This document shows, piece after piece, positions 1-64,000 of a DNA stretch of 64,000 nucleotides. Below the pieces are notes generated by a model. It did not search any database. It saw nothing but the letters and a program-made list of their open reading frames with translations, and was not told where the DNA came from. The stretch's first letter is position 1. Every line of letters begins with the position of its first letter. The translations under genes and the position numbers were made by a program. The stretch is from Octopus vulgaris (lineage: Eukaryota). The stretch covers positions 44,516,001 to 44,580,000 of the forward strand of contig OX597834.1 in assembly GCA_951406725.2 (NCBI GenBank), written 5' to 3'.

Positions 1-258
1 TCTCAGGAAGATTCAGTGTGACACGGAGCATGACAAGGCTGACCCTTTGAAGTACAGGTACAACAGAATCAGAAAGAAAGAGTGAGAGAAAGTTGTGGTG
101 AAAGAGTACAACAGGGTTCGCCACCATCCAATGCCGGAGCCTCGTGGAACTTTAGGTGTTTTCGCTCAATAAACACTCACAACGCCCGGTCTGGGAATCG
201 AAACCGCGATCCTACAGCCGCGAGTCCGCTGCCCTAACCACTGGGCCATTGCATCTCC
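1..258 (-). mobile_element. tRNA-derived SINE, family C head and body with an alternative 3' region, cut by the window edge
   Basis: Minus strand has A box TGGCCCAGTGG and B box GGTTTCGATTCCC. Body matches the copies at 22233, 53581 and 57743, then diverges after the CT-rich stretch. Confidence 0.85.
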
Positions 259-502
259 ATCCGTTGCTAGCAGGATTAGACTAAAGGTAACACAGTGGTT
301 TTGGTCATTTCTTTCCCACTCACGAATCTTTGGAAGTGCCTCACCAAACTGTAGAATATAGATTTTATTGATAGATTACGCCGTATTACACTCTTGTATT
401 GATGACTGCGAGGCAGTAAATTTTGAACCTTTAAGTGAATAAGCTGCGCCTCTCACAATTGTCTTAAAATTCTAATATGTTGTTGACGTCATACGAAATT
501 CT

Positions 503-621
503 AATCCACTCACAAGGCTTTGGTCGACCCGAGAAGACACTTGGTCAAAGTACCACGCAGTGGGACTGAACACAAAATCATGTGGTTGCTAAGCAAGCTA
601 CGTATCACACAGCCACTCCTA
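503..621 (-). mobile_element. SINE family A, 5' fragment
   Basis: Reverse complement matches the head of the full copies at 6731 and 17244. Confidence 0.8.
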
Positions 622-2637
622 TATATATATATATATAATCTGGCAGTAATCAGGTTTTGCTTTTCAAGTGTTCCGAACCAGATATAACAGTTGAAAATTC
701 ACGCATCCCAAAATAGAGATTTGCCCTCAATTCTTAACCTCCTTGTATTTTGGAGCAGAATGAGGATTTGATATTTACGTGTTGTTGCTCTTCATTGTAA
801 CCTTTTGTGGAGAAAATAATGACTTATCAGTATATAGTTTCTGGGTACATATTCTTATTTATCTGAGAGTCTCTTTTGATGTAATATGTCAGTCAGAAAT
901 ATTTTCAACATGTATTCTGATGCCTGCATGAAAAAAAGAAAATCGTGCTTCTAGTTTTCCCCAGATTACACCTGATGAAATTGATGGTGTGGAAATCGTT
1001 TAAAGACTCATCCAATAATAAATAAATAAGTATATATATATATATCAAACGCTTGTATGCACATATCCTGAGGCAATTCTGATTTGTCTTTGGTTATTTT
1101 TTTCACGTTCTTCCTTTCCCGTCCCCAGACTAAGCCCTTCAATCCACGTTTTTTTCTCATTCACTTCACGGGAAAGGATTTTATAGAGAATATATTTCAA
1201 CGGGTTATTCGTAAGCTGATATTACGTTAAATTTGAGTTCGGCAAGCGTTGTTGTGTTGTTCCATTTCTGAACTGCTATTTATAAGAAAGACATCGCCTT
1301 TTTTTCTTTTCTTTTTTTTCTTTTTTTTTTTGGTGTACATGGAATGCTAAAATGGTAAAGTAAAACGAAAATAAACATCAGAAATCAATTCTTTTCTTAT
1401 TCTTTCTTCCTTGTCTAGAAATTGTATGACACAGCTTGTGTTCCCGATTTTTACGTTTCTATTTTTCCTTCCGTTCCTTCCTTTTGGGAGAGAAACGGAA
1501 GTGAAGGGTGAAGAAAATGAGACACAATAAAGGAGTAAAATGATTACTCTGATGGTGGTGGCGGTGGTGGAGGTGGTGGTGCAGGTGGTGGTGCAGACGG
1601 AAAGAATGACAGGCATCAGATTGAAGGGAACAGAATGAAATTAAGGTAAATCATAGAATTCGACTCTTGGAGTATATAATTTCTAGATTCGCGATCAAGA
1701 AGCGATAGGTTTGAGATAATTTGAATTTTGGGTTACTTTTTCAAAGACCAAAACAAAATAATCTAAATAACATAATGAAATAATCAACGCAAAAATATAA
1801 TAGCGTAAGAAATAAAGCATGTATATATCTGAGTTCAAATTCCACCAAAGTCGACTTTACCATTGCACTGTTTACCATTAAAATGTTCCTTGTCCTATCC
1901 CTTTTCCTATTCATATCCTGTCTTTATGCCCAACCCGTTGTTTATGGTAATAGCTTATAGCTAAAAGTAGGTATTACAAACTCGATTAGTGGATGAACAA
2001 GGCATATTATTTTAGCAACCGGATACGCTTCTGAGTGAAATGAATTAGATAGATTTACAAATACATTGATAAATAATCTGCGTATTGTAGCTGGCGTTGT
2101 CACGTGCCGTAGGTTATTGTAGCGTGGCTGTATCCCGCGTTGCACGATAAAAAATGATTACGATGTTGTGGTGATTTAATTTATGAATTTAATTTCATGG
2201 TAAACCCACTTCCAGGTTACTCGTGATTGCATTGTTCTGTGTCCTAACCACGAATCCAGCAGTTGATGATGTCCTTAATGTGACCTTAGCGTGACGCACG
2301 GGCAATGCAAGCAGAATTGTTTTCCTTTTGGAAAGATGAATTATGGTCGCAAATGTCGTAGAGATGTTTACTTGAAGGAGTGCATGGTCGAGCCTTACAG
2401 AAGCCTTATTTAATCCATATCAGTACACGTGCTATTGATTTGCAAAACATGTGCTACAGTTCCCACTATGGGACCCATTTTAGATTTTTTAAAATTAAAA
2501 TGCAATTAGCCTTTAATTCAACTGGATATTACTTTAAAATGTATGCAACGTTTGGTCAAGATTGGTCCACTGGTGTAGGAACCAAGGTGGTATCAGACAA
2601 ATAGACAGATCAGACAGGCGGAAATTGTCATTTATGC

Positions 2638-2677
<40 letters not shown>

Positions 2678-2839
2678 CGTATATGCGTAAGTTAAGAATT
2701 GTGTAAATCATACGTTTTCTTCATTTCTTGACTGTAGAAAATAACCTAATATTAAGACATATAAACCCCTGATGGAAATAGAAATGTAGGTTCAATTCCC
2801 ACGCTCACTAATGCCCAGGTTTCCAATTGGAGTTTTATT

Positions 2840-3075
2840 GGATGTAATCGACTTAATCCGTTTGTCTGTCCTTGTTTGTCCCCTCTGTGCATAGCTCCTT
2901 GTGGGCAGTAAAGAAACGGCTAGGTTCTGAGTTCAAATTCCACCAAGGTTGACTTTGCCTTTCATCCTATCGGTCTCCATAAGTTAATTACCAGTTGCAT
3001 ACTGGGGCCGATCTAATCGACTGCCCCCACCCCCTAAAAAAGATTTCGGGCCTTGTGCCTAGAGGAGAAAAGAAT
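2840..3075 (+). mobile_element. SINE family B fragments in tandem (tail type 1, then body with tail type 2)
   Basis: GAGTTCAAATTCC B box and GACTTTGCCTTTCATCC central domain are shared with the copies at 26730, 31707 and 43819. Confidence 0.8.
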
Positions 3076-3243
3076 AAAGAATATTAATCGTATTTTTTTC
3101 TACGAGATGATTTTTTTCCAAAATAATCAAATTTGCAATTGGTTTCAATGTCGAAAACCAGCACGGACATATATACATATAGATATACTACATACATGCA
3201 TACGTCTAAACTCATTTGAATCTCTCTTTTTCAATACCTATTC

Positions 3244-3549
3244 TATCCATCCATCCATCCATCCATCCATCCATCCATCCATCCATCCATCCATCCATCC
3301 ATCCATCCATCCATCCATCCATCCATCCATCCATCCATCCATCCATCCATCCATCCATCCATCCATCCATCCATCCATCCATCCATCCATCCATCTACCT
3401 ATTTACCTATCTATCTATCTATCTATTTTTGTTTTTTGTTCTCTTCATCCCCCAAAAGAAAAGCTCTACCTTGTAACTTGTCCCATCTGTGTGCAGCCCT
3501 GTGTGGCCAATAAAGAAACTCATCTATCTATCTATCAATCAATCAATCA

Positions 3550-3608
<59 letters not shown>

Positions 3609-3635
3609 AATCAATCTATCTATCTATCTGTCTAT

Positions 3636-3667
<32 letters not shown>

Positions 3668-3674
3668 ATATCTG

Positions 3675-3749
<75 letters not shown>
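3244..3749. repeat. Compound (CATC)n/(TCTA)n/(TA)n microsatellite interrupted by a ~90-bp retroelement-like tail at 3427-3519
   Basis: Directly visible. It explains the IHPS/YLSI ORFs. Confidence 0.95.
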
Positions 3750-3757
<8 letters not shown>

Positions 3758-3869
3758 AGGGTAGAAATTGATATTTATCTTAAGACCAGTGGTCTATCTA
3801 TCTTAAAATCTTTATCTATCTGAGAACATCTTTTGTGGTGAATCTATCTATATCTATCTATTTTCGTAT

Positions 3870-3936
<67 letters not shown>

Positions 3937-4252
3937 TATGTATGTATGTATGTTTATTTATATATGTATACATACATACACATAGATATTCCCGCTACAT
4001 ATCTCTCCTTGTAGTTGACGATGGCCAATCTAACAGATATCACGTGGTTATTCTACATCAGAACATTGGAGGAATGAGCAAAAGCATTTCCTTTCTTTTT
4101 CTTTTTCTTTAACAGATTTTTCAGCAAAACCTCATGTAGAAGGGATCAATTTTTTGACATTTAATTGCATCCGGTTGAACCATTTTGACTGCTGCAAGAC
4201 GTATCAGTTCCCTTTCTCTAATTAAGTCTTATTCTCGTCTTTCCCTACATGT

Positions 4253-4253
<1 letters not shown>

Positions 4254-4322
<69 letters not shown>

Positions 4323-4735
4323 CATTATTATTTTATTGGATGCTGGCGTTAATGTTAGCCGATATCGTGGTCGCAGTGTTGTAATTCTGTTCTTTGTTAC
4401 AGCATTCTTCTTCTTCTTCTTCTTCTTCTTCTTCTTCTTCTTCTTCTTCTTCTTCTTCTTCTTCTTCTTCTTCTTCTTCTTTCTACTGTAGAGTGCTGTG
4501 GTTGCCGGTGATGATGGGCGGTGTTGGTAGTGATGCTGGTGTGTTCCAGGTTCCGATGTTTGTACTGTAGAGGTCTGCTGCTGATGACGCTGGTAATGGT
4601 ATTGTCGGAAGAAGAAATGACAGAGAAATATCTTAGAAGAGTTCTGCTAAATAATAAGCGAGACCTCCACGATTCTGTTATCTGTCAGATCTTCAAATTT
4701 ACCTCCAGTAACCACAAGAACAACAACAGCAAAAA

Positions 4736-4767
<32 letters not shown>

Positions 4768-4860
4768 ACTGCTGCTGCTACTACTACTACTACTACTACT
4801 ACTACTTACGATGATAACGATGATGTTACTATTACTACTGCTACTACTAACAGCAACTAC
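4254..4860. repeat. Trinucleotide repeat mosaic: (ATT)n, (TTC)n, (CTA)n/(CTG)n
   Basis: Directly visible. Confidence 0.9.
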
Positions 4861-5545
4861 GTCAACAACAATGACAGCTAACACGGCTCCCCCTTTGTAG
4901 TCGCCTACACTGCTAGAAAAAGAAGCCAAATCTCCCTGATATAAATGATTCTCTCTCAGAAAACGCTAGATCGACGTCGACTTATATGTGGGTTCTCTTT
5001 TTTAGCTTTTTTTTGTTTTTTTGTTTTTTTTTTTGTTTTTTGCAGAAGTGGGAAATGCAAATCATGATTGAAATACTTTTGTACATAAACCTGTTCGATC
5101 ATGATAGACCTGGGCTAAATAAAACCAATAACAACAACAACAACAAGCCACATCATATACAGATATTTTCCTCGCTAACAACGCCAGACATATGTAAGGC
5201 GGTTCTCTTGCGTTACTTTGCAATTAAAGTAAGGCTTCAATAGGTCACACAAATGCTGAAATACCCTATGTGCTATGTAGACCTTTGAAACAATAGCTTG
5301 CTCTTTTCAGTTGAAGAAATTACTCATACACATATACATACACACACAGTAGCACACACACATATACATATATACATATATGTACATATGCATATACACA
5401 CATACATATATATATTTGTGTTCATATATACATACACATAAATATATATAAATCTATACATCATTATAAATGTTTTTTCATATGTACTTGTATATAGTGC
5501 ATATCTGTACAAATAAAGGTTTCATACACGTATACAAAAATATAG

Positions 5546-5596
<51 letters not shown>

Positions 5597-5690
5597 TAGA
5601 CAGATAGATATACATAGATATATATGTATATATATGCATATATATATGTTTATATATATGTATATCTATATGTGTGTATGTGTGTGTCTG

Positions 5691-5736
<46 letters not shown>

Positions 5737-6024
5737 TTCCTCTGTACGTTATCAAATTCTTTTTTTTTTGCGCTTTGTCATTTTTTCACAAATAATATTT
5801 TTGCTGTTTTTCTCCGACATTTTGTTCTTTCTTTGTTTCAAACAGCCATTAGCTGGCAGCGTACATGTCAGACACTTCGTGATATTAAGTGTTGTAGAAA
5901 TATTTCTGTCAGTCGACAGAATAGGCTTGGAAAAAGCAATTTATCAAGACAAGTATTGTTGCGATGATGATGATGATGGTGATAGAAGTAGTGGTTGTGG
6001 TGGGGGCGGTGTGGCGGTGGTGAC

Positions 6025-6055
<31 letters not shown>

Positions 6056-6730
6056 CCGACGACGACGACGGCGTTGACGCTGATAATGCTGATAATGACG
6101 ATGATGATCATGAAGCAGAAGAAGAAGAAGAAGAAGAAGAAGAAGATAAAGAAGAAAATGAGGAGAAATAACGAAATTAATGGCATAAAAATTGAAGGTA
6201 AACTCTCTATTCCTATAGAGTAGGAATGAAATATACAGGTGGTGCTACCATTGACTGAAGGAGAAATACAACGAAAAACAGAAGTAGATAACGCAATATT
6301 TATATCAGAGAGACAGAATGAGACGCCAAACTTACATATATGCATTTACGCACTCACACACACACAACCACACACAGAGTCATTTTTTTTACGTAGAATC
6401 TGAAGAAATATTAAGAAAAATTAATGTAGTTTGCGGATCAGTTCTTATAAATAGTTTTACAGCTATTTATATATGTGGTTACATTTTTTTCTGCTGTCTA
6501 GGTCAAAGTTTACGTAAACATAATTCTGGTTAAGTTTAATCTTATGGTTTTTTTTAATATCATTTTTATTCTCATTATTACGAAGGGTGCTTGGTTGGTT
6601 AAATCGGTTCCGAGTTGTAAACAATGGCTTATATGTTCGTTTCTACAAAGAATTTATCATTTGATGGGCGCTAATGTAGAACACGAACCAAAGACAATGA
6701 ATTGATTAAAAAGCAGTGCACAGCCATTAC

Positions 6731-7094
6731 AGATGTGTATGGCTGTGTGGTAAGTAGCTTGCTTACTAACCACATGGTTCTGGGTTCGTGGCACCTTGGG
6801 CAAGTTTCTTTTACTATAGCCTCGGGCCGACCAAAGCCTTGTGAGTGGATTTGGTAGACGGAAACTGAAAGAAACCCGTCAATTATATATATATATGTGT
6901 GTGTATGTTTGTGTGTCTGCGCTTGACAACCGATGGTGGTGTGTTTACGTCCCCCGTAACTTAGCGGTTCGGTAAAAGAGACCGATAGAATAAGTACTAG
7001 GCTTCCAAAGAATAAGTTCTGGGGTCGATTTGCTCGACTAAAGGCGGTGCTCCAGCATCGCCGTCGTCAAATGACTGAAACAAGTAAAAGAGTA
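6731..7094 (+). mobile_element. SINE family A, near full length (tRNA head, CORE-like segment, internal TA/TG microsatellite)
   Basis: A box TGGCTGTGTGG, partly deleted B box, GGCACCTTGGGCAAG resembling the CORE-SINE motif, tail ending GAAACAAGTAAAAGAG. Many copies in the window. Confidence 0.9.
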
Positions 7095-7109
7095 TATTGA
7101 CTTCATATT

Positions 7110-7287
7110 TTAGCACAATTCCAGCAATTTCAGGGGAGGGTTTTAGTCGACCCCATTTCTCAACTCGTACTTTATTTTATCGATAGTGAAAGGATGAAAA
7201 TCTAAGTCGACCTCAGCGGAATTTGAACTCAGAACGGGAAGACGAACGAAATACAGTTGAGAATTATGGTCGGCGTTCTAACGATTA
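7110..7287 (-). mobile_element. SINE family B, diverged copy
   Basis: GAAAGGATGAAA..GTCGACCTCAGCGGAATTTGAACTCAGAAC is the reverse complement of the family B core. Confidence 0.75.
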
Positions 7288-7462
7288 ACATGCATGTATA
7301 TTAAATTTATTATCAGCATAAAAATATATGCGTTATACATACATATATATACGTATAAATAGATACCCGCTCAACACTTATTAAAACTCATATGTGTAAC
7401 TCGTAAACGTGTTTGACAAGGCAATCTGTATAACGCTTTCGTCAGTTGTTTTGGCTAATCTT

Positions 7463-7657
7463 TTTACTCTTTACCATTCAGATAACTCTGTAAAACGTAA
7501 AGTTGATTTATTCAGATTTGTTAAAATTATTTCTGACTTTGAGATTTCAATGATGTGACTGTTTATTTTCAGAATGAGATTTTAAAACAGGTTAACTAGG
7601 TCAGAACAAGTGAAATATTTAGGCCAGATATAGCTGGTGTAAATGCTGAGAAGTTTA
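7463..7657. mobile_element. Decayed piggyBac-like MITE
   Basis: Ends resemble TTAACCCTTTAGCATT...AATGCTAAAGGGTTAA; here TTTACTCTTTACCATT...AATGCTGAGAAGTTTA. Confidence 0.5.
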
Positions 7658-8487
7658 TAGTATTTCTGGGCACACGATGACACACTAGACACCTCTTAAC
7701 CCAGAAGAAAATCGACGATGTGACAGCTGGAATGAGAAAGGGCTGTAGCAGCATTAGATTGACACTCATTTTCAGTTGATTAAATTGGTGTGACATGATG
7801 GGAAGTGCTTGACCAAAGACAACGTGTTCTCCCCTTGCGAGAAATAGACTAGACCGAGCGATTATAGATAGTAGAATCGGAGTGAAGGTTGTGTTAGTTC
7901 GAGTTCAGTTCGCAGTGAAGTCGGAAGGTGTCGGTTGGTTAGTTCGTTTGGAATATTGATTGTTGGTTCGTGAAGAGATTGTTGGCTGCATCGTTATCTT
8001 GTTTACCGTTACTACACTGGTACAGTGTACCTAAACCATCCATCACAATATTGTGGGGGTACCACGACATTGCAGACGGAGGGTACAACAGTCAGTCACT
8101 TTCTCTCCCTTCTCTACACCCTATTTGCCATCACCTCTAGCAATCGTCAGAAAAATTACACCATTCTTCATTCATCCATAACCTTCTGCAGCCAAGCCTA
8201 ATCCACGTACCACCAAAATATTGTGAACTAAATCTGCATTAATTCTTGGAAAAGAAAACTCAAAACCATCTGCCAATAGCATTATGACAACTTATTCGAG
8301 CAGACCCAATCGCAACACGTACTAAAAGCACGTTATCGCACGTCACCCGTAAGCAGGTAAAACATGGAGTTAATCCTTTCACAACCACTTCAAAGGTTCA
8401 TCCTTACCGCGGATCTCTTCTGATGATTAAGCACCCTCAGCACAGGAGAGACTGATTCTCTAATATTTCCTACTTAGATCCAAATAA

Positions 8488-8751
8488 AAATAATAATAAA
8501 TGTCATCCGTTTGAAGCCTAGCCACACTCATGGGACTGGTTTCCCGGTTTCAATGGCGTATGTGTTCACCCCAGCTGGACGGGACGCCAGTCCATCGAAG
8601 TGTTACTCATTTTTGCAAGCTGAGTAAACTGGAGCAACGTGAAATGAAGTGTTTTGCTCAAGAACACAACGCATCGCCCGGTTCAGGAATCGAAACTACA
8701 ATCTTACGACCATGACGCTGACACCCTAAACACTAAACCACGCGCCTCCAC
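8488..8751 (-). mobile_element. SINE family D with 12-bp target-site duplication
   Basis: tRNA-like head with B box GTTTCGATTCC. AGATCCAAATAA is repeated at 8476-8487 and 8752-8763. Second copy at 50114. Confidence 0.9.
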
Positions 8752-10850
8752 AGATCCAAATAATAGGGCACTAAAATAGAGTAATTCTACTACTACTACT
8801 ACCGATACTGATAAACTGCTACGACTGCTGCTGCTGCTACATGCACACACACACACACACGCACGGAAACTAGATTCATCTCACCATAATAGATGTCATT
8901 TAATTTATTAGCAAGAAGTTGCTCACAGATGGACGCGAACCACAAACGTTCTCTCTGCGCTGTTTCCTCAAAATATCTCTACGACAATGACCACTCCTTG
9001 ACGCTAGCTTGATTTTCTCCTCACATCCAAATGGTCGCATGCAGTTCGCTCGATCTTTCCTATTTTTGCCACCCATATTGTGTTCTTGAATATCCCCCCC
9101 CACCCCAGACAATTACTTCTACTGTAGAACATCGCCCTCACTTGATAAGTTTTATTTTCTGGAACCGTCGATTTGCATAAATTCAAGCAGAATATTAACG
9201 GCTTCAGTCTCACTGGAAGAATAGCGAGTTGAGCAGGACCGGTATTTGTGAAATGTTATTTTCATATCCAATGCAATAAATGCCAGAACATTACAAAAAC
9301 GGGTTTTAGTACAGACGGAATGGTCTTTTCTAACATGCAGATAGATACTGAATGCTTATAAGGTTAATTGAGAGTTTGCACAATGATTCAATATGGAATA
9401 GAGGTCACTTAGAACATATCACCATTATATGGATCATACCATCAGAAATCTCACCCTATAATGACATTTATTTATACATATACGCAAACTCCATTTATTA
9501 GAAATAAAGCAGGAAAATGGAGGAAAAGATACAGAGAGAAAATTACAAGAGAACGGAGGAAAGAGAACATCAGCAACAAAGAGAATAAGATGTCACTAAT
9601 TAATTAGTGGAACATAAATGGTTGCGCATCCAATTATCTCTGAGTTCCATCTGGGGAAACCTATACAAACAACGCTAATTAGAATCAATAGAAAAATGGG
9701 AACAGATAGCGAAGATATTTCTTACACTTAGTAACATTCGAGTGTGGATGCGGCTGCCATGATGTACATGCTTTGAAAAACAAAGGAAAAGTACAAGATT
9801 AAAAGAGTAAATACCACATTGACCTCGTTGTGGAATTCTAGGCAGAATAATGGTTTCATGAATAACTAAGTAAAAGGGTTCATCCTTTCATTAAATATGA
9901 CGTTATAATTAAATGTTAATGATAAGAATGCATCTTTATGAGAAGTTAATAAATATTTGTAAATTTTCAACTGATAGTTGAATCTATTTGATCAATCTAT
10001 TTGGAATGATTCCGGAAGGGAAGACGAGCTGAGATAGAAGTTGGGATCTATAAATACTTCGCGGTAATTACTAATCAGTTTCTAACACAAATGAGATTTT
10101 GTGATGTTCATTACCCAGACATTATTAGCCACCAGTCTTTCAGTAACAAGATGACTCGCATTTTAAAGCAATCGTTACAATAGAAACGTCTAAAATCCCG
10201 TATTTTAGTTTCCCATCAAAGCATACTATTGTACGAAAACTAATGCGAAATTTCGAATCGTTTGTTGACCTCTAACTCAGAAAGCCTGTTGGCATTCAGT
10301 ATAGTAAGTTTATCCCATCATCCATCATAATTATGAAGGCTAAATTTATCATTTTAGTAATCTAGAATCCAATATGGGATGACTAAGATCTATGTATAAA
10401 GTTTACAACTTCAAGGTTCACGAGACAGAATTTTACAAGGGAGCTGATTTAATAATTCTCGAGTGAGGAATTTTGAGGTGTAGATGGCCACCCCTTTTCA
10501 AGTTCCATGTACTTTGAAACCCGTCTGGAACGCAACATTTCGAGTTAACGCGACATTCTAATGCTAACACTAATGGGAGCAAGAAATACCCCGATTGTAA
10601 TAAATATTGGGTGGCCATACCGGGCGGAAAGCAGTGAGTTAAGCATACGCACAAGAAAGCGCGTACGCAGCACAGATGCACACAGATAAACGCGCATACA
10701 CAAATACACACATGCATATGCATGCATATAAGCATGCATGTTTATATACATATGTGTGTGCGTGCGTGTATGTATGTATGTATGTATGTATGTATGTATG
10801 TATGTATGTATGTATGTGTGTATGTGTGTATGTATGCATATATGTATATA

Positions 10851-11013
10851 TTTTCTCTCCCTGTTTATTTCTGTATTTCTGTGTTCTTTTCTGCCGAAGA
10901 GCGTAGGCTCGAAACGTAAAAGAGTTTCTCACCTTCCTGGGCGTTAACCTAATACATCTGTTTGTTATTTACACACCAGTCTGTGTCTTCTATTCTTTTC
11001 TGTAAATTCTCAC
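10851..11013 (+). mobile_element. Short hammerhead-bearing repeat (Penelope-like terminal fragment), copy 1
   Basis: Homologous to 14930-15086 and 19985-20141. Ends in (TA)n. Confidence 0.7.
10887..10922 (+). ncRNA. Minimal type-I hammerhead-like motif, variant core CUGCCGA
   Basis: tttt CTGCCGA a gagc gtag gctc GAAA cg T A aaag. Confidence 0.55.
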
Positions 11014-11046
11014 TATATATGTACATATATATATATATATATATAT

Positions 11047-11081
<35 letters not shown>

Positions 11082-11140
11082 TGTATATATATATATAATG
11101 AGTAAAACAGCTAGTTTTAAATCTTTGAATGAGATACTGT

Positions 11141-11718
11141 ATAGTAAAATCTATTTATCAACGTGAGGTTGCAGTCCTGCGTAGGGCCATGTTACTACCT
11201 TTTAACGTCAGGAAAAGATCTTTTCCAGCTGGTAATCAACGGACAAGCTGTGTCTGCAATATAGTGTTAGCAAGGGACCGTGCTGCTCCCTGGTAGCCAC
11301 TTGCAGTATGAACATACCATTGGTTTTTGGGTAATTTCCCATCCTTATGCTCGCAAATAGATTTTACTATGAAGTATAGTTACTAATAAGATCTTATTCG
11401 CAGATTAAAACCTATTTTACTCATTACGAAATCAGTGATTGTCTGTCACTTCTATATTTATATACTGAATAGGGTCGAGTAAGTTGCCATCTCTAGCCAG
11501 CGGTTGTCCAGCACCGAGGACAGGAAGTTACCAAGAAACCATTTGACTATTGGTACTGCTAGTTGCTAGGAGGTAACAGTAAGCTCTCTTGTTCACAGTA
11601 TATTTCAGACACATATTGTGTGTCGGTAACCAGCTGGAAAAGATGTTTTCCTGGGGTTAAAAAATAGTAACATTGTCCTACGCAGGACTGCCACTTTACG
11701 TTGGCAAATAGAATTTAC

Positions 11719-11721
<3 letters not shown>
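11141..11721. mobile_element. Fold-back/MITE structure: two inverted ~215-bp related arms
   Basis: 11141-11350 aligns to the reverse complement of 11510-11721. Perfect 16-bp TIR ATAGTAAAATCTATTT at 11141-11156 and 11355-11370. Confidence 0.75.
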
Positions 11722-11753
<32 letters not shown>

Positions 11754-12184
11754 AATGTTTGCATACCTACATACATAAACACTCTTATATATGTGACATA
11801 TGACATTATTCAGTTTTATTTTCAGATTTCGTGCAAATTGAAAGAGACAGTTTCTAATCGAGATCGAAAGCCACTTCACTGAAATTTTAACATCAACAGG
11901 CTATTTTTGTATGTATGTATGTATGTATGTATGTATGTATGTATGTATGTATGTAGGTAGGTAGGTAGGTAGGTAGGTAGGTAGGTAGGTAGGTATGTAC
12001 GTATGTATGTGTGTATGGATGGATGGATGGATGGACGGATGGATGGATATAGGCAGATTTGTATGTTTTATCTGATGCATGTATTGTCATACATATAGTT
12101 GCATGTCTCATCATAGTGATTTATATTTTATGTATGTATGTATGTATGTATTATGTATGTAAGAATATATATATATATATATAT

Positions 12185-12520
12185 TTTACTCTTGTATTTG
12201 TCCCGACCATTTGACTGCAGTCATTCTGGAGCACCGCCTTTAGTCGAACAAATAGACCCCAGGATTTATTCTTTGTAAGCCTAGTACTTATACTATCGGT
12301 TTCTTACGGGTACGTAAACACACCAGCAATCAGCTGTGGGGGGACAAACTCAGACACACAAACATATACCTGCCCCCCACACACACACACACATACACAC
12401 GTACATACATGTATATATATGTAAGACGGGCTTCTTTCCTTTTCCGTCTACCAAATCCACTCACAAGGCTTTGGTCTGTCCGAGGCTATAGTAGAAGACA
12501 CATGCTCAAGGTGCTACGCA
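12185..12520 (-). mobile_element. SINE family A, head missing
   Basis: Reverse complement of the family A body and tail, with internal CA/TA microsatellite. Confidence 0.85.
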
Positions 12521-12585
<65 letters not shown>

Positions 12586-14414
12586 CCAATTATTACATCT
12601 ACAAGTATGCATGCATATGCATACACACGCTTATATATATGGGCATGTGTGTGTATGTGTGTGCATGTGCTTGAGCGTGTGCATGTGTGTGTGTGTGTTT
12701 TCTGTATGTATGTTTGTCTACTGGTGTGTTGATAGATAAAGAGAGAGTGGGAGATCCTCTTGTTTACATCAGGACAGACCCCTGCTCAAGTTGTACGAGG
12801 GAAAGCATCCATTTAGACGAGTGTCATCTGGATGCTTTGTTTGGGCCACTTTAATCGACTGAAAGACAAGCCCAGGGATCATTGTGCAAAGCATGTCCAT
12901 CACATCTACGAAGATATCACATCTTCTACGTCATATCTTCTACAAATATATCACATCTACTACGAAGATATCACACATCCATCAGTCCCAGTTATTTAGA
13001 AACACACAAAAATGCGTAGCTGCCCTCGTCCACTACTCAATTACTACTATAGCTTGTCGAATTCATTCGATGAAGCACTTTCCTATCGAATCATATATAG
13101 TTGCAGATACACATATATACACACCTGTATTCATTACATATCCTATATATAAACACACATATGCACACATATACACGCACTCAGAAATGCTTTTACATAT
13201 TGAGAGAGAAGAGGAGGTCACTTAATTATATACATATGTATAGATATATGTGTGTGTGAGAGTATATATATATATGCATATGCTTGTTACACACACACGC
13301 TACGCTCATATAGTAAGAGAAAAATGTCGAGACATAGATAGAAAGAAAGATAGATAGAGAGAAAGAGAAAGAGAGAGAGAGAGAGAGAGAGATGGAAGAG
13401 ATACTAATATGAAAATACCTTTACGTATGAATATAATTATCGCATTTTATTATTATATCAATTTGTATCTAACACTCTATACATGAAATACCATTTTATC
13501 GCATAATATTTAATAATTGTATTTTTGATTATCAACATTGTGTAGATTATATCTGCCACATTCAGGCTATTGTCAGAAAAATATACGACGAGATCGAAGA
13601 TTAAAAAAAATATATACATAACTATCAAACAAAGATACTATTTTAATTTGAAACAAACAATCACATAAACACACAAAAAAAACATATGAAATATATAAAT
13701 ATACAATGTAATCTTGCCGTTATTTCTTTTATATTTGTTTAATCAAACCTACGAAAGCAATCTAATTATGTAATTAAGCACTAATTAATGACAAAGAAAA
13801 CAGCTTTTAAAAGTTTGAAAACAAAACCACCAACAGTAAAAGTAGTGAATTACAAAGGGGGAATTTCTTTTCTTAAATATTTTTCTAACAAATTCTATCA
13901 AGAGAAATTATAATGTTCATGTTCATAAGATAGATTATTAATTAAGATAGCATATTTTTCTAACAGCAACGTAATTAGTGCCGCAAAAATGAACGAACAA
14001 ATCACACAAGTACATAGTCATACAGACATACTATCATATATGTATATATATATATACTCACACAGGCATACACACACACACACATACACACCCGTACGCG
14101 CTTGGTAGTATAATCATACATATGTACGTACGTATGTATTATCATATATGCATACACACGTGCGAACTCATTATTTACATATTCATATTCTTGTGGGGGC
14201 ATGTATGTAGGCATTGTATATGTATATGAGTGTGTGTGCGTGTGTTTGTATATGTTTGAGTGTAGTTATGCGTGTACATCTATCTATCTATCTATCTACT
14301 CCACCTCTCTGTATGTATCCATGTATATATGTATTTATATATACATAAATATATAAGTCTGAATGTATACAATTATATGCATATAATTGTTTTTCATATA
14401 AATTTATATTTGGA

Positions 14415-14460
<46 letters not shown>

Positions 14461-14546
14461 GGTGCTCCAGTATGGCCGCAGTCAAACGACTGAAACAAAT
14501 AAAAGAAGAAAGAAGAACGATAGATAGATCAACATACATATCTATC

Positions 14547-14623
<77 letters not shown>

Positions 14624-14785
14624 GTGTGTGTATGTATGTATATATTTATATTATCATATTCTACGAACTCCTATATTGGAGAGCTCAATACTTTCTATAC
14701 ATACCGATCCAGTGAACAATCAGAATTTTCTTACGATATGCAGTCTTTTTTCGGCTATTAAAAATGCCTCCTATAAATATATGCA

Positions 14786-14822
<37 letters not shown>

Positions 14823-14849
14823 GTGCGTGTCTGTCTGTTTATGTTTCTG

Positions 14850-15086
14850 TCTGGATGGCTCATCTTCAGTCGCGAATACCTCGTCACCAGAGAGATACAA
14901 TATGATCGACCGCTCGCCACTAAAGATTTTTTTATTCTCTGTTTATTTTCTCGTGTTCCTTTCTGTTGAAGAGCTTAGGCTCGAAACGTAAAAGACTTTC
15001 TCACCTTACCGAGCGTTAAACAAACACAACTGTTTGTTGTTTACACACCTGTCCACGTCATTTTTTGTTATTTTATAAATTCCAAC
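14850..15086 (+). mobile_element. Short hammerhead-bearing repeat, copy 2 (longer 5' part)
   Basis: Homologous to 10851-11013 from about 14930. Flanked by TG/TA microsatellites. 5' boundary uncertain. Confidence 0.65.
14959..14994 (+). ncRNA. Minimal hammerhead-like motif, variant core CUGUUGA
   Basis: cttt CTGTTGA a gagc ttag gctc GAAA cg T A aaag. Confidence 0.55.
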
Positions 15087-15097
15087 TATATATGTGT

Positions 15098-15134
<37 letters not shown>

Positions 15135-15189
15135 TGTGAGTGTGTATGTTTGTACATATTTATGCAGAGAGATTTAAAAAGCCCATCGA

Positions 15190-15430
15190 ATGCGTGTGTT
15201 TGTGTGTGTGTATTGATGTCTTCACGTCTCTGTCCCCCACCACTGATTGACAGCCGGAGTTTATTTGTTTACCTGCCCATATACTCGTGCTTCGGCCCAA
15301 ATTGACCGAGGGAGTATGTACCAAGCAGAGGGAAAAATAAGTACTGATGTCTGCTTGTTCAACTAAACTATTCAATGAGATGATCCAGCTTGGTCACGCT
15401 CTAATTACTGAAACAAGTAAAGGTTAAAAG
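15190..15430 (+). mobile_element. Old diverged SINE A-related 3' half
   Basis: TGACAGCCGG...TAAGTACT...ACTGAAACAAGTAAAAG is colinear with the family A tail. Confidence 0.55.
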
Positions 15431-15743
15431 GTAAAAATATGTACTTATTAAAATTAACACCTGTAGGATCAGTGATGAATTTATAAGACGTTATAAGTGT
15501 TATTTAAAAATACTTTATAAATTTGAAATTATACCTTTGTAACCGTATACAAATCGGAGGATTTTCATAGCGTTATCAATCAATATGTCTAAATTTCTGC
15601 TATAAGTATTTTCATTTTCTCCCGCGCCTACTCTGGAAATAGACTTGTATAATTTAGTACTTCTCATTTGTAGCGTAACATGCTCCAGTAAGATATTTTT
15701 TCTTTATGTAATTTGTAAAATGTTTTAGTAGCTATTTAGCATA

Positions 15744-16048
15744 ATCACCTTGATCACCTTGACAGGACCAGTTTGTCAGGCGTCCATTTGACACCGCTGA
15801 TCACAGCACGCTGTCCACTCCTCTCTGGATCGCGCCTTTCTCATCAACGTGATCCCAATCATCCTCCTGAAATCGTAACTCCACCGTCCTGGAGGTCTTC
15901 CGGGTAGTCTTTTCCGCTCACGCGAGTACCACTCGACAACTGCGTGCGTCCACCGATTATCGGTGAGCCGGGCGACGTGTCCAGCCCATCTACATTTGCT
16001 GCGTGTATACTCTGCGATGACATCTCTCACGCCGGACTTCTTTCTGAT
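15744..16048 (-). mobile_element. RTE-clade LINE 3' end (ORF C-terminus and short-repeat tail)
   Basis: Translation KCRWAGHVARLTDNRWTHAVVEWYSRERKRLPGRPPGRW is the typical RTE C-terminal motif. Tail is (CAAGGTGAT)2. Confidence 0.9.
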
Positions 16049-16127
16049 GATAGCATAATAAGTTATCAATATATTAATATGCGAGAAAATACCCAATAGG
16101 CGCAGGCGTGAGTGTGCAGTAACCACC

Positions 16128-16473
16128 TAAAGACGCCCCCCCCCCTTCGGTCATGAATGACCATGGGATTGCACCTAGAAATTTACCCTCCTAGACACAA
16201 GTCCGGGCACGGTTGTTTATGGAAGACCAGCAGTCGCCCATGCATACCAGCCTCCCCTCTCCACGCCACCAGTGTTATCCAAGGGAAAGACAAAGGTCGA
16301 TACAGCTTGGCACCAGTGACGTTGCAACTCATTTCTACAGCTGAGTGAACTGGAGCAACGTGAAATAAAGTGCCTTGCTCAAGAACACAACACCCAGCCC
16401 AGTCCGGGATTCGAGCTCACAACCTCACGATCGTAAGCTCGACGCTCTAACCACTGAGCCATGCGCCTTCACT
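16128..16473 (-). mobile_element. SINE family E with 10-bp target-site duplication
   Basis: A box TGGCTCAGTGG and B box GCTCGAATCCC. Central part shared with family D but a different tail. AGTAACCACC at 16118-16127 and 16474-16483. Confidence 0.9.
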
Positions 16474-16486
16474 AGTAACCACCAGC

Positions 16487-16766
<280 letters not shown>

Positions 16767-16879
16767 ATCCAGTTTTGTAATAAATCTATTTCTGATTCTA
16801 CATTTTGTCTCTATTTTTATACCTATAACGAAACTCCTCAAATATACATATTTATGTATGTATATCTCTGTGTATGTGT

Positions 16880-17075
16880 GCGCGTGCGTGTCTTCTTTGT
16901 ATCTGTGTTGGTCTGTTTACGTCCTCGTAACTTCTCGGTTCGGCAAAATAGAACGATCGAATAAGTATTAGAATTAAAACCAAAATAAGAACGAGTGGGT
17001 CACTTTGCTCAACCAAAACGCTTTAAAGCGGTGCTTCAGTATGGCCGCAGTCTATTGACGGAAACAAATAAACAA
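16880..17075 (+). mobile_element. SINE A-related 3' half, diverged
   Basis: GTTTACGTCCTCGTAAC..CGGTTCGGCAAAA...GCGGTGCTTCAGTATGGCCGCAGTC. Confidence 0.7.
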
Positions 17076-17243
17076 TGAGATGTATTGCAAAGTACTGAGT
17101 CTATTTTAACATCGTTGATTTTTATTCATTTATCGAAACAGACAGTCAAAGGCAAAGTTAACCTATGGATTTGAGCGTGTATGAAGGTGTGTGTATACAT
17201 ACATACATGCATACATGAACTGCATACATATGTATATATATAT

Positions 17244-17400
17244 AGGAGTGGCTGTGTGTTAAGTAGCTTGCTTACAAACCGAATGGTTCCGGGTTCAGTC
17301 CCACTACGTGGCACCTTGGGCTAGTGTCTTCTACTATAGCCTCGGGCCGACCAATACCTTGTGAGTGGATTTGGCAGACGGAAACTGAAAGAAGCCCGTC

Positions 17401-17460
<60 letters not shown>

Positions 17461-17700
17461 ATGTGTGTGTGTGTGTATGTAGGTGTGTATATGTTTGTGA
17501 GTCTATGTTTGTCCCTCTAATATCGTTTGAAAACGGATGCTGGTATGTTTACGTCCCCATACTTTAGCGATTCGACAAAAGAGACCGATAGAATAAGTAC
17601 TAGGCTTACAAAGAATAAGTCCTGGAGTCGATTTGCTCGACTAAATGCGGTACTCCAGCATGGCCACAGTCAAATGACTGAAACAAGTAAAAGCGTAAAA
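17244..17700 (+). mobile_element. SINE family A, full length
   Basis: A box, B box GGGTTCAGTCCC, CORE-like segment, internal (TA)n(TG)n and complete tail. Confidence 0.92.
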
Positions 17701-17743
17701 GTGTATATATATATATATACATACATATAGATATGTATATGTG

Positions 17744-17801
<58 letters not shown>

Positions 17802-19439
17802 CATACATATATATATGCATATACATATGCATGTTTGTGTGGCTGCATGTGCTTGTGCATGCATATGCGTTTTTGTGTCGCTAAATCATCTCCCATATAT
17901 TATTGAACTCGTGGGACCCTTTTTGTCACCTACATGTAAACTAATTTACCCCTTCGTCATGAATGTACGCTTGTCTATCATAATGCATGTGTGTGTGTGA
18001 AGGTGTATATCTATATATTTTAGTTTTCGCAACCCCCTAACAATTAATAAGTAGGCAGCAATTAATTAAAAGACACAGCCTTAAAATCTGAACATACTTC
18101 TTTTTGCTTTAGTTATTTTTTTAAACTTCTTTCTATATTTATTTTGGTGCCATTATTTTATTATTTTTTCCTCACTTTTTATATGTATTGTTTCGTTAGT
18201 TCCTTTTTTTAATTTTCGTCTGAAAAAAATTTTGCAAATATCATTTGTTTCCATTTTAATTTGTCACTCGTGGAATATTGTGAAATTATCATCATCGCCA
18301 TTATCATGATGGACAAGCAACAAAATCGATATCAAGAACAAGAACAGGAGGAAGAATAATACCATTAACAGCAGCTAAAATAACAAATATTGACAACATT
18401 GCAAAAAAAAACTAACATTATCAAGAGTAATAACATTAACAACAACAATAACAACAACAGAAATAACCCCAACACAGGAGCGGCGACACAGAGAGAAAGA
18501 AATACCAACAACAACAACAAAGAATTTACGAGTAAAACAATACGAAGAGAACATTGAATATTTACAGGAAAGTTAACAGAACAAAAATAAAATATAACAT
18601 ATTAACAGAAGGAAATAAAAGAAAGACAATAAAAAGTTTAAAAAAAAACAAAACAAAAGCAAAGAAATGAGGAAGAAGAAGGAGGAGGAGATGGAGGCTG
18701 TGTAGAAGGGTAAGTCAAAGAACAAATGTGAAATTATATAAATCTATGTGGAAAATCCTGCCAGAACATAATAGTTATTTGATTAGGACATTTTTGCTTT
18801 TTAGAATTTACTGATTAAATTTTTCTCTTATTATCATCTTAGCTGAAAATTAAATTTTAAAAGACTCAAATACGAGCAGAAATCAAAATAAGCACAATCC
18901 AACATCATTCCCACGCCAAACATTCTATTTGATTATTTCTTTACATTCTAAATTTTTGTATTTATTACTGTTGTTTATTTTCTTCTTTTCGTGTCTTTAA
19001 AACCAAAAAAAAAAAAACAAACAAAAATTAACATTTTCTTTTTTTCCAGTATTATTTTCCATCGATTTCTATGTCTTTATCCCTATAATCATTTTCTCTC
19101 TCTCACACACACACTCATATACACACACACTCCACAAGTCTTCTTCGCTTTCTGCTCTTGACCTTTCCTCCATCTAATGATGAAGGCGCGTTTAAATATA
19201 TTGCACACTTTTAGAAACCATATTTTGTTGTTTCTTTTTATTTTACGTTTGATAAGTTGTTGTCATTGGAATGCAGCCATGCTGGACAGCACCTTCATCA
19301 GATATTTAGCCACCCATATCGTATTTCATTGATTCGACCTCAATTGGTCAAATGGCTGCCATTCGTTTATGAGCCATTATAGACAGATCAATGTGAGATA
19401 AGCTGCAGATACTTTAACAAAACAGAAACATTTTACAGC

Positions 19440-19595
19440 TATTGGGTCATTCCATAAGTAATGCATTTTTAAAAAAAAATTTCAAAATTAAGATAAACAA
19501 AGTGCTTTTTTAATCTAAAATTTACTCTCCGACATTTTCTACAACGCTCTTCCATATTTCTGGTAGACTTGCAAGGCACCACATCTTCCAAAATT
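19440..19595 (-). mobile_element. mariner transposon 3' remnant with TIR
   Basis: Minus translation LASLPEIWKSVVENVGE*ILD* resembles a mariner transposase C-terminus. TA followed by TTGGGTCATTCCATAAGTAATG at the terminus. Confidence 0.75.
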
Positions 19596-19984
19596 TATAT
19601 ATATATATATATATATATACATGTTTGCGTGTGTGTGTATGTATATGTGTGCATGTATGAGTACGTACATGCACATATATTTTTCTGTGTATATGTGCAT
19701 GTACATATACATGTCTGTGTGAGTGTGTACGTATGTAGACGTTACGAACGCAGGAGGTTTTATGTCTATGTTTGTGAGAATAGGGGTTGCGTGTATTTTT
19801 TAGTTTTTATCTTTCTTCTTTTTTCTACCTATTAGAGTAAATTCCCTTTTATTCAGCGGTTTTTCAACTCATCTATTGCCATTAATAGCTAACGAGAATG
19901 CATCGTTGCAGTTCGCTCCAACATTCGAAACTCTGAGTACTATAATGGCAACTTACCGATTGTCCTAAATGATATATACACACA

Positions 19985-20141
19985 TTTTTTTCTCTCCCTG
20001 TTTTTTCTTCTGTGTCCCTTTCTGTAGAAGAGCGTAGGCTCGAAACGTAAAAGAGTTTTTCTATTCCTAAGCGTTATACTAATACATCTGTTTGTTTTCT
20101 ACACCACCTATCTTCGTCTTTTGTTTTTTTCGTAAACTCCC
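19985..20141 (+). mobile_element. Short hammerhead-bearing repeat, copy 3
   Basis: Homologous to 10851-11013. Runs directly into a long (TA)n. Confidence 0.7.
20018..20053 (+). ncRNA. Minimal hammerhead-like motif, variant core CUGUAGA
   Basis: cttt CTGTAGA a gagc gtag gctc GAAA cg T A aaag. Confidence 0.55.
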
Positions 20142-20143
20142 TA

Positions 20144-20240
<97 letters not shown>

Positions 20241-20276
20241 ACACACACAGATGCATTTTTATATTATTTATATTTT

Positions 20277-20480
20277 TTATTCTTTTAGTTGTTTCAGTCA
20301 TTTGACCGCGGTCATGCTGGAGTACAGCTTTTAGTCGAACAAATCAACCAAAGGACTTATTCTTTGTAAGCCTGATACTTGTTCTATCGGACTCTTTGGC
20401 CTAACCACTAGGTTACAGGGACGTAAACACACCAACATCGGTTGTCAAGTGATGCTGATGGGGACAACCACAGACACAGA
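20277..20480 (-). mobile_element. SINE family A, 3' half
   Basis: Reverse complement of the family A tail. Confidence 0.85.
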
Positions 20481-20884
20481 AGCACCCCCCCACACACACA
20501 CACATGTATATATATATACATATAAAAGTAAATATACAACCGAAAGGGCTACTAATAGTTTTAAGCTATTATGCTACTTGAATAGGCATATTTATAAAAT
20601 ACGCCATGTATCATTAAGCAATCTTTTAAGCTCTGCCATGCGCTGTCTATGCATATATATGTATACGTGTGCGTGTGTGTGTGTGTGTGTGTATGTATAC
20701 GTATGTGTGTCTATGTATGTATCTGTGTGTGTTCAGGCATATATTGGTTCCAGAAGTATACCCATCTTGCGAACTGGCTAATTCCTATCCAAATGATTCT
20801 CACGATAAATAGAATATGTAAATTTATATATATATATACATACATATATTTATGTGCGCATACGAATATATATATATACGTACA

Positions 20885-20931
<47 letters not shown>

Positions 20932-21697
20932 CTGCTTATATATATAATAATTTACGTGTGTCTGTGGTGGTGAGTTTGTGTGCTAACGTCACCTCACACC
21001 TTTGTATATGAGTGTGGATTTCTCTTGACATATATGTATCAATACAAACAACACATAAATACGTATTTCTCTTAGTATGTTCAGATATGCTTACATTTAT
21101 GTGGTCTGTTGGTCTCGTCAATGCTGTCACATTTTCTAATATTATGGAGTGTTTGTGAAATGTAATTTCCGTTAGTCTGGCGCCAACATACACATACTTT
21201 CTGAATTACGATGAGCTTTCTTCAAACAAATGGCTTCTCACTTGGCTTGTTCGGGAAACAGATTTGGCTTAATATTGTTCTTGTTTTCACTATTCTGAAG
21301 ACTGTTGTTATGGACCTTGTCGCTGATTTTTCTCATTTTTATATAAATACATACATAAAAAAAACGACTATTGTTATTGTTGATATTTTTGACGGTGACC
21401 TTACATATTGTCATTCTCCTTGTTTACATACCATTCCGATGTGTTACGAAGTTTCATACGACTACGCGTGTGCCTGTATGCGTGTGTGTGTGTTTATGTG
21501 TGTGCATGAATATATGTACCTGAGTGCATACGTATATGTTTGTATTCATATATATTTTCTATGTGAAATGATTTGATGCATACAGACACACATATACACG
21601 CACACATACACAGATACATTCAGGTAAAGGTGTTTATATGTCCAATGTCTCAGGCATACATCTACGCATACTTACATACATATTGAGGCATACATAC

Positions 21698-21729
<32 letters not shown>

Positions 21730-22232
21730 TTTGTACCATATTTTTGCAAACTGATTGAGTTGTCTATGGTGTCTCGAAGAGGGTGGCTCCCACAATGTTC
21801 TAACGTTTCAACCAAGGTAAAATCGAATATAGGAGAGCTAGAGTTAAGAGCTTCACCGAAGGACAGCTGGGAGAAATTGTAGTCCGTGTAGACAATAGCA
21901 ACGTAGAAGCATTCAAGTTGAAACTTCGTCCAATAAATGGCCACACGAGTCCCCCATCCACCACCCCAAAAATTAATTACGACGTGCAGATTCGTTTTTG
22001 CATATGAATATGTATGTCCATTCGTATATATTCCTAAATATGTATACATACGTATATGTATATGTAAATACTGTGGATATATATATATATATATATATAT
22101 ATTTCATATATATATATATATATATGTATGTATGTGTGTGTGTATGTATGTAATATATATATGTATATATATATGTGTATATACATATATTTGCATATGT
22201 ATATATATATATATTTGTGTGTATACATACAT

Positions 22233-22539
22233 ATCACCGTGATCAGCGTGATCGACCAGGCTATCAGATGTTGCTACACATCGCTGGTCACAATGCGTTT
22301 GCCTTGTTTTAGTCTTCGAATGAAGCCAACCCACTGGCTAAGCGAGCAGGCCAACAGAAGAAAGAGTGAAAGAAAGTTGTAGCGAAAGAGTACAGCAGGG
22401 ATCGCCACCCCCTGCCGGAACGTCGTGGAGCTTTAGGTGTTTTCGCTCAATAAACACTCACAACGCCTGGTCTGGGAATCGAAACCACGATCCTACGACC
22501 GCGAGTCCGCTGCCCTAACCACTTGGCCATTGCGCCTCC
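22233..22539 (-). mobile_element. SINE family C, full length, RTE-type tail
   Basis: A box TGGCCAAGTGG and B box GGTTTCGATTCCC. Tail ..CATTGTGACCAGCGATGTGTAGCAACATCTGATAGCCTGGTC. Confidence 0.92.
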
Positions 22540-22590
22540 TTTAACAACTCTGCCAGCTTACTGCCTCGTATACATACATATATACATGCA

Positions 22591-23361
22591 TAATTAGGAT
22601 AAAGTCCTTAATTAATGATTTATCAATGGCTAGCGTACAAAAAAACCCGTCTAAGTTAAATTACTATTTAAAGTATAATTATAAATATATAATTGTAAAT
22701 AAGGGCGCTGGAAGGACAGCGCCTGTACGCCTGAAATAGATGTCAAAAGACTACAAGCCATTTAAGTTGCCACTCCGTCCATCACAAGGCTGTATGCAAG
22801 GAAAATGGACAAAAAATTGATTTATAAGAATAGTGTGCACAACCCTATACGTTAACCCTTTCGTTACCAACTTGGCTGAAATCGTCTCTGGCTCTGAATA
22901 CAAATGTCTTGCTTTCATAAGTTTTGAATTACTTCTACAAATACTAGTATATACATATATTTCACATATATATATACGAAACCCCATCGTCCATTTCAGC
23001 CATATGTGTATTTACTAAGAATAATACCACAGTAAATATGTTTACGGAGTGAATAAATATATATTTGTACATAATTAGGATAAAGTCATTAATTAATGAT
23101 TTATCAGAGGCCGGCGTACAATAAAACCATATAAGTTAAATTAATATTTAAAGTATAATTATAAATATATATATATTTATACATAATTAGAATAAAGTCA
23201 TTTAAGTACGCTGGCCATAGGTAACTTATTAATTAATGATTTTATCCTAATTATGTATAAATATATATTTATTCATTGCATAAACATATTTACTGCGGTA
23301 TTATTCTGAATAAATACTCACATGGCTGAAATGGGTGATGGGGTTTTACTACGAACTATGT

Positions 23362-23396
<35 letters not shown>

Positions 23397-23650
23397 GTAT
23401 TTCAGTGTACCCTACTGAAGATTGTAAATCAGTTTTAATATTGCAAAACATGAAATTTTAAGATACAGGGTTGTCCACAATATTTTTATAAATCTGTTTT
23501 TTGTCCATTTTCCTCTCATACAGCCATGGGATGAACGGAGTATTAACATAAATGGTTTGTAGTCGTTTGACGTCTATTTCAAGCGTACAGGCTCTGTCTC
23601 TCAAGCCCCTATATTTATAAATCATATATCTATAATCATACTTTAAATAT
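22591..23650. repeat. Cluster of direct and inverted fragments of one unclassified AT-rich repeat
   Basis: 22591-22690 recurs at 23072-23170. 22975-23120 is inverted at 23205-23350. 22670-22850 is inverted at 23465-23650. Confidence 0.8.
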
Positions 23651-23812
23651 ATATACATACGTACATACATATGTATGTATGTACATATATATGTATGAAT
23701 ATACGTACGTATATATGTAAATATATATATATATATACAAAATGTGACCACGTGTGTACCGTTGGCGATTTTTTTCCCTGTCTTCCCTTCTTTGGATCTT
23801 TCTTTCTCCTAT

Positions 23813-23847
23813 GTTTCCGACGAAGAGCTCCGCTCGAAACGCTAAAC
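23813..23847 (+). ncRNA. Degenerate minimal hammerhead motif inside a TA-flanked repeat (about 23740-23948)
   Basis: gttt CCGACGA a gagc tcc gctc GAAA cg C T aaac. U4 and U16.1 are both replaced by C. Confidence 0.55.
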
Positions 23848-23956
23848 CCTCCTTCTTTCCTTCTTTCCTGAGTGTCCAATAATACTATATTTGCTCCACG
23901 TCCTCGCGTTGTTGTGTCTTTTTTGTGCATTCTTGTTTGGATTAACTTTATATCTA

Positions 23957-23999
<43 letters not shown>

Positions 24000-24562
24000 A
24001 CAAAAATTCTATAATTATGAGGATAATTATAATTAGGGTTCAGCAAAATTTGCTTCACCACATACTGAAATTTAGAAATAGCAGCTAAAATACTATTCTA
24101 CTACCATAAGATATCTCCCAGAAAGCAATGCTCTACAAATCACGCAGGTAAAGAGCAGTACATACTTTCAGGAACAATACTAGTTTATTGATGTAGAAGA
24201 TAAGTTTTTCCCGTATGGAAGTCCCATAAGCTGAAAAAATGTTTTCATAGCTTATGGTTAGCAGCAGGGGTTGCTATGCATGCGAATAGAAATCCAGAAT
24301 TAGGGAATGAAGTAGATAAAAGTCAGACTACATATATTTCATAGCTAGTAGAACGTTGGAAGTAGCAATTATCCAAACGAGGGTTAATTCGCTAGCTACA
24401 CATCGGACCAAGAATACCTTAATTAAATGAAGTTAATATTGTCATCAAAGAAATTCGACTGAAAAACTTTCGATCGAAACTCCTGCTAGCTATGAAACAT
24501 ATGTAGTATGGATTCTGTCTACTCCGGTCCTCAGTTTTGCATGTACGCTGTTGCTTACTTTG

Positions 24563-24658
<96 letters not shown>

Positions 24659-24880
24659 TAGAAATATTAAACTTTTAAATATCTCAGAGAGATATAACCA
24701 GTGATGGAACGATAGAGCAGTTGTGTACTGTCAACTTAACGTGACAGTCCCATAAAGGGAATCACACCACCGCTATTTAGCCCTAGGAAGCATCAACGCT
24801 TTCTGTCGGCCTTAACACATTTCCTGTGTCCTTATGTTTACAAAGGGGAGACAAGCACCCCCATCCAGCTAAGCCTGCCA

Positions 24881-24920
24881 CCAGAGACTAGTTTCTGAGT
24901 CTTGCTCGTCATCAGTCTGG
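24881..24920 (-). ncRNA. Minimal type-I hammerhead ribozyme motif with intact core
   Basis: Minus strand: ccaga CTGATGA c gag caaga ctc a GAAA ctag T C tctgg. 5-bp helix I, palindromic ACTAGT helix III, GUC cleavage triplet. Confidence 0.75.
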
Positions 24921-26729
24921 AGTACCATGGCCTGCTAGCTGAAGATACCTGTCTAGACTTTGTAAACATATATATATATATATATGTATATATATATTTT
25001 TTTTTTTTATTTTATCTAGTTTCAGCTCACGAGCTGTGGCCATGCTGGGGCATAATTTCAGTGAAGTATATTCGCTGATCACGAAAAATAGAAGTATTAA
25101 CTTTCTAAATATCACTATCGTTCCACTACTGCTTCTAGCTCTCTGAGATATTTAGAAATATTTAGAAATATTGTCGTCGATCTTTTCGGCTAAAATACTT
25201 CAAGGTATTGTCCCAGTATGGCCGCAGAGTGATGACTGGAACAAGTAAAAGAATGAAAGACCGAAACATATATATATTGAGCACACTACACACACACACA
25301 CACACACACACACAAATGCACATACATACACGCTCATATATACATGTACATACGTGTGTACACGTGTGTGTCTGTATGTGTGTATGTGTGTGTGTGTGTG
25401 TGTAAATATGTATCTAGGTGTATATTATACGCCTCAGTTTGTATGAGTGTATGTGTGTATGCGTGTGTACGCACACCTGTGTTTGTATGTTATAGAATAT
25501 ATGTTTGTATTCTTTAAGTGGATGTGTGTATATATATATGTGTGTGTGTGTTTATTTATTTATCTATTTATTTATTTATTTATTTATATATACATATACA
25601 TTACAGCATTGCGGCAGGTTCAAGCTCCTATATACACCCTTACATGCTTCTATGCAAACATACATACACGCAATGTGATTATTGCTTTCACCTTTCAATT
25701 CAAATTGATATCCTTCTTATACACTTCTTCATTTCCCAATATACAACAACTCACAACTATAGATCCTCATTATTTCCCTAAACCGACACGAAGCCCCCTC
25801 CAGCCCCATCTTCCTCTATTTTACACACCTCATCATCCAATCATATTACATTCAGTGATTTTTTTTTTAATATCTTTCCATCTCTTAATGACCAACTGAT
25901 TCTTGTGCAAATTTCTAATTAACCTTCAATGTACACGAAATATCCTCTCAGCGAGATAAGTAATTGATCTTCTAATTAACTGAGAAAGCAATCAGTATAT
26001 ACGGCATGGTTATAGAGATGATTGGATTTTCAAACCGAAATATTACGAGTTGGAATTTCAGAAAAGGAAACAAGCAACAAGAATCTCGCTTTTAATAATG
26101 TACGGCGTGCAGCAGCAGGAAATGACATTGTAGACTGTCGTATGGGGAGAATTCTGGCTAAACTGAAATAATTATCTTGGAGTAAGTACTTTCACATATG
26201 TATTCAGGGATTAAATGGACGGTGAAATTAAAAGCGATGACTATTCCCATACAGCGCTATATGTAATTATAATAAGACAAACATTAAATTGATCTTATTT
26301 AAAACCAGAAAGCAATAAAATAAAAGTAAATTAGAAGCGGGCAATAAAATTTGGGGACGAGGTTAATAAAAATTAAAATAAGTATATGTATTAAAAGCAA
26401 ACAATACGCAATATAAAATATGATTAATAAAATTTGCTAATTAATGAGCTAGTCTGAAGCGCATATTAACAGTACACATAATGAATGCCTCTAAATAATG
26501 TACGTAATATTGGTTTCATTAATTCCTAACAGTAAGTAGCAATAGAATACGAATCAATATTTATTCACATTATGTTGTATGAATATTTATTCTTGTATGA
26601 AAGTAGGATTCAAGCCCGGAATAACAGAGCTGATCGTCATTCTTCAAAGTCGTTTCAAAGCTAATGGATTCTATGCCGCTACATACATATTCAGTCGATA
26701 ATAGTGACAAGTCGTTATTAGGTTGGAGC

Positions 26730-27249
26730 AAGGCGGAAGAGCTGGCGGAAACGTTAGCACGCCGGGCGATATGCTTAGCGGCGCTACGTCTGTCCTTACG
26801 TTCTGAGTTCAAATTCCACTAAGATCGACTTTGACTTTCATCCTTTCGGAGTCGATAAATTCAGTACCAGTTACGCACTGGGCTCGATGTAATCGACTTA
26901 ATCCGTTTGTCTATCCTTGTTTGTCCCGTCTATGTTCAGCCCCTTGTGGGCAATAAACAAACAGGTATTTCGTCTGCTGCTACGTTCTGAGTTCAAATTC
27001 CGGCGAGGTCGACTTTGCCTTCCATCCTTTCGGGGTCGATAAATTAAGTACCAGTTACGCAATGGGATCGATGTAATCGACTTAATCCGTTTATCTGTCC
27101 TTGTTTGTCTCCTCAATGTTTAGCCCCTTGTGGGCAATAAAGAATTAGGTATTTCGTCTGCCGCTACGTTCGGGGTTCAAATTCCGCCGAGGTCGACTTA
27201 GCCTTTCATCCTTTCGGAGTCGATTAAATAAGTATCAGTTACGCACTGG
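26730..27249 (+). mobile_element. SINE family B, tandem trimer (one head, body repeated about every 185 bp)
   Basis: CGTCTG..CTACGTTC.GAGTTCAAATTCC occurs three times, near 26790, 26975 and 27160. Confidence 0.9.
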
Positions 27250-27390
27250 TTGTCACGCGATGTTGGTGGGAACAAACACAAACCACCAAACATATACACG
27301 CATGCATACACACACATACATATATGTGTGTGTGTGTGTGTGACGGGTTTCTTTCGGTTTCAATCTACTTACCACACAGCCACTCCTGTA
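27250..27390 (-). mobile_element. Internally deleted SINE A copy fused to the SINE B trimer
   Basis: GACGGGTTTCTTTC is joined almost directly to CTACTTACCACACAGCCACTCCT. Confidence 0.7.
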
Positions 27391-27392
27391 TG

Positions 27393-27475
<83 letters not shown>

Positions 27476-27974
27476 TGGTCCAAAATATGCGTTACGGAAT
27501 CGAAACCGAAGCATATAGTTGCAAAACTCACTACTTTATCGCACTACAATGCCTGTTCCGTATAATTTATCAAATAAACCTGGTAATTTAATTTCCTCTG
27601 ATAAGGCTTATAATAAAATGGTTTGTATTGTATTTGTGTCGCTGTGGATTGAATTGATTCAATAGAACAGTGATATATATATTTAATTCTGTGAATGGAA
27701 GGGGAAGAAGAAATTGGTTCGACCGTTCAATAACTTGAGAATATAGATGGACGGAAATAAATTCCTTTAATCAATTCCTACAGCGATCTGCACATTTTAA
27801 TAATTGTCTGCGCTCTAAATAAATTCACCGTAATGCTAATTCTTAAAGCAGACTTACAGTATGGTTGAAGAACCAAATTGAGTGAGGTCAGATACGAATT
27901 TACAAACCAGAAACAAAAAAAGTACTGAGTATTCTTTAGACCACATGATGAATTGATCAATTCACTGCACCAAT

Positions 27975-28158
27975 AGTATCGGTTTCAAATGTTGACACGA
28001 GGCCAGCAATTGAGAGCAAAGGGCTAACTCTGTGATGTTGACATTGATCCCCCGTGCTCGTCCATTTCTTATTTTACCGACCGCGAAAGAATGGAAGACA
28101 AAGTTGACCTAGGCGGAATTTGAACTCAGAACGTACAAACATACGAAATGCCGCTAAA
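27975..28158 (-). mobile_element. SINE family B, diverged copy
   Basis: CAAAGTTGACCTAGGCGGAATTTGAACTCAGAACG. Confidence 0.7.
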
Positions 28159-28604
28159 TGTGATAACCCAATATATATATATATATATATATATTGATCA
28201 CCTTATCTAACAGAGATATTTAATACAACTACATGATTCCACTAAATAATATTTAGTGTATCATATTCTTGTATGAGACACAAGGATGTGGACTGGAAGA
28301 GAGGTGCCCAGTATTTTTTATTCGTGGAACGATCAAGTAGAGAGGCCCATTTCTAATAGCTTATGTATTGACTAATGAATCTATTGTAAGACTGATTAAT
28401 TAGTAATTCAATTGAGATGAATATGATTACTGTTATAATTTGGAGTGTCAGAAAATATAAACCAAATTAAGTGATTGATCTCTTTTGGTTACACTTTTGT
28501 TGTGAGTTCAAATCACGGTCAAGGCTTTCCAAACTGAGCACCATTCAAAACAACAAGGTTAGAGACAAAGGCAAGAAAAATAATAATAATAGCATGAACG
28601 TTAT

Positions 28605-28955
28605 AGGCGCAAGAGTGGTTGCGTGGTAAGTAGCTTGTTTACCAACCACATGGTTCCAGGTTCAGTCCCATTGCGTGGTACCTTGGGCAAATGGCTCCTT
28701 CTATAGCTTCAGAGCGACCAAAGCCTTGTGAGTGGATTTGGTAGACGGAAACTGAAAGAATCCCGTCGTATATATGTATATATATAGACATATATATATA
28801 TATATGTGTGTGTGTGTGTTTGTGTGTCTGTGTTTGTCCCTCCAACATCGTTTGACAACCGATGCTGGTGTGTTTACGTCCCCGTAACTTAGCGGTTCGG
28901 CAAATGGGACCGGTAGAATAAGTACTTGGGTCGAAATGACTGAAACAAGTAAAAT
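28605..28955 (+). mobile_element. SINE family A with a deletion in the tail
   Basis: Head, body and internal microsatellite as in the copy at 17244. Confidence 0.9.
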
Positions 28956-28989
28956 AGTATAGAGTAGATCGAAATCGAAATGTGAAAAA

Positions 28990-29290
28990 GAGGGGACAAA
29001 ATGCATTCGATGGAGATGCGTGGCGAAAGCCCTCATAGTGCTTTCGCCACTCGTGCCACAAGTCAATAGTTGACTGGCCAGGACGGTTTCGTGGTGGGGA
29101 GGCATTGCTGGAACGAAATAAACTCCACAGATCCAGAAGTACACTTAACCGAGCCCTTCCGAAATGCGCGGAGAGGGATGGAACCTTCCTGCACGCACCC
29201 GTCCAGTACCCGAACATTGATAACTAGTGAAGTTGTGAACAACTGGTGTCACGTGATGTCTCAAACTACTGTCCCCTTTTCTGGCCGGGA
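28990..29290 (-). mobile_element. Possible L1/Tx1-like LINE ORF2 remnant (post-RT region)
   Basis: GC-richer coding-like text. Frameshifted translation gives GRV...EGLG and WHEWRKAL-like motifs. Weak. Confidence 0.35.
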
Positions 29291-29599
29291 ATAGCTAGCA
29301 AACTGTTTAGTGGGAAGAGGTTGTGTGGCGGAAGAGTGGGAAAGGGCTGAGGAGAGACAACTTAGTCTTTGAGCAAACCCTTGTAGTGGTTAAATGTGTG
29401 TATCAGGTGAACAGGGGCAAAAGGAATGTGTTTGCCTTTGAAGTAAAGAAATGAGTGAATCGATTCATAGTCAAAAACTAATTTGTTCACTGGACTTAAT
29501 TTGTCTTCACTACATGCAAAATGTTGGCAACTGCTACGAGTTGCTAGAAATAGAAAAAGGGTAGATCTGTGGAGGTGATATGTCAGAAATGAATATGTT

Positions 29600-29686
<87 letters not shown>

Positions 29687-29689
29687 AGT

Positions 29690-30450
29690 TCATCTGAGAC
29701 AGTAGTCTACCATGGAACTTCGAACATTTCTCTCGGTCTCTGCGGTCTGCCACCAAAACCTGTCGTGTCGTAGATCTTTCTCAATTGCCTGCTAGGCCTT
29801 TCTTCTTTGTCTGTCTGCTGACCACCGTATTTATAATAAACGTGGCAGTTAGAAGGACAGACATACTGCAGTAGAGTTTGTACATAAATAGGTCAGTTCC
29901 TGTCCATTTGAACTTCGCCCGACATGGCTGCGGTCGTAGGTCAAAGGGAGATGATCAACCACTGTTTGACAGGACAAAGAAAACCTTTTTTCGCGCCTGT
30001 TGATCGTCGTGGTTTGGACGACCGAGAATTCTTAGATTCGGGTTCGAATCTAGGCTTGGAGAAGGAAGTGTTAATTTTTACACCATGTTCCTTGTAAAGA
30101 CTAACCAAAGTGGAGAAAGGACTTTTTGCTTTCCTACATAATTGTTCAGAGGTGCACGAGGGTGCTCTAAACATGGACCTAATAAACGGGCCCACTCTCT
30201 GCGTGCAGTTATGAGTTGAAGAAGAACGACAAGTAGATACCATAAGTAGAAAGAACGGTCGTGGATTTTGTGGGATTTCTACGTATGTACACTAGGAAGT
30301 TTCTCTCTCCTTTGGAAAATTACCGTTGTTAAATTTTATTGTTACGTGGTTAGTATTTCTTTACAATCTTTTATAAGTTTAACACTTCCCTCTTTTCTCA
30401 AAGCTTGTCTTTTTAATGTCCTTGCATTTGGGGGAGTCGAGGTGAGTAAG
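29690..30450 (+). mobile_element. Probable L1/Tx1-like LINE 3' remnant
   Basis: Frameshifted translation VVWTT...TKVEKGL...VQRCTRV...INGPTLCVQL* resembles an ORF2 C-terminus, followed by a T-rich 3' UTR-like tract. Confidence 0.45.
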
Positions 30451-30472
30451 AAAAAGTCATTGTTGTTACTGA

Positions 30473-30503
<31 letters not shown>

Positions 30504-30753
30504 TTTTGTTGTTTATAGTTGTATTAACAATGATAGTTGTAGCAACAGCAGCAGTAATAATAGTACTAGTAAGACGGTGGATGTATGTATGTACGTATGT
30601 ATGTAATTATGTATGTATGACTGTGTGTATGCATATATAAATGTGTGTATGTGTCTGTATGTGTATGTGTGTATGTATGCATGTGTGTATATGTATACAC
30701 ACACACTGATATATAAGTGTGTGTGTATACCCATACACACATACACACTTATA

Positions 30754-30833
<80 letters not shown>

Positions 30834-31706
30834 TACATACATAAGCAAAAGCCAAAACCATCAGTGAAAAAAATAGAAAAAATATATATTTAAACAAGTT
30901 TAAACAGTGACATCAGCATCAGCATCACCACCACCACAACCACCACCACCTGCACCGCCCTCATCTTCTCACACACACAACGTTCACACCTACGTTGACA
31001 GTCTCTCTCTCACACCCTGTAGAAGCGTAGTTATCAGTGCAAGCATCTCCATGTAAATAATCTAGTTAAAATAACTGAGTTTCTTAAGGAACTCGATAAG
31101 AATCTCGCTATACACACACTGATGCTTTTGTTCTCTTTTGCTACCGTTATCTGGAGAATCCTTCTTAATGATTTAAGTTTGAGACACGTATTCTTACTTC
31201 AAATTCGTGTAGCTTGTTCATTCTGATATTCCATTTATTGTTGTTGTTGCTGTTGTCTTGTGGAATTAAGTTATTTCCTGCTTTGTCGTGTATTAATCGT
31301 CGTTTTACCGCCGTTCTTTCCACATTACATTTGTTTCTATATTTTTTTCGTACTTTTATATAATGATTTAAATGTAAGATAAGAAAAAGAAAACATCATT
31401 TAAAATAACAATATAAAATGAAATCTCAAACTTGAATCCGATTTAGAAGTTGCATGACTCGATAAACGGTTAAACTGAAAAAGCTCACAGCACCTCACTA
31501 TTTCTAAAAACATAAGTAACACCAACACAAGCAACAAACATACTAAGAAGTTGTTCACCCTAGACTTTCTGTCTCAACTCTGTGATTTTCTGTTGCTACT
31601 CAGCAGGCTTTTGCTACCTTGCTACTTGTGTATCTTGGTTTAGGCATTTAGGTCTACGTTACTGATTATTACGTACCCTTTTCCTCAACTATAGTCTACC
31701 CAAGTC

Positions 31707-31941
31707 TATTTCTTTACTACCCACAAGGGGGGCTAAACACAGAGAGAACAAACAAGGACAGACAAACGGATTAAGTGGATTATATCGACCCCTGTGCGTA
31801 ACTGGTACTTATTTAATCGACTCCGAAAGGATGAAAGGCAAAGTCGACCTCGGCGGAATTTGAACTCAGAACGTAACGGCATACGAAATACCGCTAAGCA
31901 TTTCACCCGGCGTGCTAACGTCTCTGTCAGCTCACCGCCTT
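31707..31941 (-). mobile_element. SINE family B, full length, tail type 1
   Basis: Head AAGGCGGTGAGCTG, B box GAGTTCAAATTCC. Central GCCTTTCATCCTTTCGG.GTCGAT..ATAAGTACCAG resembles the Meta-SINE domain as I recall it. Confidence 0.92.
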
Positions 31942-33021
31942 TTAGATTCACGTTTCTGATGGTCCCGAGAATAAAAGTTTGTAATTATTTTCTAAATTGT
32001 TCGTTTGTGGATTAACAGAGGCGATATCGTCAATGATAAACTGCCTTGTGGTATTCACAGCGTAATGTTGCGTGCGAGAGATTTGTACAGGGTTGTCGTG
32101 TGACCATAATTAAAACATTTAATTCCTCAGGGCCTCCTGTAATATACCCCCAAAATATTGAGGCATTATAAAACAGAATTTGTGTGTTTGTGTGTCTGAG
32201 TGTGGTGCAAATGTTCTTTATAGATTCGTAAATTGAGTTGCCGATTTTGATGCATGATTCAGTAATCTTTCGGCTACTAAATAAACTATGTTTTTTGCAC
32301 GACAACTCTTTTTTATTACAAAAATACCCTCGAAAACAAGGTCGGATCACATAATTTTGAGGTCAATTCCATTGAAAATATTCCGATTTGCTTCTAATCG
32401 ATGTTGCCAGCTTTAATGTTTTCAACATTTTTGCTTTCTCACTTTAACTTTTTTCTATTGTATTTTATAAATCCACGTAGAAAAATACAGATATTACGAA
32501 TCACGGAATTTTTTTGTTTTCTCAATTTAAATTTTTCTGAAAGAAAAATTCATTTCCTCTTCCGCCCATCACCTCCCCGCTTTAAGCATTGTCGGCTTTA
32601 CTGAACATTTGCTGAAGCGTACAGTTTGGCCAATCATTACAGAGTTGGTGCTTTTCACAATAAAGCAGCTTTCGTTACATGTACGAAACCTCCTGCAATA
32701 CGGATACATTTACGTTCTCATTCAGCTTCAATTTCTTTACATCCCTAGGTCTTGATTGCTTACTTTTGCATGTTTGCACTCAAAAGCAAAACAAAGTCAT
32801 ATTATCGTGCAACTTATTTATATACTTTACTTTATTTCTTAGGCGTTCACTGTTCATCAGCCATGAAGCCATACATCATTCCATTAATATGTACTGCTCC
32901 ACCTCTGCATACTAGAATAACTCATTTATTTTCAAGAAGCACATCACTCCTATACATTTATGCCAAACTGCCCTCATCACTAACACTATTTACTCATATC
33001 CTTATATATATATATATATGT

Positions 33022-33313
33022 AACGTGGCCGATGCCAGCACCACCTTGACTGGTTTCTGTGCCGGTGGCACGTAAAAAGCACCAACCGATCGTGGCCCTT
33101 GCCAGCCTCGCCTGGCACCTGTGCCGGTGGCACGTAAAAAGCACCCACTACATTCACGGAGTGGTTGGTGTTAGGAGGGGCATCCAGCTGTAGAAGCACT
33201 GCCAGATCAGACTGGAGCCTGGTGAAGCCTTCTGGCTTCCCAGATCCCGGTCGAACCGTCCAACTCATGCTAGCATGGAAAACGGACATTAAACGATGAT
33301 GATGATGATGATG
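33022..33313 (+). mobile_element. SINE/LINE-derived 3' fragment (family F) ending in (GAT)n
   Basis: Duplicated TGTGCCGGTGGCACGTAAAAAGCACC unit, then TGGTTGG.GTTAGGA.GGGCATCCAGC, and a tail CGGACATTAAAC(GAT)n. Confidence 0.8.
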
Positions 33314-34034
33314 ATATATGTACATATACATACCCACCAAAAGTCCATTTTTTATTCTGTTGTCCTCAACCTTGATATTAAATATGCTCGCAGTAAACCA
33401 TAATACTTTTCAGCATGGCTTTTGATTGGGGAAGCTAATGTTTATATGTCTTGTTCAGAGTTATCAACAACTATCATGGAATGAGTAAGAACTATTTCAG
33501 TTTCTACATCACCCGATTTGTAGCCATGAAACTGAGTTGCCAATAATGCTGTTGGTGATATCAAAAACTTAAGATTTTGTACAGCAAATATATTTTACTA
33601 CAAAAATTAACACCAAACCGAAGCTGGTTCGCATAATTTTGAGGTCAGTTGGGAGGTGATGTTAGGATTTACTTCTAATCTAAGCTGTCATTGTACATGT
33701 TTTTGGTGTTAAAAATTTCAGCATCATTCATCAGAAAATGACCTAAAAATATATTTATAAAGAAGAATTGTTTGGTTGATATTCCTCGTGTGCTGATTCT
33801 GCCCATAAGACAGGAACTAATAATGCAATATAACTGTAAGTCATAACACCCAGGCAAAGCCAGGATGCATTGCTAGTATTCTCCTTGTCCTGTCTTTTAC
33901 TGTTTACATTTTGTACTCTCGTTACTGTCCTGTTTTTGTTACCATTTTTACCCCTCCGCAAAAAGATCTTAAATTTTATTTTGCTTTTCGCGGGAAGGAA
34001 AGTTTCTATCGAAGATGCTTATCGCCTTCACCTT

Positions 34035-34203
34035 CCAAACACAGAGTAGATGAAACCATGGCGACTGAAGAAGGGGAATTTTCCTTGTTTTATTTGTCCT
34101 GAACTCTATTTTTTTGTTGTTTAAGAAAAATGTCCAGTTCCTTAGTTTTGTGTCTATGTTTTCATTTCTCATTGTGTTCGACGTTTTTTGGTGTCCTGTA
34201 CCC
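34035..34203 (+). repeat. Unclassified TA-associated repeat, homologous to 41996-42165 (-)
   Basis: Shared GAGTAGATGAAAC..ACTGAAGAAGGGGAAT and CTTATTGTGTTC.ACGTTTTTT..TCCTGTAC-like ends. Confidence 0.7.
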
Positions 34204-34361
34204 ATATATGTATGTATATATATACATGTAGAGGTAGGTACGTACATATATGTATGTATATATGCATATGTTTTATTTATTAATTTATTGTATGACGGAA
34301 CGCACGCATCCATTTCTAAGTAAGATTGTTCTTGAAATATATATATATATATATCGTAAAT

Positions 34362-34579
34362 ATTCTTTTCTACTCTAGGCACAAGGCACAAATTTTGTGG
34401 GGAGGGGGCTAGTCGATTAGATCCACCCCAGTATTCAACTGGTGCTTAATTTATCGACTCCGGAAAGGATGAAAGGCAAAGTTGACCTCAGTGTAATTTG
34501 AACTCACCGCATAAAGACAGACTAATTACCGCTAAGCATTTCGTCCGGCGTGCTAACGTTTCTGCCAACTCACCGCCTT
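34362..34579 (-). mobile_element. SINE family B, full length, tail type 2
   Basis: Same head and core as 31707, but tail ..TGCCTTGTGCCTAGAGTAGAAAAGAAT. Confidence 0.9.
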
Positions 34580-34665
34580 AAATATTAAATGATATATGCA
34601 CGCATACTATACCTACTATACATATTTATATGCGTATAAAATATTTATATGCTTATATATATATA

Positions 34666-34787
<122 letters not shown>

Positions 34788-34985
34788 TATAATCAAAAGG
34801 ATAATAATATACATTACTACCAGTGGCCCAGCACAAAGGACGAATTAGTCATTAGACAAAATATTATTCATATAGAAATATAATTAAGGGCTCCTAAATA
34901 AGAATGCTATGGACACAAAAAAGGGATAAATTTATCGAGAGTGAAAATCAAAAACATGTACCAATAACGATACATCTCAGACATA

Positions 34986-35032
<47 letters not shown>

Positions 35033-35177
35033 AAATGGAAAGATGAATTATCTTGTTACGGATTATTCAAAAGTTTAACCGATACCTGGGTAGCAAAAAT
35101 CACAGCAGAAAAAACACGGTTGGAGATAAGACCATATGGTGTTGCAACCGTGCGTTGGTGCGGATAATTGAAGTTTA

Positions 35178-35399
35178 ATATAATTAGTGAATGGAAGAAA
35201 TGGAGTTGAACGAAGATTGTACAGAAGTCCTTTTATTACATTCTACACATGTTTCAAAGGCCACAATTTTCCAAAAGCTGATTAAATATGGTATCCTTAT
35301 TTAATCAGAATTTGGAAAATTGTGGCCTTTGAAACATGTGTAGAATGTAATAAAAGGAATTCTGTACAATCTTCGTTCAACTCCATTTCTTCTATTCAC

Positions 35400-35408
<9 letters not shown>
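35178..35408. repeat. 231-bp near-perfect palindrome
   Basis: Arms of about 114 bp with about 5 mismatches around a 3-nt centre near 35293. Confidence 0.95.
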
Positions 35409-35465
<57 letters not shown>

Positions 35466-35676
35466 TATCCATGTCTCCGTGATTATACAGACGTATGTAT
35501 GTGTATATACGCCAATGCAAATCGTTTGAGAAAGAAAGAATAAGAGAAAGAAACAGAGACATCGCAGATAGGAAGGGACATTTATACCCATATAACTCTT
35601 TTTCCGACTTCCTCTCTCTTTCTCTCTCTCTCCCTTTCCGTGTATCTTATACACCCATACACTTAGACTTGTATGA

Positions 35677-35707
<31 letters not shown>

Positions 35708-35786
35708 CATATATGTATATACATGTATTTCTATTTATCTATCTATTTGTCTATCTAACTATCTATCTATCTATCTAGCTAGCTAG

Positions 35787-35855
<69 letters not shown>

Positions 35856-36673
35856 CAATTGGTATTTACATATACATACGATTGCACTTATATAAGGCGT
35901 GCATTTTTATATAAGAGAAATAATTTAATAATTTAATTCTGCAATGAAAAATTTCAATAAACATGAACCGATGTAGGAACAGATAGAGATATAACGAGAG
36001 AAAGAGAGAGAGTGAATAGTTCAGAAGAGACAGAAGTAGGCAGGAAGGTATTAAAAAGAAGAAAAAAGAATTTAAACGTACCAAGTGTATATCACATTAT
36101 GCTAAGCAAGTAGGGAGCTAAATTGTTAATCTGATCAACGTTAGATTTGTGAAAACTGCGATTCAAGGAAATAAAATAACAATCTTGTAGAAAATCTTAC
36201 CTTTTATTTATATAATTATTTGATTTTTATATTTTTCGTTCCTTCTTTCTTTTTTATATTTATTTATTGGAAAGTGTATTTTTGTTTTCTTGCTACGAAG
36301 CGATAAGTTTTAGGAAGAGAATAACAGAACTGCAAAAGTTGTGAAGATGGTGGAGACAGCGAAAAGTAAAGAGTGAGAAGGAGGGGGAGATGGTGGAAGT
36401 TAATGCGTTATTGACGAGACAAAGAGAGAGAGAGGGGGGAGATAGAGACAAAGAGAGAGAGAGAGACAAAGAGAGAGAAAAAGAGAGAGAGACTCAGAGA
36501 TTTAGAGATTGGAAGCAAGGCATATTAAGAGAGATGCAAAACTTTGTCTATATACATATATATATATATACATACATACGTACGTACATGCATACATACG
36601 TACATGCATACATACATATAAGTATATTTATATATGTGTGTGTGTATGTATATACATATATATAAGTATGGGT

Positions 36674-36755
<82 letters not shown>

Positions 36756-36767
36756 ATATATATATAT

Positions 36768-36825
<58 letters not shown>

Positions 36826-36926
36826 ATATATATACATGAGACATAGAAAAGGAGAGCGCAGATATATAGAGAGATGGAGAGTGGAATACAAGAAGACAAC
36901 ATGAAACATAAATAAGATCAAAGGAA

Positions 36927-36976
<50 letters not shown>

Positions 36977-37308
36977 ATGCGTGTGTGTGCATTATCTGTG
37001 TATATATGTATATAAAAATGAAGACTTACAGTGATACAACCAAACTTAGAGAAAAAAACCAATAAAAATACATAAAGAAAAATTTGGTAAAATAAGCAAC
37101 AATAAAAAAAAGTGAAGAAGCTTAAACAGGAATATTTGATAAGAATTTACAGGAGAAAGTATGTTGTCTTTTATTCTCTAATTATTCCTGAAAGTTCAGT
37201 GTCTGCAGTTGTACGGATGTATTTTGGTGCTAGTGTGTGTGTGTGTGTGTGTGTGATATGTGATAGTGTTTCAAGTTTCGAACAGGATGTATGCTATACT
37301 GTTATATA

Positions 37309-37427
<119 letters not shown>

Positions 37428-38182
37428 GTGTGTGTGTGTGTATTTATGCATGTCTATATATATATATATACCTATATACATATATATATATTTATTTATA
37501 TATACATGTATATAAATATATATGAAATATATATATATATACCTATATACATGTGTGTGTGTGTATGTGTGTATGTGTTTGTGTGTGTGTGTCTGAGAGA
37601 GAGAGATTGTGTGTGATTTAAAGTTCACCTACATAAATATTTTCTTTTGAAACTTGCCTGTTCAGATCACAAAGATAATTTCTGATTTGATTTAATGAAC
37701 TTATGCTTCTTGTTAGAAACTTACTTTTGTAGAAATTGAACTATGGGAGAGGTTGAATTTTAGCGGTGTACAAGTGAAACTGTAAGGTTTGTGTATCCAT
37801 AGCAGTCATGGTCGAATGGATGTGAGCTTTGTTTGGCAATTATAAGGTCGCAGACTCGATCTTATTTCCTTGCATCTCAGTCGTTTTTTACTGCAGCAAT
37901 CAGGGTTTATGTGCGAAATTATTTAGTCAGAAGTTCTTTAGAAATCCGTCAGATGTACCGTAACTCTAATTCAAATGTATCAGTCTTGTCATAGACTTCC
38001 ACCTGTTGATTCTTGCCGCTAATTAAGTTAAGGGTACACGCATCTGTATAACACTTATCTCCTCCTAATACGTTGATTCGATAATTAGGGATTTGCATTG
38101 GTCAAATTCCGCCAACACTAACACTCAAAAACCTGTCCACTTTTATATATTTATGTGCACACACACATCCCCTACAGTCACT

Positions 38183-38216
<34 letters not shown>

Positions 38217-38559
38217 CACACTCACACGCAGATACATACACGCACATACACAGACACTGACATACAGGCACTGACCACACACAGACAAGCACTCACATGT
38301 ACTAACACACATTCACACAGACACACACACACACACATGCACAGACACACACACACACACACACACAAACACACACGCACAAGCACACAAGTGTAGACAC
38401 ACATACAAGCACGACATGTACAAAATACACAAACACACAAACTTACATACATACAACGGTTTTTTTAAATGATGTAATGGAATTATTCATCAATAAGAAA
38501 CGTTTCCGCAACGGCTGTGGGGAACCTTCAACCCATTTACGGTCTCATCTTATACATAC

Positions 38560-38727
38560 AGGTGCAGGTGTGGCTGTGTGGTAAGAAGCTAGCTTCCCAA
38601 CTACTTGGTTCCAGGTTCAGTCCCACTGAGTTGCACTTTAGGCAAGTAACATGTATCAATAGCCTATAGTCGACCAAATCCTTGTTAGTGGATTTGGTAG
38701 ACGGAAAATGAAAGAAGCCTGTCGTAA
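38560..38727 (+). mobile_element. SINE family A, 5' half
   Basis: Head to GTAGACGGAAA..GAAAGAAGCC, ending in a microsatellite. Confidence 0.85.
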
Positions 38728-38869
38728 ATACATATATGTATGTATGTATGTATGTATATGTATATATGTATAGAGAAAGAGGCAATTATGCAGATAAACA
38801 AATTAGATTCATCATGTATATAAAATATGTTAAATATATTAAATACATTAGTGTGGATACGAAACAAAA

Positions 38870-38907
<38 letters not shown>

Positions 38908-39700
38908 TACATGCCAAAGGAGGGGAAGCAAATGGCAGAAAGTTTAAGATGATGAAATTTTACGTATAAAGATATAAATATGTATTTTAATAGTCCAACG
39001 TACACTGATAATAGACAACAAATGTAATTTAAGGGGGTGGAAGAAAGGTGTTATAAATCCAACAGCTATTTGTGAGGCCTGGGCAATCCGTAATGATATT
39101 GGTATTTTAGTTCATCACAATCTGCAGCCGTATGGATGCAATTAACACTGGTTAAGAGGAGCCTCCGTCATCAAGGTAGAGAACATTTTACCTTTCAGAT
39201 CATGATGCAAAGAACTTCAAAGACAGATTTTAGAGATTAAAGTTTCACTAAGTCACCCAATATTTTACCTAGCACATTAGAGGTGCAGCCATGCATACCA
39301 ATCTCTCGGGGTACCAGAGCAACACAACCAGTCATCAACCAGTCTTTCCTGGTTGTTTCCGTACTCTTCACATTCGACACCCTTTCCAATATGACATACA
39401 TCCGAAACATACAGTGAAACACTAAAGATCTTCACTGCCAACACCGCAATCAACCGCGGAAAATCAGTCCTCAACACTATTTTGTAAATTTTATGTTTAC
39501 GTGTATGTATTGAAGCTGATATATTGTGCCGGGTAGATAGTGTCATATATCATCAAAACGGTGAGGTTGTCACTGTTTACAGATGGGATAACTATGATAT
39601 AAAGCTATGTATCTCTATGTACCTGCAAGTTGTGTAATATAAATGTCAATGGCAGGTGGTGGAGGAGTGGCTGTGTGGTAAGTAGCTTGTTTACGAACTA

Positions 39701-40112
39701 CAGCTAGACAAACTCTTAAAGCTAGTGAAAAACACCAAAACTCATGACGTAACATTCCGGACAAACTCCTGCAAACATTTGTGCCGAGTATGCATCAGCG
39801 AATTTTTAAAGTTATTCGCTGGAATGGTGGAGCTACAAACTATTGACCCCCAACCCCTTGTTTACTATTTATTCATTGTTTCCGTTTGTTATTTGTCATG
39901 GGTTTAAACTTTTGACCAGGCAAAATATTGTTCGTCTTCATACGAGGCACACTTTCTGCATCCAACGTTAAACCTTTCTTTAGGTTTTCGTAAATCCTTT
40001 TTCTATTTGCCATTTATGAATCTATAATAAGAAAATACTCGAATATATCGGTCTGCAAGGAGTTCATTTCAGCATTTTTTTCACTGGTCTTAAGATTTTG
40101 TCCATCAGTGTA
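39701..40112 (+). mobile_element. Tc1-like transposon 3' remnant with right TIR
   Basis: 39721-39846 translates ..*RNIPDKLLQTFVPSMHQRIFKVIRWNGGATNY*, a Tc1-type C-terminus. Terminus GGTCTTAAGATTTTGTCCATCAGTG followed by TA. Confidence 0.8.
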
Positions 40113-40488
40113 TCCAGGCGAATAATTTCAGCAAGGGTTTGACTATGCTATAAGCGGTGTAAGCAGCCACTAAAGTTTCACTCTTTCAACATTTCCTTCA
40201 ACCTATCAAGGCTACGTTTTGTTTTTATTTCCTGATAACCTATAATGAAATTTATTTCATTTAGCAACAGTTCGTTTTGTAGTACGAGTTCTTCTGTCGA
40301 CTAACATGATTTATTAGCATGTCTTATTGCCATTGACGATCCGAAGATTAAATTGAAATTTTTGGGTAAAAGTTATTTTTAATTTAATCTATTTCCCTCG
40401 TTATTGGTTGTTTCTGTTACTGCTTTATTTAAAAAAAATTCTGAAGTTCTTTAGATTTTTATGTTATTTATATTAATTTTGTTGTTGC

Positions 40489-40542
<54 letters not shown>

Positions 40543-41139
40543 CATCATCATCATCATCATCATCATCATCGTCGTCGTCATCATTATTATTACTATTACT
40601 ATTATTGCACTTTTTATAATTATATTTCCTTTTAATTAAAAGTTCACAACGCTTAATGTTATATTTAACCCGTTTTCTCTTAATTCGTTTTCTTTCTGAA
40701 ATTTTAAAGAAACATTTTTATTATTTTTGTATCTTTAATACAGCTTCTTATTTTTCTTTCCACTTAGAAACTAATTGAAATTTCAGAAACAGAATGAATG
40801 AAAGAAAGAAGAAAATTCTAGATTTCCTTCAGTAGTTTCTTTCCATCGTTCACCAGCAATTTTTGTTGTTGTTGTCGTTGTTATGATGGGGGTTTAACTC
40901 TTTGTATATTAGCTGATAGTATTGATGATTAAAAGAACCCAGCTTGTTGGTTGAGAGGTTGGTTACATTACTAAATACACAACGCAAAAAAATGATAATA
41001 AAGTACATTATTACACGCATTTCTGGTATTTAGTAAACACAGTTTGAGAGGGTTAAGTTATCGAAAATTAAGCAGAAAGAATATACTTATGGAGTATGTA
41101 ACGTATGATTTCGGAGTTGAATAACAGATTACTTTTTTA

Positions 41140-41490
41140 AATAGAGGTAAACAATTTCTGACCTCAACCTTGCTGTATCGGCTCTCACCTTAACACGGAA
41201 GAGAGAGAAATCAATAAATGCAGGCGCTTGACCAGTCGCTGTACGTTTGTGCCGGCCATCGTCGAGTCGTCCAGTGTTCTCGGTCCCCGTACTAACGATT
41301 TCCTCCGCAAAATTGGTATAATGGTGTCCTGTCTGGGAAAAAAGGCCCTCAAGGTGTTGTGGCTGCTGCAACGAGTTTCTCTGACTATTCTTAGCAGAAA
41401 TGCCATCACGGTCATTACAGTAGGGCTCGACTGGGTACATCATTTGTTCCGGGGTGCATGGTCCATCGTCTCTTCCCTTCCATGTACTGC
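41140..41490 (-). mobile_element. L1/Tx1-like LINE ORF2 C-terminal remnant
   Basis: EETMDHA (zinc-knuckle-like) and GQA..F...RVKVRADTARL motifs across frames. Confidence 0.55.
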
Positions 41491-41870
41491 AGTTTTTGTT
41501 TGTTTTTCCTTTTTTATGTTTCTTTTATTTTTATTTATTTTATTTTTTGTATTTAAATGCTAGAATTTAAAATGTAACCACTTGTATAATTGACTGTAGA
41601 AATAAACAATTTATTTTTATATTTTTCGCCCGTCAAGAACCTAAAATAAATTTCAAATGTGTAAGAGTAGATGTAAAATATTTTATATACACCTGTCTCA
41701 TTCGTCGTTTAAGACAAATAATTCTTGCTTAACAATCAACGAATCTTCTTATTCACTGAATTACAGTGAAATGACGGATTATTTCATTGATGTTTGTACC
41801 AGTTCATTTCTTAGCAGTATCAGTGTAACACAATGTAGAATAGGCTGGCACTGAATTTCACTGTAATATA

Positions 41871-41919
<49 letters not shown>

Positions 41920-41995
41920 ATATAAATAATATATAAATATATGCATATATACATACATATATGTACATATATATGTATATATATATGTATATATG

Positions 41996-42162
41996 TGTAC
42001 AGGATATAAAAAAACGTTGAACACAATAAGGAACGAAAACATAAAAAGAAAAACATAGAAACGAACATTTTTGTGAAGAACGAAAAATAACAGAGAAACG
42101 AGACATGCAACAAAAAGAATATTCCCCTTCTTCAGTTGTCCCTGTTTCATCTACTCCGCGTT

Positions 42163-42165
<3 letters not shown>
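41996..42165 (-). repeat. Unclassified TA-flanked repeat, homologous to 34035-34203
   Basis: Minus strand starts CGAAACGCGGAGTAGATGAAAC directly after (TA)n. Confidence 0.7.
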
Positions 42166-42233
<68 letters not shown>

Positions 42234-42334
42234 GTATAAAATACTTTTTACTGAATCTCAGTTTTTTATATGCTTGAAGACTGGTGTTAAATTGATGTTA
42301 TAAAATTAATATCCAATTTTGACCCTCATTTTGA

Positions 42335-42387
<53 letters not shown>

Positions 42388-42596
42388 AGATAATGGTGTC
42401 ATTGAGACCCAGAAGTGTCAGGTAATGCTGAATAAGTGCTATAGACAGACCATAGTTAAGTTCCAGATTTGGTAATATTGCGAATAAAGAGTTCAACGTT
42501 GGTTCTATGTCAGCGTGTGTATATAAGAATTTTATGCGTAATAAGATAAAAAGAAACCAAGGCTGTATAGATATTAGAGCATTTATAAGATAAAAG

Positions 42597-42651
42597 GTCT
42601 TACAGCTGTTTCTAGGATATTAATTAATAATAATATCCCTTCGTCGGAGAC
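42597..42651 (-). ncRNA. Minimal type-I hammerhead motif, core CCGACGA
   Basis: Minus strand: gtct CCGACGA a gggatatta ttattaat taatatcct a GAAA cagctg T A agac. Palindromic ACAGCTGT helix III. Confidence 0.7.
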
Positions 42652-43399
42652 GGTGTGAGAGGAAAGTTATGTCATAGTTAGTTTCGATGTGATACAAAAT
42701 AGAGAGTGAGGTGGAGGAAAGAAAATAGATGCAAGATATGTATGGGTATTGAGTTCATAAATCCGTTTTATAGGCATCAGGGTATATATGTGTAATATTC
42801 CAATAACCTTTGAGTAAAGTCCAAAAGTCCAACAGAGTTTAAAATGAGTCCTTCCAAATATAGAGCTTATAAGCAATGTAACATGTCTAGCTTTCATGTC
42901 GTTAACAAATAATAATGGTCAGAAAATAAATGCTTTGGATTATATGCTTACTTAATAAGAGCTAATCTGAAGCTGCCCAAAGCCAACAGCAACACCTACC
43001 TGATTTTAGGAATTCATTGGAGTTGATTCGTTTTAATCATTCCCACCAAACTCTTGTTTTCCCTCCTACCAACCTTCACTTCAGGCTGGACATCCTCATT
43101 AATTCTATCATGTAGCGGCGTTCTGCGAAGCTTATAGATATTCTCCGACCGTTTCTGATTAGACTAATTTCTTCGACATTAATCACTTATAATCGTTGTT
43201 CTTATTTTTGCTATGATTGCTAAATATGATGATCACTGTCATTAATTCTAGTATTGATTGTATTTTAGTCGTTGTCGTCCTCTTCCTCATCATGTTTATC
43301 TGCTGCTTTTTAATGGCCGCGTCGTGCTTTTGGCAACTCTCATAAAAGTAGGTGTTGTCATTGATTGTAACGCTGTTGTTGGTTGTGTTTTGTTGTTGT

Positions 43400-43800
43400 T
43401 ATGCATGATGATAATGATGATGAAGATGATGATGATGATGATGACGACGACGACGACGGAGAAGAAAAAGAAGAAGAAGGAAAAAAAGAAAAAGAAGAGG
43501 GAGGAGAAGAAGAAGAAGAAAGAGAAGAGAATGAATAAGAAAGATAAGAGGAAGAAGAAGAAGAAAGAGAAGAGGAAGAGGAAGAAGAAAGAGAAGAGGA
43601 AGAGGAAGAAGAAAGAGAAGAGGAAGAAGAAGTAGAAGAATAAGCTGCCGACGACGATGATGATGGTGGTAGTGGTGGTGTTGCTGCTGATGATGATGAT
43701 GATGATTAGGATTGATATGACGCCGACAACGATAGTGATATTGCGATGGCGGTGGTGGTGGTGGTGGTGGTGGTGTGATGTTACGGTGATGGTGGTACCG
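43400..43800. repeat. (GAT)n/(GAC)n/(GAA)n/(GGT)n low-complexity mosaic
   Basis: Directly visible. Confidence 0.9.
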
Positions 43801-43818
43801 TTTCAGATTCATGTTTCT

Positions 43819-44046
43819 TATTTCTTTACTGCCCAGAAGGAGCTATACACAGAGGGGACAAACAAGGACAAACGGATTAAGTCGATTATATCGACCCCAG
43901 TGCGTAACTGGTACTTATTTAATCAACCCCGAAAGGGTGAAAGGCAAAGTCGACCTCGGCGGAATTTGAACTTAGAACGTAACGGCAGACGAATACCACT
44001 AAGCATTTCGCCCGGCGCGCTAACGTCTCTGCCAGCTCACCGCCTT
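43819..44046 (-). mobile_element. SINE family B, full length, with ~17-bp target-site duplication
   Basis: TTCAGATTCATGTTTCT (43802-43818) versus TTTAGATTCACGTTTCT (44046-44062). Confidence 0.92.
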
Positions 44047-45140
44047 TTAGATTCACGTTTCTGATGGTCCCGAGAATAAAACATTGTAATTATTTTCTAT
44101 ATTGTTCGTTTGTGGATTAACAGAGGCGATATCGTCAATGATAAACTGCTTTGTGGTATTCGCAGCGTAATGTTGCGTGCGAGAGATTTGTACAGGTTTG
44201 TCGTGTGTCCATAATTAAAACATTTAATTCCTCAGGGCCTCTTGTAATATACCCCAAAATTATTGAGGCATTATAAACAATAGATACTTTGTTTTAACTA
44301 ATAGGAATACTTATGTAACTGAGATATTACCTCACGAAAAAACGATTTAGTATTCTCTAGATGTGGATTAATCATGTTAAAAAGAATGGCCATTGTGTGC
44401 TGTGTTTCAGAATATCTCCAATGCCATTGAAATCGTGAAGGAATAATCTGTGAAACGATTCTGTCATTTTCTTCTCGTCAACAGTTCTAGTCATGCGAAT
44501 GGTTCAATTTAATCGATGTTATATAATAATAAATCTTACTACTGAAAGAAGGAGTGAGAGCGAGAGAAAGAGAGAGAGAGAAAGGGTAAACTTACTGAGA
44601 ATATAAATGAGGGGATAAAGAGAGTGAGTCTGAGAGCGCAGTTACAAATCGTTATAATGGCCAGCACAAGCAAAAGCTAAACTGTTGATAGCGGATTGTG
44701 TAATCTAGTCGTCACCACTACCCGGGGTAGTTGGCATCTAGATGTGAAATGCTCAAGGGAAGGTAGAGTAAATCATGAGTAGAGTAATTTACATCGTAGA
44801 TCTTACCAACCAGAGCGGATTTGGAGATGAACCACAGCAATAAAAAACTCATCGGTTTGCAACGAGGGAAGTTCTGTTTGTTTGCAGGGAGTCTTTGGAA
44901 TAATAGACTAATATACATAAAATCACACTTACCGTCTCAAATATGGAAATGGTGTGTGTGATAATGTCGCGTATCAAACGTGTGAAAGGGAAGGGATGAT
45001 CAGAAATGAAATTCATTTGGTAAGAGATCGATAGGAAGAATGGGGAGGAGGACTCAGGTCGAAACAACAACAGCGACAAGTGTAAAGGGGACGACATCGA
45101 GAATATACACGACAACAACAACAATAAAAGCTTGAAATTC

Positions 45141-45173
45141 AGTAACAACAACAACAACAATAGTAACAGCAAC

Positions 45174-45204
<31 letters not shown>

Positions 45205-45215
45205 TCAACAACAAC

Positions 45216-45256
<41 letters not shown>

Positions 45257-45307
45257 AAGGAGGAGAAGAAGAAGAAGAAGAAGAAGAAGAAGAAGAAGAA
45301 GAAGAAG

Positions 45308-45337
<30 letters not shown>
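45141..45337. repeat. (AAC)n/(AGC)n/(AGT)n/(AGA)n trinucleotide mosaic
   Basis: Directly visible. Confidence 0.95.
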
Positions 45338-45338
<1 letters not shown>

Positions 45339-46276
45339 TGTCATTAACAAGTAGAATACACTGACACTAGCTTTTTAACCCCCCAATCGATTTTAACATC
45401 GAAAAAGGATGCGTCTTCTCAGAGGTACAATTTTGTTGTTGCTAGTTTTAGGAATTTGCAAGTGTTGGCACTTTGAGTGCGTTGTAGCTGGGACATCCAT
45501 CCCTAATTTCTTAAACGGCCATAATGATGCTAGTTTGTATTTCACTCTGCTATATATTTTATCGATATCTATTTTTCCAACCGCCGTGCAAGGCGTCACA
45601 AAGCGACAACATATATATACAACTGCATATTCGAGAGCGTAAACATAGACTCTCGCCCCCCCCTCTCTCTCTCTCTCTCCCACGCTCACACACATACACT
45701 CACACGCCCATACAAATGTGTATCTATCTACCTACCTACATATAAGGTGTTTAAAATAAACAGCAAGCTGCATGAAATGTATATCAAGCCAGAAAATGTT
45801 TGCTATAAAACTGCCTTAGGAATACTCAAGCATATACTGACATGAGGCAACAGTAACTCACTGACCTGGAGGTATTAATAACACCATTAAAACCACTTTA
45901 GAAACGATTTTTATCACCTCAATGTATTAATTACATTAGGTGTCCAGCAATAACTACGTTTTCTTGTAGAAAGCACCAACACTCGCTGATCATCGATTGA
46001 TTAGAAATACTCGTGCAAAGCATTGAAGCTAACAGATCATTTAAAGCGATATTTTAGTTCAATATTTTCCAGTTGGATGAAAATTATCTTCGTTGGGTAA
46101 AAATAGTCAAATGATATCCAAAACTGTTGAATTTGCTGTAGCTGATTCATGCATTCTGGTTTTGATTACAATGAATGTCCGTTATAAATGTCTGTCACAA
46201 TAACACCCTCTGGCTATAAACGCAGCTAACTAATTCCGTGATTGCATTCACGAGTCAGTTGTTGTTATTGAAGTTC

Positions 46277-47573
46277 ATGATATCGAATTTATACGTAATT
46301 AATAAGGGTAAATTAAGGTATCAATAATGGATTTTTTTACAACAAAGACTAAAAGCATTGATTTCAAAAACTACTGGTGATATGAAGTTAGAAGTTATCG
46401 AGGACACTTTATCATGCAAAATGAATGCGGTATCACTCTTGAAATTCTTTGCGATTATCCTAGTTCTACAGTCCGAAATACCATTTTGAATACAAAACAA
46501 AATAATAAGAAAACTTCAATAGAAACGTCCCATTTCCCATTATATCATTGCAGAAGACTTTTTTCCCGAATATTTATGATTTCCATTCGCTTTAAAATCG
46601 AAGGGAGTTGTCTGGAAAGAAATCACCATTTACCAAACCTTCCACAATCAATTGAGCAAATTGTTAGTCAGAGTAAATTAAGACTTCTAGGTAAAGAAAT
46701 ATTCATGATTACTGAGAATGCGGCTGCTGGTACAAACCGAATTCCATTCATTCCATCCCCGTCGTTCTCTGCGTTGCTTGAGTTCCCAACAATATGCAGT
46801 GCATCGTTCGATAGCTGTCCTGATTTGTTCTACCGACTGCGAAGATAAGTTGTACGTATGGATTCTGCAGCCTCAACGATACCGGAATGTTTCGACAAAT
46901 AATAGAACGCTACAACAAATACCAACAAATCTTTAGTGAGATTTTTCGTTAACCGTATTCTAGAGAAGTATTTAAGAAGTGCCAGCCTTAACTTCGAACT
47001 GGCTGCTTTCGTTCGTATGATAGATGTTAGCAAACTCGCTCAATTTCGTTCCTTTTGGATATGTCAGTATGAAAAATAATTGCCTTCGTGTAATAATAAT
47101 GATATATTTGTCTATCGTGGGGCATTGAGAAAGCATTCGAACCTGTTCCATCACACAATCTCCTGAATGCTTTTCCTAACTGCAAGAAGCGTTGCCAAAT
47201 CAGATGCATCCTCTTCTCAAATATTTCGAGAAATTATCTGCGAAATTAATGAGAACGATTATTCAATCGCCTTGAATAAAATCTGTACAATGAAACAAAA
47301 TGCTGAGTGGATGCATAAATCCTATTGAATTCTGGTAGAGAGTTTCGTTCCGTTGTTCAATCGAATCTAAATGTTTAAACCCTGATGGATGTTATTTATA
47401 AAGAACAGTACCTAAGGGAATCGCAGATATCCATTCTACAAAATGACGAATTTTTATGCCCTAAAAATTTAGAACTCGTTATTTGCACACAAAGAATCCG
47501 AACTTCAACAATGCAAATAAAGGCATTTTCTGTGAAAATTAGGATTTTGCACATAAACTTGGAAATACATTAA
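46277..47573 (+). pseudogene. Decayed FLYWCH-domain Mutator-like (MULE) transposase
   Basis: Colinear motifs across frames: NGFFYNKD..YW*YEVRSYRG (FLYWCH-like), NRIPF..PSFSALLE...FDSCPDLFYRL, LQEALPNQMHPLLKYFE.NY, IEFW*REFRSVVQ..NV*TLMDVIYKEQ. Confidence 0.75.
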
Positions 47574-47584
47574 CTTGCATTATA

Positions 47585-47801
47585 TACGAGGTGGGTGTTG
47601 AAAGGTTCTTGGCTTTAAGGGTATCACGAAAGGAATGGTTGCAGCCCCGTCCTTCCGATTTCTCTTTTGCGACGCTTAAAAAATCTAAAGGACTCCTGCA
47701 GTAAGTGTGAATCTGAGAGGGGAATATGTGGAATAAAATTATAATTAACTGATTTTCTTTTCTTTATCGTAAAACCAGGAACTTTTCAGCCTCCCTTCAC
47801 A
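47585..47801 (+). mobile_element. mariner-derived MITE
   Basis: Imperfect TIRs TACGAGGTGGGTGTTGAAAGGTTCTTGGCTTTA and TAAAACCAGGAACTTTTCAGCCTCCC. Internal ..NLRGEYVE* transposase end. Confidence 0.8.
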
Positions 47802-48054
47802 ATGTGTCTATAATTACATTTACTTTCTTGTAATGAAAAAAGAGATCACCTGACAACAATTTTTAAAACGCTTCATTTAAAATATAATTTATCATTTTAA
47901 GCGGACGTTGATTTCATTGATTTTTCTCATTTTCTACAAATATTTAGTCACTATTTTGTGCATTGTATGTGCTTCTATCAAGCGTATCTTTGATTAATGT
48001 GACGTGTGTATGCACGCACGCGGTAATCTATACGTGTTTATATATATTTTATAT

Positions 48055-48175
48055 TTTACTTGTTTCAGTCAGCTGACTGCAGCCATGCTGGAGCGCCGCC
48101 TTCGACAACTTTTAGTCGAACGAATTGAACCCAGTATTTTCTTGCTTTTACGCCTTGTACTTACTCCATCAGTCT
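48055..48175 (-). mobile_element. SINE family A tail fragment
   Basis: TTTTACTTGTTTCAGTC..GCCATGCTGGAGC. Confidence 0.75.
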
Positions 48176-48204
48176 ATCATATTTATATATTATTGCACTA
48201 CGTA

Positions 48205-48248
48205 GGTGCTGATGAGGATCCACTTATCCGCCCGAAACACTGTTCACT
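48205..48248 (+). ncRNA. Hammerhead motif with intact CUGAUGA/GAAA core
   Basis: ggtg CTGATGA ggat ccactt atcc gccc GAAA cactg T T cact. Helix II is irregular. Confidence 0.55.
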
Positions 48249-48552
48249 GATATACCGTGTAAAACACTGACCACTCTATAGAAGTGAGCACATTTAACAT
48301 AGTTGCCTAGAAGAACCGGTGTGACGTAATGTCTTATGAGAAGCCTGTATCTTTGAATTACAGGTATTACGCATCCAAGAGGCTGTCTATGCAGTTTTCA
48401 TCACCTCAATATCACGTATGATTCAAGTATAAAATATAATTTTCTCAAATTGCCATTTAGAGGTTTCGAATCCGAAGCCGCTTAAACACTAAGCAAATTT
48501 CATTCTCTTTCTGTATCTGGCCTCTCATACGCGAACACAAACGCACACAAAC

Positions 48553-48591
<39 letters not shown>

Positions 48592-48849
48592 GATACACAC
48601 ACACACAGTGATTGAGGGCGCTGTTCAGCACCAGTATTGCTAGAGACAAGAGTCTCCCTTCTCACTCAATAAGATGGTGCTTATTGTGGCTATGAGTTGT
48701 TTTGACTCTTATCTTTAACAATACCGGGTCTAAATACGTCCTCAGTCGCTTTAGTGACGTATATATGTTTGGACTACGGTTGAAAAATTGCTAACAAGCT
48801 ACCCTTAATGTATATATATATGTGTTTGTGTGTGCGCGCGCGCGCGTGT

Positions 48850-49068
48850 GTGTTTGTGTATTTATGTATCTGTTTGTCTGTATTTTTCCCCACCATTGTT
48901 TGACAACCGGTGTTGGTGTTTTTACGTCCCCGTAACATAGCGGTTCGGCGGAACGGAACGATACAATAAGTACTAGGCTTACAAAGAATAAGTATTGGGG
49001 TCGATTTGTTCGACTGAAAGCGGTGCTCCAGCCTGGCCGCAATCAAATGCCGGAAACAAGTAAAAGAA
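48850..49068 (+). mobile_element. SINE family A, 3' half
   Basis: TTGACAACCG..TACGTCCCCGTAAC..GGCGGTGCTCCAGC..GAAACAAGTAAAAG. Confidence 0.85.
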
Positions 49069-49408
49069 CAGAATAATCTATGCACACAGATCAGCATTGC
49101 CCACACACACATATACATACATCAGATTTATACATCTATAGACGCAGAGTTTCGTTTTTAGTTCTTAGTCACCTATTTCCTCCCAAACACCTACCGACAT
49201 TAAGATATTTGGCTCACAGATTCCAATGACTTTGTGTATTTCAAGTGTAATTGGTTGTATAAGAAAATACTCAAAACCGACATTGACAGCAAAACAATAA
49301 AATTAAAAATTAATATTAGAATCCAATAGAGTCAGCAAGACGTCAAATTCTTCGTATAACGACAGGAACTGAGTGATGCTTCGATGATCTAATGTTCTTT
49401 GCATAGTT

Positions 49409-49460
<52 letters not shown>

Positions 49461-49536
49461 CACATGCACACACTCACATACATGTATATATATATATACA
49501 TACATATATATACATATGCATACATATATATATGCA

Positions 49537-49588
<52 letters not shown>

Positions 49589-50071
49589 CAAACATATATA
49601 TAGGCATTCATATATATATATATACGTATGCATATATATATATATGTATGTATAAAACAGTATAGCATAGCTATTATGGGGTATGTATATTATTGTGAGT
49701 TCAGCAAATGGCGTCATAGAGTATTCCATCACAATACCATCAATAAAATCAATTCCATTGAAATCGATATCGATCATTTCAGGCAATAAGCAATTAGGAT
49801 TTCGAACAAAGAGTTGATAAAACATTTTAGTCGGTAGTTTTATAATTATAGACGGATCTGTAAAAGAGATAAGGGTACCTTGACTGAAGCTAGTTGCTAT
49901 CTGAACATTAAGCTAACAAAGAAACTTTGGGTAATGAGGGCTAACAAAAGCGCAAAGGAACGGAAAATGCAATAAAACTTTGTGGCTAAATAACTGTACG
50001 GACCTGTGGGATTTTAAAAGCGAAAATCTTTATATAATCTATATATTAGCGACAGAGGCAGTATAAATACC

Positions 50072-50489
50072 GAGAGATAATATTTATCCCCACTTAAACG
50101 TGGATGTTCAATTTTTTTATACGCCCTTTTCAAGCTTAGCCTGGCTCATTCCTGGGCCCGGTTTCCCGGTTTCAATGCCGTATATGTTCCCCAGCTGGAC
50201 AGGACGCCAGTCCATCGCAACGTTGCTCATTTTTGCCAGCTGAGTGGACTGGAGCAACGTGAAATGAAGTGTATTGCTCAAGAACACAACGTGTCGCTCG
50301 GTCCAGGAATCGAAACCACAATCTTACGATCATGATGCTGACACCTTAACCACTAAGCCACGCGCCTCCGCTGATGTTCTATTAGAACAAACTATATTTC
50401 GGTCCCTTTTTCTCTCATGGTACCTGCCGCTGTATAGTTTATTCGAATAAAAAAAATCCACATTTAAGTGGGGATAAATTTTACCTCTC
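50072..50489. mobile_element. MITE with ~34-bp TIRs, interrupted by a SINE D
   Basis: GAGAGATAATATTTATCCCCACTTAAACGTGGAT versus ATCCACATTTAAGTGGGGATAAATTTTACCTCTC. Confidence 0.75.
50114..50372 (-). mobile_element. SINE family D
   Basis: Homologous to 8488-8751. A box TGGCTTAGTGG. Probable TSD GATGTTCAATT/GATGTTCTATT. Confidence 0.9.
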
Positions 50490-52429
50490 ACGATATTCTC
50501 TGATTTCTTTTCATATTTTCATACGGAGTTAAATAAAATTGTATCTCACATCCACATGAAGTTGTAGTCTGAATTCAAATCAGAGACTAGGACAAGAAAA
50601 GATCTGCACAATGAACTAAAGTCTACGAGACCAAACTCTATAAATGGTTAGTAAATTAATGAGTATGGCAACTATGCTTTGAAAATGGCACAGTTGCCAT
50701 ATTTCATTGGCATAACTAAAATGACGGAGTCGAATTTAATGTAGTATCTTCTGCCACAAAACACAGAATTTCAGTAATATTCGCTGCTCTCCTGCCAATT
50801 TCTTGGTTAACCGAATTATTGCGACAGCGAACGTTAAATGCATTTATTTTGAACATAGACTTAGTTAAAAGTTAATCATAGACAGGGTCTAGGTTTAGAG
50901 CTGGGTTGACAAATTTATCAAATGATTTAGTCGTGGAAAGAGTTAAGTGCCTGAGGCAAGAATACAGCAAACTATCCCATCTCTCCATGCATTAATCAGT
51001 CCTTTTCTGACTTACTTAAATATAAACATCTAAAAATATCAATTTCAACAGTAATTCAGCTTCTGATCAATATGATTGCATTTCTACAGAAAAGTCAGCT
51101 TTAATATAGTATCAAATTATGACCATCGTTATTGCTGACAAAAAAAAAAACGATAAGTAGATATAATTTTTTTTTAAATAAAGCAAATAAGTGAACATTA
51201 TTATTTTTATTTTTTTCTCTTTTTTGTTTAATGTTCTAAAAAAGGAATTATATTTTAATCATTTTTTTGACGGTCAAACTCTGCTATTTCATTTGAAATA
51301 AAATGTCTGCTTACTTTCCATTGATTAACGTTTATAGCATTATTCTAGGATATATTGAAAATACATTTGCCAAAATTATATCGATTGCACTTTAATTACG
51401 GTAGCCACCAGTTCTGAAATATCCAGCTAAATACAGAAAATCAACAAGTGTAATGAACCATTTATCACGTTAATCTTTGAATTCCTTCTTTTATTAATTT
51501 TTAGTACCAGTTATCATAAAATATAATGATTTCAGACACCATTGCAAAATTCCGATCACCGTTGTTGCGTTAGTTTCGGAGTTATTACTATTCCCCTCGT
51601 GAATTTTACATTCGTTTAAAATTCGAAAGATTTATTATTCAGTGAAATATATTAAAAAAATAAAATACTGGTGACTTGAAGAAAGCTGATACAATATTCA
51701 GCTTTGACTGACCACATTCGTCACAACACATACCATGCTACCTTTGACAAGTTGCTGTATTACCACCGAAGACTTTGTTTTATGATGCCATTTCAAAACA
51801 CGCCTCTACAGGAATTCCTCCTGTATAAACATAAGTGGCGAAGGTAAATGCCTTAGGATGTTTGGCTTGAGTCATAATGTCTAATTTTATTAGAATGATA
51901 TGACAGGAGAAATAGCGAGGCGTTATTATCCAAAGCAAGTAATATTTGCGATATTTCCTTCAAATTCTGTTCGAAACGAGAAATAGATTACATATTATTG
52001 GAACAGCAGATAAAGATGAAACGTCGACAGAGAAATCTAATAGACAGACAGAGTTCAACAGAATGTATGAGAAACTTTTGGGTGCACTAACGTTGAGCAG
52101 ACAGACAAATAGAAAATGTAGGTATGAATCAATGGAAAACTAATTCATATTCGAACTGCAAATTAATGCATCGAAAACTCACTTCAATGTAAACGGGGTC
52201 ACCACAAACACCAGCGTAACAATCCAATATCTTTTATAATAACGCAATAGAATTCACCAACATACTGCAAGCTCTTCATATACAAAATATAGAAATCAAT
52301 GGAACACTGCGAAAAATTTATACAAAAATCAAACCTCAGCATACTGATAGATGAAACTAAATGTGTGCAAAAAATATCGTCACACACAACATCCATATGG
52401 AAATGATACAAGTAATAACGTAATAACTC

Positions 52430-52607
52430 TTTCTGATATAGGCAAAGGGCTTGTAATTTGGGACAGGGAAATAGTCGAATGGTACTTATTTCATCGACCC
52501 CGAAAAGATAAAAGGCAAAGTCGACCTCGGCGGGATTGGAATCCAGAACATAGTGACAGACGAAATACCGCTCAGTTTTCCGCTCGGCGTGCTAACGATT
52601 CTGCCAG
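52430..52607 (-). mobile_element. SINE family B, diverged and internally deleted
   Basis: TGGTACTTATTTCATCGACCCCGAAA..AAGGCAAAGTCGACCTCGGCGG. Confidence 0.8.
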
Positions 52608-52968
52608 AAAATAAGAGTGAGGATTTTGTGAGACTACTCGACACCAACTACGTACATGAGCAGAAGGTTACATTTCTTCGACTAAAGGCGATGCTCCAGC
52701 ATGGCCGCACTCAAATGACTGAAACAAGTAAAAAGGTAAGAAGTAAACGATATTGCAGTGACTATCAATAATTGAATCCGAATTTGGGGAGTAGAGGTTT
52801 TGGTCTTATTTGCCCTCTTCAGAAAAATATAGATTTCTCCATGATTGCTAAATTAGAGATTGGAGAATCGTTGCAGTGACTTACAGTAATGTTCATAATT
52901 AGGTGTCAAAATTATCATAATTAGTAAACATTGCCGATGGCAACACCTGTACAAAAGGAAGAGAGAGA

Positions 52969-53006
<38 letters not shown>

Positions 53007-53580
53007 CAAACCGAGGGAGAGACAATTTATACTTAATGTAATGAGGGGAAAAAAGTTAATTAATACAACTTCGGGGATGGGAAAAACACATTAGTTCGCT
53101 CTCTAATTTAATCTGTTCTTGAAAGTAGGTGAAGAAAATCCGGATATTACATTTCAGCCTTCCTTTTATTTAGTAAATTAGGGGAATTCAGCAGACATCA
53201 TCATTAGCTTCAACAACTACACGACAAGTAACCCATCCCCACATATTCCTCATAATCGCAACAAAATCACGCATAACGAACATGTGAAAAAAACAAAACG
53301 AAACAGGAATAATTATACGGAATAGTTCTACCAAACGAATTACAGCAACTGACAGAGTAGAACATCATAACCAAGAACATACACACAAATATCCTTACAT
53401 TCGAACTATTATGAACCGAGCCCAGAAAACAGCGTGACATACATTTAATACTGACTTTCTGTCACCTCACAACTACTCATGCCGATATGTTTTTTTCTTT
53501 TGTTTGTTTCAATCATTTGATTGCAGCCATGCTGGAGCACCGCCTTTAGTCAAGTAAATCGAAGCCAGGACTTATTCTTG

Positions 53581-53865
53581 GTTACGGCAGCGGACTTGCG
53601 GTTGTAGGATCGTGGTTTCGATTCCCAGATCTGGCGTTGTGAGTGTTTATTGATCGAAAACACCCAAAACTCCACGAGGCACCGGCAGGGGGTGGTGGTG
53701 ATCCCTGCTGTACTCTTTCGTTACAACTTTCTCTTACCCTTTTTTCTGCCTGCTCGCTTAACCAGCGGGGTGGTGTCATTTGAAGGCAAAAACAATGTGA
53801 AGCGCATCGTGACCAGCGATATGTAACAACATCTGATAGCCTGGTCGGTCACGTGATCACGTGAT
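53581..53865 (+). mobile_element. SINE family C (first bases missing), RTE-type tail ending (CACGTGAT)2
   Basis: Homologous to 22233 and 57743. Abuts a minus-strand SINE A tail at 53500-53580. Confidence 0.9.
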
Positions 53866-53868
53866 ATA

Positions 53869-53950
<82 letters not shown>

Positions 53951-54030
53951 ACGATGAGAGGACATGAAATAGAATTCACGAGACTCCTTTTTCAAAACCA
54001 CTGCAACCGTTTGACTCATCATGCATCCAT

Positions 54031-54067
<37 letters not shown>

Positions 54068-54102
54068 TACACATATATATGTGTGTGTGTATGTGCGTGT
54101 CA

Positions 54103-54540
54103 CACTATCACTGTACCGACCAGACCATCAGATGTTGTTATACACCAATTATCACAATGCGCTTCTAATTCTGATTTGATTGGGTTATCTTTTCCATTTT
54201 GACCCAGACTGCTTGATTAAATCATCTTCCAATCATGATTTCCGAATTCACTCGTCCAATGTCTTGAACACCACTCAGCAACTGCACGGATCCACCTTCT
54301 GTCTGTGAAATTTCTGACATGTCCGGCCCAGCGGACCTTGTGTTTTCGGGACTCTGCAATCTCATCGTACACTCTACTCCAATCTCGAGTTAACTCATTT
54401 GGAATGTTCTCTCTTAATAATATTCCTAGTATTGATCTTTCCATGGTCCTTTGCATCGTTGCCAATCATTCTATCTTCTTTGTAGAAGCCCATATCTCAC
54501 TTGTTATATAATTACGCAGATAGGACGGGGCTATTGAAGG
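54103..54540 (-). mobile_element. RTE-clade LINE 3' end
   Basis: ORF 54217-54465 reads TMQRTMERSILGI...KVRWAGHVRNFTDRRWIRAVAEW. Tail homologous to the SINE C tail. Confidence 0.9.
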
Positions 54541-55222
54541 GTCTGGCATATATGGTACTTTCTAGCTTTGTTTGTAGCATATCTTTGAGTTATAAGCCTC
54601 CCATCATGCTCTCATCCACGTCTCATACCAATTTCGCTTTAATTTAGCTCCTTACGCAAGCGCCTTTAATATACATTTCTCATTGCAAGGACAGCTTGTC
54701 GTGTTTATACAGTTGCATTTTTCATGTTTTTCTTGTGTGTTTTTTTCTGCGATTTTGTTATAGTGAGATTTACGAGCCTCTTATATCTAAACAACAAGTC
54801 TTTATTGTGATTTTGTTCATGTATTGTGGTACCTGTATGAAATATTCGCTGCTTGTTTTCATCTGGAAAACGTCCTTTGTTATATGTGTGGGTACTTTTG
54901 AAAGAAATGCGAATTATACAAGATTATTTTCCTATTTCTCTGTTGTTTTTGTACAGGTTCTTGAATGTACTTCACTATTTATATTATTATTTTTATCATC
55001 GTTTCTTTTGTTACTTATAATTTCTATAGATATCTTATACATTGAAACATCTGCCAATGTTATCTTGGAGGTTTTCAACTTTTAATTAAATTAAAATTTT
55101 CAATAAGACTGTGTAGAGTTATCCCATTCTATAAAACTCGCATTTAGTATGGTGTTCCCTGAAAGATTAAGATTAAAAATTAAAACAATGCTATATGTAT
55201 ATTGTACATTGTCACGTCTACG

Positions 55223-55518
55223 AAAGGCGGTCAGCTGGCAGAGTGGTTAGCACGCCGGGCAAAATTACATAGCGGCATTTCGTTCGTATTAACGTTCTGA
55301 GTTCAAATTCCGTCGATGTCAGCTTTGCCTTTCATTATTTCGGGATTAATAAAATAAGTACCAATTGAGCACGGGGGTCAATGTAATCGACTTGCCCCTT
55401 CCTACGATCTTGCAGGCTTTGTGCCATAATTTGAAAGGTATATTGTCACATCGACTTAATCCCTTTGTCCTTGTTTGTCCCCTCTATGTTTAGCCCCTTC
55501 TGGACAATAAAGAAATAA
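55223..55518 (+). mobile_element. SINE family B with tail type 2 followed by tail type 1
   Basis: Head AAGGCGGTCAGCTGGCAGA, B box, then two different tails. Confidence 0.85.
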
Positions 55519-56003
55519 GAAACATTGTTCTAAATTCATTCTGATATTTTATTTTTAAATTTCGACCGCAGGGAAGTCTATTTCTACGCCATTCGGTCTC
55601 CTAAATATTTTTCAGGTGATGTCATCGTGGCAGATCGCTATTTTATTTTTGCCGTGGTTGGCTTGTTGGTAGTTAGACACGTAACTATGGTTAATGCAGC
55701 AACTGTACTCTGGTGCGCGCTACAGTGTATGGGTCATGTTGTTTGATCTGTGGATTCCTTGATTGCTTCGTGCAGCTTATTGGGAGGAAGTTTTGTGCGT
55801 TCATTGTTCGTCTATGTCGGTGGTGGTGGTCGCTAAGTTAAGTTAGCTGATTCGATTATTGGAGGGTTGTAATTAATCTAATAAAATTAAGTGATCAGTA
55901 ACAAAACGTTGGTCGTAAATTTCATGTTTTTAATTAGAATTGTCGTAATTAATCCTGCTTTAACACATATTCTGACACCTCCTCGACTGCAGTTAGAGTA
56001 GTG

Positions 56004-56062
<59 letters not shown>

Positions 56063-56309
56063 CATCGTGGGGTTGTTACTAGCAGTGCTAGTTGTTGTAA
56101 TTTTGATTGTAATTATGATGTTGGTAGTAGTATCCCATGCATCGGTCACCACCACTCCGCCACCACCATCACCACCACCACAACAACAACAGCAACAACA
56201 ACAACAACAACAACAACAGTATTATTGTTTTAACTGTATTGTTTCTGCACTGTGAGCAATAAGCGAAATTTCGCATTCCCTCTTTACCATGGACCAAGTT
56301 TTCCTCTCA

Positions 56310-56374
56310 CTTCCTCTCTCTCTCTCTCTCTCTTTCTTTTTCTCTCCTTTCTCTCTCTCTTTTTCCTTTTCTCT

Positions 56375-56411
<37 letters not shown>

Positions 56412-56492
56412 CCTCTTTCTATCTCTATAAATCTTTTGCTCTCGACACCTAATTCCCCCGATTTCTCTCTCTATCTCTCTTTCCATCCTCTC

Positions 56493-56530
<38 letters not shown>

Positions 56531-56860
56531 ATTCTATAAATCTTTTGCTCTCCATACCCAATTTCCGCTGTCTCTCTCACTCGTTCTCTCTCTCTCTCTC
56601 TCTCTCTTTCTCCTAACTCTCTATAAACATTTTGCCCTCGACATATAATTTCTCCGATCTCTCTCTCATCTCCCACATTCTCTTTCTTTCTCTCCCCCTT
56701 CCCTCTCTCTCTCTCCTAACTCTCTATAAATCTTTTGCTCTCGCCATCTAATTTCCTCGATCTCTCTTTCCTTCCTTCCCTTCCTCCCTCTTTCCCTCCA
56801 CCCCTTTCTCTCTCTCTCTCTCTATCTTCCTCCTTCCCTTTCGTTCTTACTCTTTCTCTA
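56310..56860. repeat. Polypyrimidine tract containing four copies of a ~45-bp unit at about 100-bp spacing
   Basis: CTATAAATCTTTTGCTCTC..C.TAATTTCC variants near 56425, 56534, 56621 and 56724. Confidence 0.85.
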
Positions 56861-56944
56861 TTTTGTTGAATTATACTTTCCTGCAAATCTTAGACTATTT
56901 CCCTTGTTGCTTACGCTAGACTTTTTTAAAATCTTAACTAACCT

Positions 56945-57121
56945 AGGCGTAGGAGTAGCTTTGTGGTAAGTAGCTTGCTTACGAACTACATAGTTCAGGG
57001 TTCAGTCCCACTACGTGGTACATTGGGCAAGTGTCTTCTACTATAGCCTCGGGCCAACCAAAGCCTTGTGAGTGGATTTCGTAGACGGAAACTGAAAGAA
57101 GCCCGTCGTATATATGTATAT

Positions 57122-57204
<83 letters not shown>

Positions 57205-57272
57205 TGCATGTATGTATGTGCTTCTCCTTCCAACATCGCTTGACAACCGATGCTGGTGTGTTTACGTTCCTG
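56945..57272 (+). mobile_element. SINE family A, 3'-truncated
   Basis: Head, body, internal microsatellite and the start of the 3' half. Confidence 0.9.
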
Positions 57273-57274
57273 TG

Positions 57275-57612
57275 AATGTAGATAATGTCTTTCATCTCGG
57301 AAAGTTGATCACCACGACCTTTCCGGTGGACTTGCATTGCTTGGCTTCCATAGATCTGGGGGAAGTATCATGCTTCCATTGGACACTCTGTATCTCGGTC
57401 GCTATATCATACAACCAATAGATCCAGCTTGTTACAGGTCAAGGGATATCCATGTACTCTTGTATTGGCGGTACCAAGCTCAACCATTAACCTCTCCGTC
57501 ACCAACCCGTCTTCCCTTCTCTTCGTCATTGAGCATCCCCGGAACAAACTCTGCACAAACTTTGCATGTTCAGACCTTCATGAATATTTTTTTCCAACTC
57601 CAGACTCTATGC
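57275..57612 (-). pseudogene. mariner transposase internal remnant
   Basis: Across frameshifts: IHEGLNM.KVCAEFVPGMLNDEEKGRRV...LTC..SWIY.YD..TEIQSVQWKH..SPR..AKQCKSTGKV. Equivalent to the WVP linker and first catalytic-Asp (TxDExW) region. Confidence 0.85.
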
Positions 57613-57742
57613 TTACTGTCTATATTAGACACACTACGATCTGCATTTATCTATGTATCCATGCATACATGTATACACACACACACATACATACTCTGAT
57701 ACATACATACATACACACACACGAACACACACACGCATGTAT

Positions 57743-58063
57743 ATCGCGTGATCACATGACCGACCAGGCTATCAGATGTCGCTACACATCGCTGGTCACA
57801 ATGCGCTTCGCATTGTTTTAACCATCAAGTAAAGCCACCCCGCCACCCCGCTAGCTAAGCGAGCAGGCCAACAGAAGAAAGAATGAGAGAAAGTTGTGGC
57901 GAAAGAGTACAGCAGGGATCGCCACCCTCACTCCTCTGTCGGAGCATCGTGGAGCTTTAGGTGTTTTCGTTCAATAAGCACTCACAACGTCCGGTATGGG
58001 AATCGAAACTGCGATCCTACGACCGCTAGTCCGCTGTCCTAACCACTGGGCCATTGCGCCTCC
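57743..58063 (-). mobile_element. SINE family C, full length
   Basis: A box TGGCCCAGTGG, B box GTTTCGATTCCC, RTE-type tail. Confidence 0.92.
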
Positions 58064-58069
58064 ACATAA

Positions 58070-58136
<67 letters not shown>

Positions 58137-58810
58137 TGTATATGTATATATATACACACACTCACACAAACATTTATACAGAGAAGTCCTCTGTCAACAC
58201 TCGGTCCGAATGAGGTTATTTTTCTTAATAAATCCCTTCGATGTTGTTATTTCTTCTGTCGCGTCTTTATTTACCGATTTAATACAAAGTCTTACATTAT
58301 TTTATCGTCGCTATATTCCGGTGTATCACCTTTAGATGACCAGACCCACACGCGCAACGCACACACAAACAGACATATAACCACATATGCACATACACGC
58401 ATGGGATACATACATATATACACTCCTATACACACGGATACCCGACGACGCACCGCACTAAACATTCTTATTTAATTTATCACTCAATCATCAAAACCAC
58501 CCCACCACCGCCGCCGCCACTGCCACCGCCGCCTCCACCACAACCATCACCACCACCACCACCACCACCACCATCACCACTTACACTACTATTGCTAACT
58601 AATAACTACATTCTGATTGTCACCCTCTCACCCATAATGCCCTTTCCTCCCACTCTCATCTCCTCATCCTCTGATTTCTCTCTCTCCCACCATCCCCCCT
58701 CTCTCCTTCTCTCTGTCTCTCTCTCCCTCTTTCTCCTCTTCCCTCTCCACCGCGTATCAATGACACAGGCTCAATCTAATGAATAAAACGACAGGATGGT
58801 TTTTGCGTCC

Positions 58811-58910
58811 CTAGGTCAATATTACTAAGCGCTAATTAAAAATGGCTGCTGCCTCTCGAGCAGATGAAATTGGCATGGCAACTCAGGTGAAGTTTCCATG
58901 ACAACCAATC
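58811..58910. promoter_or_regulatory. Candidate cis-regulatory module (RFX X-boxes, CCAAT, E-boxes, homeodomain site)
   Basis: GTTTCCATGACAAC 58892-58905, ATTGGCATGGCAAC 58869-58882, CCAAT 58905-58909, CAGATG, CAGGTG, CTAATTA and AAAATGGC within 100 bp. Motif match only. Confidence 0.35.
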
Positions 58911-59644
58911 AAAAACTATTAATAAAAAGCAACAACAACAATAAAAGCAACAACAGCAGAAAAAAACATACAACAAAAAAAAAGCATCATACTACAGAAA
59001 AATACCAAATCACAAAACAAATGAAAGTAAAATATAATTAAAACAAAACAAACAAGAAAATAAAACAATTGAGAACAGCAGGAGAGAATAAACGTAAAAA
59101 GATTAGACAAAACAATGTAAAGTGTAATAATTTAATCAAACCATGTTGTTGTTGTTATTGTTGTTGTCGTGGATTTTGCTTTCCCTGTCGTTCTTGATCA
59201 ATAAACACGTTACCCACGTATTGAAACCCACGTAATCGTTGACTCATGTCAGCCAGGTTCGGTATTTCTAGCAAGCGAATAAATAACGAATCTCCGTTTA
59301 ATGTGTGTGACCTTACAGATGTCGGCCATCTTTTTCGTGGAATGACTGGTCGAAATTTTTTTAACCTGCATCGATGGATTAGTGTCAGTGTGTCTCCATA
59401 CCCACAAGCATGCAAGCGCACACATGCACACACTCATACTATTCCCCCTACACACACACAAATATATACGAACGCGCATGCGCATGTCTCTCTGTGTGTA
59501 TGCGTGCATGTGCTAGTATCTGCCTGTCTGAGCGTCTTCAATCTGTTTTACGGTCCACACTTGTCCTGTTTTACGGTCAAGTGCCTGTTAACATTCCTCT
59601 ATTCTCCATTACATGATGGCTGAATATATAATGAATAAATGTGC

Positions 59645-59880
59645 TTTTATTCTTTTAATTGTTTCGGTCATTTGACTGCGGCCATGCTGAGCCCCACTCG
59701 TTTAGTCGAACAAATCGACCCCAAGACTTATTCTTTGTAAGTCTAGTACTTATTATATAGGTCTCTTTAGCCGGACCGCTAAGTTACGGAGATGTAAACA
59801 CACCAGCATCGGCTGTCAAGCGATGGTGTGGAAACAAACACAGACACACAAACATATACATACACACACACACACATATA

Positions 59881-59949
<69 letters not shown>

Positions 59950-60120
59950 ATATATACGACTTGCTTCTTTCAGTTTCCGTCTACCAAATCCTCTTACAGG
60001 GCTTTTGTCGCCCCGAGGCTATATTAGAAGACACTTGCCCAAGATAGCACGCAGTGCGACTGAACCCAGAACCATGTGGTTGGCAAGCAAGCTACTTACT
60101 ACATAGCCACTCCCGCGCCT
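59645..60120 (-). mobile_element. SINE family A, full length
   Basis: Reverse complement colinear with 17244-17700. Confidence 0.92.
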
Positions 60121-60612
60121 ATATAGTATAGTAAATTACTATATAGCAAAGTGAAGTCGTTACTGAAGTCCGTTTCCTCGACTAAACCATTTAAAGATAT
60201 GCGACATCATGGCTGCAGTGTAACAAGTCAGTCAAATTGATACAAAATAATCCATATATATCCGTGTGCTTATGTCTTCGTCTATGGGATGTGTAGCTGT
60301 TCGTTTTCTTTTTTATTCTCGTTATATACACATGTGCTGACGGGTGTTCGTGTAGACATATTTAATATACATGTGTGTATAAGTGTTTTGTGTTTTCTAT
60401 TTGTATGTAACACTTATGTAATGTAAAACTGCACTGGTGTTCTTGGAATTCTCTGCTTTAATGATTTGCACAACAAAAACGCCGACAGCAGCAACAACAA
60501 CTACAACAAATATGGCATTTTAAAATGTCGATGTGATGTGTCCTTACCTGAACAGGTAAGTGCCTGTCTTCTGTTATTTCAGTCTTGTCCTATTTCGCTA
60601 TTGTAAGTAATA

Positions 60613-62066
60613 CCTCTAGATTCGTTACGTACAGAAGGGGAGCGATGGAGCACACTTGACGGACTGTCCGCATGATACCGGACGATTTTGACGTAAAACC
60701 ATTTCTGGCCACCGAGCAGATGTCACTGTACATTGCTTGTGAATATGGATACGAAACCAGCCGCCTTCAGGACAGTAAATATGGTCGACTCTATCGGAAG
60801 CTTTCGACTAATCTGAATTAATCAGGACCTCACCCATGCCAGGTAATATATCAACCCCTTCTATCGTCTACAAGTGAAGTGAAGATTGTGTTGATTAGAT
60901 CAGTCTGGTATGACACATTCCTGTTCTTCAGTGATTACTGTATCCACAAGTGCCAACCTCTTAGATGAAACCTGGGCCAAAATCTTCAACTGTGTATTTA
61001 GCAGAATTATGGGCCTAAAATATTTTAAATCTTCCTTATTCGGATCCTTTCTCGGTAGTACAAACACATTTTCTCGCAGGAGTGGGAATTCTAACGCTGT
61101 ACTACAACCTACAGTAGACATCTGCCAAGAGCCACCCAGACAAGTGCTACCAGCGCAAACCATTCAGCCCCATCGACTACTAGATCATACAGTCAACCAT
61201 CGCTGTCCATATTTCATCAGTTGTTGTCTACCTTTCGCAGGACAATGCATTCCCAGTCTAGAGTGCCTTTAGGTCGTCGAGATTGGTAGTAAAGTCCATC
61301 CCATCTTCGGTCCACCATCCCTCTGAAACAGTAAGGCGAAGAGCCACTGAAAAGCCGCACACATCCGTGTACAATCGAATATCACGCATCTCTCCCAATC
61401 CGTCAAACACCATATTGTGTCCTTGTTGCTGCATTGCACCTCTGCCATCCGGGACCATCAAAATGTTTTCGTTCCCCTATGCATGAGGGCACGCGCCCTG
61501 ACGCTGAAAACTCAACATTTGGGCTTAGCGTTCAAAAATCGGTCACGGTCCAGTCTTCCTACCAGCATGTCAGTTGTAATGCCTATTCTATGAACCTCTA
61601 GATCAGTGATACTCAAGGTCGTGGTCCGCGGCGAGTTTCCAGAAAAGAAAGAAACATTATAAAATGCGTATAAAATGCTTATGTAATGATGTATTATTTG
61701 TTTACAAAATAAATATAAGATTAAAAAGATTGTCATATTTTGTTATATTCATTATATATATTGTCTCCGGTATAAAGTAATATTACTAAAAAATATTACC
61801 GCTCTTTGGCATATAGGAGAAAAAAAAACTGCCGGTACCCCGCATCAGATAGTTTGAGAAGCACTGTTCTAGATTACAAACCATCACTCACTCTACACTA
61901 GAATTCTCTATTTATTCCTGATTAAAACTTTCTCTGTTTCCTTACTAAAACTTATGAATCTTAATCTCATTGCTGCTTTCAGAGCTGAACACACTGTCAG
62001 TTGTTTACGATTGCCCTTGTCAGCTCTCTCTTGGTTTCTTCCATAATCCAGTCTCGGAGAATTTGT
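60613..62066 (-). mobile_element. L1/Tx1-like LINE ORF2 remnant (reverse transcriptase N-terminal half), interrupted by a hAT MITE
   Basis: DLKYFRPIILLNTQLKILAQV..KRL, LINSD*SKASDRVDH and RTVRQVCSIAPLLYV are decayed RT motifs (RPIxLLN, DxxKAFDRVxH, xVRQGCPLSPLLY). Extent beyond the MITE is less certain. Confidence 0.85.
61604..61866. mobile_element. hAT (Charlie-like) MITE with 8-bp TSD
   Basis: TIRs CAGTGATACTCAA and TTGAGAAGCACTG. TSD CTCTAGAT/TTCTAGAT fits the NTCTAGAN preference of hAT-Charlie elements. Confidence 0.85.
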
Positions 62067-62229
62067 CACACACACACACACACAGACACACACACACAGA
62101 CACACACACACAGACACGCACACACAGACACATATTTATGCATAACACCTTCGGTGAGTGCCTTGTGCTATATCCTCAGGCTAACTAAACCTTGATAGTG
62201 GATCTCTTAGCGAAATCTGAAAGATGTCC

Positions 62230-62335
<106 letters not shown>

Positions 62336-62374
62336 CGTATATATATATTTATACATATATATATATATGTATAA

Positions 62375-62449
<75 letters not shown>

Positions 62450-62595
62450 GTAGACACTTTAACGTGTCCTTATGATTAATATAATTCCAATTCTATGGCT
62501 ATAGGACGCCGATTTAGGCCTTCAACCATCTCTACATAATGTCGTTGTTTGTATCAATATTTCTATTGCCTTCCATAATAATAACAATATTAATA

Positions 62596-62680
<85 letters not shown>

Positions 62681-63786
62681 CATGTATACATATATACATA
62701 TATATATACATACATACATGCATACATACATACATGAACACCATGTATATATATAAATGTGTGTTTTTTGTGTCTGTGTATGTCCAAGAAAAATAAGTAC
62801 TGGGTCGATTCTTTCTACTGAAGCAAAATAAATGTATATATTTATACATGTGTATGTCTGTTTATGCTTGCGTGTGCGTGTGTGTGTGTTTATGTATGTG
62901 TGTGTGCCCATGTACACTTCTTCACACCTGGAGATATAATTTCTCAGACTCCAAGCTAAAGGAAGACAATAAATTGTATATAGACCTGACAGCTAAATAA
63001 ATATTACATAAGCCTGATCCGAATGGAAAGCAATTTAAAATCTTATGTTTTTAAACGGACTAAAAAAACAACACACGCACATATGTATATGTCTAAGTAT
63101 AGTCAAACACACACACACACATATGTATATGTCTATGTATAGTCAAACACACACACATATATAGACATGCACACACTCCTAACTGTAATAGAAGTACTTA
63201 AAATAGCTTTTTAATCAAGCGAACTCTTACATCATTAGATAATAAGAACGGGAATAAAAATATTTATAAAAATAGTGAAAGCGAATAACGAGAATAAGGA
63301 GAGAATCTGAAGTCTGTGACGGATAAGTATTGCATAAAAACACATTGAAAGGAAATAATAGACCGAAAGGAAAACACACTTTACAATTGTAAGTGTTCGT
63401 GGTGTCGTCTAAATTTAACACCTGCAATCTGCAAATGGAAATGAACACACAAACACATTCACATGTATATATATATATATGTATGCAGGTATCTGCACAT
63501 GCGTGTGTGTATATACATGTGTGAGTGTATATTCGTGTGTGTGTGTGTGCATTTATGAAGTGTTTGGCGACTGCTATGTAAGACATTTGCCCCGCATGTT
63601 TTTCATTTTCGAATATATCTGGGAACCAGCTGTTTATTGCGACGATCCGTTTCGCAGCTGAATAAATTAGAACGCGCTGCGAATTGATTCCCATCTCCCG
63701 AGTAAGGACATACAAAATTAAACGCACACATGCACACACACACACACACACACAACACAAACACACACACACACGCACACACAAAC

Positions 63787-63821
<35 letters not shown>

Positions 63822-63931
63822 CACACATGCACACGCAATTACACACGCGTCCATACAAGCATCATTCAGATACACAGGTGTGATCAGGTATAAACACACA
63901 CACACACAGAAACACACACACACACAGACAA

Positions 63932-63987
63932 GTGTGCACCTGTGCGTGTGTGCACCTGTGCGTGTGTGCACCTGTGCGTGTGTGCAC
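63932..63987. repeat. 16-bp minisatellite (GTGTGCACCTGTGCGT) x3.5
   Basis: Directly visible. Confidence 0.9.
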
Positions 63988-64000
63988 AACTCTTACTCTT

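Follow-up and report, generated by a model that had tools for sequence, protein, structure and literature searches.

The systems closest to the locus described here are the metazoan non-LTR retrozymes, which include units of 350–390 bp in mussel and the axolotl elements Rtz_331 and Rtz_353 (Cervera and de la Pena 2020, PMC7229834). A self-complementary helix III is a hallmark of dimer-type hammerheads (PMC4209133; PMC7229834). An active retrozyme is defined by Li, Clavereau and Pollet (2026, 10.64898/2026.07.22.740005) as two consecutive units, and lone monomers are viewed as offspring unable to transpose; of nine Xenopus retrozyme dimers reported there, one was cleaved in vitro. The same authors propose that retrozymes depend on Penelope-like elements (PLEs), based on co-occurrence and pLTR homology in 35 mostly vertebrate genomes. 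As to PLEs themselves, the purified Poseidon protein cleaves both strands of AT-rich DNA, extends them, and uses two internal starts on the RNA; the start site was alike on both strands, and hammerhead mutants left the insertion unaffected (Frangieh et al. 2024, PMC11167929).

The window analyzed here is a 64,000-nt stretch of Octopus vulgaris DNA, and the features of the insertion found in it are listed in Table 1. The feature is very probably a dispersed, ~4%-diverged copy of a ~354-nt non-coding hammerhead repeat (a non-LTR retrozyme), likely inserted by a PLE and likely inactive or weakly active. The octopus unit shares with the metazoan non-LTR retrozymes its non-coding nature, a length within 150–450 bp, a canonical-type type I hammerhead, and a GC content below 50%; the family likewise occurs both in tandem and dispersed, its predicted circle is self-paired, and PLEs are present in the genome (PMC7229834). 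Axolotl HHR_Amex2 carries U·U at the base of helix II, the same place as the mismatch of the octopus family, and HHR_Amex1 has a palindromic helix III needing dimers, as the octopus helix III is palindromic (PMC7229834). Unlike in the axolotl retrozymes, the octopus mismatch is C·A (with the variants U-A, C·U, and U·U) and is joined with a weak palindromic helix III. The family also differs from the retrozymes described in PMC7229834 in that it is known here from sequence alone and mostly as monomers or partial tandems. Judged by these features, the family is a new addition to the known class of metazoan non-LTR retrozymes. No octopus or cephalopod hammerhead or retrozyme family was described in the titles and abstract openings of the papers listed in literature searches, and the short-stem-III hammerheads of Lünse et al. 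or the supplements of retrozyme papers may include the motif.

Table 1. Features of the retrozyme insertion, in positions of the window.
Feature	Positions	Strand	Composition or basis
Insertion as a whole	~24659-25165		main arm, TA run, foreign piece, tail of preceding unit, inverted arm
(TA)n/(TAGA)n microsatellite next to the main arm at its 3' end; probable target site	24565..24658		
Main arm, covering unit positions ~1-314 of the retrozyme repeat (~354 nt)	24659..24968	-	ends at fixed 3' point B
Point A, the other fixed 3' end of the family (after CUCUAU); read through in the window copy	24710..24716	-	
Long hairpin extending helix I; structure conserved in the family, with compensatory changes	24833..24970	-	fold and covariation
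Three changes around loop 1 (24925, 24880, 24879)	24879..24925	-	break two pairs kept in the family
Type I hammerhead: helix I CCAGA/UCUGG; CUGAUGA 24915-24909; GAAA 24895-24892	24881..24920	-	
Palindromic helix III / loop 3 ACUAGU; predicted dimer interface	24887..24892	-	
Helix II: C·A plus GAG/CUC, loop CAAGA; C10.1 (24908) opposite A11.1 (24896)	24896..24908	-	
TA tract: expansion of the internal ATTATATA where two units join, no element boundary	24968..24997		
Foreign ~50-nt piece with A-rich end inside the junction; resembles the 3' end of another high-copy repeat	25000..25051	-	
Tail of the preceding unit, covering its positions ~290-352	25052..25113	-	homology to the unit
Short arm in inverted orientation, from unit positions ~258-305, placed back to back with the main arm	25115..25165	+	

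The main arm differs from the commonest family letters at 12 of 310 positions (3.9%), and by homology with the unit the whole insertion is a partial tandem. The 13-bp inverted repeat at 24833–24845 and 24958–24970, which the original prediction had described as closing a structure that starts at the edge of a TA tract, is present. However, the unit runs ~175 nt further, to 24659, and resumes beyond the TA tract; thus, neither the repeat nor the tract bounds the element. The exact core, the strong hairpin, and the TA on both sides of the 13-bp repeat might also be read as an active ribozyme used by the host or a MITE-like hairpin element with 13-bp terminal inverted repeats, but such an origin is extremely improbable given the homology past both repeats, a divergence about equal to that of the sister copies, and changes that worsen the active fold. 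A MITE was rejected because copies of the family end at unit positions ~260 and ~314, away from the 13-bp repeat. The summed depth of the assembled contigs of sequencing runs is very high at 25020–25061, over the foreign piece, which may be a SINE. The insertion would have been interrupted later by this fragment of another repeat and by a TA expansion. Elsewhere in the window, 2.5 tandem copies of a 184-bp unit (26797–27249, 88% matches) look like a common short interspersed repeat, and another dispersed repeat, which has a worn CUGAAGA motif resembling a hammerhead, is present at 34031–34200 (+) and 41998–42166 (-) in copies that are 73% alike; more copies of the latter occur in the sampled genomic loci, some near PLE remnants.

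The minus-strand hammerhead named in the original prediction is exact at 24920–24881 (CCAGA-CUGAUGA-C-GAG-CAAGA-CUC-A-GAAA-CUAG-UC-UCUGG), and the predicted cut after GUC, as read from the sequence, is placed correctly between 24886 and 24885. A core of CUGANGA, GAAA, and NUH with helix I open is exact in the window copy, whose core and inner helices match the family. In an Rfam scan of 24650–24975, the hammerhead was undetected at E<=10; in a scan of the whole window, no hammerhead model was among the best 150 of 264 matches, and microsatellite noise was present. An antisense hammerhead was sought in the unit and was not found; a plus-strand CUGAAGA at 24939 is without GAAA. The rod-like hairpin of ~138 nt was borne out as a strong fold (-64.1 kcal/mol, z -5.83; none of 200 shuffles folds as well), but the minimum-energy fold differs from the hammerhead: it pairs CUG of the core with UAGUCU, and forcing helices I and II costs 6.5 kcal/mol. 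Of the flanking pairings proposed earlier, GCCA/UGGC and CAGCUA/UAGCUG are indeed complementary, but their registers are unused in both predicted folds, and the GCCA/UGGC complementarity arises only from changes common to the window copy and a few others.

The cost of the hammerhead fold can be compared among the 33 of 82 copies with exact core and helices. It is 1.6–4.4 kcal/mol in 31 of them (median 2.4), 6.5 kcal/mol in the window copy, and 8.0 kcal/mol in a sister copy. The distance of the window copy from the median makes it a poor candidate for activity. The original prediction had called it the best candidate for an active self-cleaving RNA; this view finds no support in a copy with a single hammerhead whose 2-bp palindromic helix III needs a partner, with two pairs flanking loop 1 lost, and with a fold penalty that is the second worst of the 33. 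By these folding energies, the window copy appears worn and is unlikely to be an active ribozyme. Since the insertion contains one hammerhead only, it cannot release a monomer, and by the two-unit definition of Li et al. (2026) it is no active retrozyme.

Copies and tandem arrays, proposed as a check in the original prediction, were both found in the octopus genome (2.8 Gb). The query 24660–24968 gave at least 41 near-full-length matches with 89–100% identity, with 40 of 2854 candidates scored. Exact 21-mers from the core and the 3' part occur 289 and 570 times, respectively, and the reversed controls gave 0. At locus L011, three hammerhead-bearing units are arranged head to tail with a period of 354–355, and L056, L216, and L222 are likewise tandems with the hammerhead in consecutive units. 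The unit is 354–355 nt long with 41% GC, contains one type I hammerhead, and has no LTRs and no ORF; an ORF was also sought in the three-unit tandem, and none was found. The longest of the copies seen spans 2.7 units. Where the sequence continues upstream of unit position 1, it is the end of a previous unit. Folded as a circle, a real tandem unit reaches -106 kcal/mol (z -4.5 relative to 60 shuffles). The term retrozyme-like, used at the outset, agrees with the tandem units, the hundreds of dispersed copies, and the covariation of the stem. A scan of 70 loci, some of which overlap, revealed no PLE coding frame attached to the unit, and none lay between the matches at two loci where these are 2–7 kb apart. 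At L063 (4046–8292), inverted copies of a LINE-like element with endonuclease and RT frames have a retrozyme piece at each outer end. Assembled contigs from runs under two other organism labels contain the family with the same variant positions, and contigs from four runs of presumed RNA align to the unit; strand, ends, and circles are invisible in contigs.

A sister copy ~110 kb from the window copy carries the same three loop-1 changes and a TA expansion; its flanks differ, and its 3' end is at point A instead of B. The variant 20-mer of the window copy has four matches in the genome, of which three (L238, L239, and L240; G000:C21:44.43, 44.54, and 45.84 Mb) lie within 1.4 Mb on the contig of the window, with different flanks, and either local hopping or gene conversion may explain this cluster. 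The window copy and its sister fall inside the ACAUGU clade described below yet carry ACUAGU (FastTree, midpoint root), which would reflect either reversal or recombination. In contig set X1, the depth with the letters of the window copy is 0 at 24925 and 24879; rare variants drop from contigs, and this result therefore does not show that the letters are absent.

Homologous copies keep both the core letters (63–66 of 66 other copies) and the long stem, which covaries. Variation was examined in 138 distinct copies spanning the motif, including loci chosen for mismatches, of which 98 were parsed. The canonical G10.1-C11.1 pair closing helix II is absent from the window copy, which has C·A instead. 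This apposition is non-canonical, as the original prediction had stated, but it is no defect of the window copy: C·A is the commonest family state (64 of 98), followed by U-A (24), C-G (3), and others (7). The U at 10.1 is more frequent than CpG decay would give (C>T 36 versus G>A 9, as opposed to 35 versus 51 at three other CpG sites, in a comparison that omitted two more CpG sites with subfamily-level G>A), and from this excess some source elements probably had a U-A pair. The most distant copies have C·U, U·U, or A-U. Among the older relatives with 70–75% identity (L062, L067:7087-7200, and L202), the pair is A-U or U·U, which suggests that 10.1/11.1 drifted from a standard pair over the history of the family.

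Helix III reads ACUAGU in 61 and ACAUGU in 28 of the parsed copies, and a few extend to ACAUGCAUGU or a derivative. It is self-complementary in 98 of 100 among the matches listed and in 90 of the 98 parsed copies. The self-duplex of the palindromic helix III is predicted at -6.2 kcal/mol. In a minor subfamily (L219, L242, L124, L114, and L151), helix III is 4–5 nt longer; ACAUGCAUGU is still palindromic with a self-duplex of -14.7 kcal/mol, and by this energy the extension could permit a monomeric helix III. On a FastTree phylogeny (midpoint root, support values unread), ACAUGU forms one derived clade and the palindrome swap corresponds to about two events. These few independent changes, each keeping self-complementarity, point to cleavage as a dimer.

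Across 82 aligned copies, 92.8% of cells are paired, and double changes are present in 75 cells, compared with 33 in shuffles (0 of 500 reach 75) and 9–19 in slid controls. One outer-stem pair is G-C in 36, A-U in 25, and G-U in 9 copies, and the central pair of the palindrome is U-A in 46 and A-U in 31. As the shuffle ignores relatedness and the structure was taken from family members, this covariation is support short of proof. RNAalifold on gap-stripped columns did not recover the hammerhead, and named pairs were therefore counted instead. A UAC bulge and a CAA(A)GA loop are retained across the family; they are candidates for a tertiary contact between loops 1 and 2 and may resemble those of the Schistosoma motif.

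The 3' ends of the copies fall into two clusters, at unit positions ~250–266 (A) and ~300–323 (B). Each cluster is preceded by a YUCUAU-like motif, and the sequence beyond the end is often (TA)n or (TC)n. The 5' ends are scattered, and 40 of 88 motif-anchored pieces extend upstream of the cut site. Back-to-back arms are present in 70 of 176 insertions: 41 combine A with B, one is A+A, three are B+B (the window insertion among them), and 25 have an end off both points. Thus, A+B accounts for 41 of the 45 classifiable two-armed insertions (P about 5e-9); among single-strand insertions, 45 end at A and 50 at B. Fixed 3' ends with an optional tail between two starts of reverse transcription, 5' truncation, partial tandems, an adjacent inverted truncated arm, and AT-rich or microsatellite targets are also described for PLE insertions (Craig et al. 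2021, PMC8557442; Frangieh et al. 2024, PMC11167929). Unlike the PLE insertions in these two papers, the octopus unit is without an ORF and its tail is ~55 nt rather than 30–40. The octopus two-armed insertions also use one start point per end, whereas the start in vitro was alike on both strands (PMC11167929). From these footprints, the copies were likely pasted in by a Penelope-type enzyme. Li et al. (2026) propose the same dependence; in contrast to their argument, the link made here comes from insertion footprints, and a homologous pLTR was not found in the PLE loci examined.

A young PLE family is present in the genome, with intact frames of ~880–1010 codons, weak RT and GIY-YIG matches, and a CxxxxCxxC linker, from which it is assigned to Neptune as that linker is described in PMC8557442. 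It was located at L101 (3143–5791 and 8659–8694; G000:C10:97.81 Mb), C16:15.99 Mb, and C13:18.65 Mb, and forms ~6.2-kb tandems that contain a long spacer rich in CA and a minimal hammerhead-like motif (core CCGACGA). An autonomous PLE matching the unit was not found among the PLE loci sampled, and the young family shares no sequence with the unit. An RT remnant beside L037, 175 nt past a 3' end, likewise has no sequence link to the unit.

The PLE-like footprints raise the question of whether the repeat is itself the pseudo-LTR of an autonomous PLE whose coding part was unsampled, the copies being its 5'-truncated insertions. Hammerheads whose loop 3 is palindromic are found in PLE pLTRs (PMC4209133), and ~176 insertions were sampled against at least 570 motif matches. 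Nevertheless, this origin is very unlikely: copies that pass unit position 1 enter the end of a previous unit and no ORF, the three-unit tandem is likewise without one, the 4-bp helix II and bulged helix I form a canonical retrozyme motif unlike the minimal PLE form, and the young PLE in this genome has a different motif with the CCGACGA core.

Here, we propose a mechanism for the spread of the family as a non-coding retrozyme. Source loci with two or more units would be transcribed, two hammerheads would pair via the ACUAGU or ACAUGU palindrome and cut after GUC, and the monomers may be ligated into circles. The reverse transcriptase-endonuclease of a PLE would then cut AT-rich DNA on both strands and prime copying at unit points A (~260) and B (~314), usually one per DNA end, with a circular or an uncut, multimeric RNA as the template. 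Such an insertion would have produced the window copy.

The copy ends provide a view of the template. Among 297 copies matching just downstream of the cut, five begin exactly there (two of them with a few ambiguous letters), three begin one base later, and none one base earlier, a weak excess (P about 0.006–0.03 on a rough background). About 289 of the 297 read through the predicted cut, 262 with intact letters, checked no further upstream, and from this near-universal read-through the templates would be mostly uncut multimers or religated circles. Within single insertions, 27 of 33 pairs of repeated segments are more alike than the family median, and 13 of 33 have rare variants in common; this similarity does not separate circle from array templates.

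The read-through also bears on whether the family hammerhead is a dead passenger, in which C·A abolished cleavage, uncut tandem transcripts spread, and selection acted on the outer stem only. Because hammerhead mutants did not block PLE insertion in vitro (PMC11167929), the spread of the family is no proof of cleavage. Moreover, G10.1-C11.1 is called highly conserved (PMC4209133), a variant predicted to fold poorly nevertheless gave rise to two separate insertions, and the mean variation of core columns (0.032 versus a median of 0.047 for all columns) is as in neutral decay. Loss of cleavage in the whole family is still rather unlikely, as no subfamily-level change occurred at core nucleotides across a ladder of subfamilies, the palindrome was altered by a double substitution and by a 4-nt extension with self-complementarity kept, U10.1-A11.1 is enriched beyond CpG decay, and the axolotl retrozyme with U·U at this position cleaves (PMC7229834). 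A bolder model goes beyond the mechanism proposed above, and we put it forward tentatively, as somewhat doubtful: the A+B pairing (41 of 45) would record a dimeric Penelope enzyme gripping one retrozyme RNA (probably circular) at two defined points and copying from both ends of a double-strand cut, and C·A with the palindromic helix III would be a working, dimer-gated natural ribozyme.

Taken by itself, the locus in the window is a decaying transposon copy of an ordinary kind. The family offers a naturally occurring hammerhead variant, with C·A at the base of helix II and interchangeable palindromes, that is open to direct assay; together with the A+B rule for the insertion ends, these are family-level points of modest interest and are directly testable. 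The insertion ends offer genomic support for the mobilization of animal retrozymes by PLEs, which was mostly argued before from co-occurrence and homology.
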